IMG/VR virus record: IMGVR_UViG_3300027792_000013
Location: 51,929 to 115,928 of that record
Length of the DNA stretch: 64,000 nucleotides
Reading direction: 5' to 3' (one strand)
From: a virus
Shown: in pieces, positions 1 through 64,000 of the stretch
How positions within the stretch are numbered: position 1 is the stretch's first letter
How the letters are laid out: the number at the start of each line of letters is the position of its first letter
Position numbers and translations under genes: made by a program
Notes under the pieces: model-generated
Seen by the model: the letters and a program-made list of their open reading frames with translations, nothing else
Database searches by the model: none
What the model was told of the DNA's origin: nothing

Positions 1-137
1 AGCTTTGAAATCTTGTTGAAATCTTCATTAAATTCCGTAAGTTTGTTACCATTTGAATTCTCGTAGAGATTCAATAAATTGATGTCAATTTCAGTAGCAT
101 TTAACTTCTTTTTTAAACTAAATATTAGGTTTGACAT
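1..137 (-). CDS. Hypothetical protein, 5' part only (MSNLIFSLKKKLNATEIDINLL...), runs off the window
   Basis: ATG at 137 just after the gp41 stop; frame open to position 1. Confidence 0.55.
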   Translation of the reverse strand, partial: MSNLIFSLKKKLNATEIDINLLNLYENSNGNKLTEFNEDFNKISK

Positions 138-139
138 TT

Positions 140-1501
140 TTAACCATCAAAATTAAAGTCATATTTTTTTACTGTAGATTCTTTATTTGGTGATTGTGGT
201 AAATCAGCTGTAATGCCACCTTCAATATCATAATGGGTCATGTTATCATTATTTATACCAACCATGAATTTTCTTGTAGCTTTTTCAATACCAAACAATC
301 TATTTTTCAAAATTTTTATAACTAATTGATTTTCATCAATCATACTTTCGGTTCCTATAATTGCTGCCATTAAATCCGCGGTAGCATTTATACCAGCTGA
401 TTCTGCTACTGCACTTTGTAAAACATCCGTGGTATCCCATCCATTTCTATTCAATTGAGATGCGCTTAACATAATGGTATTGGTTTCGACACAAAGTTCT
501 CGTAATTCTTCACAAATACTTTTTATAAACAAATACATCCCCTGTTTAATTTCAACTTTAAACGATCTGATAATATTCAAATAATCTACAGTAATAATGT
601 CGGGTTTGAAGTTCTCTTTCAGTTCTAAATCTCGTAATAACACTCTAAAATTTTCTGTAGTTACCCCCCCGGTTGGGAACTCATGAATTTTTAGTTTTCC
701 ATATGATTTTTGTTTCAACCCATTTATTTTAAATTCATATTTATCTTTTTCAACTGTTTGAAATGAATTAATAGGCATTTCAAGTAAATTAGCATCAAAT
801 CTTTTTCTAACTGTAAACTCATCTAACTCCATTGTGAAATAAATTACATTTAATCCCTGTCGAATATAATTGGCGCTCAAATCAACTAAAAGTCTGGATT
901 TGCCCACATTCGGCATACCAAGAAAAATTATTAATTTTTTTCGTTCTAAACCACCTCCAGTGGCTCGATTAAATCCGCCCAAATTTGTAGGATATTTTGT
1001 GGCTTCGTTATGATAATAATCAAATGCTTTTTCTGAGTCTCTAAAATAATCATGTCCCTGTGGAATATTAAATCCAACTCTAAGAGCTTCTTGTAGTATT
1101 GTTGGAATGCTTTCAACCATTCCCTTTTTAGCTTTATCAAATATTCCTATGGAATCCAATAAGGCGTTATAGATTGCTCTTGTTCTGCACCAACCCTCAG
1201 CTTCCGTAACCAACCAATTTTCATCTATCTCTTCTGTTGGGGATTCCAACAATTGTAGTTTTGCCAGTATAGCATCTAGTTGAGACTGGCTCAAAGATTT
1301 ATCTTTTTCTTTAAAATATATCTTTAAAATTGTAAAACTTGGAGATTTTCGATATTGTCTAAAAAATGAAATAATGGCACTACAAACCTTTTGGTCTTCG
1401 AATGATTCAAAATATTTTGGTTCAATAAAATATAAGATTTTATCTCTAATATTTTGTTTACATAAAATATTTTTGAGGATTAAATCACTTAATAGCATCA
1501 T
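140..1501 (-). CDS. gp41: T4 gp41-like replicative DnaB-family helicase
   Basis: Walker A GMPNVGKS, FTMEL, VDYLNI, SASQLNR, AESAGINATAD, KILKNR motifs. Confidence 0.93.
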   Translation of the reverse strand: MMLLSDLILKNILCKQNIRDKILYFIEPKYFESFEDQKVCSAIISFFRQYRKSPSFTILKIYFKEKDKSLSQSQLDAILAKLQLLESPTEEIDENWLVTEAEGWCRTRAIYNALLDSIGIFDKAKKGMVESIPTILQEALRVGFNIPQGHDYFRDSEKAFDYYHNEATKYPTNLGGFNRATGGGLERKKLIIFLGMPNVGKSRLLVDLSANYIRQGLNVIYFTMELDEFTVRKRFDANLLEMPINSFQTVEKDKYEFKINGLKQKSYGKLKIHEFPTGGVTTENFRVLLRDLELKENFKPDIITVDYLNIIRSFKVEIKQGMYLFIKSICEELRELCVETNTIMLSASQLNRNGWDTTDVLQSAVAESAGINATADLMAAIIGTESMIDENQLVIKILKNRLFGIEKATRKFMVGINNDNMTHYDIEGGITADLPQSPNKESTVKKYDFNFDG

Positions 1502-1519
1502 GTATATTTTAAATGGTTT

Positions 1520-1852
1520 TTATTGAAAACTTATAGGAGATTTTTCAATATTTGGATATGACATAATCACTTTTGGTATTTCCTCTTCTAAATTTGTAGA
1601 CTTTAAAATTATTTTTTGAAGTTTTTTTGAAAGATACTCAAGAAATTCTTCTACAATTTTATCTTCGTATATACAATAAATTTTTAATTTATTAACAGTT
1701 GAATCATAAGTTATACCATGAAAAAATAGAAATATATCTCCAATTTTATACATTCTGTTTTCAGCATAAATAATGGATTCGGTTTTATTTGAAGGTTTGA
1801 AACTTGCGATCCACTTATCTATTTTATTCGTCTTCATTGTTTGATTCCGCAT
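1520..1852 (-). CDS. Hypothetical protein
   Basis: Fills the gap between uvsX and gp41 in the same orientation. Confidence 0.55.
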   Translation of the reverse strand: MRNQTMKTNKIDKWIASFKPSNKTESIIYAENRMYKIGDIFLFFHGITYDSTVNKLKIYCIYEDKIVEEFLEYLSKKLQKIILKSTNLEEEIPKVIMSYPNIEKSPISFQ

Positions 1853-3047
1853 CTATTACAGTTTCGTTATTAATTTGAGCTTCATCGGAATTTAAAACCT
1901 CTTCGGCTACATCCTTTCCCCCAATTTCGTTTAGTTTCTCCTCGTCAATCATATCCTGGATATTTTTTAATTCGTCTTCTGCCATTGATTTTTCTAATGC
2001 TTCATCAACTTGTTCTTTTCCATAAGAAAATACTATTTGAGCTTCTTTATCTAATAGATCTAAAATTTCCTTGGTAAAACAAACTTGGGGATTTTCGTCT
2101 ATCTCATTTGGGAAATATCTTTCTCCGTTGGGAAAAATAATTTTTCTGCCTTCCTTTTTCAATATTCCACTTTCGAGCCCCAAATCAGTTAGCCCATAAA
2201 ATCTATCAAGTCCTCTGGAAAATGATAGTCTCATTTGAATCGTTGAGTATTGTTTGGCTGAACTCCTAGTTTTTTCAGCTTTGGCAGTTAAAATCAGACC
2301 CGAAATTGTATTAGTAGCAGTTTTTTCAACTTTGGGAAATAAACAAACAATAAAACTACTGGCATAAGTTAATCCAGTACCACCACTAATATTGCTTTTA
2401 GTACTAAAAGGATTCGCTGGATTATCATAAGTGTGTGATGTAACAATCATCGGGAACTTTAAAAATCCCAACTCAATTGTTAGTAACCTGAAAATTCCTT
2501 TTACTAGCTTAGCTCTTAGTCCCATATCCATTTTATTTTTATCATCTAGACTATCTTTGATTTCTTTTTCGCTAACCATCATTCCTAAAGAATCTAAAAC
2601 GAATAGAAATCGAGGGTTTGGGTTATTCGGAGCCTTGTTTGCTTCCCTATCAGCCTTTATAATTTCCAGCATTTGCATTGTTTGATTTCGGTAATCCTCG
2701 ATTGATTTTACAGGGCTATGCAAAACTCTGTTGGAATCCAATCCCAATTCGATAATTGTCTTTTTTTCCAACGCATTTTCACTGTCACTGTAAATTACAT
2801 AATTGTTTGGGTCTAGATTTAACCAGCTTTTACAGATATGTAAACTTAAAAATGATTTTCCGCAGGAATAAGATCCAGCTAGTCCAACAATCCGATTTGT
2901 TGGGAATCCACCAAAAATAGAACCAGATAGTAGAGCATTGAACATATAACTTCCGGTATCAATTGTTTCAGTAATATCGCTTAACATTCCATCATAAGCG
3001 ATATTCGAAAAAGGATTAATTCTTTTGAGTTTCTTTAACAAATCCAT
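1824..3047 (-). CDS. uvsX: UvsX RecA-like recombinase with acidic C-terminal tail
   Basis: IDTGSYMFNALLSGSIFGG, Walker A GSYSCGKS, VLDSLG, SGGTGLTYASS. Confidence 0.93.
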   Translation of the reverse strand: MDLLKKLKRINPFSNIAYDGMLSDITETIDTGSYMFNALLSGSIFGGFPTNRIVGLAGSYSCGKSFLSLHICKSWLNLDPNNYVIYSDSENALEKKTIIELGLDSNRVLHSPVKSIEDYRNQTMQMLEIIKADREANKAPNNPNPRFLFVLDSLGMMVSEKEIKDSLDDKNKMDMGLRAKLVKGIFRLLTIELGFLKFPMIVTSHTYDNPANPFSTKSNISGGTGLTYASSFIVCLFPKVEKTATNTISGLILTAKAEKTRSSAKQYSTIQMRLSFSRGLDRFYGLTDLGLESGILKKEGRKIIFPNGERYFPNEIDENPQVCFTKEILDLLDKEAQIVFSYGKEQVDEALEKSMAEDELKNIQDMIDEEKLNEIGGKDVAEEVLNSDEAQINNETVIDAESNNEDE

Positions 3048-3049
3048 TG

Positions 3050-3535
3050 TTATTCTCCTTCTACATATAGATGCACTTTATTTGTTTTGCTAATTGTTAT
3101 TTTCAATGTGATTAAATCTTTATCTTTCCACAAAATTTCATCAAAGCTATGAAATAATTTCAATAGTTTTTTGAATTCAGTTTTTTGATAATTAATTGAC
3201 AAATCAAATGATATTATTTTTTTTTCACTCAATCTTTTTAACTTGTCAATCCAATTTTGTTTGTTTTTAAGTCTCCACTTAATCAAATATTCTGGATGTT
3301 TCTTTCTGTAATTCATAGTTCTTAGTATTATTTTCTCTCTATTTTCCTGATAATATTGTTTCTGTTTATTTCTAATAGAATCTTTGTTTTGTAAGTAATT
3401 TTTTCTAGCATATTTTTTTTGATATCCCTTTACTTTATCTTTATTTGTTTTTGCCCACTTCTTTGTATATTTGTTTATCGCTTCTCTATTTTTATGGACC
3501 CGCTTATGCTTTTTTAATTTTTGTTTGTCTTCCAA
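3050..3535 (-). CDS. Very basic helical protein resembling the N-terminal arm of phage HNH endonucleases; no nuclease motif seen
   Basis: K/R/Y-rich repeats (KKYARKNY, KQYYQENREK); TTG start with AGAGG RBS. Confidence 0.5.
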   Translation of the reverse strand: MEDKQKLKKHKRVHKNREAINKYTKKWAKTNKDKVKGYQKKYARKNYLQNKDSIRNKQKQYYQENREKIILRTMNYRKKHPEYLIKWRLKNKQNWIDKLKRLSEKKIISFDLSINYQKTEFKKLLKLFHSFDEILWKDKDLITLKITISKTNKVHLYVEGE

Positions 3536-3546
3536 TTGTCACCTCT

Positions 3547-6117
3547 TTAAAACATAGTTTTCAATGAAATTTTTTCGGGATTAAAAAATTTGTCATGAAT
3601 TGTCCAACCACATACTTTTCCTAAGTTATCTAAAGGATGTAAAAACGTTTTTTCGAATTGAGTTTCATAATCTATAGATTGGTCTAAACCCAACTCGGGA
3701 GGTAGAATAGTTAAAAACGCTATTACATTTTCCCCAATTTTGTTTGGAGTTTTAAGATAAATAAATTTAATTTTGGTTTTTTCCTGAATTAATCTATATT
3801 TCCCCAATAGGTTTAATTTTTTAATCCAGTAATTATATAATAGAGATCCTCTGACATGAATGGGGGTTGCTTTGGCATAAATATTTACATCGTCTCCATA
3901 TTTTTTTAATCCTTGAACAGATCTTGGAAATGCGATTTCATCTGGTTTCATTTTATCATATTCTTCCCAAAACTTCTTTATGCCAGACATTATTTTTTCC
4001 TCTGATTTCAGAAAAATATCATTCACAATTTCCTTTAATTTTGTTCTGATGACCTGCGGGGTGGAAGATCTGACAATTTCAATTCCGGTAACTTTTAATG
4101 TTGGGGGATCACAAATTATATCTTCGTCAATATATTTCTGAATAATATATTTCTTTTTGGCTACAAAAAGACCTTTTCCAACAACCTCTTGTTTCATAAC
4201 AAGAGATTTTTTATAGACATTCAATATCGAATAAATCTCTTCAATTGCTTTTTCAATATATTTCGACACTTTTTTGTCACCAAATTCTTTTACAAATTTA
4301 GCGATTTCAGTATCTGACAATCCCGGTGATAATTTATTTGTCAATTTTGAACAAGAAATATATTCGGAATCTGTATCACAATAAACAACATCGATATGAT
4401 CCTTTAAATTAGCTTTCAAATATTCCTCAATAAACCGAACTACATATTGACCTGTACATGTAATAGCCGAAGCAATTCTAATATCAAAATATCTAAATTT
4501 TTCATTTGCAAATGCTCCGTATCCGCTATTTAATAGAATTTTCAAAGCCTGTTGTTTCAAATCCAGACTTTTATATAGAGATGTTTTACTTTTTGCGGAT
4601 TTCATTTTCTTTTTGGTTTCTACTCGATCATTGTAAATGGTCTCCATAATATCACCAAAAATAGACGATTGATCTTTTCTATAAAATTGTAAATTTGCTG
4701 TCATTGTTAAATTCTTTTCTTGTAAAATTGAAGTATCAACTTTTCTGAAAATCAAATTGTCCAATATAGAATTATCGTCTTTTTTTGTTTCATCATAAAA
4801 ACAAGCTAAAGAATCTATTCCAGGATTGTTAGGAAAAATTTTTGAAATCAAATCTTTTCTTGTATCCTCATCTGTTATTAGAGTCTGAGGAGAGATATTG
4901 CAATCAATAATAACATTTGGATACTCAGAATTTACATCGTATGAAATTACCCAATCATGAAACCCAATTTGTGGTTCTCTGACATATCCACCGGGATATT
5001 CTTCCTTTCTTGAATCTTTTTTAAAAGGCGGAACTATAAGATTTCGTTTTTTCTGCTCATTGTAAACAATCACGTCCCAGACCTTTACGGCTGAAAAAAT
5101 ATCACAAAAAAGAACTTTGGCAGTATAAGCAATTGTTGTAGCTAAATTCAATAACTGTAATTTTTCTTCCAAAAGATAAACTAATTCAACATCATAGATA
5201 TTATATTCGACAAACTTTTGTTTGTCATTTAAATAGAATTCATCTAAAGAATCTTCGTCAAACTTAACTTTTTCTTTGTTAAGTTCGACTTGTGAAATAT
5301 GCGATAATGAATATGATTCCCTTGTTGTTGGTACATACTTTTTGTATAGATCCAAATAGTCTAAAATAGGAATATGAAAATCCCAATGAGACAATCGACT
5401 TCCATTCACAAAAGATTCAATGGGATTGACATGCCCAATAGGACTCAAATCGTTTAAAACATTTGATCCAATTACTTTGCAAATCCGGTTGGTTAAATAT
5501 GGGATATCAAAATATTGGACATTCCACCCGGTAATAATATCCGGAGACAAAGATTTTATGACGTGAATAAATAACTCCAAAAGTTCCCTTTCAGTTGTGA
5601 CTTGTTTGAATTGAATTTTTTCTTTATCTATGTCTAATTGACATTTTGAAGTTTCAAAGGGGCAAGTACTTAAAACAAAAAATGATTTCGTTATACTATC
5701 TTTTATAGTAATCGAAGTAACCGGATATAATGCATCCTGTGGTTCAGCAAAACCTTGACTATTTGAAAAAACTTCGATATCAATATAAACAGTTTTGATA
5801 AAATCTAGATTCCAAAATACTGATTGTTCTTCTCCCCATCTTGAATTAATAAATTGATATACTGGCGAAATTTCCCCATATAATGGAACATCTAGTTGTT
5901 TTTGATCATTTTTAAAATTATGATATTCTTTGATCGATAAACTATGTTTTTTCAAAAATTTATTATCAGTCCCTATATATTCAGTGGGTATTTGTGCCAA
6001 AGTATAGATTTCCGGATAAAAAATAACATCTCGTTTAAATTTCTTACCGGTTTCATTGTAACCAATACAACATAAACTGTTACCGTTTGAAATCACATTT
6101 GTGTAAAATTCTTTCAT
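3547..6117 (-). CDS. gp43: Family B DNA polymerase (T4 gp43-like)
   Basis: ExoI DIEV, ExoII GWNVQYFDIPY, ExoIII YNIYDV, motif A DVNSEYP, motif B KILLNSGYG, motif C YCDTDS, KKKY. Confidence 0.96.
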   Translation of the reverse strand: MKEFYTNVISNGNSLCCIGYNETGKKFKRDVIFYPEIYTLAQIPTEYIGTDNKFLKKHSLSIKEYHNFKNDQKQLDVPLYGEISPVYQFINSRWGEEQSVFWNLDFIKTVYIDIEVFSNSQGFAEPQDALYPVTSITIKDSITKSFFVLSTCPFETSKCQLDIDKEKIQFKQVTTERELLELFIHVIKSLSPDIITGWNVQYFDIPYLTNRICKVIGSNVLNDLSPIGHVNPIESFVNGSRLSHWDFHIPILDYLDLYKKYVPTTRESYSLSHISQVELNKEKVKFDEDSLDEFYLNDKQKFVEYNIYDVELVYLLEEKLQLLNLATTIAYTAKVLFCDIFSAVKVWDVIVYNEQKKRNLIVPPFKKDSRKEEYPGGYVREPQIGFHDWVISYDVNSEYPNVIIDCNISPQTLITDEDTRKDLISKIFPNNPGIDSLACFYDETKKDDNSILDNLIFRKVDTSILQEKNLTMTANLQFYRKDQSSIFGDIMETIYNDRVETKKKMKSAKSKTSLYKSLDLKQQALKILLNSGYGAFANEKFRYFDIRIASAITCTGQYVVRFIEEYLKANLKDHIDVVYCDTDSEYISCSKLTNKLSPGLSDTEIAKFVKEFGDKKVSKYIEKAIEEIYSILNVYKKSLVMKQEVVGKGLFVAKKKYIIQKYIDEDIICDPPTLKVTGIEIVRSSTPQVIRTKLKEIVNDIFLKSEEKIMSGIKKFWEEYDKMKPDEIAFPRSVQGLKKYGDDVNIYAKATPIHVRGSLLYNYWIKKLNLLGKYRLIQEKTKIKFIYLKTPNKIGENVIAFLTILPPELGLDQSIDYETQFEKTFLHPLDNLGKVCGWTIHDKFFNPEKISLKTMF

Positions 6118-7325
6118 TCAAATATTTCCTTTAGATCATGTTTAATTGTATCTTCTTCAAATTTGTTAAAAACCATTCCACTTTTAATTAACTCGTCAAG
6201 TTTTTTTCCTTTTGGTAAATCAAATATTTTGTCAATTAATGTAAAAATAAAAATATCATTTCGAGGAAAAATGTCTCTTATAATTTCTTTTGAATTCAAG
6301 AAAAGTATATTTTCTAACTCAGTTTTATCTTTTATAAAGTGATACAAATTATGCAAGGATAAAAAACTATAAAAACGTGTCGTAAATGCCTGATTTTTTT
6401 CGTTAAATTCTTGATATATATGTCGCCAAGTTAAACCTTCACAAACTGGACAATCACAAGGTAGTGGAATATCTAAATTAAGATGGTCAATTGAATCTAT
6501 CTGTTTTGTTATAGTTAATTTGCTCGATTTAAAAATAGAAGTTTTGTAAGACCCGAATGCCGATGATAATATAGGTGATGATGAATCGTATGAAATTTTG
6601 CATTTATACCCTAATTGATTTAGTTTATGTTGAAAATAAATCAACATGCGCATAATTTGATATGATGTTGCTCCAAAAATATGAAAAATTTTTCCTTTGC
6701 TGTTAAATCTATCAAATTCCCCGGATTCTAAAAACATAATAAGAGCATACAAAGTTAAAAATATATTTCGTGATACAGATCCAATCGCCCACCCACCACT
6801 AAAATTAAAATCCTTGACTTTCTGATACCACGTAATCAATTGATCGATGCTTCTTCCTTGTAAAACATTCATAAATTTTGTTTTGTTACTTTGATGAGTT
6901 TCAAACCATTGAAAATTAGAAAATGACATTTCTAAACATTCTTCAAATGTTTTTCTTCTGTTTCCTTTACTAGATGATATAAATGGTGGTATATCCAAAT
7001 TTGGAGAGTAATTGGTATTTTCTTCTAACCAATCAAATATTTTTTCTCTAATCTCATCAGAATATTCTAAGTAGTCCGTAGTTATTTGATATCCACCAGA
7101 ATCTCCCATCACTAATGTTTTAGTTAAGTCAATTTTTAATATTTCCTTAACCAAATTTGGTTTTTTATAATTATGTCCGGCCGAAAACATAATTTTGTCA
7201 TAATGAAAAATAGAATTTTCTTTATTGAAAAATCGCATAGACTTTTCTTTTATTAATTTATCAGTAATCATTTCATCATATAAACATCCTGTCGATATTG
7301 CTGGAATATATAAAGTTCTATTCAT
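6114..7325 (-). CDS. dpdA: TGT-fold guanine transglycosylase (DpdA-like 7-deazaguanine insertion enzyme)
   Basis: GDSGGYQ, NLDIP, VLQG, WAIGS, HIFG, YDSSS, Zn site CDCPVC...HNL; adjacent to folE/queD/queE cluster. Confidence 0.85.
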   Translation of the reverse strand: MNRTLYIPAISTGCLYDEMITDKLIKEKSMRFFNKENSIFHYDKIMFSAGHNYKKPNLVKEILKIDLTKTLVMGDSGGYQITTDYLEYSDEIREKIFDWLEENTNYSPNLDIPPFISSSKGNRRKTFEECLEMSFSNFQWFETHQSNKTKFMNVLQGRSIDQLITWYQKVKDFNFSGGWAIGSVSRNIFLTLYALIMFLESGEFDRFNSKGKIFHIFGATSYQIMRMLIYFQHKLNQLGYKCKISYDSSSPILSSAFGSYKTSIFKSSKLTITKQIDSIDHLNLDIPLPCDCPVCEGLTWRHIYQEFNEKNQAFTTRFYSFLSLHNLYHFIKDKTELENILFLNSKEIIRDIFPRNDIFIFTLIDKIFDLPKGKKLDELIKSGMVFNKFEEDTIKHDLKEIFE

Positions 7326-7348
7326 TTAATGACCTACCTTATTTAATT

Positions 7349-7376
7349 ATTATACCAAAAAACTTAAAAAAACTTT
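7349..7376 (-). promoter_or_regulatory. AAGTT-N16-TATAAT promoter upstream of dpdA-gp43-uvsX-gp41
   Basis: Minus strand AAAGTT tttttaagttttttgg TATAAT; same architecture recurs elsewhere in the window. Confidence 0.7.
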
Positions 7377-7403
7377 CTTTTTTTAGTAGAAAAATATATG
7401 TTT

Positions 7404-8423
7404 TCATATATACTCCTTGATTTTTTCAAACCCAACAAATTTATTAATCAATATTTGTCTTTGTATTTTTAATAATTCATCCAATTTATTTTTATTCATT
7501 GAGTTAATTTGTTTGACAAAATGCAAAAACGTTTTAATTATTTCATTGTCGGATAAGAGATTCTCATATTTAAATTCTGATATATACATTTCTTCGTAAG
7601 ACAATCGATTTGGAATAAATGGAACCACATCTAAAAATACTCCCTCAACAGCACTTATACCAAATGTTTCTTGAAGATTGGCACTAAATAAAAATTTACT
7701 ACTCGTTAGTAATTTATAATAATCTTTTTTTGTTTTGCATTCTTCTAAACTAACAACAAAAGACATGTCTTTTATTTCATTTTTCATTCTCCTAAATAAG
7801 TCAATTCTTTTTTCCACTGATAGTCTATGTGGAAAAATTACCTGATTTTTCTTTAAATCACGATCCATTTTATACTTATTTAAATAATCTATTTTGTATG
7901 GAAATCCAACTACTTTTATTTTGTCTTTATATGTATTCCCAAAATTATTTATGATCATTTTTTTATGAAAATCAGTTGTAACAAAAGATATGTCGGAACA
8001 ATCTAATAAACTTTTTTCAAATCCATTGAAATACTTATTTGCACCAACTAATCCTAATAAATCATATGGATCATAACTTCCAGCATGCCAATAAGAATAG
8101 ATTTTAATATTAATTCCACTTAAAAGTGACATATATTTTACTGCTATAATCCCATAATGCCAGGCATCATAAAACAAAAATTTATCATTTGGTTTAATTA
8201 ATTTTTTATTGAATAAATCTGCCATTTTACTAATTTGTTCTGATTTCCACTTATTAGTATTAAAAATATCTAAAAAATTTTTGTTATTACTTATACCAGA
8301 TCTAGTTTTTCCGTCTATTTCAATCGAGTCCGGAAATTCTTCTTTAAACCATACTTTCCACTGTTTTGTATATCTTGTCTCTAATGGTTCCAATGTAACT
8401 AAATATAGCATATTAACCTCCAT
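7404..8423 (-). CDS. GT-B (GT4-like) glycosyltransferase
   Basis: FPHRLSVEKR and LQETFGISAVEG (ExFGxxxxE) donor-binding motifs; HAGSYDPYD. Confidence 0.8.
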   Translation of the reverse strand: MEVNMLYLVTLEPLETRYTKQWKVWFKEEFPDSIEIDGKTRSGISNNKNFLDIFNTNKWKSEQISKMADLFNKKLIKPNDKFLFYDAWHYGIIAVKYMSLLSGINIKIYSYWHAGSYDPYDLLGLVGANKYFNGFEKSLLDCSDISFVTTDFHKKMIINNFGNTYKDKIKVVGFPYKIDYLNKYKMDRDLKKNQVIFPHRLSVEKRIDLFRRMKNEIKDMSFVVSLEECKTKKDYYKLLTSSKFLFSANLQETFGISAVEGVFLDVVPFIPNRLSYEEMYISEFKYENLLSDNEIIKTFLHFVKQINSMNKNKLDELLKIQRQILINKFVGFEKIKEYI

Positions 8424-8431
8424 AATCTATT

Positions 8432-9163
8432 TTAATATATATATTCAATATCTTTAATAGACCAACCATCTTTTTTTAAAGAAATTCCATAATTATTTAC
8501 TTTTTTACTCCAAGCCAATTCAGATACCCACTTTTTTTCTGAATAACTATATCTAAGATGGTAAATACTATCATTACAAAATATATAGTGAGGTTTTATT
8601 TTTTTATGTTTGAAAATTAAATCAGAAAAAACAAACCAATCTATTGTTTTTTTAGTATTTAATAATTTTTTTAAAATAACAGTATCTTCTATAAAAGTAT
8701 CATATTTTTGTAAATAACAACATCCCAACATTGAAAGATAAATATCATCATTTACAAACATCGGTGCTTTTCTGATTCCTATATCAACTCTATTTTCTAT
8801 AAATGACATATAGACTATGTTTTTATTTTCCACAAATTTTAAAATGTTTTGAATAACTTTTTCATTAAAAATAAAATCATCGTCAAAAATAAAGTAGTTT
8901 TTACGATTTAAATTATTCATATATTTAAGCATGTAATAAGTAGTTTTATTTATATTGCCACCACCTAATCCTGAAAATATATTCCACTTTTTTATCATCA
9001 ATACTTCGAGTAACTTTTTCTGAAACCCAGTTAAGTCATTTTCCCCATCTTTGATTACTAACAAATTACCAACAGTATTAAATGTTGATAGTACTGTTAA
9101 AAAAGCAGTAAAACATTCATACCCAAGAGTTCTTACCACAATTGTAAAATTTTTTTCTTTCAT
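8432..9163 (-). CDS. Putative GT-A fold glycosyltransferase-like protein
   Basis: YFIFDDDFIF DxD motif after an N-terminal beta strand; cluster context. Confidence 0.45.
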   Translation of the reverse strand: MKEKNFTIVVRTLGYECFTAFLTVLSTFNTVGNLLVIKDGENDLTGFQKKLLEVLMIKKWNIFSGLGGGNINKTTYYMLKYMNNLNRKNYFIFDDDFIFNEKVIQNILKFVENKNIVYMSFIENRVDIGIRKAPMFVNDDIYLSMLGCCYLQKYDTFIEDTVILKKLLNTKKTIDWFVFSDLIFKHKKIKPHYIFCNDSIYHLRYSYSEKKWVSELAWSKKVNNYGISLKKDGWSIKDIEYIY

Positions 9164-9169
9164 ATTTAT

Positions 9170-9799
9170 TTACATAAAAAGATTAAACACTTTATCATTT
9201 TTAAACCATAATCTTTCACAAAAAAGATTGTTTTTATGTAAATAAAAATACAAGCTATTTATTAAAGAAATATCAATCTGTGATTTATATAACATAACCA
9301 ATCTTATTTTATCAAAAATATCTATATTAATAAATGCATGATTAAAATTATTATTTTTTAAAAAATCATTGGTTTTAAATTGTACATTATCGGCATATGG
9401 TAAATCCTCATAAAAAATTAATTTATCATCGGGTAATATATTTTTAAAAGTTTCAAAGCATATAACATGATCTATATGTTCTTCAATTGATAATGGCAAG
9501 AAAACGAAATCATACCAACATAAATTTATTTTAACATCTATGTTTATTTTTAATTTCGAACGTAACTTAGAATCTAAAAAATTTAAGTGAATATAATTTG
9601 CATTTACATGTTTACAGAAACTTTTGTCTTCTTGTAATCTTGTATTATATGGATTTTCCGATTTTATATTTTCATTTAATAGATAATTACTTTTATTAAA
9701 AACCGTTAAAATAGTTTTTTTACCTATTATTCTTTGTATAGATCCACCAATAGAAAAAGCAATATCATCGAAATGTGGTTGAACAAATAATATCTTCAT
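9170..9799 (-). CDS. PIG-L/LmbE family N-acetylhexosamine deacetylase
   Basis: QPHFDDIAFSIGG, RLQED, HIDH, YEDLPY, YKSQ motifs. Confidence 0.88.
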   Translation of the reverse strand: MKILFVQPHFDDIAFSIGGSIQRIIGKKTILTVFNKSNYLLNENIKSENPYNTRLQEDKSFCKHVNANYIHLNFLDSKLRSKLKINIDVKINLCWYDFVFLPLSIEEHIDHVICFETFKNILPDDKLIFYEDLPYADNVQFKTNDFLKNNNFNHAFINIDIFDKIRLVMLYKSQIDISLINSLYFYLHKNNLFCERLWFKNDKVFNLFM

Positions 9800-10266
9800 T
9801 TTTTGTAATCTACCATATATTTTTCCCAGTCATTATAACTAAAAGAATCTGAAATAAATATACCATCAATTGATTCTATTTTTAAAGATACTTGATTTAT
9901 ATTACTCAAAGTCAGATTATTAGTTTTTAAAGTAAATATTTTATGAATGTAGTGATTTGATAATATATAAGCCGGTATCTTAAAAATTTCATCTATTTCA
10001 TATTCAGCAACAATGATATATTTATTTACATCTATTGTTGATAAAAATTCAAATAATTCTTTATTGTCTATTTTTGATTGATTACATGCTCCAAAATAAA
10101 TCCTTTTAATATCCACATCTTTTTCTAGTATATTTTTAATTTCATTTAGAGAAAAAGATCCTTTGACAAATAAAGTTTTGATTTTATCTTTTTCTATCCC
10201 TTCAACTTCTACCGATACAAAATAAGGTTTATCTAACATTTTTTTTCTCACTTTCACCATGATCAT
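9796..10266 (-). CDS. Hypothetical protein in the modification cluster
   Basis: VEVEG..TLFV..IYFGACNQS; overlaps both neighbouring genes. Confidence 0.6.
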   Translation of the reverse strand: MIMVKVRKKMLDKPYFVSVEVEGIEKDKIKTLFVKGSFSLNEIKNILEKDVDIKRIYFGACNQSKIDNKELFEFLSTIDVNKYIIVAEYEIDEIFKIPAYILSNHYIHKIFTLKTNNLTLSNINQVSLKIESIDGIFISDSFSYNDWEKYMVDYKK

Positions 10267-10945
10267 TGCTGTATCCTAAACAAGTTTCACATTTTTTAAT
10301 AATTCTATTTTCAATATTCGTTTCCCAAATATTCCCCAAAACACAATCACTACTATCATCAAAACACTCACAACATCTTACTATTTTACCATTAGATAGT
10401 ACTACCACCTCATTATTTACAAGAAAAGAACAATTTTTGAAATCACTCCTTTTCTCTGTATTATTTAATTGACCCAGGTCCCGCAATCGTTTGGTAAAAC
10501 ATTTGAATCCATTATTTAAAAGATCTAGTATAATGTCTTTATATTTTTCTTCGTCAAAAAATAATATATTTATTTTATCTTTGTCATTTTTTATTTCACT
10601 CAAATTTTTAATTGAGTTATAATTGTGAAAGGAAATGTATAATTTACTTAACCCCATTTTTATTAAAGACGAAAAATTACTATTAGTTAATAGAATTCCA
10701 TTCGTATTTAATTCAACTTTTATTTTTTTATTATTTAATACTTTTATTGTATATAATAATATATCTAATTCCAAAAGACTTTCTCCAAAATGATGTAATC
10801 GTACTTTTTTCGATGTGATAATATTACATATATGGTCTATCACATCTTTATCAATTGTTTTAATAGGTCTTGTCATCGCACTTCTTGGGCAATAATAACA
10901 ACTTAAGTTACATTTATTTGTTATTTCAATTTGATATATATTCAT
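10229..10945 (-). CDS. Radical SAM enzyme with SPASM/twitch-type C-terminus
   Basis: EITNKCNLSCYYCPR (CxxxCxxC), FGESLL, NTNG, C-terminal C...GKIVRCC...CETC. Confidence 0.88.
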   Translation of the reverse strand: MNIYQIEITNKCNLSCYYCPRSAMTRPIKTIDKDVIDHICNIITSKKVRLHHFGESLLELDILLYTIKVLNNKKIKVELNTNGILLTNSNFSSLIKMGLSKLYISFHNYNSIKNLSEIKNDKDKINILFFDEEKYKDIILDLLNNGFKCFTKRLRDLGQLNNTEKRSDFKNCSFLVNNEVVVLSNGKIVRCCECFDDSSDCVLGNIWETNIENRIIKKCETCLGYSNDHGESEKKNVR

Positions 10946-11326
10946 CTAATAATACTCTTTTAGTGATCCATTTTCATTATCTTCTGATATTTCAATTTTA
11001 ATTTTTCTTTTAGGAAATTTGGTGGAAATTTTTTTATAAAAAAAATCAGATATTGCCTCACAAGATTTGTTATTAAGATTCTTATTTTTTATTAAAGATT
11101 CTACGAAACTTTTGAATAAAAAGAACTCTATATCACGATCATTGTGGAAAACTTCTATCCATATTTTTACATAAAAAATATGACGGTGGATATTTTTTAA
11201 AAATTTTACTTCTGGTGGGGCATCTGTATATCGATGAAACCCAACAAAATTAGTAGTAATCCATATAAAACTATTCATTCTATTTCTTAATGTAATGTAA
11301 AAATTCTTCTTTTGTACTAATATCAA
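10946..11326 (-). CDS. dpdL: QueD-paralogous T-fold protein, DpdL-like (likely start at the internal Met of MNSFIW)
   Basis: GFHRY..AP.EV.FLKNIHRHIF (LxxxHRHxF), HNDRDIEF, SCEAI, SEDNENG. Confidence 0.7.
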   Translation of the reverse strand: MILVQKKNFYITLRNRMNSFIWITTNFVGFHRYTDAPPEVKFLKNIHRHIFYVKIWIEVFHNDRDIEFFLFKSFVESLIKNKNLNNKSCEAISDFFYKKISTKFPKRKIKIEISEDNENGSLKEYY

Positions 11327-11894
11327 GAAAACAGCCTTTTAATGAAGTAGTTATCATCCAGGCATTCGGTTCTTGAATTCCTCTGATCTGCATGCAACCA
11401 TGTTGAGCTTTAATATAAACTCCACATCCTACCGGTTGAAGTTTTTCATCAATGAACTCCGATATTTGTTCCGTTAATTCTTCTTGAATTTGTGGTCTTT
11501 TGGTAAACCAATCAACAATTCGAGCCAGCTTAGAAATGCCAGTAATTAGCTTATTGGGAATGTATCCTATATAAGCCTCACCAACAAATGGGACAAAATG
11601 ATGAGAACATAATGAATTTACGCGAATTGGACCCAAAACAATCATAGAGTTAATCTGTTTGGTATTGACGAAAAATGTTATCTTTGGAGACGGTTCATAA
11701 CAGCCTTTTAAAAGTTCCCTAACATACATTTTGGCAATTCTTTTAGGGGTTTCGTTTAAATTTTGATCTAAATTCATATCAAATCCCAAGATCTTTAAAA
11801 TTGATATAAAATGAGTTTGTACTTCGTCTTCCATGATTTTCAATTCAGATTCCGTTTTTATCTTATTGTCATTCGCAATTCCTAGTCCTGGCAT
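11280..11894 (-). CDS. folE: GTP cyclohydrolase I
   Basis: ETPKRIAKMY, SLCSHHFVPF, GISKLAR, RPQIQE, HGCMQIRG. Confidence 0.95.
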   Translation of the reverse strand: MPGLGIANDNKIKTESELKIMEDEVQTHFISILKILGFDMNLDQNLNETPKRIAKMYVRELLKGCYEPSPKITFFVNTKQINSMIVLGPIRVNSLCSHHFVPFVGEAYIGYIPNKLITGISKLARIVDWFTKRPQIQEELTEQISEFIDEKLQPVGCGVYIKAQHGCMQIRGIQEPNAWMITTSLKGCFLDISTKEEFLHYIKK

Positions 11895-11953
11895 TTTTAC
11901 TCCTTCTTTTAAATCAATTTATTGGTCTATTATAATATATTTCATATTTTTAC

Positions 11954-12562
11954 TTAATATAATCTGGCATGTAAATAAAACTTATCAGCTATATTTGTAC
12001 TAAGATTCAAAATAACTAGTTTTGTTTCAAATATTAACGTCCAGTTATCAGGTAAATCAGTTCCAAATAATCCAGAAGATCCAAGAACAAAATTATGTTC
12101 TACATAATCTCCTTCACTAGTATTTTTTGGTTGAATTTGATTTATTACATGTTTTTTATCAACTAGTTGAAATTCTTCATATCCAATAGAAGCTAGAAAA
12201 TCTATAATCTCGCTTGAAATAGTTTCCACAGATAAAAATTTTGGTTTTTCTTTTAATTTTCTTAAACACTTAATTATTTTAAAATCATAATCTTTAATAC
12301 CAATTTTTAAATAATAAGGTAAACCATAATTAGTAAATAAATCTATTAGAGGAATACAATTTTTATCGGTTATATCGATATTTAATAAACGCAATTGTTT
12401 ATTACTAATATAACTTTGAAATTTATTTTCATCTTCATCTTCATCATGTTCTATATATTCCTTATTAACAACGTTCATAGAAACAACGGTAAACCCCTTC
12501 TTTAAATAAAATTCTATATCTTGTTCATTACATCCGATGTCAAAAATTAAATTCTTTCGCAT
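11954..12562 (-). CDS. FkbM-family methyltransferase-like protein with degenerate SAM motifs
   Basis: LIFDIGCN..FYLKKGF.VV, YGLPYYLKI, FLSVE, GSSGLFG.DLP. Confidence 0.6.
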   Translation of the reverse strand: MRKNLIFDIGCNEQDIEFYLKKGFTVVSMNVVNKEYIEHDEDEDENKFQSYISNKQLRLLNIDITDKNCIPLIDLFTNYGLPYYLKIGIKDYDFKIIKCLRKLKEKPKFLSVETISSEIIDFLASIGYEEFQLVDKKHVINQIQPKNTSEGDYVEHNFVLGSSGLFGTDLPDNWTLIFETKLVILNLSTNIADKFYLHARLY

Positions 12563-12578
12563 TTATTTTTCCTCCTTA

Positions 12579-12809
12579 TCACCTTTCAGAAACTTTAGCA
12601 AATTTAGCATATTCAGAAAATACAATATCAGTACCATAAAATTCGTTATGTTTATCAATAATTTTAAATATTCGATTTCCACAAGCTAAAAATGATTTGT
12701 TCTCTAAATTTTGACCAGCAAATATATCACTCGTTGGTAATTCTATCAATATATAAACCATTCTTTTGGTTGTAACTGAAATGTCCTTAGCATATATTAT
12801 TTGTGTCAT
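12579..12809 (-). CDS. Hypothetical protein
   Basis: Co-oriented ORF in the cluster. Confidence 0.5.
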   Translation of the reverse strand: MTQIIYAKDISVTTKRMVYILIELPTSDIFAGQNLENKSFLACGNRIFKIIDKHNEFYGTDIVFSEYAKFAKVSER

Positions 12810-12818
12810 ACTATCTTT

Positions 12819-13562
12819 TTATACTCCTCTTTTATTGCCCCAAAGTAAAACATGAAGTCTTGGGGTAACCCTGAAATCTGTAGTAAATGCTTTTCTTAGA
12901 TTGATTTCTTTTAAAACATCAATTAGAAATTTTAGATCTTCTACCATTTGAGTTTGTTCTGTACCCTTTGGCATTAGATAGATGCAACATTGTTGTGGGT
13001 CCATCAAGTTCCAAAATTTCAACAAATTGTGAATTTTAACTAATTGTTTTGCAATTTTTTCAGGAATTTTTTCCTGAAGGTTTATAACAAACTTCAAATT
13101 AACCGTTTTAATATTAGATAGAGCCACAATATTGGTGAAACAATCTCCGATTTTCTTTATAAATTGTAATTTTGGAGAAATATTTAAAGTAATTTTTCTT
13201 TTATATAGAGGATATTCCATTCGATTAATAAATTCTGTTGGTATAATGGTCCCATTAGTTTCAATTTCAATACCGAAGATATATGGTAATAAATAGATTC
13301 GATCAATAAACTCCATAAACCCTTGTTGAAGAAATGGTTCGCCCCCCGTAATAACTATATTACGACTACCAAATTTTTCAATTTGCATTAGAATTTGCTC
13401 AATACTCATTTCCTGAAATTCTTTTGATTTTGACGCAAATTTTGAATCACAAAAATCACAAGAAAGATTACAGCCAGCGAATCGAATAAATGTTGACAAA
13501 ACACCAATATTAGGTCCTTCACCTTGAATTCCAACAAAAATTTCACTGACCCACATTTTCAT
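12819..13562 (-). CDS. queE: 7-carboxy-7-deazaguanine synthase (radical SAM)
   Basis: EIFVGIQGEG, FIRFAGCNLSCDFCDS, ITGGEP, IETNGT, ISPK, PRLHVLLWG. Confidence 0.93.
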   Translation of the reverse strand: MKMWVSEIFVGIQGEGPNIGVLSTFIRFAGCNLSCDFCDSKFASKSKEFQEMSIEQILMQIEKFGSRNIVITGGEPFLQQGFMEFIDRIYLLPYIFGIEIETNGTIIPTEFINRMEYPLYKRKITLNISPKLQFIKKIGDCFTNIVALSNIKTVNLKFVINLQEKIPEKIAKQLVKIHNLLKFWNLMDPQQCCIYLMPKGTEQTQMVEDLKFLIDVLKEINLRKAFTTDFRVTPRLHVLLWGNKRGV

Positions 13563-13563
13563 T

Positions 13564-14073
13564 TTAGCCTTCTATGATAATCATATTGTTTTCGGTTTCT
13601 GAAAACTCTAATCGATACAACTCAATTGAATTATCTGATTTTATTGTTTCAATAATTTCTGGAATGATTTTTGAACTAATATGACGAAAAAATATTCGGC
13701 CTAAAATTTCAGAGGTTAGACTGTTTGATTCCAAAGGACTAAAGACGATAATCTTTTCTGGATAAATTGAAAATTCTTTTTCTTTTTTAGTAACTACCGG
13801 TAAAGTTGGAAACATTTGATGTAAAATTGGATCTTCGGAAGATAAAAATAAAGCGTGATCAATAGTTTTAAAAAAGTCTTTAATGGGCTTCAAATCATTG
13901 AAATCTATAATCATTCCAACGTTATTCAAACTCCCACCTAAAAAAATAGATACTACTCCGCTGTGACCATGAAGATTTCTACACGCACATTCTATATTAT
14001 AAGCGGTTTTTTTCTGATCATAGATTCGATGAGCATATTCAAATCTATATGTTTTTTTGATTGATGTAGTCAT
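13564..14073 (-). CDS. queD: 6-carboxy-5,6,7,8-tetrahydropterin synthase
   Basis: FEYAHR, CRNLHGHS, GMIIDF, IDHA, TSE, SETE. Confidence 0.9.
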   Translation of the reverse strand: MTTSIKKTYRFEYAHRIYDQKKTAYNIECACRNLHGHSGVVSIFLGGSLNNVGMIIDFNDLKPIKDFFKTIDHALFLSSEDPILHQMFPTLPVVTKKEKEFSIYPEKIIVFSPLESNSLTSEILGRIFFRHISSKIIPEIIETIKSDNSIELYRLEFSETENNMIIIEG

Positions 14074-14300
14074 TTCTTTACCTCGATTATTGCAACCCCA
14101 CCCAGATAATTCAAAGCTACTAAATATTCATGGGATTTGTAGTTAAGAATATAAACATCAGCTGCTAGGTTAGTACTTCCCATTTCACATAGTTTCGAAT
14201 ATGAAACATCTTTTGTAATGTAATAGGTGTTTAACCCAAACAATAACCCAATCCCTAAAACACCAACCAAACACAAAATTATTGTTTTTTTACATTTCAT
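14070..14300 (-). CDS. Small membrane-anchored protein, probably leaderless
   Basis: N-terminal hydrophobic segment; ATG 6 nt after TATAAT. Confidence 0.55.
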   Translation of the reverse strand: MKCKKTIILCLVGVLGIGLLFGLNTYYITKDVSYSKLCEMGSTNLAADVYILNYKSHEYLVALNYLGGVAIIEVKK

Positions 14301-14306
14301 ATCTAT

Positions 14307-14334
14307 ATTATATAATAGATTTGTAAAAAACTTT
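14307..14334 (-). promoter_or_regulatory. AAGTT-N16-TATAAT promoter upstream of the queD-queE block
   Basis: TAAAGTT ttttacaaatctatta TATAAT atagat ATG. Confidence 0.7.
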
Positions 14335-15010
14335 AGGATTGTGTAGGTTGAATATTTGTTGAAGTTGTTCTAAATTCTTGCTTGCAAAATTTTGATCTTT
14401 CAATTAGATCTATGTAACTGTAATTCAAATATCTTCCAGATTGCCCATTATTATACCAGAAATATGCTTTGGCTAAATCCCCATTTGCCTCTTTGAGATA
14501 TCGCAAAAATATTTCTGCACCTAATTCAATATTGTACTCCACCTCAAAAATTCGATTGATGTCAATATCGAGTTCATCTTTCCAAACATTGTAGTTAACC
14601 TGAGATACACCATATGCAATAGGAAATCCGGAGGAATTTCTAGATACTGCCAGTGGATCAAAAACAGATTCAATATGAAGTATTGGCAAAAAATTGTAGG
14701 GGTTCAATTTCTTTTTTTGGCATATATCATAGGTGTGTTTCAAAATAGAAGCAAATACTGGAAACCTAGCCTGGTAACCAAATTCAACAAACTTTAGAAA
14801 CTCATAATCCCTAGTGTTTTTTTGATAGATTTCAAAATCCATTCGCAAATTTTTGTGTTCGTTTTTTGCGAATTCATTAAATGTTTTCAAGGTTGTTTGA
14901 TACTTTACATAATAAGCACCCGCGACATTTCCTAAAAACATTATAGATATAATCAAAACAAAGTTCAAAATAATAGACATTCTCAACCATTGATTCTTTT
15001 TGTTTTTCAT
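14333..15010 (-). CDS. SLT-family lytic transglycosylase with N-terminal TM anchor
   Basis: ILHIESVFDPLAVS, AYGVSQVN, NIELGAEI, YNNG. Confidence 0.82.
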   Translation of the reverse strand: MKNKKNQWLRMSIILNFVLIISIMFLGNVAGAYYVKYQTTLKTFNEFAKNEHKNLRMDFEIYQKNTRDYEFLKFVEFGYQARFPVFASILKHTYDICQKKKLNPYNFLPILHIESVFDPLAVSRNSSGFPIAYGVSQVNYNVWKDELDIDINRIFEVEYNIELGAEIFLRYLKEANGDLAKAYFWYNNGQSGRYLNYSYIDLIERSKFCKQEFRTTSTNIQPTQS

Positions 15011-15432
15011 GTTGACCTCCTACAGAAAACAAATCGGTCGTCGAAAATAGGAATAAATTCATTTTTAATTTTTTCCCATTTTTCGATCTCATTGTTTTTG
15101 AGCATAGGCTCTATAATGAAAATTTGTTTTTTATCTTTTGAAACTTCAAGAAGCTCTTGAAATGATTTTTTGATAAGTGAAATGCTATCGTCAATTGAAT
15201 CGTTACTGGTATATTTGAAAGGAAATACTGCACGATTATGGACAAACTCAAATACTCTGATTTTCTTTTTAAGTTCTTCTTGGCATAATGAAAACTCATG
15301 GGGTTCAATTCCTGGAATTCTAGTCGAAAATTGATTTGTTACTCTTAATTTTCTACCCAAAGGAAAACACAAAAAAACAACCAATCCATTTTTCATTGTA
15401 CCATTCAAACTCTTAATACTAACAGTCCTCAT
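15007..15432 (-). CDS. Hypothetical protein
   Basis: GGAG RBS; upstream promoter at 15450-15476. Confidence 0.6.
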   Translation of the reverse strand: MRTVSIKSLNGTMKNGLVVFLCFPLGRKLRVTNQFSTRIPGIEPHEFSLCQEELKKKIRVFEFVHNRAVFPFKYTSNDSIDDSISLIKKSFQELLEVSKDKKQIFIIEPMLKNNEIEKWEKIKNEFIPIFDDRFVFCRRST

Positions 15433-15449
15433 TTTTACTCCAAAGATAA

Positions 15450-15477
15450 ATTATATTGGATTTTAGCAAAAAACTTA
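15450..15477 (-). promoter_or_regulatory. AAGTT-N16-TATAAT promoter
   Basis: TTTAAGTT ttttgctaaaatccaa TATAAT. Confidence 0.7.
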
Positions 15478-15488
15478 AAAAAATCAAT

Positions 15489-16079
15489 TTAAAAAATTTT
15501 TTCCTTTTTGAAATTTTCATACAACAAATTCAAAGTCCAAATACTATCAACAATATCAGCAAATGGACTCTGCCCAACTTTCATATTAGTTTTTATAGCG
15601 GTTTCTCCGAATTTCTGAACAAAGAATTCATACATCACAACTTTATTTGAATTTCCCTTTCCTGTAGCAAATTTTTTTATTGTTGTTGGGGGATATACGG
15701 TAACTGGGATATTTCTTACATACAATTCGTATTTGAGAATTCCAGTGGCCTCCGCAATTTTGTAGGAATAATTACCCCTAACACCAAACGCGTAGTTTTC
15801 AAATGCTGCTACAATATTAGATGTTTTGTATTCAAAATGAAGATGTTCTATTTCACTAATGAAATGACTTGCTAAATCAGCATAATGTTCAATTGAAGAA
15901 TAACTATCATTTTGTTTAACAATTCTGAAATCAAAGCTTTGATTTAAAGTCTTTTTTGGTGGATCTTTTGTTATCACTAAAGTTTTTATGTTTGATAATT
16001 TCATGGGAAGATCTGAAACGATGGATGCCATAGAAGGCGAATTTAGTGAATAATCAAATGCTATTAATAACGTACTCAT
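15489..16079 (-). CDS. RuvC-like Holliday junction resolvase
   Basis: IAFDYSLNSP, FENYAFG, IKKFATGKGNSNK, DIVDS. Confidence 0.82.
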   Translation of the reverse strand: MSTLLIAFDYSLNSPSMASIVSDLPMKLSNIKTLVITKDPPKKTLNQSFDFRIVKQNDSYSSIEHYADLASHFISEIEHLHFEYKTSNIVAAFENYAFGVRGNYSYKIAEATGILKYELYVRNIPVTVYPPTTIKKFATGKGNSNKVVMYEFFVQKFGETAIKTNMKVGQSPFADIVDSIWTLNLLYENFKKEKIF

Positions 16080-16097
16080 TATAGATTTATTAATTGC

Positions 16098-16463
16098 TCA
16101 TTCCGCATGTAATACATCTGTTGGGCTATCCAATTTTGTAAATCTTGGCCATCCCGGTCGTGGTGTATCAATATATTTGTACTCTCTTTCCATTCTAGAC
16201 ATATCTCTTAATGTAAGTTTTACAACACGAATATTAACAACTGAAACATCTTTCGGGGATGAATTATCCTTTTCTACAAACATAGCAAATAGTAAAATAT
16301 CTCCAGGAATAATTTTGGTTCCAAATACGGATTTTTTACCAAGCATTTTCTTCAACTTTTCTTCGGTAACTGGTTCAGAATTTTTTAATTGTATTGTAAA
16401 TGCTTTAAATACTTTTGATTTTTTTCTCATAATAAAATCGTCTGGATCTACCCAATGTTCCAT
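16098..16463 (-). CDS. Hypothetical late protein
   Basis: AAGGAG RBS; TATAAATA late promoter at 16492-16499. Confidence 0.6.
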   Translation of the reverse strand: MEHWVDPDDFIMRKKSKVFKAFTIQLKNSEPVTEEKLKKMLGKKSVFGTKIIPGDILLFAMFVEKDNSSPKDVSVVNIRVVKLTLRDMSRMEREYKYIDTPRPGWPRFTKLDSPTDVLHAE

Positions 16464-16501
16464 TTTATACTCCTTTTATTCATCATGTCTTTATTTATAA
16501 A

Positions 16502-18628
16502 TCATTTTATTGTTTCAACTGTTGAAAACAAGTCTTTTTGTACTTTCAAAATTTTATCAAATTCTAAGTTAAAACTTTCTTCCCTATGGGATACCACATA
16601 AATAGTTTGACCCAAAGTCGTAAACAATTTCAAAATTTTTACTAGCCCATGTATACCTTCAAGATCTAAACTACTATCTAAGACCTCATCGAAAATAAGA
16701 AGGTTTATATCACAGCTGCTTTTCATTTTTGCGAAACTTGCGAATGTAAGTAGCAAGGACAAATCCAATCTTTGTCTTTCTCCTCCACTAAAATTTTCAT
16801 ACTCAACTTCCTCGTTTACTCTAATAAAGATTTTGCAATCCAAAGTTTCGTTAAACAAGACTGAGTACTCAGTTTCAAATATACTCAAAAATTCATTGAC
16901 TTTCGTATTTAAAACACTTAAATATTTGTTGATAATATATGATCTTATTCCTCCATCAGACAAGCTTTGTTCAATAATTTTCAGATACTTCAGAACTTCG
17001 TCTTTCTTAGTTAAAGTCGAATTGTGTTCCGTCAATAATTCTCTTTGTTCTTTAAGAAGATTTTCTTGGTTATCACTATTCATGACTTGTGGAACCACTG
17101 AATTAAATTCTTTTTCTAAACCAGCAATTTGACCTTCGATCCCTGAAATAGCCTTTAAAATTCTCTGTTGTTCATTTTGTGCTTCTTTTGCTGTCTCTAC
17201 TGCCTTTTTTATTTCTACAATCTTATCGTTGATAGCATATAATTCATCTTTTTTTGTCTGTATCAGATTTTCGTTTTTCTGTTTTTCTTCTTTGACTTTT
17301 GTGTTTAATTCATTAATGAGTTCATTCAATTTGGTTTCTAGTGCTTCAACCTCCTTTAATTCTGGTTTAATTTTCTCTGAGTATTCACTAGTAATTTTTT
17401 GTATCTCAGATTTTTCTATTGAATTGCATTTTCCTATTTTAACCCGCAGTTTTTGAATCTCTTCGTTGTTTGCTTTAATTTGTTCCTCTGCTTGTTTTAT
17501 TTTTTCTGCTTTTAATTCATCAGTAATTTCTTGGAAGCATAAAGGACATTTTGATTTGGTTTCATCACTTTTGAAAAAATTCAATAGTTTTGTTGGCTCA
17601 GCTAAATCTCTTTCCAATAATTTTATTTCTGTAGAATATTGATCAATATCTTTTTTTGTCTCATTTTTGATTTGGTTTGTATGTTCTTGTTGTTGGTTCC
17701 CATATCTTTCAATTTTAAGGTCGAGTTCTGATTTTTTAGTTTTAATGTTTGAAATTTTTTGGTCATATTCTTGTTTGATTTTTTGATTATAATCATCGTT
17801 TTCTAGAGTCATAATCTCATTTTGAAGATTTGTTCTTGAAACCAAAAGAGGTTCAATATTGTTTTCGATTAAACTCCGAGATTTTTTCTCTAATTCTTCA
17901 AGAGACAATTTAAATCCCAAAAGTTTATCTTTGTTTTCTTCAATTTCTCTTTTAATGATTTCCTTTTTTTTCTCAGCATTTTGTTTTTGATCTTCGTTAT
18001 AAGTTGTAATTCGTTTTAATTCTTGTTTGAGCGCTTCAATTTGAATCTCTACCTTTTCTTTTGCTATTTTGGTTTCCTGAATTTGAGTTCCGATTTTCTT
18101 TAGTTTTCCGCTATTAACTTCTTTCAGTTTTGACAAGATATTTAAATCAAATAACTGTTCAATAATTTCTCGTTTCTGTTGCAAAGGCAGGCGTAAAAAT
18201 GGAGTAAAATAACTGCTACCCATTGTTATGATTTGTCTAAAGATTTTTTCGTCGAAACCTAAAATTTGGGTCTCAAGATATTCTTGGTATTCCCTAGCTC
18301 CTAACTGTTTTACCATTTCATTGTTTTTATAGATTTCAAAAACAGCTGGTTTTTGTCCCCTAACAATTTTGTATTCAATATTATTTTTTGTAAAAATCTG
18401 TGTAACCAACAAGTTCTTTCCGGTATATCTATTGGTTAAATTCCCTAATACAATTTTTCTATATGGTTTTCCGAAAAAAACATAATTTAAGGCATCAACC
18501 AAAACTGATTTGCCTTGACCATTTTTACCGGTCATTAAAACCAAGTTGTTTTCTTCTAGATTGAATTCGATATCTGAATTCCCATATGATAAAAAATTCT
18601 TGAATGTTAATTTACCCAATCTAACCAT
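16502..18628 (-). CDS. gp46: gp46 SbcC/Rad50-like recombination ATPase
   Basis: FKNFLSYGN, GKNGQGKS, coiled coil with CPLC hook, FSGGERQR, IFDEVLD, VSH. Confidence 0.95.
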   Translation of the reverse strand: MVRLGKLTFKNFLSYGNSDIEFNLEENNLVLMTGKNGQGKSVLVDALNYVFFGKPYRKIVLGNLTNRYTGKNLLVTQIFTKNNIEYKIVRGQKPAVFEIYKNNEMVKQLGAREYQEYLETQILGFDEKIFRQIITMGSSYFTPFLRLPLQQKREIIEQLFDLNILSKLKEVNSGKLKKIGTQIQETKIAKEKVEIQIEALKQELKRITTYNEDQKQNAEKKKEIIKREIEENKDKLLGFKLSLEELEKKSRSLIENNIEPLLVSRTNLQNEIMTLENDDYNQKIKQEYDQKISNIKTKKSELDLKIERYGNQQQEHTNQIKNETKKDIDQYSTEIKLLERDLAEPTKLLNFFKSDETKSKCPLCFQEITDELKAEKIKQAEEQIKANNEEIQKLRVKIGKCNSIEKSEIQKITSEYSEKIKPELKEVEALETKLNELINELNTKVKEEKQKNENLIQTKKDELYAINDKIVEIKKAVETAKEAQNEQQRILKAISGIEGQIAGLEKEFNSVVPQVMNSDNQENLLKEQRELLTEHNSTLTKKDEVLKYLKIIEQSLSDGGIRSYIINKYLSVLNTKVNEFLSIFETEYSVLFNETLDCKIFIRVNEEVEYENFSGGERQRLDLSLLLTFASFAKMKSSCDINLLIFDEVLDSSLDLEGIHGLVKILKLFTTLGQTIYVVSHREESFNLEFDKILKVQKDLFSTVETIK

Positions 18629-18992
18629 TTTTAACCACCTTGATTCTATAGGATTTTATAGCTGTAAAAAATCGATGAAACAAATTTGGTTTTTTTCGTA
18701 AAGCTAAAAACTTTAATTGCACATCTGTGATAAGTGGTTCTAACCATTTGTCAATATTGGCTTGATTTGGTATGGGCAATTCAATAAAAGCTGAGTCTGT
18801 ATGATTAATATTATATAGCTCAGCTCTAACAAACTCTAGAAAATCCTTTAATTTATTTTGTTCATCTCTATTTTTTTCTTTTAACATTAACTGATAATAA
18901 GTAGCAAACCATTCCTTGGGATTATATTGTTTCTGTAATAGCCCCATGACAACCATATCATGAAAATGTTTCATATAAACTTCAGTTTCCAT
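18621..18992 (-). CDS. Hypothetical protein
   Basis: Between gp47 and gp46. Confidence 0.55.
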   Translation of the reverse strand: METEVYMKHFHDMVVMGLLQKQYNPKEWFATYYQLMLKEKNRDEQNKLKDFLEFVRAELYNINHTDSAFIELPIPNQANIDKWLEPLITDVQLKFLALRKKPNLFHRFFTAIKSYRIKVVKNG

Positions 18993-19001
18993 TTTTTTGC
19001 C

Positions 19002-20015
19002 TCACTCAATCAGTGCTTCTTCATGTAATTTCAAAAACATTTGAACGAGAACGTCCTTGTTTATATTTGGATCTACAATAGTATCATCAAAATAACATTT
19101 TGCCATATCAATTACACTTGAAATTGATTCCAAACTTTTATTTTCAATAACAGCTCTGATATCGGCTTCAAGTTGAATCTCCTTTAATTCGAAAATATTT
19201 TGTTTTTTCAGAGACCCCACAAATGCTTCATATTTTTGTTTATCCGTTATTTTATATTGTACTAGCTTTACTATTTTGTTATTAAAATCTTTTTCTAGTA
19301 CTTTTATCATGTCTTGATCATCATTGTAAATGATTTTTTCGAAAATCTTTATGTTGGTTGGAACGAATTCTAGTTTACCATTGTCTTCTAAAATATAGTA
19401 ACCATGTTCATAATCAATTTCTCCCCAATCTAACTCCAGAATAGATCCGACATATAAAATATTGTTTTGTTGTTGACGTCTGTGCCAATGTCCACTAAAT
19501 ACCATCTCGTATTTAGAGAAGTCATTTTGGGATAATCCTTGTTTTGCTATAATTCCTCTTTGATATTCAAACCCAGAGATTTCAAAATGACCAAAACAAT
19601 AACGAGCACTAGCAAAATTAACGTTGCCCCAACCTAAAAACTGATATTTGTTTGATAGTAATAAATTATTCGAAACTACAATAAAATGTTTTTGATCTTC
19701 ACCTAAAATCTTTTTGATAACTAAAGGTGAATTAACATCACTTGTATTTCTATAGAAACAATCATGGTTACCTACAATTTGTATCCAAGAGACTTTTTTG
19801 TCTTTAATTGGTTCTATGATATCAGATATCATTTGCAAAAACGAAGTTGTTTTTATTCCTTTTTTGTCATTAAACACATCACCAAGTTGGACAATAGTTG
19901 TGTCTTTCGTTCTTGGATCTTCCCAAAACTTTTTGAAAAATTGTCCTAACCAATAGTCATGAATATCCGATTTCCCATAATGTAAATCACCTAAAATAAT
20001 CATTTGAATCTCCAA
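19002..20015 (-). CDS. gp47: gp47 SbcD/Mre11-like nuclease
   Basis: GDLHYG, LGDVF, GNHD, GHFE, SGHWH. Confidence 0.93.
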   Translation of the reverse strand: MEIQMIILGDLHYGKSDIHDYWLGQFFKKFWEDPRTKDTTIVQLGDVFNDKKGIKTTSFLQMISDIIEPIKDKKVSWIQIVGNHDCFYRNTSDVNSPLVIKKILGEDQKHFIVVSNNLLLSNKYQFLGWGNVNFASARYCFGHFEISGFEYQRGIIAKQGLSQNDFSKYEMVFSGHWHRRQQQNNILYVGSILELDWGEIDYEHGYYILEDNGKLEFVPTNIKIFEKIIYNDDQDMIKVLEKDFNNKIVKLVQYKITDKQKYEAFVGSLKKQNIFELKEIQLEADIRAVIENKSLESISSVIDMAKCYFDDTIVDPNINKDVLVQMFLKLHEEALIE

Positions 20016-20233
20016 TACTTAACATTTCGATTGATAAACTTTCTGTCCATAGATTCAACCAATCCATCTTTTTTAAATTTGTTTAAACATTTACATATTT
20101 GTTTGTTGATTCTTTTGACATTTCCCGATGTTGAATATTGCTGTAGCCAGGTCAAATATTTCATAGTTAATACATGAGTTCTTGTCCACTCAGATGTTAA
20201 AGTCGAACAAATAAAATGTCTTATTGTTATCAT
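20000..20233 (-). CDS. Small hypothetical protein (possible winged helix), probably leaderless
   Basis: AAGTT-N15-TATAAT (20240-20265), then ATG 6 nt downstream. Confidence 0.5.
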   Translation of the reverse strand: MITIRHFICSTLTSEWTRTHVLTMKYLTWLQQYSTSGNVKRINKQICKCLNKFKKDGLVESMDRKFINRNVKYWRFK

Positions 20234-20284
20234 ATTGTTATTATAAATGAAGTCATAAAAAAACTTTAGAATGATTTTAAATTT

Positions 20285-20800
20285 TTATTGATTGGGATTA
20301 ATGGTTGTAAATTCATCTATCCACGCCAAAATTTTTCTGGTATTTTGTTGTTGAATTGGTTCTGGTTCGGATTCTTCTCGTAAAATAGGTTTTATTTTTT
20401 TGATATTGTTACGGATTCGAACTTCATACAAACTTTCATCACATAATTTGTCTTTCTCTTGTTTAATAATATCCAACTGGACGTGTTCTTTGTTTAGTTT
20501 TTGCATGGAACACGTCCAGATAATTTGGGTAAAAAACGCATAGGGATTTTTGGTTTTTTTGGGGTCAAAATTTCTAGCATATCTAATACAGTATTCAACC
20601 CCATCTTGAATCCAATCTTCTATCCAGGTATACCCACACCAATTGTATCGTCTTGCTATATTTTGGGCCAAAATCAAAAACATTCGAGCTAATTTGTCAT
20701 GAATTCTTGTTGATGAATCCTTCTTTTTATCTTCAATATATTTGCAAATCTCAATAAAAAACTCTTGATTGTTCAAATAAATATTTTTTTGTAGTTCCAT
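20285..20800 (-). CDS. gp55: gp55 late-transcription sigma factor
   Basis: YLNNQEF, YNWCGYTW.EDWIQDGVE, NFDPKKTKNPYAFFTQI. Confidence 0.9.
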   Translation of the reverse strand: MELQKNIYLNNQEFFIEICKYIEDKKKDSSTRIHDKLARMFLILAQNIARRYNWCGYTWIEDWIQDGVEYCIRYARNFDPKKTKNPYAFFTQIIWTCSMQKLNKEHVQLDIIKQEKDKLCDESLYEVRIRNNIKKIKPILREESEPEPIQQQNTRKILAWIDEFTTINPNQ

Positions 20801-20842
20801 ATATTAATTATAATATATTTTTCGTGGTTTCTATAAAAAATT

Positions 20843-23149
20843 TTAAATTTTTAAAAAAGTACTATACAAAATCGTGTTTTCATTGTATTGTTCTTTAAAA
20901 AATTTGGAGACATTAAATAAATTGTAGAAAAACAGCTTATTTTTTGTAGTTGTAACATTAAACTTTTTATTATTTAATAATAAGTCTTTATATTGTTTTA
21001 AATGATCAATAATTTTTTTTACTCTATAGAATGTAAGCGCTGTACAGCGCTTAGTGGCCTTTAGGCCACTAATAAAAATTTGTACTATCAATTTTACATC
21101 AATTTTTCTTTGCAATAAATTTGTACAATCAATAGTACAATCATTTGATAAACGAACGTTATTTTGTTTTTCTTCTTCGTTTCTAAACGGTTTTGTAAAT
21201 TCCATCCATTTTTTATCATATTCAGAATCTTGATCTGAAAATGATCCCATATATATATTTTTTTGTTTCAACATTACAGTTAACGTATTTAAGAATTCAA
21301 AAACGTTTTTATACTTTAATTGTAAACCTTTAGATTGATACATTCCAGTGTAAGTAAAACATTTATCCGATAAGTAGTTGTTATGAACTTTATCAATTAA
21401 AGGCACGTTGAAAATTACATATACATTTTCAACTTTGTCAGTACTTCTATATCCTAAACATCTACCCAAGGCCTGTTGAATCTTATCAGTAATCAATAGA
21501 TATACAATGTGGTTTTCGAAATTGCTACTATCAAAAAATTCATAGAGATTTTGTGTGCTTTTCAAAATTTGTGGAATAAATAGGGCTTTCATAGCTGTTA
21601 TTTCCTCTGGACTTGGATATGTAATCATTATTCCCACATTCTTTTTCGTTTTTGAGTTTTTCAGGTTTTCTTGAATGGTATTAATTCCTTTGATATTAAC
21701 TAAATTGAATTCTTGCCCCATACTATTACCAAAAAACAAATTGTCATCGATATCAAATAATTTACAAGCTAATTTTTTAGCAAATACGAGTCTATCTCTA
21801 CCAGACAAAACCAAATCAGATTTTTTAACAGAATTTAAACCTTCGACCCCAATGTAATGTAGTTTGGGTTCCAATATGTTGTGATTGATATCAAGTTTTT
21901 TTAGATCTGCTCCGGATTTTTCGCTAACATAGTCCATGATAACAGAACTCATTTTTTCAGTGCTTAGAATTATGTTAACCAAATTTTTTGACTGGAACCA
22001 ATATCGATCTCTGATTTCAACCACACTTTTTTGTTTATAAGTCTCAATTTCAAGGTATTCTGATTCAATTTTTATGCTTCTACATTTTTTTTCTTTAAGT
22101 AGTTTGTCAAATTGTCGAATTTTAGGATCTTCAATGTTTTTTATTTTATAAGTATTTGAAAGCGCCAACAATAACTTTTTGTCATAATTTTTATCATTTT
22201 GTTTTGTTACTATTTTTACTGGATTATATACATTTTGTTCACATTCATCTTGTACACAAATGCAAGCAAATCCATTGTATAACCAACTAATAGATGGCCA
22301 CAAATGTTCGAATTTTTTAGTTGTCATCAAAAAGATTCTATCTTTTTGTTTGAATTGATTGACCTGGGAATTGTATATATCCATAATCATTCTGTCTTCA
22401 TCGGCATCGATTAAACTTGAAGAATCGAGAAAGGCCCTAATTGATTTTGACTGTCTTTCGAATTCTGTTAAACTATTTTTGTAAGCTTCGATTTCTTCTG
22501 GGGTTTGTAGATTTCGTAATTCTGTGATACTATGATCAATGATTTTTTTAACACTGCGATGATCCACATCTACCATTTCAGTATATAGACTTTGGTACTC
22601 ATTTTTTATTCTTAACATGTCTTTTTGTAGTTCTTGATCGGCAACAAATCCACGTCTATTTTCGTATACAACATTCAAAATAATGTCAAGATTTGAATAG
22701 ATAATCATATACGGTTTTTGTAGTGTTATCATCAATTTTTCGATTTCTTCGAGTCTTTTATGAGTTGAACAACAAAATATATTGCCTAAACCTAACTCCG
22801 ATAATGCGCAATATGATTTTCCGGTTCCTTCGTTTGAAAGCACCAAATAGAAATTTCCATTGTATATAAGACTTTTGTAATCAATTGATTTATATACATC
22901 CTTAAAAAATTGTTTCAAATCTCGTTGCATTTGGTCTTTGTCCGGAGTTTGTATTTTATCAAAATCATTTTTAGAAAAGATCAGACTATGTTTATCATAA
23001 TGTTTACCGATTTGGGTTTCATCATTTTGTAAAATAAAATCGATGTTATTACTTTTACTGTTTTTACTAAATTGCATCGAATTTTCGAATTCGCCCCGAA
23101 AAATCAATTCCGGATGTAAATGTGATACTTGTGACAAAAATTCTTTCAT
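20843..23149 (-). CDS. Large divergent SF2-helicase-like P-loop protein
   Basis: SNEGTGKS (Walker A), VQDE (Walker B-like), LSTE (motif III-like), QQALGRCLGYR (motif VI-like). Confidence 0.5.
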   Translation of the reverse strand: MKEFLSQVSHLHPELIFRGEFENSMQFSKNSKSNNIDFILQNDETQIGKHYDKHSLIFSKNDFDKIQTPDKDQMQRDLKQFFKDVYKSIDYKSLIYNGNFYLVLSNEGTGKSYCALSELGLGNIFCCSTHKRLEEIEKLMITLQKPYMIIYSNLDIILNVVYENRRGFVADQELQKDMLRIKNEYQSLYTEMVDVDHRSVKKIIDHSITELRNLQTPEEIEAYKNSLTEFERQSKSIRAFLDSSSLIDADEDRMIMDIYNSQVNQFKQKDRIFLMTTKKFEHLWPSISWLYNGFACICVQDECEQNVYNPVKIVTKQNDKNYDKKLLLALSNTYKIKNIEDPKIRQFDKLLKEKKCRSIKIESEYLEIETYKQKSVVEIRDRYWFQSKNLVNIILSTEKMSSVIMDYVSEKSGADLKKLDINHNILEPKLHYIGVEGLNSVKKSDLVLSGRDRLVFAKKLACKLFDIDDNLFFGNSMGQEFNLVNIKGINTIQENLKNSKTKKNVGIMITYPSPEEITAMKALFIPQILKSTQNLYEFFDSSNFENHIVYLLITDKIQQALGRCLGYRSTDKVENVYVIFNVPLIDKVHNNYLSDKCFTYTGMYQSKGLQLKYKNVFEFLNTLTVMLKQKNIYMGSFSDQDSEYDKKWMEFTKPFRNEEEKQNNVRLSNDCTIDCTNLLQRKIDVKLIVQIFISGLKATKRCTALTFYRVKKIIDHLKQYKDLLLNNKKFNVTTTKNKLFFYNLFNVSKFFKEQYNENTILYSTFLKI

Positions 23150-23171
23150 TTTTGGCCTCTATAATTTTAGA

Positions 23172-23423
23172 TCAAATTGTTGGAAACAAAGTAGATATTT
23201 TAGTAGCTATAGTTTCTGCGCTACTTTTGTCTTCAAAAAACAAATCAAATCTACTACCATCAACCCAAAACGAAAACCTATACAATTGAATTGTTTTTTT
23301 CGAATTGGGCACATTTGGATCAATAATTTCTTCTAGAGTTTCTTGTACATCCGAATAAGCAGACAGTAATGATTTTCGAAAACAATAACCCCCAACATTA
23401 ATAAAGTCTTTGGAATTGTCCAT
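23172..23423 (-). CDS. Hypothetical protein
   Basis: GGAGG RBS; co-oriented. Confidence 0.55.
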   Translation of the reverse strand: MDNSKDFINVGGYCFRKSLLSAYSDVQETLEEIIDPNVPNSKKTIQLYRFSFWVDGSRFDLFFEDKSSAETIATKISTLFPTI

Positions 23424-23762
23424 TTAATCCTCCATATTTAATTTATCTTGTTTTATAGCATCAATCAATCCCATTTCACTTGTGGTAAATTTTCTGTATT
23501 GTTTTATTATGTCAATAATTTTTTCATAGATTCGTTCTTGTTCTATTTCTATTAATCTCATACGAATAGTAACATTGACATTTTCCGAAAAATAGAGATG
23601 TATTTCAGGTTCATCCGGTAATTTACAAAATGAGACCGATTTTAGTTCATCAAGAAAACCTAGGAATCTATTTTTTTCTAGTTCTATGATCAAAATAGAC
23701 AGATTGAAATTGTACTTTAAAAAAAATTTTTCCACTGTATGTGGTTCAATGTAAAAATTCAT
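23424..23762 (-). CDS. Hypothetical protein
   Basis: GGAGG RBS; co-oriented. Confidence 0.55.
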   Translation of the reverse strand: MNFYIEPHTVEKFFLKYNFNLSILIIELEKNRFLGFLDELKSVSFCKLPDEPEIHLYFSENVNVTIRMRLIEIEQERIYEKIIDIIKQYRKFTTSEMGLIDAIKQDKLNMED

Positions 23763-23764
23763 AG

Positions 23765-25318
23765 TTATCCTCCATTATTGTATTTTTCTAACCGTATTGT
23801 TTTTGTAACAACCGGAAATCCCTCTTTTTTATAGATTTTGAGTCTTTCTTTTCCGTGTTCATATGCTATATTATGACATGTTTTTTTTGGATTATTGAAA
23901 ACAAAGGTTAAATCATCAGTAAACTCTACGAAATTCATATTTTGCTTTGTATCTGATTTTCGTAGTCCCCTCCCAATTAACTGCAAAAGTCGAATCTGAG
24001 TTTTTATTGGAATTGGACAAACAACATTTGTTAATTCAATTATGTTTACGCCCATTCCGAAAATCTGAATTGAAGCCACAACTATACAATTTACAGAGGT
24101 TTCAATTTGTCTTCGTATTTTTTCTCTTTCAATGGCTGTTATACTACCGTCGATATAATACACTGGTCGATTTGAAATTTGTTTCAAAATGTTTTCAAGA
24201 TTTCTTCCGTATTCAATTCTATTGAAAACCACAAGTGTATTTCCATTTAATTTCGTTATAAACTCAGATATTAATTTATTGCGTTTTTCATGGCTCAATA
24301 TGTATGTTAATTCTCTTTGGTAATCGCGGTCACTATTTAAATATGATCCGCCTATTAGTCGGCATTCATCTAGTGGATATTTCAAAACAACATTATATAC
24401 CATTAGTTTTGCCAATACATTTTCTTCTATTAAAGTTTTTGTCTCTACAATTTCGTAAATGTTTCCTAAAAGTCCGGTGATTACATTTTTATGAGTTACG
24501 AATGAATCAAGACTTCCAGTTACTCCAAGTCTCCATGAAGCATTAATAGAGTTTTCACATATTTTTTTAATAGAATCAGTTTTTGCCTCGTGAACCTCAT
24601 CAATTATTAAAGATTTAAATTTGTGAAAATAGCTTTCGTCCTGGTCATAAATGCTTTGCCAGGTACTGATATAGATTTGTTTGTTGTCGTCTTTCTTTAC
24701 TCCACCTGTAATAGCATGAATCATATTTTCTATTTTACCATAATTTTTATTATATGCCAAAAAATCACTTTGCATTTGCAAAACTAAATTTATACGAGGA
24801 ACAACCAATAGGACCTTTTCATTTTTACTGAGTACATGTTCAAGTAGAAATTTAATGTAAAGGTAAATTGAAAAAGATTTTCCGCTTCCAGTTGGGCATT
24901 TGCCGACGAATTTTTGTTCTCGTAGAGCTCCCAAAACCAAATCGTGTTGATACCAACGTATATCAAAATTTCCTTTATATAATCCAATTTCTTTTTTTAT
25001 ATCTTCTAAATCAATTTTTTCAATTTGGAATTTCGGATCCAATTTATAAGGTATACTATATTTTTGCAGAATTTTCTCAACTTTATATAATAATCCAAGA
25101 TAAGTTGAAGATGTTCTCAAATTAAACAATCTAATTTTTCCATCCCATCTACCAGATTTATACATTGGCATAAACCAAGCATTTGGAACCATGAAAGTAA
25201 AACTTTCAGACAATGTTTGTTTTATTCCTTCGTCATCAGTATGAATCTTTATAAATGATTCATTTAGTTTTTCAATAAAAACATTATCCATGTCCCTCCA
25301 AAAATTTTTGATGATCAA
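23765..25318 (-). CDS. uvsW: UvsW SF2 DNA helicase (likely start about 25291, MDNVF)
   Basis: WDGKIRLF, PTGSGKS, STWQS, DEVH, TGS, QLIGRGLR. Confidence 0.94.
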   Translation of the reverse strand: MIIKNFWRDMDNVFIEKLNESFIKIHTDDEGIKQTLSESFTFMVPNAWFMPMYKSGRWDGKIRLFNLRTSSTYLGLLYKVEKILQKYSIPYKLDPKFQIEKIDLEDIKKEIGLYKGNFDIRWYQHDLVLGALREQKFVGKCPTGSGKSFSIYLYIKFLLEHVLSKNEKVLLVVPRINLVLQMQSDFLAYNKNYGKIENMIHAITGGVKKDDNKQIYISTWQSIYDQDESYFHKFKSLIIDEVHEAKTDSIKKICENSINASWRLGVTGSLDSFVTHKNVITGLLGNIYEIVETKTLIEENVLAKLMVYNVVLKYPLDECRLIGGSYLNSDRDYQRELTYILSHEKRNKLISEFITKLNGNTLVVFNRIEYGRNLENILKQISNRPVYYIDGSITAIEREKIRRQIETSVNCIVVASIQIFGMGVNIIELTNVVCPIPIKTQIRLLQLIGRGLRKSDTKQNMNFVEFTDDLTFVFNNPKKTCHNIAYEHGKERLKIYKKEGFPVVTKTIRLEKYNNGG

Positions 25319-25685
25319 TAATATTTTTAATACACCAAACTCTCTCTCTGAAACTAATAATAACTTCTTTTAGATATTTTATGATTTCAGTTTGTAATTC
25401 AATAGTTTCTTTCAAGTTAGCAATTTCATAATCTCCATTGAGAAGCATATCTAATTCTTTATTTGTTTCTGGGATCAAAGTATGTTTACATTTATAATGT
25501 AACATTTTTGATGAAATTTTTATTGCCAATTCTTTTTGTAATTTGATAACCCTTTTGTTTTCATCTAATAGTAAATCAATGTAAAATTGGGTCAAATAAG
25601 GAGCTTTTGCCGCTTCATCAACCAGTTTTGTTTTGTCAATCCATAGTTCTTTTTTTGCTTTTTCTTGAAGTTCTTCAATTGTCAT
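25284..25685 (-). CDS. uvsY: UvsY recombination mediator
   Basis: Size, position next to uvsW, C-terminal R.W.IKNIIDHQKFLEG. Confidence 0.85.
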   Translation of the reverse strand: MTIEELQEKAKKELWIDKTKLVDEAAKAPYLTQFYIDLLLDENKRVIKLQKELAIKISSKMLHYKCKHTLIPETNKELDMLLNGDYEIANLKETIELQTEIIKYLKEVIISFRERVWCIKNIIDHQKFLEGHG

Positions 25686-25704
25686 ATTATATTACCATTA
25701 TTGT

Positions 25705-25732
25705 ATTATAAATTAAAACTAAAAATAACTTT
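25705..25732 (-). promoter_or_regulatory. AAGTT-N16-TATAAT promoter for uvsY-uvsW
   Basis: TAAAGTT atttttagttttaatt TATAAT; overlaps the gp13 stop codon. Confidence 0.68.
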
Positions 25733-26459
25733 AGGCATAAAAAAAATCAATGGGTAAACTGTATTTTGTTTTTAGTTCTTCCATACATTCCTCTATAATT
25801 TTACTTCCTCTTTCGAGAATTTTTTCACCGTTTAACTGACTATTTCCTGGTAATGGAACCCCCGAATATTTGTCTAAATTAGCTCCCCATTGTTCCAAGA
25901 ACCTCCCATAAACATATTTTTTCATCCATTCTTCGTTGAAAATTCCAGTAACAGTGGAGGAATCCAAGGATGTAAAAACTTTCAGTATATAAACTGAACT
26001 GTCATCAATAACACCTGGTGGGGTTGTAAAATTAATGATGTGATCAATTGGGTTGAAATTAAATGTCAACATTGCCCGATATCTACTATCAATCATTTTG
26101 AGTTTTTCTAATAGAAGTTCATATCCAACCAAATCCATATCAGACATGATATACCGGGCATCTTGCATAAAATCCCACTGTAAAGAAAAAGTTGGTTCCC
26201 CTAATGCGGTTGTAGTTGTTCTCAAAGCTTCAGTAACAGCTATAATATTTTCATCTAATTCATAGCTGGTTTCACCGTCAACTACTGATAGAATCAAAAA
26301 CCCAGATTTAAAACCATCATAATGATATTTACCAAATAATTGGAGAGCATCTTCAATTATCAGACTTTCTTGTTCAGGGGTGATTTCAACAGTTACAGCC
26401 CCATCACCACATCTCATTAAGGCATATTTTTTTAGACCATCGGCACTCGTTATTGACAT
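25731..26459 (-). CDS. gp13: gp13 neck protein
   Basis: LKKYALMRCG, YHYDG, QWGANLDKYSGVPLPG..LNG, PIDFF. Confidence 0.88.
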   Translation of the reverse strand: MSITSADGLKKYALMRCGDGAVTVEITPEQESLIIEDALQLFGKYHYDGFKSGFLILSVVDGETSYELDENIIAVTEALRTTTTALGEPTFSLQWDFMQDARYIMSDMDLVGYELLLEKLKMIDSRYRAMLTFNFNPIDHIINFTTPPGVIDDSSVYILKVFTSLDSSTVTGIFNEEWMKKYVYGRFLEQWGANLDKYSGVPLPGNSQLNGEKILERGSKIIEECMEELKTKYSLPIDFFYA

Positions 26460-27010
26460 TATTTTTTAGTCTTTTTTGATGCTGACTTTGTTGGTTTTTT
26501 TGGTTTTTCTGTTTTAATTATTGATGGTTGGTCAGGAATTTTGGGGGTTATTGAACTTAGAATCTCTTGATTTTTTTCAATAACAGGATCTTTGGTTTTG
26601 TTTAAAATTGTTGGTTCTACTGGAATTACTGGAGCTGGTTCTACTGGAATTACTGGAGCTGGTTCTACTGGAATTACTGGAGCTGGTTCTACTGGAGGCG
26701 AAGCATCAATAACAGTAATTTTAGGTTCAATCTCTGGTTCTTTTGAAATTTCACTCATTAGGTTGCTATAAAATTCTTTATTGATTATGGGATCAGTTCC
26801 AGTTTCCATTGTCACTTCCGCCTGGGATTTAAATTGCTCATTTTTATGAGCACCAGCGATTTCATCACTACTAATAAATTTCAACATTCCTGGATATTTT
26901 TCGGACAATCCTTCTGGTAGCCCACGATTTAGCCCCTCATGGATTCTATACGTTTTCCCCGGGACATTCATTGTCCACTTGTAGTTCAACAAATTAAAAT
27001 ATGTAGCCAT
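26459..27010 (-). CDS. Hypothetical late protein with Pro-rich repeats and basic tail
   Basis: (PVEPAPVI)x3; GGAGG RBS; TATAAATA at 27031-27038. Confidence 0.65.
   Translation of the reverse strand: MATYFNLLNYKWTMNVPGKTYRIHEGLNRGLPEGLSEKYPGMLKFISSDEIAGAHKNEQFKSQAEVTMETGTDPIINKEFYSNLMSEISKEPEIEPKITVIDASPPVEPAPVIPVEPAPVIPVEPAPVIPVEPTILNKTKDPVIEKNQEILSSITPKIPDQPSIIKTEKPKKPTKSASKKTKK
26612..26696. repeat. 24-bp tandem repeat, about 3.5 copies (tggttctactggaattactggagc)
   Basis: Seen directly; encodes PVEPAPVI. Confidence 0.9.
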
Positions 27011-27040
27011 GTTAACCTCCTAACAATACCTATTTATAAT

Positions 27041-27562
27041 TTAGTCAGTAAAATCGAATGTTGAATAAAGCAAAGTGGCATCACAAAATAGGGTATCAGG
27101 ATCAACTCTAGTAGAAAATCCTAGATTTGATAAATTTTTTACCCAGCATTGATGAAAAGCAATTTTACTAACTATATTTTTTTTATTTGAAAGCAAATAA
27201 AGAACACCTTCGGAAGTGTCAGTTTGATTTCTTAAATGTAACATAGCATCAATTGTTAACTGTTGATTTTCTGGAAGTGGAGAAAAATCTTTATTAGCTA
27301 ACATCCATCTAAACAAGTTGATATAATTACTTAGATTTTCATCAACCACAAAAGTAAATCTAAGTTCACCGAAATCAATACTAGTCCCTGGTTCTCTTTC
27401 CGTATAGAATGGATTCTGTTTATTAATTACACCAATACTAACATCTGGTATTGTGGTATCAACTATCATATATGAAAAGTCAGGAAACTTTTCTAAAGTA
27501 AAAAAGAAGTTCGTGGGATTCGTATGATTTAATATTAAATGTTCAGCGGTTTGATATATCAT
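27041..27562 (-). CDS. gp3: gp3-like tail tube terminator (tube-fold protein)
   Basis: NFFFTLEKFP, PG.SIDFGEL.FTFVVDENLSNY..LFRWM. Confidence 0.78.
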   Translation of the reverse strand: MIYQTAEHLILNHTNPTNFFFTLEKFPDFSYMIVDTTIPDVSIGVINKQNPFYTEREPGTSIDFGELRFTFVVDENLSNYINLFRWMLANKDFSPLPENQQLTIDAMLHLRNQTDTSEGVLYLLSNKKNIVSKIAFHQCWVKNLSNLGFSTRVDPDTLFCDATLLYSTFDFTD

Positions 27563-29154
27563 ATTTCCTCTGGTTCATTTTCGGGTTCTTTGTTAGGTTG
27601 TTGTCCTGGTAATTTATTTCCCTGTGGTTTACCAAATGAAACTTCGTTTTCTCCATTTTGTTCACTGTCATTTTGTTCCTCTTTTAATTTTTTCAATTTT
27701 TTCTTTTTTTCTTCCCATTCTTGTTCTGATAGTTTCAAAACATTTATGGCGAGTTCATCATCAGTAAAAAATCTGCCTACATATGGGTCTAACATTTGAA
27801 GACGCTCAATTCGCATCCGTTCCAATTCGGCTTCTTTGATTTCTTTAAACAGATTGTCTTCACTGAATTCAAAGCAAATGAATTTTCCAAATGATTGGAA
27901 ATCTTCGTCATCACAAATTCCTTTAAAAAGCAATTGACGTCGAAGTAATTCTAAAAATAGTTTTGAAAATTTGCGTCTAACTTTAGATATAAATTTTGAA
28001 AAATTAACTTCGTCTCTTTCTATTTCAGTCGTTCTTCCAAAATTTAAAACTGACTTTTCTTCGATTCCTAAACGACTGGTTGGAATTCTCATGGATTCAT
28101 ATACTTTCTTGAGGAAATAATAAAGATCATCAAGTTCACCTAGATTTTCTCCACCGCTTAAGGTATCAACCGTAGTTCCCCTACCATCAGCCGTTTTTGG
28201 TAACCAAATATCTTCGGTAGTTGCTATAACATTTCGTTCATTTAAAAGAGTTCCAGAGGATGCATCATAAATGATGTTGTTCTTGAATTTCATCGCCAGT
28301 TGTTTCATGTATTCTTCGGCTTTAACTTTAGGTAAATAACCGACATCAACCGCATATACCCTTTTTTCTGGTGCTCGAATTAATCTGTAAATTATAATAC
28401 AATCTTCAATAAGTCTCAAATTGTTAATTGCTTTTATTGATCTATGTAAATATGATAATAGTCTTCCGGTAATTCTATCATATAACCCAGATCCAACGAA
28501 AACTATTAATTCAGTAGGTATTTTAGTTGAAGTATATTCAAAATTTGTCATAAAATAACTTGCTTGAAACAAGTTTTCTTTTGGTGGTGTATATATAGGA
28601 AATACCTTTTTTGTTTTTCTGTTTAAATCAAATGTTATATTTACGGGGTCAATTCTATTGAGCTTGACTATGCCATCTTTTACATTATCTTTTTTGACAA
28701 CAACCTCGTAACATATTCGACCATCGATATACCAAGACATAAATATTTCGTCGCCAATATTTTCGAAATCCATTAGAGACAAAATGTTATCAAACTCTTC
28801 AGTAATTTTGTCTACTGTATCTTTACTGATTTGAAGTTTTTCTGGAATTTTAGAGCAATTAATTTTTACTATTTTGTCTTCTGGATCTGAAGCAATAGCT
28901 TCGTTTACAATTTCTTCTAATGCCCGATTAATTTCCGGATATTCACTAATTCTACGATATAAATCAATTGAAGATTTCTCATTTATAGGAGTTGCTGTTT
29001 TACCATCGATTTGTTGGGAATATTCCCCAACTGGCATTTCTTCGGACCACTCGGTAGTTTTTTTGGTGGTTTCACTATCATCTGAAATAAATTTCTTTTT
29101 TAGCTCTACTTCTCTACCGTAAAAAATTTCTTGTAACAACGTTGTTATACTCAT
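27559..29154 (-). CDS. gp20: gp20 portal protein
   Basis: EIVNEAI, WYIDGR, YRLIRAPEKRVY.VDVG.LPK.KAEEY, EDIWLP, RDEV.FSKF. Confidence 0.96.
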   Translation of the reverse strand: MSITTLLQEIFYGREVELKKKFISDDSETTKKTTEWSEEMPVGEYSQQIDGKTATPINEKSSIDLYRRISEYPEINRALEEIVNEAIASDPEDKIVKINCSKIPEKLQISKDTVDKITEEFDNILSLMDFENIGDEIFMSWYIDGRICYEVVVKKDNVKDGIVKLNRIDPVNITFDLNRKTKKVFPIYTPPKENLFQASYFMTNFEYTSTKIPTELIVFVGSGLYDRITGRLLSYLHRSIKAINNLRLIEDCIIIYRLIRAPEKRVYAVDVGYLPKVKAEEYMKQLAMKFKNNIIYDASSGTLLNERNVIATTEDIWLPKTADGRGTTVDTLSGGENLGELDDLYYFLKKVYESMRIPTSRLGIEEKSVLNFGRTTEIERDEVNFSKFISKVRRKFSKLFLELLRRQLLFKGICDDEDFQSFGKFICFEFSEDNLFKEIKEAELERMRIERLQMLDPYVGRFFTDDELAINVLKLSEQEWEEKKKKLKKLKEEQNDSEQNGENEVSFGKPQGNKLPGQQPNKEPENEPEEI

Positions 29155-29171
29155 TTATTCTCCACAATTAT

Positions 29172-29999
29172 TTATAATCTTCTTCTTGGTCTTCTCATTT
29201 TTATTTTTTTCGGTCTAATTGGTTTTATTTTTTTCATTTTTGTGGTTTTCATTGCTTTGCTAACCCTCGTTTTCATTTGTTTTAAAGTTTCGGGTCTAGC
29301 TTTTTTAGCCTTTAATTTTCTTTTTTTAGCCTCAAAAATTCTTTTATAGATATCTTGATTTGACTCTCTTTTAAATTCTTTAATTGGAATTTTTTCTTTG
29401 ACTTCTGGAGATCGTTTTCTTTTTAATCCCCGGCTCTCTTTGATTTTAACGTTCCGTTCCTCGGTGGTTTTCATTTTCTTTCTGGTATCACGATATACTT
29501 GAGCGGCTGTAATATCTACCCACTTTGCTCCAGGAGATTTTACAAGATCTAACCATTTGCTATACGGAATTTCATAAACTTTTCTGCCCATATGTGATGA
29601 CAAATATCGTTTTATTATTGCCAACCCTTCTTGGCTAAAAATTTTATATGCACTTTTTATATCGGAATATGGAAGATTTATTGGTGAATTTTTTTTAACA
29701 GCTTTTTGATTTGTTACAATAATTTTTTTGATAAAATATTCTCTAGTTCTGGGTGGTAAATAATGAAGGTTTAATCCTAACCAACCTCTAGATTTTCCTG
29801 CGGGGTATAATCCAATACAAAGACTTAATGGATGGGCATCATACCAAGGAAGTCTCCTTGGGGTTTCATGATACAATTTTGAAGTATAATCGAACGTATA
29901 TAGTTTTCCTATTTGAATTTTTATAGCTCTGGTAGTTTGAAATTGCTGAACAAACTGTTGCCAAAATTTTTCTTGTTGTGGTGAAATAACATTTGCCAT
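29172..29999 (-). CDS. gp2: gp2 DNA end protector with long basic C-terminal tail
   Basis: GKLYTFDY, LPWYD.HPL, LGLNLHYLPP, IKRYL.SH. Confidence 0.85.
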   Translation of the reverse strand: MANVISPQQEKFWQQFVQQFQTTRAIKIQIGKLYTFDYTSKLYHETPRRLPWYDAHPLSLCIGLYPAGKSRGWLGLNLHYLPPRTREYFIKKIIVTNQKAVKKNSPINLPYSDIKSAYKIFSQEGLAIIKRYLSSHMGRKVYEIPYSKWLDLVKSPGAKWVDITAAQVYRDTRKKMKTTEERNVKIKESRGLKRKRSPEVKEKIPIKEFKRESNQDIYKRIFEAKKRKLKAKKARPETLKQMKTRVSKAMKTTKMKKIKPIRPKKIKMRRPRRRL

Positions 30000-32350
30000 T
30001 ATTCTGGAATCCCAAATAATAATGATTTTACATTCATTAGAATCGATAGATCATCTATAGTGATTCTTCGATCTTCAGAATTCATAATTTGTTGCATAAC
30101 TATTGGAGATCCTGGTGGCTGTGTTGGTTGACTCCGAGTACCCATATAAGCATCCCCAACCTCTTTAGGAGAATCTTGTTGGTCACATTCTCGGGCTCTA
30201 GACAATCTATTAGAAACACTGGCTAATGATATTCCTTTTGGTTGAACGTGCCATGGTTCTTTTTTTCTGCCTGGCGGAGGCCTAAGGAATGGTCTGTGAA
30301 GACCATATTTTCTTAGTAATCCCATTTGATCTATTTTATTTAGATCTTCTGAATTGGCATCAAACGCCCACCCATATTCATGAAGAGATCTTCCTGGGGG
30401 GGCTGCTTTATCGGGAAATTTAGCATATAGATTTGCCTGTTCTTCTGAACTTCTAAATCCGGATGTTATTGTTAAATTTTTTCCTGTTTTGTCTTTATAT
30501 TCGGCACCAACCCCGACTAAAGCAGAATAAAGATCTGGTTGTAACCCAGATACATCAACTCTTGAATTAGCTAAATTAAATGGTTCTTGTGTTAAATCTT
30601 GTTTTTCTTCTTTTGGAATTATAGTTCGCATTTTTTCTAAATTTGTTTTTGTTTCACTTGGAGGCAAAGTTATTTGAGGTATATAAGCATCACCAATTTG
30701 ATTTATTTTGTCTTTCCATTTCGCTCCAAATTTTCCTTGTCTCATCCATTTTTCTAAATACTTTACAATATTAGCTGGTGTACTATCATCTCCAAGGGCA
30801 TCAACGACTTTAGCCCTCATTTTTGCTTCTTCGGCTTTATTGAGTCCAATTTTTGATCTAATATCTTTCCAACGTTCGACTCTTTTTCTTGTTAAAGTAG
30901 TTTCTGTATCATCTTGTAATTGGGAAATTTGAATGTCTTCTTGTTCTGAGATTTGCTTTATTTTTTTGTTGGAGTACATTCCTAGAGCTGCAATAGGGGC
31001 ACCAAGAACAGCTCCCCCGGCAATTCCACCTAATAAACTACCAACCCCACCAAATCCTGCACCAGCTCCGGTTGGAATAGCACCTTTCCCCAAAGCTTTT
31101 AATCCACCTAATAAACCCCCCGGTTTTGTTAGGGTATCAATAAAATCTGATTTTTTTTCTTTCTTTTTTTCTTTTTTATTTTTTTCTTGTTCTTCTACAA
31201 GGGCAGCAGTATTTTCGGATATTTCTTTTAAAAAGAAATCTCGGTTTTCCCAATCTTCTTTACTATTGGTTTCCTGGGACAATCTCATTTGTTGGTAGGT
31301 ATTGTCTTCTACATCTTTTAGAAGTTCTTGTGTTTGTTGAGTTTCTTGTTTAGGAGCAGAATATTTTTCTCTGATTTTTCTTTCGGTTTCCCATTCTTCA
31401 GGGGAACTAGCTTTTAAAAATTCATTTAAACCACCACCCACTTGCTCATACATTTCTTGTGATGATGGTGGTCTTATACTTTTTTTGATGGTTGGTTCAG
31501 GAGTTCCACTAATCTTTTTTTGTTGATATTTTTCTCTAATTCGTTTTTCGGTTTCCCATTCTTCAGGAGAACTCATTCTTAAAAATTCACTTAGATCACC
31601 CCCGGATTCTTCAAATAATTTGCCTATATCTGGTTTACTTTCTTTGACCGTCTTTGATTTTCTTGTTAATTCTCCAGAAGTAGTTTCGACATCTCTCATT
31701 TGGGCTGAAATCTGCTGTTTCAATCTGTATCTTCTAGTCTCATCCATTTTTCGTAGAAATTCCAATTGCTTTTCATATCGTTCTCTGGTCTTTGCTTTTT
31801 TTTCTTTGATTTTTTGAGTTAACCAAGCTCCTGCCAACATCAAACCAGGACTATCTGTTAATAATCCTAAAGCTCCGCCAAGAGTTTCCGGTAAATTTTC
31901 TTTTTTGAGTCGTTCTTTAAGTCTTCCTTTTAGTGTCTCTTCTTTTAGTTTGTATTGACCTTTTTTTATAGTGCCGCCCTTTCTTGTAAATTCTCCTTCG
32001 GCTATTTTAGTAACTTTTCCAACCAATCTTTTTATTCGTTCTTTTTCTGCTCCGGTTATTTGTTTTTGTCTGAACATGGTTTCAACAGCGTCTTGAATTC
32101 CATGTAGTTCCTTTATATAGTTTCTAACATCACTAGTTTCAACAACTGTTGTCAAACCTTCGATTATATTGTTGATTTCTTTGTAGATTTCAACTACTTC
32201 ATCTCGAACGACTTTGCCAGATTTTATATCGGAAAGAATATCTTTACTTTGTAATTTATTGGCTTTCTGAATAACAGATTCAACGAATTTTCTTTCTTCA
32301 AAAATTTTTCTTTTTTGTTTAATCTCTTGTTTTGTTATCGTATTTGGCAT
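29999..32350 (-). CDS. Putative tape-measure/baseplate hub protein with C-terminal M15 (D-Ala-D-Ala peptidase-like) domain
   Basis: Long helical region, Gly-rich hydrophobic segment, ITSGFRS..EQ..LY...AAPPGRSLHEYG.AFD...EPWH; late promoter at 32368-32375. Confidence 0.7.
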   Translation of the reverse strand: MPNTITKQEIKQKRKIFEERKFVESVIQKANKLQSKDILSDIKSGKVVRDEVVEIYKEINNIIEGLTTVVETSDVRNYIKELHGIQDAVETMFRQKQITGAEKERIKRLVGKVTKIAEGEFTRKGGTIKKGQYKLKEETLKGRLKERLKKENLPETLGGALGLLTDSPGLMLAGAWLTQKIKEKKAKTRERYEKQLEFLRKMDETRRYRLKQQISAQMRDVETTSGELTRKSKTVKESKPDIGKLFEESGGDLSEFLRMSSPEEWETEKRIREKYQQKKISGTPEPTIKKSIRPPSSQEMYEQVGGGLNEFLKASSPEEWETERKIREKYSAPKQETQQTQELLKDVEDNTYQQMRLSQETNSKEDWENRDFFLKEISENTAALVEEQEKNKKEKKKEKKSDFIDTLTKPGGLLGGLKALGKGAIPTGAGAGFGGVGSLLGGIAGGAVLGAPIAALGMYSNKKIKQISEQEDIQISQLQDDTETTLTRKRVERWKDIRSKIGLNKAEEAKMRAKVVDALGDDSTPANIVKYLEKWMRQGKFGAKWKDKINQIGDAYIPQITLPPSETKTNLEKMRTIIPKEEKQDLTQEPFNLANSRVDVSGLQPDLYSALVGVGAEYKDKTGKNLTITSGFRSSEEQANLYAKFPDKAAPPGRSLHEYGWAFDANSEDLNKIDQMGLLRKYGLHRPFLRPPPGRKKEPWHVQPKGISLASVSNRLSRARECDQQDSPKEVGDAYMGTRSQPTQPPGSPIVMQQIMNSEDRRITIDDLSILMNVKSLLFGIPE

Positions 32351-32382
32351 TTTTGATCCTCATATAATATTTATATGATGAC

Positions 32383-32562
32383 CTACTTTTTACCTCTTTT
32401 CTTTTTTTCTAATTCAGCTATATGTACATCAACAAAAATGTCGAATAGATAAGGTGGTAAATTAACTATTTCAGAAAAATTAAAAGGAAATCTTTGCAAA
32501 GTCAACGAATAATAAATATCTTGTATATGAGAAATACTATTGCTATAATGAACTATGTTGCT
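32383..32562 (-). CDS. gp51-like C-terminal extension, probably reached by -1 frameshift from gp26 (59 aa, no ATG/GTG)
   Basis: SNIVHYSNSISHIQDIYYSLTLQRFPFNFSEIVNLPPYLFDIFVDVHIAELEKKKRGKK*; frame opens just before TTTTTTA at 32562-32568. Confidence 0.65.
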   Translation of the reverse strand, partial: SNIVHYSNSISHIQDIYYSLTLQRFPFNFSEIVNLPPYLFDIFVDVHIAELEKKKRGKK

Positions 32563-33287
32563 AAAAAAAGTATAGGATCTCCTGTTCTAAAGTGGATTTC
32601 ACTTTTACATTCTGGACAATTCCAAGTAAAATCCATTACAATTTTAGGTTCTTTTTTGAACCAATCGAGAATTTTTTGATATTGTGCTTCATTCAGATCA
32701 TCAATGAATTTCTTTTTTCCTTCGGTGTCAAGTTCAAATCTTTCATCTCCAAGCAAAACAGATCGAATATGTGATTCGAAAAGTTCAAGATTTGCAACTT
32801 TAATTGGTTTCTTCTTTTGATCTTTCAAATTTGATAAATATGAGAAATTTGAAAACATCAATTCGATTCCATATTTTTTTTGTTTATCAAAAATAATAGT
32901 AGAATCCAGAAACTTTTCACCTTCAACTGATACTATTTTTGTTAAATCGTATTCTGCCAGCTCTGAACTTTCATGTTTTTTGCATTTTTCATTTTCACAT
33001 GTCAAATCAAATTGGATTAAACTACCCTTTGACATCAAACGCAGATTGTACATGAGCCATGCGATTTCAACAAATGGAAGATCATCTACAATTGTTGGCG
33101 TCTTAAATTTTACTGTATTTTTGATTACCTGTACTACCGCCAAATATAGATCCGAACTGGAATCACTGTCAGCACCCATCAATAAAATTCTTTCTTCTCC
33201 CATTCTGTAAGGTCTAATAGAAACTGTTTCTCTTTTTGTAAGCAATTCTACTTGCTTTTCTTCGACTGGTATTTCCCATGGATTCAT
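32553..33287 (-). CDS. gp26: gp26-like baseplate hub / tail assembly chaperone (start MNPWEIP)
   Basis: IRPYRMGEERILL, LPFVEI.WL..NLRLMSKG, CENEKC...CPEC; AAGGAG RBS before Met at 33287. Confidence 0.82.
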   Translation of the reverse strand: MNPWEIPVEEKQVELLTKRETVSIRPYRMGEERILLMGADSDSSSDLYLAVVQVIKNTVKFKTPTIVDDLPFVEIAWLMYNLRLMSKGSLIQFDLTCENEKCKKHESSELAEYDLTKIVSVEGEKFLDSTIIFDKQKKYGIELMFSNFSYLSNLKDQKKKPIKVANLELFESHIRSVLLGDERFELDTEGKKKFIDDLNEAQYQKILDWFKKEPKIVMDFTWNCPECKSEIHFRTGDPILFLAT

Positions 33288-33297
33288 TTTTTTCTCC

Positions 33298-33465
33298 TTA
33301 TCGATGCCATGAAATTGAATATTCACCGCACGTTGAGCATTCTGATACTTGAACATTAAAAGGAATATTTGGGTCATCATCCTCAACAAATTCGTGCCCA
33401 CTTATTGGACACATATGACGAAATGATAACCATAAACCGCGAATAAAACATATAAGTTTCATCAT
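33298..33465 (-). CDS. Small Cys/His protein (55 aa, MMKLICFIRG...CSTCGEYSISWHR), not in the ORF track
   Basis: GGAGG RBS; fills the gap exactly. Confidence 0.55.
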   Translation of the reverse strand: MMKLICFIRGLWLSFRHMCPISGHEFVEDDDPNIPFNVQVSECSTCGEYSISWHR

Positions 33466-33741
33466 TTACCTCCATTTAGAATCTGGGATTGAATTTTCAA
33501 ATATAAATAGATCCTGAGCTATTCCATTTTCGTCCACATATAATTGAGTGATAACCTGAACAAGATCCCACCCAACACAAGATTCTGAATTTAAAAATGT
33601 TGTAATATTGTCTAAAATTTTTGTACTGTCAAATATGTTTATTTTTTCTGTAATTGAAGGTTTTGGAATTATTTTATAGTTTTTCATTTTTTTCCCAAGA
33701 TATTGAAGGCTCACCATCAAAAAATTCGGTTTCAAACCCAA
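33466..33741 (-). CDS. Hypothetical protein (GWDLVQ; likely start MKNYK)
   Basis: Co-oriented small ORF. Confidence 0.5.
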   Translation of the reverse strand: MGLKPNFLMVSLQYLGKKMKNYKIIPKPSITEKINIFDSTKILDNITTFLNSESCVGWDLVQVITQLYVDENGIAQDLFIFENSIPDSKWR

Positions 33742-34012
33742 TAGTACGAAAATCTTTTAAAATTTCTTCTTGTATATCATAAACTTCTGTTGAATTGTCC
33801 TCAAATTCTGGGAAAAGAGATGCTATTTGTCGCCGTATATTTAATTGTCCAGTACTTTTTCTACCGTTTATTGCTGCAATAAAAATCTTTGTTTCTATAA
33901 TTTTAATTATGTCATTTTCGGGATTGAGTGTTGATTGGAAACTTATTTTCTTTGCGATATCTGGTGTTATGTACATTTTTTTACTCCTTTTTGTTACCGC
34001 ATTCAACTTCAA
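33674..34012 (-). CDS. Hypothetical protein
   Basis: Likely start MYITP with AAGGAG RBS. Confidence 0.55.
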   Translation of the reverse strand: MKLNAVTKRSKKMYITPDIAKKISFQSTLNPENDIIKIIETKIFIAAINGRKSTGQLNIRRQIASLFPEFEDNSTEVYDIQEEILKDFRTIGFETEFFDGEPSISWEKNEKL

Positions 34013-34295
34013 AACTAAAGTTGATAAATTCGCTATTAATGGATGCTGTACGTTGAATATAGATATCTATAGCAAATTTGCCCAATTTAATCATATCAAG
34101 AGTATTGTTACTTTCATCACATATAACACTATGGCCGAATATTATGTTTGCGTATTTTAATAAATTTAATTCCAATTCAATCTTTGTTTTAATCCAACTC
34201 CTATGAATTTCATCGTTGGGTTTAAAAATCAATTTTTCAATTATCGGTTCTGTAATTTTCTTTATTTTTGTTATTAATTCTTCTTTAGTTATCAT
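33981..34295 (-). CDS. Stand-alone tail-sheath C-terminal-domain-like protein
   Basis: IFKPNDE..R, VICDESNNT...I..G.F.IDIYI resembles the gp18 C-terminus in this window (VCDTTNNTPYIIDNNAFVGDIYIKP). Confidence 0.6.
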   Translation of the reverse strand: MITKEELITKIKKITEPIIEKLIFKPNDEIHRSWIKTKIELELNLLKYANIIFGHSVICDESNNTLDMIKLGKFAIDIYIQRTASINSEFINFSFEVECGNKKE

Positions 34296-34341
34296 TTTTG
34301 TTTTCTTTAAATAGAGTCGGTTTTTTTATTTTCATTGGTAC

Positions 34342-34611
34342 CTATTGTTCTGGCACGTAGTTCGCCGGATCGCCAGCAACATAAGCGTTTTTTCCCAATG
34401 CTGCCATTAATGCACCCAAAAAACCACAAAGCAGCATCGTCTTTTGTTCTTCATCGCCTCTATAATATGCGTCATAAAACAATTTTCGCTCGGTTTCGGA
34501 TGCCAATAATTCCGGATTACAACACGAAAAATCTGGACAACATTGACCTGATTCATAATCATGCCGCGAAGTACCCTTTAACCACAATTCTAGTTGTTTT
34601 TTTTGAGTCAC
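34342..34611 (-). CDS. Hypothetical protein with CCPDFSCC motif
   Basis: Higher-GC ORF directly downstream of the structured RNA island. Confidence 0.6.
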   Translation of the reverse strand: MTQKKQLELWLKGTSRHDYESGQCCPDFSCCNPELLASETERKLFYDAYYRGDEEQKTMLLCGFLGALMAALGKNAYVAGDPANYVPEQ

Positions 34612-34630
34612 AATTTACCCCTTAAAAAAA

Positions 34631-34770
34631 GGCCAGCGGGCCGGTCGCTACTCCGGCTTGCTCCGGTTGCCGACAACCGTAAGTCGCATATGCTGCGTAA
34701 TGTGGGTAAGTCGGTGTACCTAATCTCCGCAGCGAAGGCGTGTCCGCGATTTTCCACGCCGCCGCTGGCC
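34631..34770 (-). ncRNA. Putative tRNA-like structured RNA, unit B
   Basis: 9-bp closing stem GGCCAGCGG/CCGCTGGCC with internal stems GGCGTG/CACGCC, GCTGCG/CGCAGC, GGTTG/CAACC, GCCGG/CCGGC, followed by T7. Confidence 0.6.
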
Positions 34771-34781
34771 GTATTATTGCT

Positions 34782-34869
34782 TATGGACAGAGGGCCGGTG
34801 TTCTTAGCGCGCTCCAACCGGCGGTTCCATTTGGTTTTAGTACCCCGGATTGCTCCGCCTCTGTCCATA
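34782..34869 (-). ncRNA. Putative tRNA-like structured RNA, unit A
   Basis: 12-bp closing stem TATGGACAGAGG/CCTCTGTCCATA, CGGA-GCAA-TCCG GNRA hairpin, GCCGGT/ACCGGC arm abutting the closing stem. Confidence 0.55.
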
Positions 34870-34943
34870 TTATTGCGGGGGCCGGGCCTGTCAATTCTTT
34901 TGATTTCATCTTCTACAGAGTTAATTAATTCACTCATGACTAA

Positions 34944-34971
34944 ATTATAAAGTAGAACAGAAAAAAACTTA
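34944..34971 (-). promoter_or_regulatory. AAGTT-N16-TATAAT promoter upstream of the GC-rich RNA island
   Basis: TTAAGTT tttttctgttctactt TATAAT. Confidence 0.68.
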
Positions 34972-34975
34972 ATGA

Positions 34976-35218
34976 TTACGCAGTTTTAATTTGTTTTTCT
35001 TGAGATGTTAACCTATTAATTTCATCTCTCTTTCGTTTTATCTGAATTCGAATTTGCTCTATTTGTCTTGCTGTATCACGATTAAGAGTTTTGCTTGATC
35101 TGACATGTTTAATTTGATTTTCAAGATCTGCGATTTGTTTGTGCAATCGTTCTTTTTGTGCTTGTTTGTATATCTCGGTTGACTTATCACCTTCTAAAAA
35201 AATTTCTGTGCCTTTCAT
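34976..35218 (-). CDS. Small coiled-coil protein with MKGTEIFLE N-terminus
   Basis: AGGAG RBS before Met at 35218. Confidence 0.65.
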   Translation of the reverse strand: MKGTEIFLEGDKSTEIYKQAQKERLHKQIADLENQIKHVRSSKTLNRDTARQIEQIRIQIKRKRDEINRLTSQEKQIKTA

Positions 35219-35229
35219 TTTAAATCTCC

Positions 35230-35733
35230 TTATTCCCAAGTTACATATAAAAAATTGACAGTGAATTCCAAAGGTTGATTGGTAAGATCCCAATTCAATG
35301 GAACTTCGGAAACCTCTTCCGGAATACAATCCTTGAACGTAATTGTTCTTATAGTTTGCATTGATCTATTATAGACATCAACTATTACATCGGATTTAAC
35401 GTTATCGAAAAAATCAACAGTCAATGTTTTTTTCGAATAAATTGCGTCAAACCATTTGCTAAACCCATTCCATACTTTAAACTCAGAATCAGAGAAAAAT
35501 GTTACTGGTAACAAACTGAAATTTAATCCACTTGGAACATTCAGTTTTAAACCATAATATGAGTACCCAGAAGAATTTAATTTTTGGCTTGGGAGTACTG
35601 CCCCTTTTGCAAAAAAGGTGCATCCAAATCTTCCCATATCTCCAAAATATTTTTGACCATTTGAAACAGTGACCTTGAACTTATTTGTTACCGCTACATC
35701 TTTGAATTGTGATTTAAATTGTTCAAGGTTCAT
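35230..35733 (-). CDS. Tail tube-like paralog (gp19/gp54 fold)
   Basis: Similar to the adjacent gp19 (NKFKV, KGAVLP, L.WD....P.EF.V.F.Y..W). Confidence 0.75.
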   Translation of the reverse strand: MNLEQFKSQFKDVAVTNKFKVTVSNGQKYFGDMGRFGCTFFAKGAVLPSQKLNSSGYSYYGLKLNVPSGLNFSLLPVTFFSDSEFKVWNGFSKWFDAIYSKKTLTVDFFDNVKSDVIVDVYNRSMQTIRTITFKDCIPEEVSEVPLNWDLTNQPLEFTVNFLYVTWE

Positions 35734-36245
35734 TATTTTGTGGTGTCACTTGTCCAATAATCATACTTAAATGTTACTGAATATTCTTCTGGAGTATCCG
35801 TTGTATCCCAAGATAAATTGATTACATCACCACAGTTTTGTGGATATGCCCCTACGATAGTATATGATTTCAAAATTTCCTGTTTACTACCTAATTGAAC
35901 TACAAGAAGATCTCGTTTTACCTCTTGAAGTAAACTAAATCCGATATTTTGTTTTGTATTATTTATTAGCTCGCCCCATTCTTCTAGTTTTCGTCGAATT
36001 GTATATCCGATGTCATTATATACATGTACCGTCCAATCTTCATAGTCAGGATCTCCAGGAATTTGAACTTTTCTACCCATAAAACTCATTGCAAATCCCC
36101 CATTACTTTTCGTGGGAATAGAAGCCCCTTTGCAATGAAAACTATGATTCAGTGGGGTTCCTGTTGGAAATTGAAGAGTAACTAGAAATAACGTCGGTCT
36201 AGCGACGTTACCAAACATCGCTTTATATCCTTCAATACTTAGCAT
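35733..36245 (-). CDS. gp19: gp19 tail tube protein
   Basis: ARPTLF, FMGRKVQIPGD..YEDWTV..YND, GAYP, LSWD, YSVTFKYDYW. Confidence 0.92.
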   Translation of the reverse strand: MLSIEGYKAMFGNVARPTLFLVTLQFPTGTPLNHSFHCKGASIPTKSNGGFAMSFMGRKVQIPGDPDYEDWTVHVYNDIGYTIRRKLEEWGELINNTKQNIGFSLLQEVKRDLLVVQLGSKQEILKSYTIVGAYPQNCGDVINLSWDTTDTPEEYSVTFKYDYWTSDTTK

Positions 36246-36260
36246 TATATCCTCCTTTGG

Positions 36261-36301
36261 TATAACCAGGAGGGGATCTTACAAATCCCCTCCTGGTTAT
36301 A
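36261..36301 (-). terminator. 17-bp perfect stem-loop after the major capsid gene (terminator or processing/stability hairpin)
   Basis: TATAACCAGGAGGGGAT-7 nt-ATCCCCTCCTGGTTATA; no U-tract on the sense strand. Confidence 0.65.
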
Positions 36302-36327
36302 TTAACTTCTATTACTACGAGCACTTT

Positions 36328-37734
36328 TTACAGATTGGTGATCGTAATGTATCTGTAGTACAGATGCGCACCAAAAGGATTTTCACCTAGACCGTATCGA
36401 GTTTGGAACCAGATCCTGGGCTGACCGTCTTCTTCACCAATACCCTTTTTGATTGTCAGTGGAACATAAGGGCAATAGTAAAGACCGGCATCCCATTCTG
36501 AGGTACCTTTGTAGCCAACGACACAATAGTTAGATGTTGCATAGATATCAACATAGACTTTGTACTTATGACCCAGGGTTCCAATAAAAGCACTATTTCC
36601 GAGATTAACATCTCCAATACCATAGTCGGTATTTCCGGGACCGTAGTGCTTAAACATTGGAAGACTTTCAATCATTGAAGCTACATCAAGACTACAAACA
36701 ATGAAATTGCCCCGACCTCGTAAAGTATCCTTTGCGATTTGGTTACCAGTTTTGTTGAACTTTTGAATCATCGACCAAGTCTTTTCTAGGCTCCAACGAC
36801 CATCCGCATCACCACCTTCATCAATACTCAAATAGTTGAAAGTTGAAGTTCCACCCAACTGAGCCTTTTCAATTAGCTTGTCCAAAAATCTTTTGTTCAT
36901 TTCAACTGCCACTTCATTACCAAGGGCTTTGGTAAGTTCAGCATCAGCATCCATACCATGAACTGATTTCAAATCCTGGGCAAGTTCATCAGTGAATTTA
37001 GCTTTTAACCGATAGTTATCAGCTGTTACTGTCACTTTCTCGATGACCATTCCGAGTTCTCGAATCCCGGTTGTTGCAGCTTCTGCAGCAGCAACATTAG
37101 CGAACTTTCCATATTCTTTGAAGAGGAACCGGAAATGAGCTTCGTTATCATAATAAGAACTAATTGTGGTTTCCGCACTAACGAAAGGATTTGCGTTATC
37201 AACGCTATCATCTTCCGCAAAGCTACCCGAAGTGATTTCTACCAGTACTGTATTGCCTTCCTTGTATCGAACAACACCAACTCCGGCTCCACTACCATTA
37301 CTGGTAATGGCTCCTTCTTGTACGAAGGCAGCCGCAGAACCTAAAACCATAACACAGGAATTTGAAGCCTTTACGGGGTAAGCCGTGTTATTATGATAAA
37401 CAGTTTTCATACAAAAAACTAAGCCGCTAGGACCAGTCATTGGCTGAACACCAAAAAGATCCATACCAATTAGTTGAGGAAAACCTCTTCGAATAACAGA
37501 GACTAGAACGGGTTCATACTTCTGTATATCGCCCGTTTCTGTCTTTTCTGCTAACAGGTAATCTTGTTTTTCATTTTCCAAAAGAACAGCCATAACAGAT
37601 TTTTGACGATCTGTTAAGGTCGGATACCCGACCCGCTCACTCAAAAATCCAGGAATCTCTTGATTGGTTTTCGGATCAATGGATGGTTCTGACCATTCCT
37701 GAAGTAATTGTGGAATAGGTTTAATTTGTAACAT
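36328..37734 (-). CDS. gp23: gp23 major capsid protein
   Basis: GVQPMTGPSGLVF, ELAQDLKSVHGMDADAEL, RGRGNFIVCS, GYKG...DAGLYYCPYVPL, TRYGL.ENPF. Confidence 0.97.
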   Translation of the reverse strand: MLQIKPIPQLLQEWSEPSIDPKTNQEIPGFLSERVGYPTLTDRQKSVMAVLLENEKQDYLLAEKTETGDIQKYEPVLVSVIRRGFPQLIGMDLFGVQPMTGPSGLVFCMKTVYHNNTAYPVKASNSCVMVLGSAAAFVQEGAITSNGSGAGVGVVRYKEGNTVLVEITSGSFAEDDSVDNANPFVSAETTISSYYDNEAHFRFLFKEYGKFANVAAAEAATTGIRELGMVIEKVTVTADNYRLKAKFTDELAQDLKSVHGMDADAELTKALGNEVAVEMNKRFLDKLIEKAQLGGTSTFNYLSIDEGGDADGRWSLEKTWSMIQKFNKTGNQIAKDTLRGRGNFIVCSLDVASMIESLPMFKHYGPGNTDYGIGDVNLGNSAFIGTLGHKYKVYVDIYATSNYCVVGYKGTSEWDAGLYYCPYVPLTIKKGIGEEDGQPRIWFQTRYGLGENPFGAHLYYRYITITNL

Positions 37735-37745
37735 AGTTTCCTCCT

Positions 37746-38411
37746 TTACAATAGTGAAGCGTACTTTGCGCTTTCACTTACGACAATTTCTTCCTTCTTT
37801 TTAGAATCTTCCACCAGACTCTCGATTAAGAAGTCCAATTTCCCACTAAAAACTTTGGTGTCTGAAAAATCCATTTCGGAAATCAAATTTTTTAGTTTGT
37901 CTCTTTTCACATCTGTCAATGTTTTTGTTCTTTCATCAAATATTCGAGAGCATTGCAAACGAAGATTCTCTTCTTTGAGATGAAGGTTTTCCTCATTCTT
38001 GTTACCAAGTTCCTCTTTCAAATTAACGTTTTCTTCATTGAGACTGTCGAAAATGCCTTTTTGATCTTCGGGGATTGTTAATGAATTTTCCTTGATAACA
38101 CCAATTACAGCATCTGCGATTTGACTTTTGAGACGCAATTGTAAAGATTCTTCAATAGTAGTTTTGTTTTCTTTGAAATACTCATCGAGAGCTTCAGTCA
38201 AAAACGAATCAACTTTTGAAATCAATCCGGTTTTGAATTCATCTACTTCGTTGAGTATTTCTTTTTCAGCAGCTTCCCTAATCTCTTCTTTCATTGAAGA
38301 TACTTTTTCGGAGACCGCGGCTTCGAAAAGAACTTCAATTTTGGTATTGAATTCTTCCGTTAGAAGAGTAGGATCTACTGTTTCGAATAACTCTTTCAGT
38401 TTCTCTTTCAT
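37746..38411 (-). CDS. gp22: gp22 prohead scaffold
   Basis: VLFEAAV, acidic coiled coil, upstream of gp23; late promoter at 38431-38438. Confidence 0.85.
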   Translation of the reverse strand: MKEKLKELFETVDPTLLTEEFNTKIEVLFEAAVSEKVSSMKEEIREAAEKEILNEVDEFKTGLISKVDSFLTEALDEYFKENKTTIEESLQLRLKSQIADAVIGVIKENSLTIPEDQKGIFDSLNEENVNLKEELGNKNEENLHLKEENLRLQCSRIFDERTKTLTDVKRDKLKNLISEMDFSDTKVFSGKLDFLIESLVEDSKKKEEIVVSESAKYASLL

Positions 38412-38461
38412 GTTAACCTCCTTTGAAATCTATTTATAAAAATTTAATTTTTCATTTTTTT

Positions 38462-39151
38462 TTAAACTAACTCAAATGAGTAATATATATAATCAGCTTG
38501 CAAATATCTCATTGCAGCCCCCTTTGTTTTGTAAATACCAAAAGAAGGGCCAATTGGTTGATATGTTAAAGCTGGTGTTATATCACAAATTGGAATATCG
38601 TTGATGCTAAAATAGACTTTGGCATCAGTTTTTTTCTTTTCAATTGAAAGTTTAATCCAATCAGTTGTGATCACAACACCGGTATCAAAGTTAGTTATTT
38701 CATTACCATCCATATTATATACAATTCTCCAGTTAGGTGAATTTTTATCACAATAAAACTGAAGATCATTGTATGCTACCATATCAATCATACTTAACCC
38801 AGCTCTGACTTTAAATTCATCAGTTTCATTAGTTAGAGTACATATTTTTAATCTCTGATGTAAAATAAATTCAGACAGAGAGGAAAACTGAATAAATTTA
38901 TAGATTGAATGTAGAGAACAATATCCAGTCGATGCCGTTCCAGTATTTAAACCAACAAACCCAACTGCATCAGCATCAGAATTAAGAGTTGTAATACCAG
39001 CACCGGCTCCACTGAATTTGATTTGCAAATGCGGTCCAACCATTTGACCATTAGATAATCCTGGTTGAATTCCAAACATGAAATGTTCAAAAGACTGTTG
39101 CGCCTTCAAAACCTTTTCAAACGTTATACGTCCATCACATTGTACTGACAT
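38462..39151 (-). CDS. Beta-rich hypothetical virion protein (possible lectin/ConA-like)
   Basis: Inserted between gp21 and gp22; beta-strand-rich composition. Confidence 0.5.
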   Translation of the reverse strand: MSVQCDGRITFEKVLKAQQSFEHFMFGIQPGLSNGQMVGPHLQIKFSGAGAGITTLNSDADAVGFVGLNTGTASTGYCSLHSIYKFIQFSSLSEFILHQRLKICTLTNETDEFKVRAGLSMIDMVAYNDLQFYCDKNSPNWRIVYNMDGNEITNFDTGVVITTDWIKLSIEKKKTDAKVYFSINDIPICDITPALTYQPIGPSFGIYKTKGAAMRYLQADYIYYSFELV

Positions 39152-39162
39152 TGTTTTTCTCC

Positions 39163-39849
39163 TTAGATTTTTTTACCATTTTTTAACATTTTTAATAATA
39201 GACTGAACCCTTCAAAAAAAACTTTTTGTTTTTCTTCGGTACTCATTGTACTAATAAAAGATGATTTTACTCTACGTTTTACCTGCTCCGCAATATTTTC
39301 GTCAATAAAATCATACTCTACACTTTCGCAAATTCCTTGAACAAAAGCTTCTGGCCCAGCAGGATCGCAAACAATATCTCCAGGGGTAATCAATTTCATT
39401 CCCCTTTGAACAAATTTAGTTCCGTTTTGTTCTTTTAGTGCCCCAGTTGCCCTAGAAGAAATTCCTATTCTTGTTTTTTCATCAATAAAAGTTTTTACGA
39501 TATTACCAAGCGGGGTTGGCAATACTTTGGCTTTACTAATGAAATTGTTACCATCTTGAATCAATTCGAGAAACAAATGGGATACCCTATCCGGATTTAC
39601 GATTGGAGAATTTGGATGTCCTAGTTCTCCATAAGCTCCGCGAGGAACTATAAAATCTCTATTGTAAACATCTAGAGATTCTTGAATAACATCTAGCCCA
39701 TAATATCTACTATTTTTGTTTTTGATATTACATTGAATTGTTATGCCTTTAATGTAATAGTTAGGTTGAGAATTAGAAGTTTCCTCTTGTAAAATCTCAG
39801 ATGTAGTTTCCCACGTAGTTTCTCGGAACAGTTTAAGTTGACTATCCAT
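39163..39849 (-). CDS. gp21: gp21 prohead protease
   Basis: NKNSRYY, GELGHP, RVSH, TPLGNIVK, GISSRATG, DIVCDP. Confidence 0.93.
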   Translation of the reverse strand: MDSQLKLFRETTWETTSEILQEETSNSQPNYYIKGITIQCNIKNKNSRYYGLDVIQESLDVYNRDFIVPRGAYGELGHPNSPIVNPDRVSHLFLELIQDGNNFISKAKVLPTPLGNIVKTFIDEKTRIGISSRATGALKEQNGTKFVQRGMKLITPGDIVCDPAGPEAFVQGICESVEYDFIDENIAEQVKRRVKSSFISTMSTEEKQKVFFEGFSLLLKMLKNGKKI

Positions 39850-39867
39850 TTCTACCTCCCTGAGAGA

Positions 39868-40026
39868 TTAGACACTCCCAACTATGTCATTTCGGATGTT
39901 TTCATTCATCTTTTCAATCCGTTCCTGAGCTTTTTCGTGAAGTTCTTCACCAATTAGCTCCTTGAATTTCAACGAATTACCTCGACTGGCCTCAAGTAAA
40001 GCCTCTAAAATTCTTTCTTTACCCAT
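39868..40026 (-). CDS. gp67-like small prohead core protein (52 aa), not in the ORF track
   Basis: MGKERILEALLEASRGNSLKFKELIGEELHEK...; GGAGG RBS; directly upstream of gp21. Confidence 0.6.
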   Translation of the reverse strand: MGKERILEALLEASRGNSLKFKELIGEELHEKAQERIEKMNENIRNDIVGSV

Positions 40027-40036
40027 GATTTACCTC

Positions 40037-41713
40037 CTAGACCGCGGTCTTTAATATCTCTTCGAAACTAACACTTGATGCAACTGCGTTGAAGTTCAGC
40101 TGAATAAATTCAGCTGCCCTAACCGGCTTGATGTAGATGTCACCGACAAAGGCATTATTGTCTATGATATAAGGTGTATTGTTTGTGGTGTCACAAACAG
40201 TAAAGAAATCATAGATTCCACCTTTACCTTTTACGTATTCCAAAAATGGATCCACCATTAGTTTGAACATTGACCTTGTGAACTCATCATTGTTTTGAAA
40301 CAGAAAAGATCTTGATGCTGTGGCTATTGACTTTTCTAAGAGAATGAATAATCTACGTACATTGATTCTATTGAATGCACTATCTAGACTCAACAATGTT
40401 TTTTGTCCCCAGATCATATTACCTTCACTTGGGAAACTTACTATTGGATTGATACCATTTTTGTACAAAGTATCTCTTTGAGTTTTGTTTGGGATAATAG
40501 CAAATTTCAAAACATTTCTGAATTGGCCATTGCTATATCCCGCGGGTGCTTTCCAGACTTCATCGTAATAATCCGTTCTGCTAAAACATCCGGCTATATC
40601 GCCGCTTACAGGAACCCAACGTTGAATGTCGCTGTACTTATCATATATTCTTTTCCAGTTAGCATATAAAGCACCATAACTCGTATTTTTATTCAAAGTC
40701 GAGTTTCTATAGGAAACACAATTACTAATTGCGGTTGAAGTATCAACCGCAAAAATCTCCGATGAAGGAACTGTATTTACTGAAAAACAATCTAATCTAT
40801 TTGCGGCAATATCGATAATATAACTTTGAATTATTGAATTGCAATTGCCTCCATCCATCAAAATTGAAACATCGAATTCTTCTGAGTTTGCAAATAAGTC
40901 ATATCCGGTTTGAATATTTCCGGTAGTTGGATCACCATCCAACCCACCCGACATTCCAACTTTTTCAAAACTTGATGGTAGATTTGCATTAGAGGTATTG
41001 TCATACGCATATACCCAAGCAGATCTATCATTCAAAACATTTTCGATATACTTTGAGCGACCCGTAGCATCTTTAGCGTCTGGATCTAGTGATACTATCC
41101 ATTTTTCCTGAATTAGCCAATTATCATCTAACCAATTTTTTACGAGAATCGCAACAGCAATTTCATTTTGTGCTTCGGTTGCCCCGGCACTAGGGGCAAA
41201 TTCAAATTCGTCTTCAAAACTAACACCACTTTCAATTTCAGCAGTTGCAAAATCGGCCACGTTACAAAGAGCAATTCGAATTTTAGAATTTCCTAAATCT
41301 CCTGGGTACTTTGCAAAAAATTTTAGTTTTTCATTTGTGCTGAAAGACACTGTTGGTTGATTTGAAGAATTTGGAATGTATTCCTGTGCACCGTCGGTGG
41401 TATCACCATAGGTGTCATCGTATACAACAATTCCGGCATTTTTTGCAGCTGTTGAGTTTACGGCTCGAACAACCCACAAATTATTTGCATATCGTAAAAA
41501 TTCTGTATTGCTGAACCAATGTTCAAAATTACCGGCAACAGGTAAACCCCAAAATTCATAATTTTCTCTTTCATTGGTTGTTAATTTTCTTTCAAAACAA
41601 GGTCCCCATTTTGCCTTGATTACATTACCAACAATTGATGTTGCGATAATTGGAACCGTTGTAGTGAAATCAAACTCCCTCACCTGAACACTCGGACTTA
41701 GCGAAAAAGACAT
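40037..41713 (-). CDS. gp18: gp18 tail sheath
   Basis: MSFSLSPSVQVREFD, WGP, YDKYSD..RWVP.SGDIAG, APAG, SAFNRINVRRLF, IYIKPVR. Confidence 0.96.
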   Translation of the reverse strand: MSFSLSPSVQVREFDFTTTVPIIATSIVGNVIKAKWGPCFERKLTTNERENYEFWGLPVAGNFEHWFSNTEFLRYANNLWVVRAVNSTAAKNAGIVVYDDTYGDTTDGAQEYIPNSSNQPTVSFSTNEKLKFFAKYPGDLGNSKIRIALCNVADFATAEIESGVSFEDEFEFAPSAGATEAQNEIAVAILVKNWLDDNWLIQEKWIVSLDPDAKDATGRSKYIENVLNDRSAWVYAYDNTSNANLPSSFEKVGMSGGLDGDPTTGNIQTGYDLFANSEEFDVSILMDGGNCNSIIQSYIIDIAANRLDCFSVNTVPSSEIFAVDTSTAISNCVSYRNSTLNKNTSYGALYANWKRIYDKYSDIQRWVPVSGDIAGCFSRTDYYDEVWKAPAGYSNGQFRNVLKFAIIPNKTQRDTLYKNGINPIVSFPSEGNMIWGQKTLLSLDSAFNRINVRRLFILLEKSIATASRSFLFQNNDEFTRSMFKLMVDPFLEYVKGKGGIYDFFTVCDTTNNTPYIIDNNAFVGDIYIKPVRAAEFIQLNFNAVASSVSFEEILKTAV

Positions 41714-41784
41714 TTGTCACCTTCCTTTTGGTTTCGGCAATGCACGAAACCTGAAATTTCAGGATATATATTATCCTCAAAAAG

Positions 41785-41804
41785 TATTTATAAAAATATA
41801 AATA
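41785..41804. promoter_or_regulatory. Back-to-back T4-type late promoters (TATAAATA on - at 41785-41792 and on + at 41797-41804)
   Basis: Exact octamers at the strand switch; further copies at 16492, 27031, 29169, 32368, 38431, 42371(+), 51610, 52772, 60726, 61605. Confidence 0.8.
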
Positions 41805-41812
41805 GTTTTTAG

Positions 41813-42379
41813 ATGAAAACATTTAAAGAGTTTTTATTAGAAGAACAAGTAAAAATTAATAAGTATTTTCTCGAAACTTTTTTTTCTGGAAACTTAGATC
41901 TAGCATTCGAATATCAAAGTGAAAGTTTCAAAGCAAAGGTTGTTCCATTTTTTAAAAAAAGATATTTATTAGACAAAAATAGCAATTATACGATATTGAG
42001 TAAAAAAATTATAGATCGGGGTGGAAGGTGGTTATCCCAACCGTCAAGCCAAATATTATTGGTGGTGCTTGGAAGAAAATACTTGCAATCATTACTTGAT
42101 ACCAGTACATCGGGGTACGTATCTGAATCCGAAACAATTTTGTTATCACTATATTTTCATAAAGAAAAGTTCAAAGAAACAGAATTCAATTTATCTAATT
42201 TATTGCGATTGCGTTCAGATATTGAATTTTTTAACTTAACAAAAGAAGAATTGGTTCCTATTTTAATGGGTTTGTCGGCAAAACATCCAAGTTTTATTAA
42301 TGTTTCATTTACACATGATTTAGAAAAAATCAGTTTATATAATAAGGGTATATTAGATGTTGCACAATTATATAAATAA
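41813..42379 (+). CDS. Hypothetical protein with MKTFKEFLLEE N-terminus (probable internal head protein)
   Basis: Resembles the T4 capsid-targeting sequence; late promoter upstream. Confidence 0.65.
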   Translation: MKTFKEFLLEEQVKINKYFLETFFSGNLDLAFEYQSESFKAKVVPFFKKRYLLDKNSNYTILSKKIIDRGGRWLSQPSSQILLVVLGRKYLQSLLDTSTSGYVSESETILLSLYFHKEKFKETEFNLSNLLRLRSDIEFFNLTKEELVPILMGLSAKHPSFINVSFTHDLEKISLYNKGILDVAQLYK

Positions 42380-42396
42380 AACAAAGGAGTAAAAAA

Positions 42397-42729
42397 ATGA
42401 AAGGTTCTAAATTGTTTGAAGAAGGATATGATAGAGATACTGATTTTGTAATCAAAAAAGAGATTAAATCAATCAGTTCGATACTAAAGAAAAAGTTTAT
42501 GATAGGATTTAAATATAGATTGGAAGATAGAATAACCATAGGGACAATTTATTTTTGGATAGAAGGTGGAGATGGTTCATTATATAATATTGAAAATCCC
42601 CAATATGAAGCCGAAAGGGAAAAAATAAAAAAAATAGCATATAGCAATAGAACAGATCCATATCCCAAAATAGAAGCTTTATTAAGCAAATATAGAGAAG
42701 AAATTGTTAATGCATTTAAAAAAATTTAA
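42397..42729 (+). CDS. Hypothetical protein with MKGSKLFEE N-terminus
   Basis: AAGGAG RBS; late promoter at 42371-42378. Confidence 0.65.
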   Translation: MKGSKLFEEGYDRDTDFVIKKEIKSISSILKKKFMIGFKYRLEDRITIGTIYFWIEGGDGSLYNIENPQYEAEREKIKKIAYSNRTDPYPKIEALLSKYREEIVNAFKKI

Positions 42730-42750
42730 CAATGTACAAATTACGATAAG

Positions 42751-44373
42751 ATGCTTAACAATTTAGAAAAATATCCAGAAGAGTTTTGTTATCACAAAAT
42801 ATTCAATTTGAGGAAGGAAAATCTGGATTTTCCTTATACACAATTCCAATACGATGAAATCATTAAGTGTTCACAAGATATAGAATATTTTTTTCGAAAC
42901 TACATTTGGATCATCAATTTAGATGAGGGTTTGATAAAATTTAATCCCTACGATTTCCAAATCGATTTCGTTAAATCACTTCAAGATGAAAGATTTGTAA
43001 TCTCAAAGTTTCCTAGGCAGTCGGGTAAAACAACGAGTGTGGGAGCATTTCTATGCCACAGTATATTATTTCAGGAATATACTCAAATTGGTGTAGTGGC
43101 AAACAAACAAAAGACAGCCAGTGAAGTTTGTAAAAAACTTCAAACTATGTATTTGAACTTACCATTGTGGATGCAACAGGGTGTTCTTAACTGGGGTAAA
43201 CTTGGATTTGAATTAGAAAATGGATCGAGAATGGTAGTTGAGCCTACGAGTGGAACCGCTCTTAGTGGATATTCAATTTCAATTTTGTACTGGGATGAAA
43301 TGTCTAAGTGCCCACCAAATTTAGCCAATGACTTCTTAGCTAGTGTTTATCCCACAATTTCTTCAGGAACCAGATCAAAAATTATTTTGACATCAACCCC
43401 AATTGGTTACAATCATTATGCTAAATTCTGGCACGATGCTAAAAATGAGCTCAATGGGTTTGTTCCACACGAAATAAATTGGAGAGATGTTCCAGGAAGA
43501 GACGAAAAATTTAAAATTGATACAATAGCCAAAATTGGACAGCGACTTTGGGACCAAGAATACGAGTGTAAATTTCTCGGTTCTTCTAACACATTAATTG
43601 AAGGGTCTCGACTAGAAGAACTATATCATGTTAATCCAATTAAAGAGATGCTTGGGCATGACTTAAAAATTTATGAAGAACCCCATAGAAATGATAGAGG
43701 AGTAATTGATCATACCTTTGTATTAGTTGTAGATTCTAGTAAAGGTACCGGAAATGATTACCACGCATTTCAGATCATAGATGTTTCGGTTATTCCGTGG
43801 AAACAAGTTGCGGTATATAGAAACAATGTCCTTGATTGGATGCATTATGCTCCAATAGTTAATGAAATTGTAAATATGTATGGTGATAATATTTTGCTTG
43901 TATGTGAAAATAATGATATTGGAGATGCTGTTTTAAAATCTTTAATGTATGATTTGGAGTGCAATGCCTTAGTTTATGCTCCGGAAGGCGGAAAACCTGG
44001 TTTGAATATGAATGTAAAAACTAAAAAGATGGGCAACGCTACTTTGAAATCTTTAATTGAAAATCAAAAATTGGAAATCATTGATTTTGATACAATAAAC
44101 GAATTATACAGATTTGTTCAAAGTGGAACTACGTTTTGTGCAGAATCAGGATATAATGATGATTTAGCTATGGGATTGGTAATGTTCGCATTTGTTAGTA
44201 CAACCAAAATGTTCAGTGAATTTGTTAATTCTGGAGCTTCTCTTCGTGAAACCCTATTTGGAAAAAATCAACAACGAATTTTAGATGATCTACCATGTCC
44301 TGGATTTTCTACCAATGGAAGTGATTTGGGACCAGGAGAAGAGATTTTTGATTCAAATTCTTCGTTGTTCTAA
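42751..44373 (+). CDS. gp17: gp17 terminase large subunit
   Basis: PYDFQ, PRQSGKTT, ELENGS, WDE, YPTISSG..SKIILTSTP.G.NH, QEYEC.F.GS, VDSSKG.G.DY, NDDLAM. Confidence 0.95.
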   Translation: MLNNLEKYPEEFCYHKIFNLRKENLDFPYTQFQYDEIIKCSQDIEYFFRNYIWIINLDEGLIKFNPYDFQIDFVKSLQDERFVISKFPRQSGKTTSVGAFLCHSILFQEYTQIGVVANKQKTASEVCKKLQTMYLNLPLWMQQGVLNWGKLGFELENGSRMVVEPTSGTALSGYSISILYWDEMSKCPPNLANDFLASVYPTISSGTRSKIILTSTPIGYNHYAKFWHDAKNELNGFVPHEINWRDVPGRDEKFKIDTIAKIGQRLWDQEYECKFLGSSNTLIEGSRLEELYHVNPIKEMLGHDLKIYEEPHRNDRGVIDHTFVLVVDSSKGTGNDYHAFQIIDVSVIPWKQVAVYRNNVLDWMHYAPIVNEIVNMYGDNILLVCENNDIGDAVLKSLMYDLECNALVYAPEGGKPGLNMNVKTKKMGNATLKSLIENQKLEIIDFDTINELYRFVQSGTTFCAESGYNDDLAMGLVMFAFVSTTKMFSEFVNSGASLRETLFGKNQQRILDDLPCPGFSTNGSDLGPGEEIFDSNSSLF

Positions 44374-44544
44374 AAATGATAGACTCCAACAAAGAATCAA
44401 ATACAACGGAATAAAGAGTCCAATAAATTTCGTTATTTCTTTGGAATCAATACCGAGTACAAAAACTCCGACCCCAGTTGCGAAAACAATAACCAATAGA
44501 AACAACGAAAAAAATTTAAAACTTAGTTTTTTCATTATTACCAC
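44353..44544 (-). CDS. Small two-TM membrane protein
   Basis: Two hydrophobic segments. Confidence 0.5.
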   Translation of the reverse strand: MVIMKKLSFKFFSLFLLVIVFATGVGVFVLGIDSKEITKFIGLFIPLYLILCWSLSFLEQRRI

Positions 44545-45002
44545 TCCTTTGTTTTCAAGTGTTCAATCAATTTTATTTTCGTTGCAAACTTAGTACCCTC
44601 TGGATAGTTCATCTGATCTAATTCATAAATAAACCCTTTCCGTAGACCACGCTCAGAACAAAATGGCGGAAGATCTCCTGAGGCTGGTTCATATTCTATT
44701 CGCATCAATTGATATTCTAAAAATGTGTCTTGATTATTAACTGGCTGGCTAGAAAAACACGGCACACACTTTTCTAAATATGTTTCAACAAACTTCTTGT
44801 TTGAAAAGCAGGTTAGCCAAAACCCACGTTCTTTTAACCATTTTGGTGGTTCTACAAACTGATCAAAGAAATATTCAACCTGTGCTTTTCCTTTTACATA
44901 AACCGACAAATACTTTCTAGTTTTGTCTTTTTTACAAAGAGCCACTACAATCTTGTAACCATATTTAATTTTTGGAACCTTAGATAATTTTTTCAATACC
45001 AC
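44538..45002 (-). CDS. Hypothetical protein
   Basis: GTG start with AAGGGAG RBS. Confidence 0.6.
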   Translation of the reverse strand: MVLKKLSKVPKIKYGYKIVVALCKKDKTRKYLSVYVKGKAQVEYFFDQFVEPPKWLKERGFWLTCFSNKKFVETYLEKCVPCFSSQPVNNQDTFLEYQLMRIEYEPASGDLPPFCSERGLRKGFIYELDQMNYPEGTKFATKIKLIEHLKTKEW

Positions 45003-45045
45003 GCGTTTTCTCCCTTATAAAATTCTGTTTTTATTTTCCTTCTTG

Positions 45046-45456
45046 TCATATCAACAAATCTGCAAGATTTATGAGTTCACTAAAAACATCTGAATATCCA
45101 TGGGCAGGTCCATTTTCCCATGCAATCCTCTTCAGTGTTCCGGCTTTGGGATGATTGGGGTCAATATCAAGTTCAGTAAAAGCATCTTTCCAAAATTCCT
45201 CGTCTAATCTTTTGTCCTCCTTACCATGTGCATCCAACATTTCCCCTCGTTTTGCAAATACTTCCAACTCCGTATCTTTAAGAATTTTCATCAAGTTTTG
45301 TATTGCTAATACGATTTCATTGACTTTTTCTTCGCCAATTAATTCAGTCCATGAATAAATAAGATTGTTAAGATACTCAATGTTTGGAACACGTTGCACG
45401 TAGATTGGATATGGTTTCTCATTTTTGTATTTGTCAAAATTCATTTTTGCCTCCAT
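45046..45456 (-). CDS. Hypothetical protein
   Basis: Co-oriented; AWENGPAHGY. Confidence 0.6.
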   Translation of the reverse strand: MEAKMNFDKYKNEKPYPIYVQRVPNIEYLNNLIYSWTELIGEEKVNEIVLAIQNLMKILKDTELEVFAKRGEMLDAHGKEDKRLDEEFWKDAFTELDIDPNHPKAGTLKRIAWENGPAHGYSDVFSELINLADLLI

Positions 45457-45475
45457 TATTTGTTAATTTTTCTAA

Positions 45476-45802
45476 TCATTTGCCCCTTGCCTTTTTGATT
45501 GCAGCACGACGGGCTTTGGCTTTGTCGAGGGGGGCGTCCCCCCATGTAAGAGGGACAGCAATAATTTGTTTAACTGCTTCATTGCATTTCACGGGTTCTT
45601 CCTCATAATATGGGCAATCTATCTTCAATTTTGTTTTCCGAGATATAGAACCTCCATATGGCTCTGGTTTTGAAATCCAATACTTGCTTGCTGGTAATGG
45701 AGGAATTTTATATGGAAATTCACATTCTCCGGTTCCATAAGGTGACAATCTACCAGTTTTTGTTTTATGCCATTTCGCATATTTACATTTCAAACAAAAC
45801 AT
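45476..45802 (-). CDS. Cys-rich hypothetical protein (start MFCLKCKY)
   Basis: GGAGG RBS; CxxC...C...CP. Confidence 0.55.
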   Translation of the reverse strand: MFCLKCKYAKWHKTKTGRLSPYGTGECEFPYKIPPLPASKYWISKPEPYGGSISRKTKLKIDCPYYEEEPVKCNEAVKQIIAVPLTWGDAPLDKAKARRAAIKKARGK

Positions 45803-46254
45803 TCTTCCTCCTTTTGCGGCAAATAACAGGCTAAAATGTTGATGTTGCAATTACCAAAAATTTCAATGATCATTGTCTGTACGAATTCCCAATCAAGACC
45901 ATCAAGACCGCATCCTATTCTCGGCATTGCAATATCTTTAATGTCGTGCTTTATCACAAGTTCCCGCATCTTTTTTAATGCCACTTCAAGATCTTTATAA
46001 GTTGGTTTTTCATAAGAATATTTTTTTGTTATGAGATTAAATACCCGGCCGGTCAATATACAGGTTGGGTGTTGTAAATCAGAATAATGATGACGAAGTT
46101 CTGTTCTCAAATTAAATTTTGTTGCCATAGGAACGGCAATTCCAGCCCCCATTCTCAGATCACTTGCAATACAATGAGTTAAATAATACTTTGGTGGCAA
46201 TAGAAAAATGTCTTGTTTAATTTCTTTGAAAAGAAGTGCATTATCCATTTGCAT
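45790..46254 (-). CDS. Macrodomain ADP-ribosylhydrolase (Poa1p/OARD1-TARG1/DarG-like)
   Basis: HCIASDLRMGAGIA, FNLITK..Y.KPTY, AMPRIGCGLDGLDW. Confidence 0.88.
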   Translation of the reverse strand: MQMDNALLFKEIKQDIFLLPPKYYLTHCIASDLRMGAGIAVPMATKFNLRTELRHHYSDLQHPTCILTGRVFNLITKKYSYEKPTYKDLEVALKKMRELVIKHDIKDIAMPRIGCGLDGLDWEFVQTMIIEIFGNCNINILACYLPQKEEECFV

Positions 46255-46731
46255 TTATTTTTCTCCAGTTTTCTTTGCCTTTTTTTGTTTCTTTATTAGT
46301 TTTAGTGCCCGTTCTTTTTCGATAAGTTGCTTGAATAATACCAATTCTCGATGTTCTTCTCTAATCAAATTAAATGCCTGAAACAAATCACTATAATCTT
46401 TGATGAGACGTTTTATTACTCCCAAAACATCATTTAATGGAATAAGTGCTGAAAGATCAATAACTGTGGGAGTGCAATTCACAAGTAATTTCTCGGAATT
46501 ATTAAAGGAAACAACTTTCGTTAATGAAATTGGATCTTGCTTATTGATTTCCTTCTGTATAAATTTAGCGATGTTCATGTCTTTTACAATAATATTTACG
46601 GTTGAATTACAATAAGCAGCTTTTATTAAATACTTTGTATTTCCACGCCCTCTGGTTGATTCCAAAATCTCAATCATATTTTCTAAGTATTTAATCGCCT
46701 GTTCAGTTTGATTTACTTTTTTAATTTTCAT
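46255..46731 (-). CDS. Hypothetical protein
   Basis: Co-oriented; GAGG RBS. Confidence 0.55.
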   Translation of the reverse strand: MKIKKVNQTEQAIKYLENMIEILESTRGRGNTKYLIKAAYCNSTVNIIVKDMNIAKFIQKEINKQDPISLTKVVSFNNSEKLLVNCTPTVIDLSALIPLNDVLGVIKRLIKDYSDLFQAFNLIREEHRELVLFKQLIEKERALKLIKKQKKAKKTGEK

Positions 46732-46960
46732 GATTTTTCTCCTCGTTCTGACTATTCACCCACCGCAAAGTTTCAGCTGAGGGGCAAATTGAAATACCTG
46801 CTGCTGACCGGGCAAAAATATACGTATGTCCGGATATCCTAACTTCTCGGATAGAAGCTAAATCTCTCGCCCACTGCACTTCTTCTCCCTCTTTTACCTT
46901 ACTACATCCACCAAGAAATATCCCCACAATGAGTACACATACAAAAAGTAATTTTTTCAT
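46721..46960 (-). CDS. Putative lipoprotein (start MKKLLF, lipobox LGGC)
   Basis: Signal peptide with FLGG-C; AAGGAG RBS. Confidence 0.6.
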   Translation of the reverse strand: MKKLLFVCVLIVGIFLGGCSKVKEGEEVQWARDLASIREVRISGHTYIFARSAAGISICPSAETLRWVNSQNEEKNHEN

Positions 46961-46973
46961 AATTTTTCTCCTT

Positions 46974-47573
46974 TTACCAAGACCATTGTTTTTCTCGCTG
47001 TCTTGCATCTAAGCAATAATCTTTACACCAACTATCTTGACACTTAGTTCTTCTTCCATATTTCCGATGCAATATCGCCATTTCTGCTAAGTTATCAATA
47101 CAAATATTGTCCCAAATATCATGCCAAACACAATCAAATTTTTCGCCCTTTGTAGGCTTATATTCAAGAGCATCAGCATGAATAATATTCAATCTTTCAT
47201 CTTTGAAATAAGGGGCAATAAGTTTTATGACATCTTCACTAATCTCGATAACTGTTATTTTTGTAACCTCGGGGTTATCCAAAAGAAATTTGACGCAACA
47301 ACCTAACCCAAGACCATTAATCAAAATAGATCCTTTTGCCTCTAAAAAGAACCACCTAAAATCTCGTATTTCGTCTGGGGTATTACTCATTACTGTTGTA
47401 TTTCCCTTTTTTAACCGTTTATACGTTCCTTCTGGTACATTTCTACCGGTTTTCATAAAAGAAATTTGTTGAGAAATATTATCTTTTTTTGAAACACTAA
47501 ATGTCTCAACACTCCAATCACCAGATTTTCCATCCGGGATAAATGACATATCTAAGTTCATTAATTTTCCCAC
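46974..47573 (-). CDS. Class I SAM-dependent methyltransferase / spermidine-synthase-like protein
   Basis: ILINGLGLG, VIEIS.DVI, IIHADA, FDCVWHDIW. Confidence 0.8.
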   Translation of the reverse strand: MGKLMNLDMSFIPDGKSGDWSVETFSVSKKDNISQQISFMKTGRNVPEGTYKRLKKGNTTVMSNTPDEIRDFRWFFLEAKGSILINGLGLGCCVKFLLDNPEVTKITVIEISEDVIKLIAPYFKDERLNIIHADALEYKPTKGEKFDCVWHDIWDNICIDNLAEMAILHRKYGRRTKCQDSWCKDYCLDARQREKQWSW

Positions 47574-47643
47574 CTTTCAGGATAAAAAACCGCTGAACTA
47601 CACCAGATAACCAACCCACAAAAAAGAATTGTAAACAACATGA

Positions 47644-47832
47644 TTAGCGCCCCATATATTTTTTTACCCAATCTTGAAATTCTTTTTCAACCCCAAGAAG
47701 TGAAGCCAACAATTTTACTGCATCATCATGTCCTTTAGCATACTCACGAAAGCTTTTTACATCATCTGGGTGTTTTCGTTCAGTTTCTTTAAAAGTATAT
47801 TTAATAGCACTTAAAATATCATGTTTTTCCAT
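47644..47832 (-). CDS. Hypothetical protein (start MEKHD)
   Basis: GGAGG RBS. Confidence 0.55.
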   Translation of the reverse strand: MEKHDILSAIKYTFKETERKHPDDVKSFREYAKGHDDAVKLLASLLGVEKEFQDWVKKYMGR

Positions 47833-47833
47833 T

Positions 47834-47965
47834 TCAATATCCTCCAAGAAATTCGATGGTATAGCCCTCACCTTTTTGATAATAAGCGTGAAAGGTCAAT
47901 CCTCTTTTAACACATTCTTCAATTGCTTCAAACCATTCATCAAAGGAATTAACGGTTATTGTCAT
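47834..47965 (-). CDS. Small protein (43 aa, MTITVNSFDEWFEAIEECVKRGLTFHAY...GGY), not in the ORF track
   Basis: AGGAG RBS; fills the gap. Confidence 0.55.
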   Translation of the reverse strand: MTITVNSFDEWFEAIEECVKRGLTFHAYYQKGEGYTIEFLGGY

Positions 47966-48198
47966 TAGTTATCTCCTATCTGAGAATCTTTGAAATCCGC
48001 AAAAACATCTTCGTAATTTTTGCGGCCAAAAAATTTATTGTTTGTGTATACCCAAGTTAGAAATTTTTCAATTTCTTCGACTTGAGAACATTCAAGTAAT
48101 TCTTCACAATAAGACAGAACTTCTTGAGGATTAAAAGTTCCTTGGTTAGCAATTGCACCACTAAGAATTAAATAATTTCTTTCTCCCAACTTCTTCAT
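47965..48198 (-). CDS. Hypothetical protein, tandem paralog 2
   Basis: MKKLGERNY...SQVEEIEKFLTW...EDVFADFKDSQIGD. Confidence 0.7.
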   Translation of the reverse strand: MKKLGERNYLILSGAIANQGTFNPQEVLSYCEELLECSQVEEIEKFLTWVYTNNKFFGRKNYEDVFADFKDSQIGDN

Positions 48199-48201
48199 TA
48201 G

Positions 48202-48435
48202 CTAATCTCCTATCTGAGAATCTTTGAAATCCGCAAAAATATCTTCGTAAATGTACTTATTCAAACTCCTTAGGTAAGGATTTGCATGAATCCAAGTCAA
48301 AAATTTTTCAATTTCTTCGACTTGAGAACTCAACAATTTTTCTTTGAAATACCCAAGAATCTTGGGATTGTACGTCCCAAAGATTCTAACCGCATTACTG
48401 ATAAGAGCGTAATTTCTCTTTCCCAACTTTTTCAT
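48202..48435 (-). CDS. Hypothetical protein, tandem paralog 1
   Basis: MKKLGKRNY...SQVEEIEKFLTW...EDIFADFKDSQIGD. Confidence 0.7.
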   Translation of the reverse strand: MKKLGKRNYALISNAVRIFGTYNPKILGYFKEKLLSSQVEEIEKFLTWIHANPYLRSLNKYIYEDIFADFKDSQIGD

Positions 48436-48507
48436 ATTATTAACTCCTTTCATATATATATTATAATATAGATTTGGCAAAAAATCAATAAAAATTTTTA
48501 TTTTGTT

Positions 48508-48801
48508 TTATTTTTTCGAAGGCATTTGATTTGCAATCATAATAGATGAGGTATGTTCCAAATATGTTTTTTCTAAAGTTGGGGATGGATCAGTAATAGC
48601 CGCGATAGCGTGTTCTTTGATTTCGATAGGACTAGACGAAACCCCAAGTTTCCAAGGTTGTAACCCCAAACTAATTTGCGGACCCGTTGGACCTTTGACT
48701 TCTTGAAAAAGACACGACATCAATTTTTCGAATTTTAGCTCTCCTACTTGCTTACCAATCAACATCTCACCGGTAATCAAAATTACAACTTTTACGGACA
48801 T
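48508..48801 (-). CDS. Small Sm-like-fold phage protein (start MSVKV)
   Basis: LITGEMLIG...LQPW...P...L...Y pattern; AAGGAG RBS. Confidence 0.55.
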   Translation of the reverse strand: MSVKVVILITGEMLIGKQVGELKFEKLMSCLFQEVKGPTGPQISLGLQPWKLGVSSSPIEIKEHAIAAITDPSPTLEKTYLEHTSSIMIANQMPSKK

Positions 48802-48814
48802 TTTTGTTTCTCCT

Positions 48815-49210
48815 TTAGTTTTCTCTTGTATTATCATGCCGATAAACACAACTAAGATTTTGACATTTCTTACACATTTCTACGGTAGAATGTATTGAAC
48901 ACATCCTCATATTTTCGTCTTGTAATTTGTCATTATTTTGTATCGTTAAAAAGTACTGTTTAAACAATAAAAAAAAGAGAATTGACATCTCTTCTTTGTT
49001 ATGTGGTTTTACCAGACTTTTGAAGATTACTTCAATTGCTTCGGAAGTTAAAAGTCTTTCTTTTGAAACCATATTGATTAAATCATTTATATATTTGTGT
49101 AAAAAATTTTCTAGATTTAAAAACTGCTCAACTTTGATTCCCAAAGCTTTTCCAATTTGATTTGCACCAGCAGCCTCATGATTAAAACTAAATTTTATTT
49201 TCTTTTCCAT
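48815..49210 (-). CDS. Hypothetical protein, probably leaderless
   Basis: AAGTT-N16-TATAAT at 49219-49245, ATG 8 nt downstream. Confidence 0.55.
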   Translation of the reverse strand: MEKKIKFSFNHEAAGANQIGKALGIKVEQFLNLENFLHKYINDLINMVSKERLLTSEAIEVIFKSLVKPHNKEEMSILFFLLFKQYFLTIQNNDKLQDENMRMCSIHSTVEMCKKCQNLSCVYRHDNTREN

Positions 49211-49247
49211 AATATTTAATTATAATTGAAATCAAAGAAAAACTTTA

Positions 49248-49823
49248 TCAATTTTTGATAATATCTATACTGTCTGGTAACTTGTAATTGATGATTTTTT
49301 CAAGTCTTTCTGAATGGGTAACCAGACGAAGCTCAATTCCATTTTTGATTGCAATATTACGAACCTCGGAAAATGCTTTAAATTGATGTTCCCACTCATA
49401 AATTTGTTTTGTTGTGGAATTATGGGTTTCATCCATACCAAATCCCTGTAAGTAAATAATGGGTTTGTATTTATCCACATATCGTAAGAGGTATGATAAA
49501 AATAAAGATGGGGTACATCCAGTTACAAGATTAAGTTTTCGATGACCATATATTTCAGCTGATTTTATAACAGCAATTTTTTGATTTTCCAAAATTGGTG
49601 AATCAAACCAATCTTTGAAATGAGATTCCAGAATTATTGTGAACTCGCAATCCATATAATTGATTCTAGTGTCATTCATACAAAAAACATTTGTGGAATG
49701 ATGATTGTATTTCCAACCTAGAAATTTTGAATTTCCGCTAGGGCTTCTTCCTATCAAAGCAATGCCTTTGTTTTCCCACCAGATTTCGTTACGAAACTCA
49801 TTGAGACTATAAGTCAAAATCAT
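49248..49823 (-). CDS. Possible GT29/Maf-like glycosyltransferase-fold protein
   Basis: IALIGRSPS, VFCMND, IYLQGFGMD. Confidence 0.4.
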   Translation of the reverse strand: MILTYSLNEFRNEIWWENKGIALIGRSPSGNSKFLGWKYNHHSTNVFCMNDTRINYMDCEFTIILESHFKDWFDSPILENQKIAVIKSAEIYGHRKLNLVTGCTPSLFLSYLLRYVDKYKPIIYLQGFGMDETHNSTTKQIYEWEHQFKAFSEVRNIAIKNGIELRLVTHSERLEKIINYKLPDSIDIIKN

Positions 49824-49993
49824 ATGATTTTTTGTTTTTTCAATTCTATGACAAAATTAATAATTCCAAGATATGTGTTTGACCAATTTCGTCCATGTTT
49901 TTCATCATATTTATTAAGAGCATCCGAAATAACCTTTTTTAATTTTGTTTCATCAAATTTAGTTTCTGGTTGAAATACTTCTTTGCCTTTCAT
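49820..49993 (-). CDS. Small protein with MKGKEVF N-terminus (57 aa), not in the ORF track
   Basis: AGGAG RBS; stop overlaps the next ATG. Confidence 0.6.
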   Translation of the reverse strand: MKGKEVFQPETKFDETKLKKVISDALNKYDEKHGRNWSNTYLGIINFVIELKKQKII

Positions 49994-50002
49994 TTTAGTC
50001 TC

Positions 50003-50821
50003 CTATTCGTCTTTATTTAACATTTTTTCGACAGTACCCTCCGAACTTGTTTGAATCAATTTTATCATATATTCATCATCTTCATGACTTTCTATAGGAT
50101 CTACAAACTGGTCAATTTCAACCATAGGATCAGTTGGAACTTCGGATAGATTTTCATTGTAATCAAAAATATTTGTATATACTTTTTTAATAACACTCGT
50201 ATCCGATATTCTAGGAAATAGCCAAGCCTCAACGTTATATGTCAAATTCCAGATTATGGTTTGAACACTTCCAGTTTCGTTTTTTAGATCATTTTGAAAA
50301 TCTGGCTTTGAACCAACAAGAACTACATTGGTATCAAAGCTATTTGTTTTGAAAACAGTTGGTAATAAATTAATTGCTATTGATTTCTGAGGTTTGTATT
50401 CAGGTAAAATTTGCTCAACAATTTGATACATGTCATGGTAGGTTTTTGCCCAAATAGATACCTCAAAAGTCAAATCATAAGGAACCGGTTCAAATACACT
50501 CAATAATGAACTATCATAACCACTAAGTGCTGAAGTTTGGAGATATTTGTTAATCGCATTTCGTTGCCTTTGTGGCTGTCTAACACAATCAGTTAGAATA
50601 TATGTGATTCTTGGAATCATTATCCCAACAACTCTGGGATCATCGGAGTACTGTTTTAATAGATAATAAAATTTTTTTTTTGTTCCAATTGTTAACGGAA
50701 TTTCAATATTTTTTTGTAAAACATTATTAGTATCATAACGTCTTACTGTATAGTCTTTAAACAGAGATCCAAATCCGGCTACGTATTTTCGCAGTATATT
50801 ATGAGTAAAAAAATCACCCAT
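50003..50821 (-). CDS. gp15: gp15 tail terminator / sheath stabilizer
   Basis: LRKYVAGFGSLF, IPL, PRI, PVPYDL.FEVSIW, QIVEQILP. Confidence 0.9.
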   Translation of the reverse strand: MGDFFTHNILRKYVAGFGSLFKDYTVRRYDTNNVLQKNIEIPLTIGTKKKFYYLLKQYSDDPRVVGIMIPRITYILTDCVRQPQRQRNAINKYLQTSALSGYDSSLLSVFEPVPYDLTFEVSIWAKTYHDMYQIVEQILPEYKPQKSIAINLLPTVFKTNSFDTNVVLVGSKPDFQNDLKNETGSVQTIIWNLTYNVEAWLFPRISDTSVIKKVYTNIFDYNENLSEVPTDPMVEIDQFVDPIESHEDDEYMIKLIQTSSEGTVEKMLNKDE

Positions 50822-51056
50822 TTTTTTCTTGTCTCTTTTTTATCGCCAAATTATGTTCAGGCTTTTCATTGTTCCATCCACGATGGAGAATGTAAGTGCC
50901 TTTGGTATCAATTTTCATTGACATTGGAGCGAATAAAACTATACTCATCGCAAATTGACATTTAGGACAAGTTCGCTCATTTGAGTCAATAATTTTTTTA
51001 CTGTAGAAATCGTCCACGAAACCACAATTTGGGCATTCAAATTGATATGATGGCAT
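50814..51056 (-). CDS. FmdB-like zinc-ribbon protein
   Basis: MPSYQFECPNCG...CPKC. Confidence 0.75.
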   Translation of the reverse strand: MPSYQFECPNCGFVDDFYSKKIIDSNERTCPKCQFAMSIVLFAPMSMKIDTKGTYILHRGWNNEKPEHNLAIKKRQEKNG

Positions 51057-51211
51057 TATTTTTTCCTTTTTTTATTATCCTCTTCTTTATTTTCATCTTC
51101 ATCTTCATCCTCTTCTTCTTCTTCTGATTTCCCCTCTTCCTCTTCTTCTGATTCTTCATTTTTTTTGTCTTTCTTTGCGATTTCTTCAAAAAGATCTTTA
51201 ATTGTTTTCAT
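51056..51211 (-). CDS. Highly acidic 51-aa peptide with MKTIKDLFEE N-terminus, not in the ORF track
   Basis: MKTIKDLFEEIAKKDKKNEESEEEEEGKSEEEEEDEDEDENKEEDNKKRKK; AAGGAG RBS. Confidence 0.6.
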   Translation of the reverse strand: MKTIKDLFEEIAKKDKKNEESEEEEEGKSEEEEEDEDEDENKEEDNKKRKK

Positions 51212-51591
51212 TTTAAATCTCCTTTTTGTTTTTTAAATGTATCTTTCAATTCTTTTTGTGATTCCTGATTCCAAATCAATTTGTCTTTAACAACTTTGAT
51301 TTGGTGTTTAAGAGATTCTTTAGTTTTTTTGGATACTCCTGGTGTGGATGCTTGCATTCTGTATCTACTCAAATTGGTTTCAAATTCTTTTTGCTGAATT
51401 CGAAGTTTCTTAAGTTGGGCATCATAATCAAAAATATCTTTACCTTGTATGTTTTTTGTGGAACCATCTTTCCACGAACCAGTAATCCAATCTTTTTTTG
51501 AAACTTTATTTTTGGGATCCCATGGTGTCGAATATTTTTTAATAAAATCTGCTGTTGTATTTTCATTAACAAACTCTTTAAATGTTTTCAT
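51208..51591 (-). CDS. Hypothetical protein with MKTFKEFVNE N-terminus
   Basis: CTS-like start; late promoter at 51610-51617. Confidence 0.65.
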   Translation of the reverse strand: MKTFKEFVNENTTADFIKKYSTPWDPKNKVSKKDWITGSWKDGSTKNIQGKDIFDYDAQLKKLRIQQKEFETNLSRYRMQASTPGVSKKTKESLKHQIKVVKDKLIWNQESQKELKDTFKKQKGDLK

Positions 51592-51595
51592 GTTG

Positions 51596-51763
51596 TTATT
51601 CCTGATTTTTATTTATATTTTCTTCTACGTTTTTTAAAAAACAATCAATGGCTTGAATAATCAAATCATTGATTTCAACATTCCATTTGGCTGCTAATTT
51701 ATTTAGTGTTTCAAGTGTATGAAACTCTATACCATCAATTACAACATGTATTATTTGTTTCAT
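51596..51763 (-). CDS. Ribbon-helix-helix-like small DNA-binding protein (55 aa), not in the ORF track
   Basis: MKQIIHVVID...LETLNKLAAKWNVEINDLIIQAIDCFL; ATGA overlap with the gp14 stop. Confidence 0.5.
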   Translation of the reverse strand: MKQIIHVVIDGIEFHTLETLNKLAAKWNVEINDLIIQAIDCFLKNVEENINKNQE

Positions 51764-52386
51764 CCAAATGGGTCCGTTTCAGAGTCATCAATTACATCAT
51801 CTTGTACAATTTCAGTTTCGAGATCTTCACTATCATCCAAGTGATCTTTTGTTGTTTCAATATTAGTAAAGCTCGCGGTTTCAAGTGTTGTTGGAACATC
51901 TTCGTGGCTATAAACCCAGGCTTTAGCTCCAATTTCCATTAAATCTAATTTGCCCAAATGGTAAAAACTTGGTTCTAAATTGATTCTAGTGATTTCATAC
52001 ATTCCATGTTCATGTTGCCATGGTAAGTACAAAAGATCACCAATTATATGTTCAATTTGTTTTGATGAATCAATGTTACCATTGGTAATAAAATCTTCTC
52101 GTGATACCGCTATTTCTAATTCGTCACGAAATTCTAACCCAAACATACCAAAATTATCACCTTCGCCATTAAATTTCAGATTTGAAATTAAATATCCTCG
52201 TACTTCGTATTTTGTGGGGAAACTTTCAAGAATGTCTTCTCCAAACATAAAGTCAAGATTTTCTGAACTTTGTTTTGGTATAAAAAAGATTTTGACTCCA
52301 TAAAAATTACAGAATTCCTTTCCTATGCCTTTGTATAGGCGAAATTCTCGATCATTAAAGAAATCAAAAATTTTTTTTGAAATCAT
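51760..52386 (-). CDS. gp14: gp14 neck protein
   Basis: YGVKIFFIPK, MFGED, F.GEGD.FGMFGLE.RDE, GDLLYLP, FYHLGK, ETDPFG. Confidence 0.9.
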   Translation of the reverse strand: MISKKIFDFFNDREFRLYKGIGKEFCNFYGVKIFFIPKQSSENLDFMFGEDILESFPTKYEVRGYLISNLKFNGEGDNFGMFGLEFRDELEIAVSREDFITNGNIDSSKQIEHIIGDLLYLPWQHEHGMYEITRINLEPSFYHLGKLDLMEIGAKAWVYSHEDVPTTLETASFTNIETTKDHLDDSEDLETEIVQDDVIDDSETDPFG

Positions 52387-52754
52387 GTTATGTTTTTTAT
52401 TTTTTTATAGAGCTCACGAACTACTTTATATCCGCCATTCAACAATACCATCCAGAATGTATACTGAAGTATACAAGACTCGGTAATTGGTTTTTTGGTC
52501 AACTTTGTAATCGTTAAAAAACATAGGATTCCAATTAACCAACTGAGAATCAACGAAAACAGATGTGAAGTTTTGATCCACTCAATAAATCTCTTTTTTT
52601 GTTTTTGTTTTCGATTTACTTTTATATCCGAAACTTTACTAACAGTTAAAATCTTGACAATTTCAGTAAACACAAGAGTCGAAAACAAAAATACAGTAAT
52701 TGCATAAATGTCAAGAGATTTCATAAATGAGAAAAACTTGACTATTGTACCCAT
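52383..52754 (-). CDS. Three-TM membrane protein (holin candidate)
   Basis: Three hydrophobic segments, basic C-terminus, late promoter at 52772-52779. Confidence 0.45.
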   Translation of the reverse strand: MGTIVKFFSFMKSLDIYAITVFLFSTLVFTEIVKILTVSKVSDIKVNRKQKQKKRFIEWIKTSHLFSLILSWLIGILCFLTITKLTKKPITESCILQYTFWMVLLNGGYKVVRELYKKIKNIT

Positions 52755-52774
52755 TGTATACCTCCACTAATTAT

Positions 52775-52978
52775 TTATAAAACAATTCGCGGAGTTCTGT
52801 TGGCTATAAATCCATTTTTCTCCAATAGTTTTAACCAATCTTGGATTTCATAACTTGCAATAGCAGCATCCAAAATATGTCTGGGGATCTGATTTTTTAG
52901 ATACAAATCAGTTAAACAAATTATGTTTCCTAATTTGATTAAAAAGGCTTCGTCTATTTTGAAACATTCATTTGTCAT
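52775..52978 (-). CDS. Hypothetical protein
   Basis: Co-oriented, overlaps upstream stop. Confidence 0.45.
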   Translation of the reverse strand: MTNECFKIDEAFLIKLGNIICLTDLYLKNQIPRHILDAAIASYEIQDWLKLLEKNGFIANRTPRIVL

Positions 52979-53493
52979 TTTGTTTCTTTTGTTTCTTTTG
53001 GTTCCTTTGATTCTTCTAAAAAGTCTAGTTTGTCCAACTCATTGAGATCAACATCTTCGTAAATGAATCTCGAAATGTTTCCAATATCAGCAATAGTAAG
53101 CAGCTTTTTTTGAAACAAAGGAATCAGAGCTGATAGATTAATTGTGAATTCAACTTCAGTATTAATAGAATCCAACTGTTCTTTTTCCTCCGAATATTTA
53201 TCATCCATTGTGGATTTAACATCCCAAATACCAGTCTTGACAACTTCCCCATCTTTTCCTTTTTGTGTTCGTTCTTCTCCGTACTTACGGATTAAACGTT
53301 GCATCGCAACTCGATAATGTTTGATTTCTGCAAGGATTTTCGCACTGATTTTTCCGATGCGATAAATTTCTTTTGGTTTCAATTCATTTGAAGTAAAAAT
53401 CTTTTGAATTGTACTTTCGGATAAAATCAATTCTTCCAATGTAACAATCTGGGCAGGTAAAAACTTTTGAATCTTTGAAATTTCTTTCGTCAT
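52975..53493 (-). CDS. Hypothetical protein
   Basis: AAGGAG RBS; AAGTT-N16-TATAAT promoter at 53528-53554. Confidence 0.6.
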   Translation of the reverse strand: MTKEISKIQKFLPAQIVTLEELILSESTIQKIFTSNELKPKEIYRIGKISAKILAEIKHYRVAMQRLIRKYGEERTQKGKDGEVVKTGIWDVKSTMDDKYSEEKEQLDSINTEVEFTINLSALIPLFQKKLLTIADIGNISRFIYEDVDLNELDKLDFLEESKEPKETKETK

Positions 53494-53552
53494 TACAAAC
53501 TCCTTTTGTTTAATGATTTATATTAAAATTATATAATAACCATTTTAAAAAC

Positions 53553-54245
53553 TTAAGATTGATTCGCATAAAGATATAGGAATTTAATGAATTGTTGATA
53601 AACTTTTCTATTACCGATTTCGCTTTGATAACTGTAGCGACTAAATTTTTCACTAACTTCGGGATCGCTTCGATATTTTCTTATTTTATCTAAAATTTGT
53701 TGTTTTGCTAATCCCCTATTTTTTAGATACTCTATATACTCAGCGGCATAAGCCCTGATTTCCTCCGGGATTTCTTCGTATAAATTTTTGTTATGGTATT
53801 GTTCAAGTTTTTTGTTAAGCCATTCTTTGAAATCGAAGGTATCAAAACCTAAGCCAATTTTTGCTTTATTGAGTTGTTGTATATGAATACTTTCATGGGA
53901 AACCAATTCTTTGATTTGATTTACAAATTTTTGGTAAGTCGATAATGAAACAAAGTTTTTTTCGAATCCATTTGACCTATAAAAAATAATTATTGTTCTT
54001 GAACTCATTAAAGTTGCACGAACGATAAAACATTCAGTTACGGAAGTAACTCCTTCTGATGTTTCCATAAATTTAACACCATGTGAAGAAAAACTAGAGT
54101 TTAAAATTTTAATTATTTTTTCGGTTGGTAAAAATTTACCAACCAATTTAGATGAAACCCTTTCAAAAATATTAACGAGTTCTAAAATTCTTTTAGAGTC
54201 AATTAATACTATTCCTTCATACAGAAAAATTTCCTTTCCTTTCAT
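53553..54245 (-). CDS. Putative HExxH zinc metallopeptidase with MKGKEIFL N-terminus
   Basis: VSHESIHIQQ...PEEIRAYAAE. Confidence 0.55.
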   Translation of the reverse strand: MKGKEIFLYEGIVLIDSKRILELVNIFERVSSKLVGKFLPTEKIIKILNSSFSSHGVKFMETSEGVTSVTECFIVRATLMSSRTIIIFYRSNGFEKNFVSLSTYQKFVNQIKELVSHESIHIQQLNKAKIGLGFDTFDFKEWLNKKLEQYHNKNLYEEIPEEIRAYAAEYIEYLKNRGLAKQQILDKIRKYRSDPEVSEKFSRYSYQSEIGNRKVYQQFIKFLYLYANQS

Positions 54246-54253
54246 TTTTCTCC

Positions 54254-55282
54254 TTATATATCTCCATCTTCTATTCCTACATGTGAAGTATTATATGAAA
54301 AAGATCCACTTGTAATAATGATATCATCAATTTCGCTGGTATCAACTTCTAAATTCAATAAAAACCCAATTTTATCACCCACTTCTATGACATTCCCAGC
54401 TAAGTCATAGTCAAGAACAAATTCAGCTTTGTATACTTTATATTGCGTTCCGGTAGTTATAGTTGGAACTTCTACAGTTTGGGTTTTACATGAAGTTTCA
54501 CCGATACCATTATAATACGCAACCAATTTTAAATCAACTGTATCATTATTGGATCCTGAAGCGTTTAGAACAAAATAAATTTCTACTATGATATCACTAG
54601 CGGCATCCCAATCGGCGTGCACATCAGCTTCGAAGGTTAGCAAATGAGCAGCAAGTGTAACTCCCCATCCACCAATATGATTTGCGTTAGGACTTACCCA
54701 AGTTGCACCACCACCAACGGCATTAGCCGCCGTCATTGGTATATGATAGTATCTGCGATATTTTGTTGTTGAAGCCCTGATATGATCTGATATTTCAACT
54801 TCGCCGTCACTATCCACACGAATCCCCTCATCACCGCCATCATCGCTAATCCAGTAACCATCTAACATTAGATTTCCTTGTAAAGCCCTGGTTCCATCCA
54901 AAAGGAAATAATCTGTTAGTAAGACATCAACTGCTATATTTGTATAATAATTTGTTGTAATCTCAGTTTCGGTAAAATATCGATCATCGTGATTGTGGCC
55001 AACCAAACTAATCCCGGTAAATGAACCGCCATAAAATCCAAATTTAAGTAAATCATCACTTTCATCGAATTTTAAACAAGCATCTGGATCTGCACTTCTA
55101 TCCCAACGAATTAGAGAATCATTGCTAAAAAATAAGTCATCAACAATATTTAGATTATAATGAAACGTATAATCCTGTACGGTTATATCAACGCTAAAAT
55201 TACTTAATTCCGTTATCAAAGCATTTAATTGTGTTCTAGCATCTGAAAATGGCCCATCAGGAGCAATTAAAGCGGTATCCAT
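54254..55282 (-). CDS. Virion/tail-fibre-related protein
   Basis: GHNHDDRYFTETEI fibre-type motif; beta-rich C-terminus. Confidence 0.6.
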   Translation of the reverse strand: MDTALIAPDGPFSDARTQLNALITELSNFSVDITVQDYTFHYNLNIVDDLFFSNDSLIRWDRSADPDACLKFDESDDLLKFGFYGGSFTGISLVGHNHDDRYFTETEITTNYYTNIAVDVLLTDYFLLDGTRALQGNLMLDGYWISDDGGDEGIRVDSDGEVEISDHIRASTTKYRRYYHIPMTAANAVGGGATWVSPNANHIGGWGVTLAAHLLTFEADVHADWDAASDIIVEIYFVLNASGSNNDTVDLKLVAYYNGIGETSCKTQTVEVPTITTGTQYKVYKAEFVLDYDLAGNVIEVGDKIGFLLNLEVDTSEIDDIIITSGSFSYNTSHVGIEDGDI

Positions 55283-55612
55283 TTATTCCTCCAACAATTC
55301 GATTTTATCTTTTTTTGGTTTCATTCTTTTTGAAAGATTTTTTACTAGCTTTTTTAACTCTAACATTTCTTTTTTCATTTTTTTATTTTCATCATGTAAG
55401 GTTTGTATGGTCTGAATTTGAAGTTCTTGTGTTTCAGAAAAACAATTTAATTTTATATCATTTTCTACTTTTAACATTTTGTTCTCCATTTCAAGAGCTG
55501 TTAATTTTTCTTTTAATTTTTTTTGTTCTCGGTGATCAGTTAGTCTAGTTTTTTCATCCTTGGATCTTCGATTTATTAATGCCCCTGACTTATTGTTTCT
55601 TATAAAACTCAT
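55283..55612 (-). CDS. Coiled-coil hypothetical protein (start MSFIR)
   Basis: GGAGG RBS; follows the large baseplate gene. Confidence 0.6.
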   Translation of the reverse strand: MSFIRNNKSGALINRRSKDEKTRLTDHREQKKLKEKLTALEMENKMLKVENDIKLNCFSETQELQIQTIQTLHDENKKMKKEMLELKKLVKNLSKRMKPKKDKIELLEE

Positions 55613-55620
55613 TATGCCTC

Positions 55621-58600
55621 CTATAATGCACGAAATGCCCATCTACTGTTCATAACAACTGGACTTTTCCACAAAAGCGTTGATTCTAAAACAAATTTGG
55701 CAGTAAACATAACTGGCCAGGCAGGTTCACTAGTATAATCAGTGACTATCCCAACATCGTCGCTTACAACATCATTATCAACAACATCCGTATCACTAAA
55801 TCTGGCGACTATATCATCGGTCAATAATACATATACTGAATTCGTTATTGAATCGATAGCTACAATTTTTCCTGTCGCTGAATCATCGATGTTATGTACA
55901 TTGTCACCAATTGCAAAAGTAATTGCCGCCCCCGCAGTTTCAAGGTCAAGTTTTTGTAACAACATGAAATCGAACTCATAAGTTTTTTTGTAAAACCCAC
56001 CACCAATATCGACATTGTCTATGGCATCATTAACTAATCGAAACCAAGTTAAATTGTTGTCTATACAAAATTCTCTGATAATAGAAGTTCCACTTTCAGT
56101 AAATTCATCAAGGACTAATTTTACGTTATTATAAGCCGGAACATCTTCTGTTAGTTTGGTAATGTATTGATTTGTAGATGCTATGTCATACCTGTAGAAA
56201 ATCAAATTTGTTTCAATGTTTACTATAGGAGTTGTTGCCCCGTTACCAGTTAGTTCAGCTTTTATTTGTAATTGAGTACCTTGTAGTCTTAGGTTGACTT
56301 CTTCGTGAATATTGAATGGTTTCCAGGTAGTACCCGCATCAATGCTATAATAGTATTGAATTCCTGAATTGGGGGTTTCAATAAACTCATTCATGAATAA
56401 AAATCTTCCAAAACAATCAAAGGCATAATGAGTATCATCAGCAACTTTTGGAAATGTAATATTTTCTAAAATAAAACTACCAGTTGTCGCAAATGTACCT
56501 TCGTATAATACAATAGCCAAATCTTTATCTTGTAAAGCGTTCCAGGTAACTCCATTAGATGAAGCAAATAATACTCCATCCAAATATGGATTTTCGGAAA
56601 TCACATTCCCGGAGTCCAAATCAACGTCACCTAGTTGTGAAACGAAAACTGTATATTCATGACTTTTTGACCCAACTGAAATATAAAACTGTTGCATTGC
56701 AGGAATGAATATTGGTCGTGTTAATGTAATTCTCGTTGGGGTTGTTCCATAAAGACTCGTTGTAATATTTTCAGGATAAAGTTCTTGTACATGAATCAAA
56801 TTTTCGGCATCTGGAAACCCATTTTTTAATAGCCCAATTTTGATTAAAACTGGTTCAATAGGAGAAAATGCGGTATAATTATATAGTTCATCTTCTGTAA
56901 CAGGTTTAGGTAAATCATCGGCTTTTGTCCCAAAATATAAATCAAACGCTGTTATAATTTTATCTGTTCTAAACAGAAAACTTTGGGCAATTGGATCAAC
57001 TAAAATATCTCCATTTTCATCTCGTTTATTTACTGACCAAGACATGGGGGTTGAAGGGGTTGGGGTCAACGATGGGGGATTTGGATTCATATTTACGGTA
57101 TCAAAAATTCCTTGTACTGGTGGGGTTTCTCTCATGGCTGATTCTTTGCTTGGTTGTTTATAATTGTATTGATCAGTAATTTTATCAAATACATTTGTAA
57201 CAACTGTTCGATTCTCAATAAACTTTTTAATCCCTTTGGCTTTAAAAATAGCAATGAATTCCAAATCATCACTATCAATAAATCTGGTTTCAATATCACC
57301 CGATCTAACTCCACTCGGAATAGTAAAGGTGGCTTTAAAAGATCCATCAGCAGCAACAGCAATTCTTCCTGTTGGCTGTCCCCCGGAGGTTTCGTTTCGA
57401 TATGGACTTATAGCCAACATTTTGGCTGCAATACCACCAAAGACACAGGCAACATATGCACCTGGACTAAAGTTTTTACCATGAACCGTTATGGTTTGAG
57501 GTCTAACGAAAGTATCTATATTTTCTCCGATTTCAACCTTTTCGGTAGAAACTTTATTATCGATTTGGTTCATAACTTCGGAAACATAAGCATTAGGGGT
57601 ATCATCGTATGATGATTTCGAAGGCTTACTCCAGTTAATCCAATTTGTTTTTGTTATTGTATTTCTGACTTCATTTTCTATTATGGTTTTTTCAGTAACT
57701 ACATAGTCAATATAAAAATCTCGGTCAGGACTCATAGACGTAAATGGTTTTTTAGTTATGACTCCAAAGGGATTCAAATTCATTGTTTCAGATTTCAGAG
57801 TATTTGTAAAAAATACAACATCGGAAGTTTTTTCTAAAGTCAAAACTTTTTCTCTGCCAATTTCATTTGTATAAACAGTTATATTGGTTCGCGTATCATT
57901 ACTACGATCATATTCATAATCTCGTTCATAACTAACCATTGAAAGAGTCTGATCAATTAAATTCATGGCACAATAATAGTCTGGATTTTGAAGATTTGCC
58001 TTGTACATTGTATTGAATGGATCTACTAAGAGTCCACTCAATGTTGTTGATAATTCTCCTTCTTTAACTTCCCCTTCTAAAGCCAGAGCTGCGATATTTG
58101 TTTCCAATTGATTTATACGGGCCTTCATATAATGTAAATCCCGCATTGTTGTTCTTTTGAAATTGTACTCTTGAATAATTACATCTGTATGATCCTTTCC
58201 CGGTTTAAATTTTATCCACCCTAGAGGAAGAAGTTCTTCGTTGAATGGGGGAATTAACGTCTTATCGTAAGTAGTTGGAATACCTTCTTTTTGAATAACA
58301 GCTCCAAATTTGTCTATGCTAAACAAATCTGTTCTGGCTAAATATGTGTAATAATCAACCAACATCGTTGTTGTATTTACTGGAATATCTCCAGTATTTG
58401 TGATATGAACATTGTACATATCTGATTGATCGGAGTCTTCAACAATTGTAAAATCTGTATCACGAACTAAATTTTTATAATAAGTAAAAGTTACATAATA
58501 GGTAACTCCGGTTCCTGGTTTAGCTCCAATCCAGTGAATCATATCAGATTCAAGTTCGTAATCAACTCCTTGTGTATATCCAGGAATACTTTCAATTGCA

Positions 58601-59613
58601 TTTATGCTAGTATATGTTGTTCCATAAATATTGATGAATGAATCATAGTTACCCGTTCCTCTGGTAACTGCCATTGATGAAACCCGAACAATTGCGGTTA
58701 TGTTAATCAAATGAACGCTTTCATCAGTTACTACATATGGTTTGAATAACAAATAATCATCAGTTCCAGTAGCATACGTATGTGGTTCATTTGCATAAGC
58801 AATTGTTGTCAAGGCCCTACTTATAGCTATTTTTTTGGGTACAATAAATCTGTTATCAAATCCCTTGACATAGCAAATTCCAGGTCCAACACAAACATTA
58901 ACGTAAGGATTATCATAAATACTTGGGTCTTCCCCTTCTGGAACCGGAGCTTGTTCAACGGTTAATTTCATACCTTCAACTAAATAGTTTCCGCTTTCGT
59001 CATAGGTTCTTTGAGCTAGAGTTTCTGATAGTTTTGAATAATCTGGTCTTCGTATATAGTTTTGGACGATACCATCAAGTAGATTCCAAAGTGTTTTTAC
59101 TCCGTCTTCATCAGAATATTTTTGTGTTTCTGGTAATGTTATTTTAACACTAGGAACATCAATGACTTTAACTAAATGTCCAGTTATTTTCAATCTATGA
59201 GATCCAGCTAACCCATAATTCGTATGTCCGCTGGCAGGATCAACTAAAGTACTATCATCGGCTTCTGTAACAAATTCTTCTTTTATATAGATTCCTACAT
59301 TTTCTGTACCGCTAGCTAAAACTGTAATATTTTGTTCTGGAATTTCAATTATTCTGCCATTGTAGTAATAACTACCAGCTGTTATACTGGCCGTGGTTCC
59401 AACTACTGCCAAATCAATACCATCAACAACACTTCCATTTTTGTACAATGTATCAAAATTCTTTTTTAGTTGAATGTTCTGAAAACTCTGCAATTGAGTA
59501 ATTTCTCGGCTCTGTGGTGCTCTCCCAGGTACACATAAAACTTGTTTATAGTCTTTTGCCCACTGAGCTTCGGCATCATCGTAATAAGGATAAATATTTA
59601 AATCAATTGCCAT
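55621..59613 (-). CDS. Large baseplate/tail structural protein (DUF4815/VrlC-like)
   Basis: DLNIYPYYDD, PGRAPQSREITQLQ, GSHRLKI, LAQRTYDESGNY, DPIAQSF, YLDGVLF.SSNG.TW. Confidence 0.85.
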   Translation of the reverse strand: MAIDLNIYPYYDDAEAQWAKDYKQVLCVPGRAPQSREITQLQSFQNIQLKKNFDTLYKNGSVVDGIDLAVVGTTASITAGSYYYNGRIIEIPEQNITVLASGTENVGIYIKEEFVTEADDSTLVDPASGHTNYGLAGSHRLKITGHLVKVIDVPSVKITLPETQKYSDEDGVKTLWNLLDGIVQNYIRRPDYSKLSETLAQRTYDESGNYLVEGMKLTVEQAPVPEGEDPSIYDNPYVNVCVGPGICYVKGFDNRFIVPKKIAISRALTTIAYANEPHTYATGTDDYLLFKPYVVTDESVHLINITAIVRVSSMAVTRGTGNYDSFINIYGTTYTSINAIESIPGYTQGVDYELESDMIHWIGAKPGTGVTYYVTFTYYKNLVRDTDFTIVEDSDQSDMYNVHITNTGDIPVNTTTMLVDYYTYLARTDLFSIDKFGAVIQKEGIPTTYDKTLIPPFNEELLPLGWIKFKPGKDHTDVIIQEYNFKRTTMRDLHYMKARINQLETNIAALALEGEVKEGELSTTLSGLLVDPFNTMYKANLQNPDYYCAMNLIDQTLSMVSYERDYEYDRSNDTRTNITVYTNEIGREKVLTLEKTSDVVFFTNTLKSETMNLNPFGVITKKPFTSMSPDRDFYIDYVVTEKTIIENEVRNTITKTNWINWSKPSKSSYDDTPNAYVSEVMNQIDNKVSTEKVEIGENIDTFVRPQTITVHGKNFSPGAYVACVFGGIAAKMLAISPYRNETSGGQPTGRIAVAADGSFKATFTIPSGVRSGDIETRFIDSDDLEFIAIFKAKGIKKFIENRTVVTNVFDKITDQYNYKQPSKESAMRETPPVQGIFDTVNMNPNPPSLTPTPSTPMSWSVNKRDENGDILVDPIAQSFLFRTDKIITAFDLYFGTKADDLPKPVTEDELYNYTAFSPIEPVLIKIGLLKNGFPDAENLIHVQELYPENITTSLYGTTPTRITLTRPIFIPAMQQFYISVGSKSHEYTVFVSQLGDVDLDSGNVISENPYLDGVLFASSNGVTWNALQDKDLAIVLYEGTFATTGSFILENITFPKVADDTHYAFDCFGRFLFMNEFIETPNSGIQYYYSIDAGTTWKPFNIHEEVNLRLQGTQLQIKAELTGNGATTPIVNIETNLIFYRYDIASTNQYITKLTEDVPAYNNVKLVLDEFTESGTSIIREFCIDNNLTWFRLVNDAIDNVDIGGGFYKKTYEFDFMLLQKLDLETAGAAITFAIGDNVHNIDDSATGKIVAIDSITNSVYVLLTDDIVARFSDTDVVDNDVVSDDVGIVTDYTSEPAWPVMFTAKFVLESTLLWKSPVVMNSRWAFRAL

Positions 59614-59621
59614 TTTTACTC

Positions 59622-60137
59622 CTAAAATGCAATAATAATCCCAAATTGTTCAGTTTGAACATTCGATCTTGTTACTGGAGTTCTGTTGTTTACATAATGT
59701 AGAATTCCTTGATCAACTACACTTGCTGGTAAATATGATAACCCAGTCAACACCACGCCACCAGCACCACTAGGATTCGATAGAACCCCAATTTGCCTAA
59801 ATGTTACTGAAGTTGGACAGAAATCATTGTAGTAAATATTTGTAACCAGATATACCATTGTCGGCAAATCCGTATAAATATCATCATCTAAAATAGCTCG
59901 ATATATAACGCCACTAACTTCGATTTCACCTGTGCTATCTGGAACGATCAAATACTTGGAAACAATCTTTTTTATAAATTGTAGTTCCTCTACTTCAGTT
60001 TGTGATGCCACTGGAACATCAGGATTGTTTTCGTCAGTCCAAGGAGTTGTTCTACCGATGGCTAGATATAAATTAGATTGTTGTTTAAAGTCATAAGCTC
60101 GCCAAACTCTGTTTTTTAATGTTAAAATGCTGCTCAT
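59622..60137 (-). CDS. gp8-like baseplate wedge protein (start MSSIL)
   Basis: LYLAIGRTTPW.DEN.P, FRQIGVLSNP, YVNNRTPVTR...QTE. Confidence 0.75.
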   Translation of the reverse strand: MSSILTLKNRVWRAYDFKQQSNLYLAIGRTTPWTDENNPDVPVASQTEVEELQFIKKIVSKYLIVPDSTGEIEVSGVIYRAILDDDIYTDLPTMVYLVTNIYYNDFCPTSVTFRQIGVLSNPSGAGGVVLTGLSYLPASVVDQGILHYVNNRTPVTRSNVQTEQFGIIIAF

Positions 60138-60709
60138 TTTTTCTTCCACTTACCTTCTATTTGATTGTACGTCAAATCACCTTTGGCTTTAAGTGTCCGT
60201 AAATGATCACTCAAATTTTTAATATTCGAAAATTGCTTTTTAATTTCAGCGTATGTGTGATTTACAATAAATTTCTTTAAACGATCTTGGATTTCATTTT
60301 CACTTTTTGGTTCTTGTTTTTCTTTCTCCTTATTTAGCAATCTCAAATGATCTATTTTTTTAGTAATATCAAACTGATCTATTTTTTTAGTAATATCAAA
60401 ATATCTATTATCTTGTTTTTCTTTCTTCTTATTTAGCAATCCCAACTGATCTATTTTTTCAGTAATATCAAAATATCTTTTTTTCTTCCACTTACCCTCT
60501 AATTGATTGTACATTAAATCGCCTTTGGTTTTAAGTTCTTGTAAATGAACACTCAAATTTTTAATATTCGAAAATTTCTTTTTGATTTCAGCGTATGTGT
60601 GATTTACAATAAATTTCTTTAAACGATCTTGGATTTCACTTTTTGGTTCTTGTTTTTCTTTTTCTGTTTTTTGCTCTTCTTGTATTAAAAATTCTTTAAA
60701 TGTTTTCAT
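60134..60709 (-). CDS. MKTFKEFL protein built from internal duplications
   Basis: Two copies of KEKQEPKSE..QDRLKKFIVNHTYAEIKK...EGKWKKK plus three FDITxKID units. Confidence 0.65.
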   Translation of the reverse strand: MKTFKEFLIQEEQKTEKEKQEPKSEIQDRLKKFIVNHTYAEIKKKFSNIKNLSVHLQELKTKGDLMYNQLEGKWKKKRYFDITEKIDQLGLLNKKKEKQDNRYFDITKKIDQFDITKKIDHLRLLNKEKEKQEPKSENEIQDRLKKFIVNHTYAEIKKQFSNIKNLSDHLRTLKAKGDLTYNQIEGKWKKK

Positions 60710-60744
60710 TTTAACTCCTTGATTTTATTTATATTTCATATACC

Positions 60745-61587
60745 CTAGACCAGAGTTAATTTCACATCTCGTTGCCACATGAATTGATTTGTATTTCCTG
60801 ATGCTGTGGCCATGTCCCAAAATGTAAAACCATTTTCTACATCACTAAAATCCCATAACCCAACAATCAAATTTGATTGGTAATTATCAAATTGTAAATT
60901 GCCTAAAGCAGCATCAATTGTTCTATGTAAAGCCCATTCTTCACAATAATTTGGTGCATACCACATATCAAAATCAGATAAAGCAGCTACATATTCATCT
61001 ATGTGGAGATCATTTATTATGCGTAAATAGAAAATTTTACAACCAGTTGGATGTAAAAGCGCTTCACAAATATCTTGTAATTCCGTATATCCGAATACAT
61101 CAGATCTAATTTCGTAGACGTAGTAGGCATAATATTCATTGTCATGATATTTTGAACTTCCACTATATACGTGATTTTTATTGGAATATGTCATGATATT
61201 CTGTTCAGGATAATAAAACGAAAATGAACCCACATGGTTCATTATCTGAAACAGAAATTCATAACTTTTTTGTGTTCCTTTTATAGCATAAAAATCTTTG
61301 GCATGTTTGATCAACAGTTTTACATCGATTTCTTGAATTCGATACAAAGGAAATTGAGCCAAATATTGTTTTGTATATTGTTCCAAAATATCAGCTTCGT
61401 TTACACTGTCGATTTGATCAATGTCAAGAAAATGTAGAAAGTCTCTAATCAATTGGTATGGATTTCCGGTTGTGTCTAGCCACTCTAAATAGTATTGAAT
61501 AAATGCTTTGAACTTCGGATATTCTTCTCTAAGGTATTCCGGAATAAAACGATTAATCAACACTGATAAAAATTGTGATCTAGCCAT
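60745..61587 (-). CDS. gp7-like baseplate wedge protein
   Basis: IPEYLREEYPKF..FIQYYLEW, KDFYAIKGT..SYEFLF, HDNEYY.YYVYEI, LLHPTG. Confidence 0.75.
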   Translation of the reverse strand: MARSQFLSVLINRFIPEYLREEYPKFKAFIQYYLEWLDTTGNPYQLIRDFLHFLDIDQIDSVNEADILEQYTKQYLAQFPLYRIQEIDVKLLIKHAKDFYAIKGTQKSYEFLFQIMNHVGSFSFYYPEQNIMTYSNKNHVYSGSSKYHDNEYYAYYVYEIRSDVFGYTELQDICEALLHPTGCKIFYLRIINDLHIDEYVAALSDFDMWYAPNYCEEWALHRTIDAALGNLQFDNYQSNLIVGLWDFSDVENGFTFWDMATASGNTNQFMWQRDVKLTLV

Positions 61588-61613
61588 TTAATTTTTCCAT
61601 TTTGTATTTATAT

Positions 61614-61859
61614 TCATTCAATCACCAAATGTTGATCAATTCCGGAAATTGAAATAATCCAATTAGCTTTTTCTTTGGTGGAACATTCAACTGATCTAAC
61701 TTGATCCTCTTTATAGAAATAAGTTAATTGTTTGAATTTTTTACTGTATCTTGCTATTTTTTTCTCTGGTCTTCTTTTAAACATACCACCAACAGGAGAT
61801 TCTTTTGTTTGTACATCTCCAGATTCCGTAGTTTCTAAAAAAATATTTTTGCCTTTCAT
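61614..61859 (-). CDS. Small protein with MKGKNIFLE N-terminus
   Basis: GAGG RBS. Confidence 0.6.
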   Translation of the reverse strand: MKGKNIFLETTESGDVQTKESPVGGMFKRRPEKKIARYSKKFKQLTYFYKEDQVRSVECSTKEKANWIISISGIDQHLVIE

Positions 61860-61861
61860 TT

Positions 61862-62776
61862 TTAGTCCCTCGTTATATTATCTAAATATTCATCAATTTG
61901 TAGCAAAATTTGTTGTGGATTGTATTTTGAATCATTTATTTTTTGGTTATCAATATCACTCTCTACACTTCGTTTTAATTTTTCAATTAATTTTTTTCCA
62001 AAATTAAACATTTTGTATACTATTAGTAGAAAAACATTAAAATATAAGTATTCTTTTCGTTGATTAAAATCAATTATAGATTTTTCTATTATTGGATTAT
62101 ACTTACTTTTAGCATAACTAATAAATTCTTTGATATCTGTATTTGTCAATCCAAATGCAGCGGCTTTTCTCAAAACTGTTTTATTATCGAAACCATCTAA
62201 GTATGGTTTTCGATTTCTAAGATAAATACTATCTAAAATACTATAAGATTTATTTTTTAGTATTTCAAAAAATTCAATTAATGATGCTTCTTTTTCAGTT
62301 AAACGACTACTATGATTTTTCCAATAAAATGATGATAATTTCAATCTTTTATTAATTAGATTTTGAGATTTTAAATTTTCCATATTTTTTTTATCTAAAT
62401 TCCAATCATATTTCAATGATTTGTTAAGCCACTGTGACATATGAGTTATTTCATGTGCTAATGTTGCGAGAGCTTTTTCTTTTGTGCCTTCTTCCCAAAG
62501 ATTGGTATTGATAGTAATAATCCATTTGAGCGTTCTCATATTTTCTATTGTCTTATCTTCGTTGTTAGTACATTGGGTCACATACCGTTTGCCAAATTTA
62601 ATTTTGACATTTATACTAATTTTTTCATTACCATCGTCATATATTTTTTTAAAAGTATAGTTACCAATAGGAAATATTTTATCAAGTTGTGGTTTAACTT
62701 CTGCCATTACATCTTGCAGTAAAGTTCCTTTGTAATTACTAAAACCTTCTGCTAAGAAATCTTTAAATCTTTTCAT
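61862..62776 (-). CDS. Putative HExxH metallopeptidase with MKRFKDFLAE N-terminus
   Basis: TLAHEITHMSQW...TEKEA. Confidence 0.55.
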   Translation of the reverse strand: MKRFKDFLAEGFSNYKGTLLQDVMAEVKPQLDKIFPIGNYTFKKIYDDGNEKISINVKIKFGKRYVTQCTNNEDKTIENMRTLKWIITINTNLWEEGTKEKALATLAHEITHMSQWLNKSLKYDWNLDKKNMENLKSQNLINKRLKLSSFYWKNHSSRLTEKEASLIEFFEILKNKSYSILDSIYLRNRKPYLDGFDNKTVLRKAAAFGLTNTDIKEFISYAKSKYNPIIEKSIIDFNQRKEYLYFNVFLLIVYKMFNFGKKLIEKLKRSVESDIDNQKINDSKYNPQQILLQIDEYLDNITRD

Positions 62777-62778
62777 AG

Positions 62779-64000
62779 TTAAACCCAATTATTCGGAGCT
62801 ATTTTGTAATTATTAAAATTTTTATCTTTTCCAGTATACCAAGTTCCACCTTTCCAAACTCCACTTTTCCACATTCCATCAAACCATACTCCATCATGCC
62901 AAGTTCCTTTTTCCCAAATTCCACCTCTCCACGTTCCATCTCTCCACGTTCCATTAAACCATATTCCATTAAACCAAGTACCATTATACCATGTTCCGCC
63001 TTTCCAAGTACCATTATTCCAAATTCCACCTTCCCATGTCCCATTTTTCCAGGTTCCATTAAACCAAGTACCGGTTTCCCAAGTACCATTTTTCCACATT
63101 CCCTTTTCCCAAATTCCACTTGTCCATATACCATCTTCCCAAGTCCCGGTTTTCCAAACGCCACCATGCCAGATACCACTGTGCCAGGTACCACTTCTAA
63201 AAATTAAATCATTGATATCATCAAATTCAATAACAACATCTTTTACTTTTATTGATTTGTCTAAAATACCGTCAAAAAACCAAGTAGATTCAGCTTTAAG
63301 ATCTTCTATGTTTTTTAACTGTTTTATACCATATTTGGATGGATTTTTTACAATATCATTGTATTTGCTTTTATCGAAAAAATTAATTATTTGTGGATTA
63401 TCATCACTATAAAAATTAGCTTCAAATGAACCTTCTAATTTTTTACCTTGCTTTTGATTTAACCAATTTTGTATTATTGATTTCATATTAACGGTTATTT
63501 TACCATAACCTCTTTCAGACATAACTAAAAATTGATCCTTGGGGTCATAAACATTGGTGTACGGATAAATTATTATACGACCGATTGGAGCATTGATATT
63601 TTTATCATCGGCTTTAATCAAATACGAAATTAAAGCATTATTTTTAATGTATTTTTCGATGTTTTTACCTTGAACTTCAATGCTTTTACCAGTCTTTTTA
63701 TCTAATTCAGTACAACTTCTCCATTCTCTATCTGTACTCATGCCTGCAATGTCGTATGGATGTCTGGATATAACTACCAGCAATTTTTTATCCGTATGGG
63801 ATAACATTTTTGAAGTTTTATCCTTCATTAAGTCGAAAGTTTTCTTTAAAGTAGGATCTAAACGTTGTAGGAGTTTACCGATCTTGATGAAGTTTTTGTC
63901 TGTACCAGTTTTCTTGGCAAGTCCGGATTCCCAATTTTCGATTTCATATCCATTAGCATTCAAAACCTTTTCGATTTTTTTATCCGGACTTTCGTCAAGA
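62779..64000 (-). CDS. Protein with C-terminal Trp pentapeptide repeats (5' end beyond the window)
   Basis: ISRHPYDIAGMSTDREWRSC; 24 xG(T/I/V/M)Wx repeats; frame open to the window end. Confidence 0.75.
   Translation of the reverse strand, partial: LDESPDKKIEKVLNANGYEIENWESGLAKKTGTDKNFIKIGKLLQRLDPTLKKTFDLMKDKTSKMLSHTDKKLLVVISRHPYDIAGMSTDREWRSCTELDKKTGKSIEVQGKNIEKYIKNNALISYLIKADDKNINAPIGRIIIYPYTNVYDPKDQFLVMSERGYGKITVNMKSIIQNWLNQKQGKKLEGSFEANFYSDDNPQIINFFDKSKYNDIVKNPSKYGIKQLKNIEDLKAESTWFFDGILDKSIKVKDVVIEFDDINDLIFRSGTWHSGIWHGGVWKTGTWEDGIWTSGIWEKGMWKNGTWETGTWFNGTWKNGTWEGGIWNNGTWKGGTWYNGTWFNGIWFNGTWRDGTWRGGIWEKGTWHDGVWFDGMWKSGVWKGGTWYTGKDKNFNNYKIAPNNWV
62835..63197. repeat. Degenerate 15-bp tandem repeat, about 24 copies, encoding xGTWx
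   Basis: Periodic cca/tgg every 15 nt. Confidence 0.85.

Follow-up and report, generated by a model that had tools for sequence, protein, structure and literature searches.

A predicted −1 ribosomal frameshift joining gp26 to a gp51-like tail in an uncultured T4-like phage, a likely relative of the lambda G/GT switch

Frameshifting in the tail assembly chaperones of long-tailed phages has been described for lambda gpG/gpGT and for other phages (Levin 1993; Xu, Hendrix & Duda 2004, 2013, 2014, as these are covered in PMC5009743). The G-T frameshift is regarded as conserved in long-tailed phages "except T4" (Atkins 2016, PMC5009743). In T4, gp26 and gp51 are both listed as hub assembly chaperones (Leiman 2010, PMC3004832, Table 2). 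According to the same source, gp51 is essential, is of unknown function and is absent from T4 particles (Leiman 2010, PMC3004832). Among T4's relatives, cyanophage gp51 has only ~20% of the T4 length, and gp51 has been called "missing only in Aeh1" (Sullivan 2010, PMC3037559). The GenBank record of Acinetobacter phage AM101 names both gp26 and gp51 "tape measure protein assembly chaperone," so the functional idea already exists in annotation. A literature search on gp26/gp51 frameshifting found no paper that reports a frameshift, and none of the sequence records that we examined carries a frameshift annotation.

Here, we describe a gp26-family gene from an uncultured, AT-rich virus. The DNA analyzed, hereafter the window, is 64,000 nt long and covers positions 51,929 to 115,928 of IMG/VR record IMGVR_UViG_3300027792_000013. 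The whole record is 115,928 bp, with a CheckV completeness estimate of 64%, and it holds a single copy of a PF12322 gene. The window encodes a T4-like myovirus set that includes a tail sheath, a prohead protease, a scaffold, a gp23-like capsid protein, three gp19-like tube paralogs, a gp20-like portal, and a gp2-like DNA end protector. Judging from its sequence and from comparison with relatives, the gp26-family gene likely carries a programmed −1 ribosomal frameshift of the lambda G/GT type. By slipping back one base at UUUUUUA, some ribosomes would very probably add a second protein, of 301 residues, to the one of 244. The features of the locus are as follows.

33294..33299, minus strand: Shine-Dalgarno (SD) sequence AAGGAG of gp26, 6 nt before the ATG at 33287 (read from the sequence)
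32553..33287, minus strand: gp26-family gene in the zero frame, 244 aa, baseplate-hub / tape-measure assembly chaperone (PF12322, phrog_150)
32587..32589, minus strand: TAG that shuts the −1 frame six codons 5' of the slip site (sequence)
32579..32582, minus strand: SD-like GGAG inside gp26, 10 nt 5' of the heptamer, a possible dnaX-type stimulator (motif from the sequence, function putative)
32562..32568, minus strand: slippery heptamer U_UUU_UUA in X_XXY_YYZ phase (sequence; kept in 169/169 related loci)
32386..32562, minus strand: −1 extension of 59 codons, a gp51-like tail without ATG or GTG (gp51-tail HMM, phrog_634)
32503..32505, minus strand: first TTG of the −1 ORF (extension codon 19), the sole conceivable independent start, without an SD; it would give a 40-aa peptide
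32383..32385, minus strand: TAG ending the −1 extension, 32 nt before the ATG of the next gene (sequence)
29999..32350, minus strand: next gene, 783 aa, probable tail tape measure with a VanY/M15 peptidase domain, SD GAGGA (Pfam, position)

The anatomy of the slip site is established. The 3' end of gp26 reads ...GAT CCT ATA CTT TTT TTA GCA ACA TAG, and the heptamer consists of T (32568), TTT (32567-65) and TTA (32564-62); Phe241 and Leu242 are the P-site and A-site residues. Ala243 and Thr244 follow the slip codons and precede the stop. Seven consecutive T residues span the site (32569..32563). Sixty-seven codons of the −1 frame (32586..32386) are free of stops, 59 of them past the slip site, and because the TAG at 32589..32587 closes this frame, the gp51-like tail is unreachable from further 5'. 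The only TTG codons in the extension are codons 19 and 21; the neighboring genes have strong SD sequences, AAGGAG and GAGGA. The predicted fusion would have 242 + 59 = 301 aa, with the junction ...DPILF-L/F-SNIVHY.... An earlier first-pass annotation, made by a model from the letters and an ORF list, had the gp26 ending, the heptamer at 32562-32568, and its phase correct to the base; all lie on the minus strand. The upstream TAG and the 59 codons lacking ATG and GTG likewise lie exactly where it had put them.

How much weight can such a site bear on its own? An in-phase T6 occurs within the last 12 codons in 5 of the 73 window ORFs of at least 100 aa, so by itself the heptamer counts for little in a genome this rich in AT. 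The reading frame behind it is more telling: the 67-codon run exceeds all 1868 stop-free −1-frame runs in the long ORFs of the window, for which the median is 5 and the maximum 63 codons.

The two parts of the predicted fusion differ in how easily they can be identified. The body matches Pfam PF12322 (T4_baseplate) with an E value of 6.6e-24 and 85.2 bits, where the cut-off is 24.5; the alignment places gp26 residues 13-230 on profile positions 6-206 of 219. It also matches phrog_150 (baseplate hub; E 3.2e-25), and membership in the gp26 family, as proposed in the first-pass annotation, is thus secure. A homologous-protein search with the window gp26 returned the query alone, and a single-protein search for related loci returned none. 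For the −1 peptide, which that annotation had called gp51-like, the sole PHROG match is phrog_634, "baseplate hub assembly catalyst" (gp51), at E 0.25, and a Pfam search with the 60-aa tail alone gave no match. We therefore turn to an HMM of 121 gp51 tails from other phages, which scores the −1 segment best of the 1191 stop-to-stop segments in the window (E 0.0043; the runner-up has E 0.3). The aligned part comprises extension residues 22-56. The same HMM matches residues 206-244 of T4 gp51, and we regard the −1 tail as a weak but specific homolog both of the T4 gp51 C terminus and of the small cyanophage gp51. The score of this homology in the window is only 12-13 bits, which counts against the frameshift reading, as does the position of the aligned part past a TTG.

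Conservation among relatives is the strongest evidence. The loci compared were 127 unique IMG/VR and cyanophage gp26 loci, which form ~49 clusters at 50% identity, plus 42 further metagenome loci, together 169 readable, non-identical loci. Conservation of the heptamer at gp26 3' ends had been suggested as a check on the original proposal, and it holds throughout: an in-phase T_TTT_TTN is found near the gp26 stop in 127/127 and 42/42 loci, 2-10 codons before the stop and usually 3. A −1 ORF of 48-68 codons with the gp51 motif follows in all complete loci. By comparison, the heptamer is found in 8/718 control ORFs of the same loci. The conserved layout spans cyanophages, Aeromonas phage Aeh1, and an Ochrobactrum phage. 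Start-less gp51 ORFs, the second feature suggested for checking in relatives, are common but not general. The tail has no ATG, GTG, or TTG in its first 10 codons in 45/122 cases, with the heptamer kept in all, and only a minority of relatives have an ATG at the "start" position of the tail; many cyanophages do have an ATG.

The conservation across the family is established at the level of nucleotides. The P-site codon is TTT in 127/127 loci, while the encoded dipeptide varies between FF and FL, i.e., UUU UUN. The third base of the codon before the run is also T in 127/127 loci, over nine amino acids (AGT, GAT, AAT, TCT, GCT, and others); given codon usage, a fixed T at that base has log10 P ~ −29, although related loci are phylogenetically non-independent and such P values overstate the case. 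The constraint is on nucleotides, not on residues. Within this family the window is a very divergent example, with UUUUUUA as its heptamer, no start codon for the tail, and no downstream hairpin, and it is the most divergent of the cases seen, its gp26 being at most ~30% identical to any other. The closest relative found (locus L083) has TTTTTTA as in the window, a start-less tail, and downstream of it a homolog of the 783-aa protein (E 1e-43).

The cyanophages S-SSM7 and S-PM2 illustrate the more usual form. Both encode a "gp51" of 57-63 aa behind gp26 and in the −1 frame relative to it, and the gp26 genes end GA[T TTT TTC] GCC TAA and TC[T TTT TTC] GCA TAA, respectively. Gene order and −1 relation in the cyanophage gp26 and small gp51 (T4-GC 11/12; Sullivan 2010, PMC3037559) are the same as in the window, and the in-phase T_TTT_TTC two codons before the gp26 stop is comparable to the window site. 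In contrast to the window, where the tail lacks an ATG, cyanophage gp51 is annotated as a separate gene of 57-63 aa, often with its own ATG; given this ATG, free gp51 may also be made in many cyanophages. The window further differs in its use of UUA in the A site, and its gp26 is only 22-26% identical to those of cyanophages.

The nucleotides around the slip site offer some candidates for a stimulator. Folding of the S-SSM7 and S-PM2 sequences gives strong hairpins that begin a few bases past the heptamer (z −5.8 and −4.6), and the S-SSM7 stem includes the gp51 ATG. In contrast, RNA folding found no significant structure downstream of the window slip site (z 0.05 and −0.19). Upstream, SD-like 4-mers in the 127 relatives peak 8-11 nt before the heptamer; in the majority of relatives they fall on conserved Glu-Gly codons, which leaves stimulation by the element as no more than a possibility. 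Escherichia coli dnaX has an SD-like element ~10 nt upstream of its slip site, comparable to the GGAG 10 nt upstream in the window, and the slip site of HIV-1 gag-pol, U_UUU_UUA, is identical to the window heptamer. Unlike dnaX and HIV-1 gag-pol, the window has no downstream stem-loop or pseudoknot.

Could the same layout be used in some other way? Of the alternatives, transcriptional slippage survives best, although we give it a slim chance. In this scenario, RNA polymerase slips on the run of seven T at 32569..32563 and incorporates an extra U, so that a fraction of the mRNA encodes the fusion in frame; the protein would be the same, reached by another mechanism. Polymerases are known to slip on homopolymer runs (Atkins 2016, PMC5009743), and 39/127 relatives share with the window a run of T7 or longer. 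However, a run of exactly six T, as in most relatives (e.g., AGT TTT TTC), is short for a polymerase to slip on. The X_XXY_YYZ phase is also kept in all 169 loci, and phase matters for tandem tRNA slippage, not for polymerase slippage; such strict phase favors slippage by tRNAs.

A slightly slimmer chance goes to independent initiation, in which translation of the gp51-like peptide begins at the TTG at 32505 (giving 40 aa) or at a non-canonical codon and the peptide is never part of a fusion. The part of the tail aligned by the gp51 HMM does lie past this TTG, and the ATG of many cyanophage gp51 genes points the same way. However, the TTG lacks the SD that the neighboring genes have, the ORF contains no ATG or GTG, and the frame is open for 19 codons 5' of the TTG, exactly to the slip site. 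Among relatives, those 45/122 with no early start keep the universal heptamer, and where an ATG exists, as in S-SSM7, it can sit inside a strong hairpin. It is highly improbable that the layout is an artefact or a product of decay, i.e., a homopolymer error (a true eight T would give a fused ORF, six T an earlier stop) or a dead gp51 remnant, for although a run of seven identical bases in a viral contig from a metagenome invites the suspicion, the two-frame layout in exact phase is the family norm in all 169 loci, from many independent assemblies and isolate genomes, single-frame fusions of ~300 aa number 0 among the best 150 gp26 representatives, and decay fits poorly with an open run unmatched among the −1-frame runs of the window.

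Programmed −1 frameshifting by tandem tRNA slippage, which we prefer, gains further support from the predicted structure of gp26. An AlphaFold2 (AF2) model built from a 116-sequence alignment (pLDDT 93.4) was compared using VIA-align with 48,161 PDB chains/representatives. The top match is the HK97 tail assembly chaperone (2ob9_B; Z 7.8, 84 of 104 residues aligned), followed by 3fgx, an uncharacterised Geobacillus protein (Z 7.4), and 3klu_A, Bacillus subtilis YqbN, whose function is unassigned (Z 6.7). All three lie on gp26 residues 1-91, and the fourth match drops to Z 4.5. Lactococcal p2 ORF12, a tape-measure chaperone, was also matched, at Z 2.7. The VIA-align Z values are moderate, all below 8. 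A Foldseek search against the PDB gave no match at E <= 0.001, with only a local match to 2ob9 (probability 0.47). Because the leading matches are clear of the background and cover the whole domain, they support a true chaperone fold, and the model thus supports assigning the HK97 tail-assembly-chaperone fold to the N-domain (residues 1-91). The C-terminal domain has conserved cysteines C97, C224, and C227 and is probably a zinc ribbon. The proposal that gp26 and gp51 of this clade are equivalents of G and GT is supported by this fold together with the heptamer and −1 layout in all relatives examined.

The resemblance to lambda G/GT is one of organization. In both, there are two ORFs, the second in the −1 frame and start-less; the first ORF has a canonical heptamer a few codons short of its stop; the pair is directly upstream of a long gene, in the window a probable tape measure; and no strong downstream structure is needed. 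The components differ. The body in the window is a 244-aa PF12322 protein with a probable extra zinc-ribbon domain, whereas gpG has ~100-140 aa, and the window proteins have no sequence similarity to gpG or gpT. The site is of the U_UUU_UUN type instead of G_GGA_AAG, and the window system belongs to a T4-type baseplate-hub pathway and is not adjacent to the tube gene. The frameshift in the window would thus be a variant of the known tail-chaperone frameshift, here in a very divergent form.

The comparison with T4 concerns the same proteins produced in a different way. PF12322 takes in window gp26 as well as T4 gp26 (208 aa) and T4 gp51 (249 aa), and the window tail matches the C-terminal ~40 residues of T4 gp51. 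Residues 1-201 of T4 gp51 match PF12322 (E 3.9e-52); with the tail HMM on residues 206-244, this makes T4 gp51 a paralog of gp26 to which the tail is joined in frame. By these matches, T4 gp51 is the in-frame counterpart of the fusion predicted in the window. The outcome is the same pair, body alone and body plus tail, but T4 obtains it from two paralogous genes and the window from one gene and a predicted frameshift. Unlike the window gene, T4 gene 26 has no slippery site: its end, ...GAG TTC TTT GAG TTA CTA TAA, keeps Phe-Phe and is not slippery (TTC TTT). In T4, gene 25 follows gene 26, and gene 51 is divergently transcribed. T4 and four other Straboviridae all have a separate full-length gene 51, divergently transcribed, and the in-phase heptamer is found in 0/5 of them.

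How might the two products be made and used? We infer the slippage itself, its rate, and the binding partners. Most ribosomes would translate 33287..32553 and terminate, giving the 244-aa gp26. A fraction would shift −1 at U_UUU_UUA (32568..32562), with tRNA-Phe on UUU and tRNA-Leu on UUA, possibly aided by the internal GGAG 10 nt upstream in a dnaX-like manner. The shifted ribosomes would read 59 more codons to the TAG at 32385..32383, giving the 301-aa gp26-gp51 fusion. By analogy to lambda gpG/gpGT and from T4 genetics, in which gp26 and gp51 rank as hub assembly chaperones absent from the virion, the gp26 body common to both products may bind the tape measure, which the next gene probably encodes. 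Only a minority of molecules would carry the gp51 tail, which would then connect the complex of body and tape measure to the hub or tube and so start tail assembly.

The identity of that next gene matters to this scheme. The first-pass annotation took it for the putative tape measure, which its position and size favor, as do a long Gly/Ala-rich hydrophobic segment and a match to the HK97 tape measure at E 6.8e-4, which is sub-threshold. In relatives, an ORF of 420-1216 aa usually abuts the gp51 stop. However, the 783-aa protein has no detectable similarity to T4 gp29, and when it and T4 gp29 were compared by phmmer with the downstream proteins of relatives, only the L083 homolog matched. A VanY domain scores 29.8 bits, above the Pfam cut-off; NCBIfam gave only a weak VanY match and no tape-measure match, and a PDB sequence search found nothing. 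In all, a tail tape measure is the probable identity of the product.

It is tempting to extend the frameshift beyond the window, and we lean, with some reserve, toward a reading in which the T4-like phages are no exception. The gp26 body and gp51 tail would then be a G/GT pair, the −1 frameshift would be widespread and probably ancestral, and the T4 branch alone would have replaced it by gene duplication with an in-frame tail. The frameshift lineages would include cyanophages, marine and freshwater T4-like phages, Aeh1, the Ochrobactrum phage, and the window lineage. That T4 has been listed as the exception to chaperone frameshifting would follow from its making the pair from genes 26 and 51.

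If this reading is true, the T4 exception to the chaperone frameshift disappears, and T4 gp26 and gp51 become a tape-measure chaperone in its short and its long form, a mechanism open to testing. Several of the frameshift lineages have cultured hosts, namely the Synechococcus and Prochlorococcus phages, Aeh1, and Ochrobactrum phage OC. The window would add that the signal persists with UUA in the A site and with neither a start codon nor a hairpin. Hundreds of phage records would need re-annotation, among them free-standing 60-aa "gp51" genes, the "missing" gp51 of Aeh1, and truncated "hypothetical proteins." In Aeh1, gene 26 ends GA[T TTT TTC] GAC TGA, and the 166-nt "gap" behind it is taken up by an unannotated, start-less −1 ORF bearing the gp51 motif. 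Ochrobactrum phage vB_OspM_OC has the same layout, and there an annotated 46-aa "hypothetical protein" is the tail shortened to an internal GTG.

The case for a −1 slip from gp26 into a gp51-like tail extends to two phages in which the tail is unannotated or annotated in truncated form (heptamer bracketed in sequences):

L209:3197-3380, Aeromonas phage Aeh1 (AY266303.2), gp26 end and gp51 tail
L207:3215-3405, Ochrobactrum phage vB_OspM_OC (MT028491.1), gp26 end and gp51 tail

Gene 26 of Aeh1 ends in GA[T TTT TTC] GAC TGA, and the 166-nt unannotated gap that follows is a start-less ORF in the −1 frame with the gp51 tail motif. It has been reported that gp51 is missing only in Aeh1 (PMC3037559), for which this ORF would account. 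The layout is the same in vB_OspM_OC, where gp26 ends in GA[T TTT TTT] ATC TAA and a 46-aa annotated "hypothetical protein" is the gp51 tail cut at an internal GTG. This phage, non-marine and in culture, could be used to test the frameshift. In Acinetobacter phage AM101 (L210, NC_049511.1), GenBank notes name both gp26 and gp51 "tape measure protein assembly chaperone."

Strong hairpins lie a few bases 3′ of the heptamer in two cyanophages:

L001:4700-4740, S-SSM7, z −5.8
L002:4682-4730, S-PM2, z −4.6

Because the annotated gp51 ATG sits within the stem in S-SSM7, that hairpin may hide the codon from ribosomes that would start there independently, as well as stimulating slippage. No corresponding hairpin was found in the window or in L083, its closest relative found.

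Directly downstream of the gp51 tail is the probable tape measure:

29999-32350, minus strand, probable tape measure with a VanY/M15 domain

The domain, of the D-Ala-D-Ala carboxypeptidase type, occupies residues about 590 to 710, which suggests that wall-degrading activity is placed on the tape measure and not on a gp5-like spike lysozyme.

Other features of the window are tail-tube genes, a second candidate slip site in one of them, and a possible sheath-domain ORF:

27041-27562, minus strand, gp19-like tail-tube paralog (phrog_45)
35230-35733, minus strand, gp19-like tail-tube paralog (phrog_45)
35733-36245, minus strand, gp19-like tail-tube paralog (phrog_45)
35230-35260, minus strand, second candidate slip site, AA[T TTT TTA]
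33981-34295, minus strand, 104-aa ORF, near-threshold match to PF17482, the C-terminal domain of phage tail sheath proteins

Two of the three paralogs are side by side and the other adjoins the portal gene; presumably, they are the equivalents of tube, tube initiator, and cap. The second candidate site is carried in phase by paralog 35733..35230, 7 codons before its stop, and the −1 frame beyond it enters the next gene, which encodes a small coiled-coil protein and is served by a separate AAGGAG and an ATG at 35217. Given the AT-rich genome, this site is probably coincidental. The 104-aa ORF matches PF17482 with an E value of 1.1e-5 and 25.9 bits, below the 26.9-bit cut-off, and is distant from the 558-aa sheath gene (41713..40037).

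Between the tube genes and gp26 is a region of distinct composition:

34400-34950, GC-rich island, 44-53% GC versus about 30% around it

The island contains two ORFs on the minus strand, of 89 and 109 aa, neither with a Pfam match. It holds no tRNA, and Rfam gave nothing at a threshold as loose as E ≤ 1; the DNA may be foreign in origin or encode a structured RNA.

What the first reader, a model, noticed from the sequence alone, without database searches (positions are those of the whole stretch)
34624..34971. GC-rich island folding into two tandem tRNA-like RNAs with a shared leader
Seen: about 270 bp at roughly 60% GC by eye in an about 30% GC genome, dense with perfect stems. On the minus strand both units begin GCAATAATAY-GGxCAGxGG-CGG and end ACCGGC-CCxCTGxCC, with compensatory changes in the closing stem (GGACAGAGG/CCTCTGTCC versus GGCCAGCGG/CCGCTGGCC). 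A GCCGG/CCGGC arm abuts the closing stem like a T arm on an acceptor stem. Unit B has a D-arm-like GGCGTGGAAAATCGCGGACACGCC and an enlarged middle; unit A has a GCAA tetraloop. There is no CCA or TTCRA loop. The island lies downstream of an AAGTT/TATAAT promoter and a TTGACA-N16-TAATAT, and ends in T7. Inference: uncharacterised tRNA-mimic ncRNAs, for example decoys for anticodon nucleases, Y-RNA-like RNAs, or substrates of the phage TGT-fold enzyme.
Basis: partly seen in the sequence, partly recalled or inferred. Interest (0 to 1): 0.8.

Follow-up and report, generated by a model that had tools for sequence, protein, structure and literature searches.

The report
Orphan folded RNA island in phage
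A 270-base GC-rich stretch between tail genes of an uncultured T4-like phage does fold into two tightly closed multi-stem domains built from a decayed 96-base repeat, but it is not tRNA-like, has no relatives in anything I could search, and is most likely a structured end-piece of the late messenger RNA, not a proven new RNA gene.

Summary
Window 34624-34893 is 53-62% GC in a 31% GC T4-like phage, and it is the only GC island in the 116-kb record that lies outside a credible gene. On the minus (gene) strand it folds into two closed domains: unit A (about 84 nt, four-way junction) and unit B (about 140 nt, five or six helices). Both fold better than shuffles (z -3.2 and -3.8). The units are paralogous: they share a linker, a closing stem with two compensated changes, and an abutting 5-bp arm. 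Repeats at offsets of 96 and 192 nt beat 300 of 300 shuffles. Upstream lies the remnant of a further unit, and a run of seven U follows unit B.

The tRNA-mimic reading is not supported. ARAGORN and Rfam find nothing, and there is no T-loop, 7-bp acceptor, CCA or nearby tRNA cluster. The 109-aa ORF is an artefact of composition.

No relative was found in phage, plasmid, IMG/VR, metagenome or genome collections, so covariation cannot be tested. No expression data could be obtained.

Best reading (about 0.4): a lineage-specific structured RNA inside a late operon that acts in cis as an attenuator and 3'-end protector. Rivals are a trans-acting stable RNA and passenger DNA. Interest is moderate.

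The parts
34877..34892 (-). Remnant of the 3' end of a further repeat unit ('unit 0'). It marks the upstream border of the GC-rich island.
   Evidence: It resembles the 3' end of unit B (D5, 90% over 10 nt) and aligns with the 3' ends of A, B1 and B2 in MAFFT. GC content jumps here.
34867..34876 (-). AU-rich linker 1 (GCAATAATAT)
   Evidence: It is repeated 9 of 10 before unit B (D1).
34784..34867 (-). Unit A, a four-way junction. The closing stem is 34858-34867 / 34784-34793 and is extendable to 12 bp. The other helices are a GCAA-tetraloop hairpin 34854-34857 / 34846-34849, a weak arm 34838-34844 / 34823-34829, and a 6-bp arm 34817-34822 / 34794-34799 that abuts the closing stem.
   Evidence: MFE -35.4 kcal/mol, z -3.18. 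Helix table with pair probabilities 0.65-0.94. Perfect 12-bp inverted repeat (I3).
34771..34783 (-). Linker 2 (TAA + GCAATAATAC)
   Evidence: D1.
34631..34770 (-). Unit B, a closed multi-helix domain made of two fused repeat periods (B1 34697-34780, B2 34624-34696). The closing stem is 34762-34770 / 34631-34639. The hairpins are 34755-34760 / 34737-34742, 34728-34733 / 34692-34697 (inner 34717-34720 / 34705-34708), 34674-34679 / 34664-34669 (UCGG loop), and 34653-34657 / 34640-34644, which abuts the closing stem.
   Evidence: MFE -64.2 kcal/mol, z -3.82, 0 of 200 shuffles. Pair probabilities 0.85-0.99 for the main helices. Period alignment. The model built from unit A finds unit B at 20.5 bits and nothing else in 825 kb.
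34624..34630 (-). Run of seven T (U7) directly after the unit B closing stem. It is terminator-like.
   Evidence: terminator-like site on the minus strand at 34650-34634 plus the T run.
34618..34623 (-). Shine-Dalgarno-like AAGGGG, 6 nt before the GTG start of the next gene
   Evidence: Homologues of the gene carry their own ribosome-binding site at the same place.
34342..34611 (-). Downstream gene: a conserved 89-aa Cys-rich protein (QLELWL..CCPDFSCC). It is context, not part of the RNA.
   Evidence: Homologues. No similar RNA lies upstream of 160 homologues.
34608..34937 (-). 109-aa ORF across the island, judged spurious
   Evidence: It matches only itself in 5.8e9 and 1.84e9 proteins. Two of six frames are stop-free and GC1/2/3 is 0.52/0.61/0.66. 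No ribosome-binding site precedes the ATG.
38431..38438 (-). T4-type late promoter TATAAATA. It is the nearest exact one upstream; the next exact one downstream is at 32368-32375.

Best explanation
The island is a structured RNA element on the minus (gene) strand. It is transcribed as part of the late operon that starts at the TATAAATA promoter at 38438 and carries the scaffold, major capsid, two tube-like and one 80-aa gene. It arose from a tandem array of units about 96 nt long. One unit survives as a four-way junction (A). Two fused units were remodelled into one larger closed domain (B). A stump of a fourth unit marks the upstream border. Proposed mechanism (inferred, not shown): the GC-rich closed domains followed by U7 stop part of the transcription, or form a processed 3' end, just before the low-copy genes (89-aa, 104-aa, 112-aa, 91-aa, gp26-like hub). 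They would also block 3' exonucleases, which stabilises the abundant capsid and tube message. The AU-rich linkers are the likely endonuclease entry sites, so unit-sized stable fragments may accumulate as a by-product. Shown: composition, fold, paralogy, compensated stem changes, U7, operon position, absence of coding signal. Inferred: that it is RNA and not DNA, the strand, termination or stabilisation, and processing.
For: It is a GC island of 0.53-0.62 in a 0.31 genome, and the only one outside an ORF. The others lie in a Dam-like methyltransferase gene and a 101-aa ORF. Its folds are far better than shuffles, with high pair probabilities. The units are paralogous: repeats at offsets 96, 192 and 154 beat 300/300 shuffles, the periods align, and a model of unit A picks unit B as the only other hit in 825 kb. 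Both differences in the closing stem are compensated. In unit B the outer strands of the two fused periods stay perfectly complementary while the inner, now redundant strands have decayed, which points to selection on the closing helix. GC-rich stems separated by AU-rich linkers are the usual signature of RNA genes native to AT-rich genomes; this principle underlies the GC-rich-IGR searches of PMC8723152 and PMC6429828. U7 follows the last stem on the strand of all neighbouring genes. There is no exact late promoter between 38438 and 32375, so the island lies inside one late operon, at the border between high-copy products (capsid, tube) and low-copy ones (hub). Coding is excluded as far as it can be.
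Against: No homologue exists in any collection searched, so there is no between-genome covariation. Nearly all pairs are Watson-Crick and the plus strand folds almost as well (z -2.46 and -3.37), so neither the strand nor RNA versus DNA is settled by the sequence. A simple hairpin is enough for termination or stabilisation, and this phage uses one after the capsid gene (36258-36304), so two elaborate domains are more than the cis role needs. The stem next to U7 is a long-range closing helix, which is unusual for an intrinsic terminator. The count of terminator-like sites in the region is near chance (2 found against 1.2 expected). The near-identical 10-nt linker hints at a specific recognition site, which fits a processed stable RNA better.
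Confidence: 0.4

Rival explanations
1. Trans-acting stable small RNAs. Units A and B are cut out at the conserved AU-rich linkers and accumulate late in infection as stand-alone structured RNAs of a new family, acting for example as a protein sponge or decoy, or as an assembly cofactor. The first reader's tRNA-mimic version is one special case.
For: The folds are elaborate, closed and exonuclease-proof, and a near-identical 10-nt linker precedes each unit. The layout is tandem, as for T4 rnaC/rnaD. The structure is more complex than a terminator needs. An 8-nt palindrome sits in the large loop of unit A (sequence) and could allow loop-loop dimerisation, though about one such palindrome is expected by chance.
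Against: There is no recognisable promoter of its own. No relatives were found anywhere. There is no complementarity of 12 nt or more to the rest of the phage genome. tRNA-specific features were tested and are absent. No Ro60 gene is present.
Confidence: 0.27
2. Passenger or selfish DNA. The island is a fragment of a repeat array (REP/BIME-like or MITE-like, or part of a foreign RNA gene array) captured by illegitimate recombination. It is kept because it is recent or harmless and has no function in the phage.
For: The array is truncated at its upstream edge (unit 0 stump). Composition changes sharply. The element is an orphan. The same genome shows another GC-rich acquisition inside a methyltransferase gene. 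The pentamer AATTG lies at both edges of a 281-nt segment.
Against: There is a single copy in the phage. No donor was found in 185,579 species genomes or in IMG/VR with the linker-plus-stem motifs. There are no terminal inverted repeats. The AU-rich linkers do not fit a GC-rich donor. In a 31% GC genome unselected GC-rich helices should decay, yet all main helices are perfect.
Confidence: 0.2
3. DNA-level element. The hairpins act in single-stranded or cruciform DNA, for example at a replication or recombination initiation site.
For: The stems are almost purely Watson-Crick and both strands fold about equally well.
Against: There are no iterons, no AT-rich unwinding block and no neighbouring replication genes; the setting is a late structural operon. 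U7 and gene orientation favour an RNA reading.
Confidence: 0.05
4. Intervening sequence in a gene. The 281 nt at 34612-34892 would be removed from, or bypassed in, the mRNA, joining a 15-codon ATG frame (34893-34937) to the 89-aa frame.
For: The join is in frame and AATTG lies at both edges. Only 6.6% of shuffled spacers give such an in-phase ATG frame.
Against: Homologues of the 89-aa protein start at the same methionine with their own ribosome-binding site, often with a stop a few codons upstream, and this gene has its own AAGGGG site. No group I intron model matches. I could find no guide pairing for the 5' exon by eye. The upstream ATG has no ribosome-binding site.
Confidence: 0.03
5. The 109-aa ORF (34608-34937) or the 118-aa plus-strand ORF encodes a protein.
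For: The ORF is open for 109 codons, and its stop overlaps the next start.
Against: It matches only itself in two very large protein libraries, and the plus-strand ORF matches nothing. Two frames are open and a third has one stop, as expected at 58% GC. There is no ribosome-binding site. The product would be Arg/Gly/Pro/Ala-rich. No Pfam or PHROG family matches.
Confidence: 0.03

Closest known systems
Bacteriophage T4 stable RNAs rnaC (species 1, 139 nt) and rnaD (species 2, 119 nt)
   Same: Both are adjacent small structured RNAs of a T4-type phage, about 85-140 nt, with no known function and no decoding role.
   Different: rnaC ends in a canonical T arm (5-bp stem, UUCGAAU loop) next to an acceptor-like stem and lies at the end of the tRNA cluster. 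The units here have 8- and 19-nt loops on that arm, closing stems of 9-12 bp and no CCA. They lie in a late structural operon about 60 kb from the only tRNA. No sequence similarity beyond chance was found.
Intrinsic terminators and 3' stabiliser structures of polycistronic mRNAs (including REP/BIME-type extragenic palindromes)
   Same: Both are GC-rich stems followed by a U run, placed between genes needed in different amounts. The units are tandem and the sequence is poorly conserved outside the lineage.
   Different: Those elements are simple hairpins of 20-40 nt, often present in many copies. This one is a single locus with two multi-branched domains of 84 and 140 nt.
Type III toxin-antitoxin antitoxin arrays (ToxI-like)
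   Same: The order is the same: tandem RNA repeats, then a terminator, then a ribosome-binding site and an ORF.
   Different: ToxI-type repeats are short (about 34-45 nt, from general knowledge) and near-identical. The units here are long, unequal and diverged. The downstream ORF has no ToxN match, and its homologues elsewhere lack any such array.
Candidate structured ncRNAs found as long GC-rich intergenic regions in AT-rich genomes (GC-IGR / DIMPL approach, PMC8723152, PMC6429828)
   Same: The discovery signature is the same: a long, GC-enriched, ORF-poor intergenic region in an AT-rich genome.
   Different: Those candidates are accepted only with covariation among homologues. None is available here.

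Membership tests
tRNA / tRNA-framed phage RNAs (T4 rnaC type) | Recognised by tRNA detectors or covariance models | tested here: not met
   ARAGORN finds 0 genes in the window. No tRNA, tmRNA or tRNA-like family appears at E <= 10.
tRNA / tRNA-framed phage RNAs (T4 rnaC type) | 5-bp T stem with a 7-nt UUCRANY loop abutting a 7-bp acceptor stem | tested here: not met
   The abutting arm is 5-6 bp, but its loops are 19 nt (A) and 8 nt (B) with no T-loop motif. The closing stems are 9-12 bp. T4 rnaC shows the canonical arm.
tRNA / tRNA-framed phage RNAs (T4 rnaC type) | 3' discriminator and CCA, or a site for its addition; location in a tRNA cluster | tested here: not met
   Unit A is followed by TAA and the linker, unit B by U7. 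The only tRNA, tRNA-Met, lies at genome 25984-26055, about 60 kb away.
Y RNA / YrlA with Ro60 | Ro60 (TROVE) gene in the genome and a match to a Y RNA model | tested here: not met
   No TROVE match in the 116-kb record, while the controls rang. No Y RNA hit. The record is only about 64% complete.
Intrinsic (Rho-independent) terminator | GC-rich stem directly followed by a U run on the transcribed strand | tested here: met
   A 9-bp GC-rich closing stem, or a local 4-5-bp hairpin, is followed by U7 at 34624-34630. Whether it terminates was not tested.
Intrinsic (Rho-independent) terminator | Simple hairpin with a loop of 3-8 nt, total size 20-40 nt | tested here: not met
   The strong stem closes a 140-nt multi-branched domain.
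Known riboswitch, ribozyme or other Rfam family | Score at or above the family's gathering threshold | tested here: not met
   0 matches in 64 kb. The best sub-threshold scores are 10-15 bits against thresholds of 35-76.
Group I intron | Match to the intron model; U at the 5' splice site paired to a guide sequence, G at the intron's 3' end; an interrupted host gene | tested here: not met
   No model hit. The flanking gene is complete at its canonical start. No guide pairing was found by inspection.
Type III toxin-antitoxin locus | Near-identical short tandem repeats followed by a ToxN/CptN/TenpN-type toxin gene | tested here: not met
   Tandem Repeats Finder reports no array. The units are diverged. 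The downstream ORF has no Pfam family. ToxN was not found, but the control genomes were also silent.
REP/BIME or MITE-type repeat | Many copies in a genome; terminal inverted repeats and a target-site duplication for MITEs | tested here: not met
   There is a single locus in the phage. No copies turned up in motif scans of genomes. There are no terminal inverted repeats, only a 5-nt direct repeat. The host genome is unknown, so this could not be tested there.

The most novel reading that the evidence does not exclude
The two domains are excised at their conserved AU-rich linkers and accumulate late in infection as stable, trans-acting RNAs of a family not yet described and unrelated to tRNA. 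They would be encoded among the tail genes of a T4-like phage and act, for example, as a protein sponge against a host factor or as an RNA cofactor of virion assembly.
Probability: 0.25. Interest if true: 0.7.

Novelty: new variant of a known kind. Interest (0 to 1): 0.38.

Why it matters
If it is a functional RNA, it adds to the poorly understood set of non-decoding structured RNAs of T4-type phages; T4's rnaC and rnaD, to my knowledge, still have no assigned function. It would also show such RNAs arising by tandem duplication and refolding of a small unit inside a structural operon. If it is only an attenuator and stabiliser, it is an unusually elaborate example of how a phage sets the ratio between high-copy and low-copy virion proteins. 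In either case it is a single orphan locus, so its value for now is as a candidate for RNA-seq and structure probing, not as an established new class.

Tried and rejected
DNA searches:
- blastn of the island and its flanks found nothing in phages (one 21-nt chance hit) or plasmids.
- The own genome holds only the island itself.

Motif scans:
- Linker plus stem in IMG/VR gave 0 hits.
- A relaxed stem version gave 7 hits, all unrelated and without a partner strand.
- The shared hairpin motif gave 12 hits, all simple terminators or coding sequence.
- Linker plus stem in 185,579 species genomes gave 37 hits, about the number expected by chance, all inside coding sequence.

Synteny:
- 160 loci encoding homologues of the downstream 89-aa protein have no similar RNA. 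Most have little or no upstream spacer.
- 63 loci around capsid relatives (at most 42-46% identity) show no comparable GC island beside the capsid genes.

Protein route to hidden copies:
- The 109-aa and 118-aa translations match nothing but themselves.

Covariance model:
- A model of unit A found only units A and B in 825 kb.

Other checks:
- Rfam gave nothing, and ARAGORN found no tRNA in the window.
- A search for antisense targets found no complementarity of 12 nt or more in the genome.

Ideas considered and dropped: group I intron, HDV-like or hairpin ribozyme, retron ncRNA (no reverse transcriptase nearby; not searched genome-wide), RNase P fragment (a resemblance recalled from memory, no model hit), CRISPR-like repeat (sub-threshold chance hits only), and translational bypass.

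Full report
Setting. The window is the right-hand 64 kb of a 115.9-kb IMG/VR virus record with 31% GC. It is a distant T4-type phage. Its major capsid protein is 34% identical to cyanophage capsids, and it uses T4-type late promoters (TATAAATA) in front of late genes. Around the finding all genes run on the minus strand. In order they are sheath, prohead protease, scaffold, capsid (36328-37734), two tube-like genes (35230-36245) and an 80-aa coiled-coil ORF (34976-35218). Then comes the island. After it come an 89-aa ORF (34342-34611), a 104-aa protein with only a sheath C-terminal domain, two small ORFs, a gp26-like hub protein and a long endolysin-domain protein.

The observation. It is correct in nearly every detail.
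- 100-nt windows reach 0.53-0.62 GC against flanks of 0.21-0.40.
- On the minus strand the 281-nt stretch folds into two independent closed domains.
- Unit A (34784-34867) is a four-way junction with a 10-12-bp closing stem, a GCAA-tetraloop hairpin, a weak third arm, and a 6-bp arm that stacks on the closing stem.
- Unit B (34631-34770) has a 9-bp closing stem, three perfect 6-bp hairpins, and the same 5-bp GCCGG/CCGGC arm abutting the closing stem.
- The folds beat dinucleotide shuffles: z = -3.18 with 2 of 200 shuffles as good, and z = -3.82 with 0 of 200. Most helices have pair probabilities of 0.85-0.99.
- Both units are preceded by the same 10-nt AU-rich linker. The two positions at which their closing stems differ are changed on both strands. 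U7 follows unit B.

What the array is. The direct repeats fall at offsets of 96, 192 (twice 96) and 154 nt, and they exceed every one of 300 dinucleotide shuffles. Aligning the periods shows that unit B is two fused periods, B1 and B2. The 5' closing strand comes from B1 and the 3' strand from B2. The two inner strands, which would have closed each period separately, have decayed, and new perfect helices occupy the middle. The 16 nt upstream of linker 1 (34877-34892) match the 3' end of a unit (D5), so the array is cut off at its upstream border. A covariance model built from unit A alone finds unit B as a full-length match (20.5 bits, E about 0.1) and nothing else in 825 kb of window plus 98 loci. 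The outer strands were kept and the inner ones lost, and the closing-stem changes are compensated. These two facts are the only evidence here for selection on pairing, and both come from within one genome.

Not coding. The 109-aa ORF matches only itself among 5.8 billion clustered proteins and 1.84 billion representatives. The 118-aa plus-strand ORF matches nothing. Two of the six frames are free of stops and a third has one stop, as expected at this GC content. GC is high at all three codon positions (0.52/0.61/0.66), unlike the phage's genes. The ATG has no ribosome-binding site. The other GC-rich patches of the genome lie inside ORFs, one of them a Dam-like methyltransferase gene. This is therefore the only GC-rich patch outside a credible gene.

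Not a tRNA mimic and not a known family.
- Rfam gives no match at gathering scores in 64 kb. It gives only chance-level hits of 10-15 bits at E <= 10 on the island itself.
- ARAGORN finds no tRNA in the window and a single tRNA-Met about 60 kb away in the record.
- T4 rnaC, fetched for comparison, ends in a textbook T arm (5-bp stem, UUCGAAU loop) next to its terminal stem. The corresponding arms here carry 19- and 8-nt loops without that motif, the closing stems are too long, and there is no CCA.
- No Ro60 gene is present.
- Earlier notes of this scan describe many tRNA-framed phage RNAs. This element does not share their defining frame.

An orphan. I looked for relatives by six routes:
- DNA similarity.
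- Four motif scans of IMG/VR and of one genome per species (with contexts read).
- Synteny around 160 homologues of the downstream gene.
- Synteny around 63 capsid relatives.
- The translated frames.
- A covariance model.

Nothing was found. The 89-aa protein is a real and widespread small phage protein. Its homologues are usually packed against the preceding gene and start at the same methionine behind their own ribosome-binding site. The island is therefore not a conserved leader of that gene. Several tool outputs warn that records very near this genome may be left out, and two tools that could have shown variants or expression were unavailable.

How it most likely works. The only exact late promoters on this strand nearby are at 38438 and 32375. 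The island therefore sits inside one late operon, at the point where genes for very abundant products (capsid, tube-like proteins) give way to genes for low-copy parts (hub). A GC-rich closed structure followed by U7, 6 nt before the next ribosome-binding site, is what a partial terminator and 3'-exonuclease barrier looks like. I take this cis role as the most likely function (about 0.4).

It does not explain why two elaborate domains and a conserved linker are kept, when the same phage uses a plain 20-bp hairpin after its capsid gene. That is why a trans-acting stable RNA is a serious rival (about 0.27). Passenger DNA from an unknown donor (about 0.2) fits the truncated array and the orphan status, but not the AU-rich linkers or the perfect helices in an AT-biased genome. 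The DNA-level, intervening-sequence and coding readings are each at 0.05 or less.

One coincidence deserves a record. Removing 34612-34892, which has AATTG at both edges, joins a 15-codon ATG frame in phase to the 89-aa frame. Only 6.6% of shuffled spacers give such a frame. However, the family's canonical start and ribosome-binding site argue that this is chance.

Verdict. The island is a real structured element with an internal repeat. It is very probably RNA, it is not tRNA-like, and it matches nothing catalogued. Because it is a single orphan locus with no expression or covariation evidence, its novelty cannot be graded above a new variant of the known kind 'phage structured RNA / terminator-stabiliser element'. 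Interest is moderate.

Noticed in passing
window 36258-36304: A perfect 20-bp hairpin with a 7-nt loop lies in the 82-nt gap between the capsid gene and the first tube-like gene, with no U run after it. It is probably an mRNA 3' stabiliser or processing site of the late operon.
   Followed up: no
window 34342-34611 (-): The 89-aa Cys-rich protein (QLELWLxGxSxH...CCPDFSCC) belongs to a widespread small phage protein family. It has 114 relatives in viral contigs and 393 in metagenome contigs, mostly from sediment and groundwater samples, and no Pfam or PHROG family.
   Followed up: partly
window 34612-34892 with 34893-34937: Deleting the 281 nt bracketed by AATTG repeats fuses a 15-codon ATG frame (MSELINSVEDEIKRI) in phase to the 89-aa ORF. 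About 6.6% of shuffled spacers give such a frame. Homologues start at the canonical Met, so this is probably chance or an insertion scar.
   Followed up: partly
window 35230-35733, 35733-36245 and 27041-27562 (-): There are three paralogous tube-fold (gp19-like, phrog_45) genes. Two of them are adjacent, right after the capsid gene.
   Followed up: no
window 33981-34295 (-): A 104-aa protein consists only of a tail-sheath C-terminal domain (PF17482, phrog_23), separate from the full-length sheath gene at 40037-41713.
   Followed up: no
L163:2144-3154 (-) (genome 23644-24654): A 336-aa ORF has a D12-class N6-adenine DNA methyltransferase N-terminus, and its core is up to 62% GC. It looks like a horizontally acquired gene in this 31% GC phage.
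   Followed up: partly
genome 25984-26055 (-), outside the window: The only tRNA gene in the 116-kb record is a tRNA-Met (CAT).
   Followed up: no
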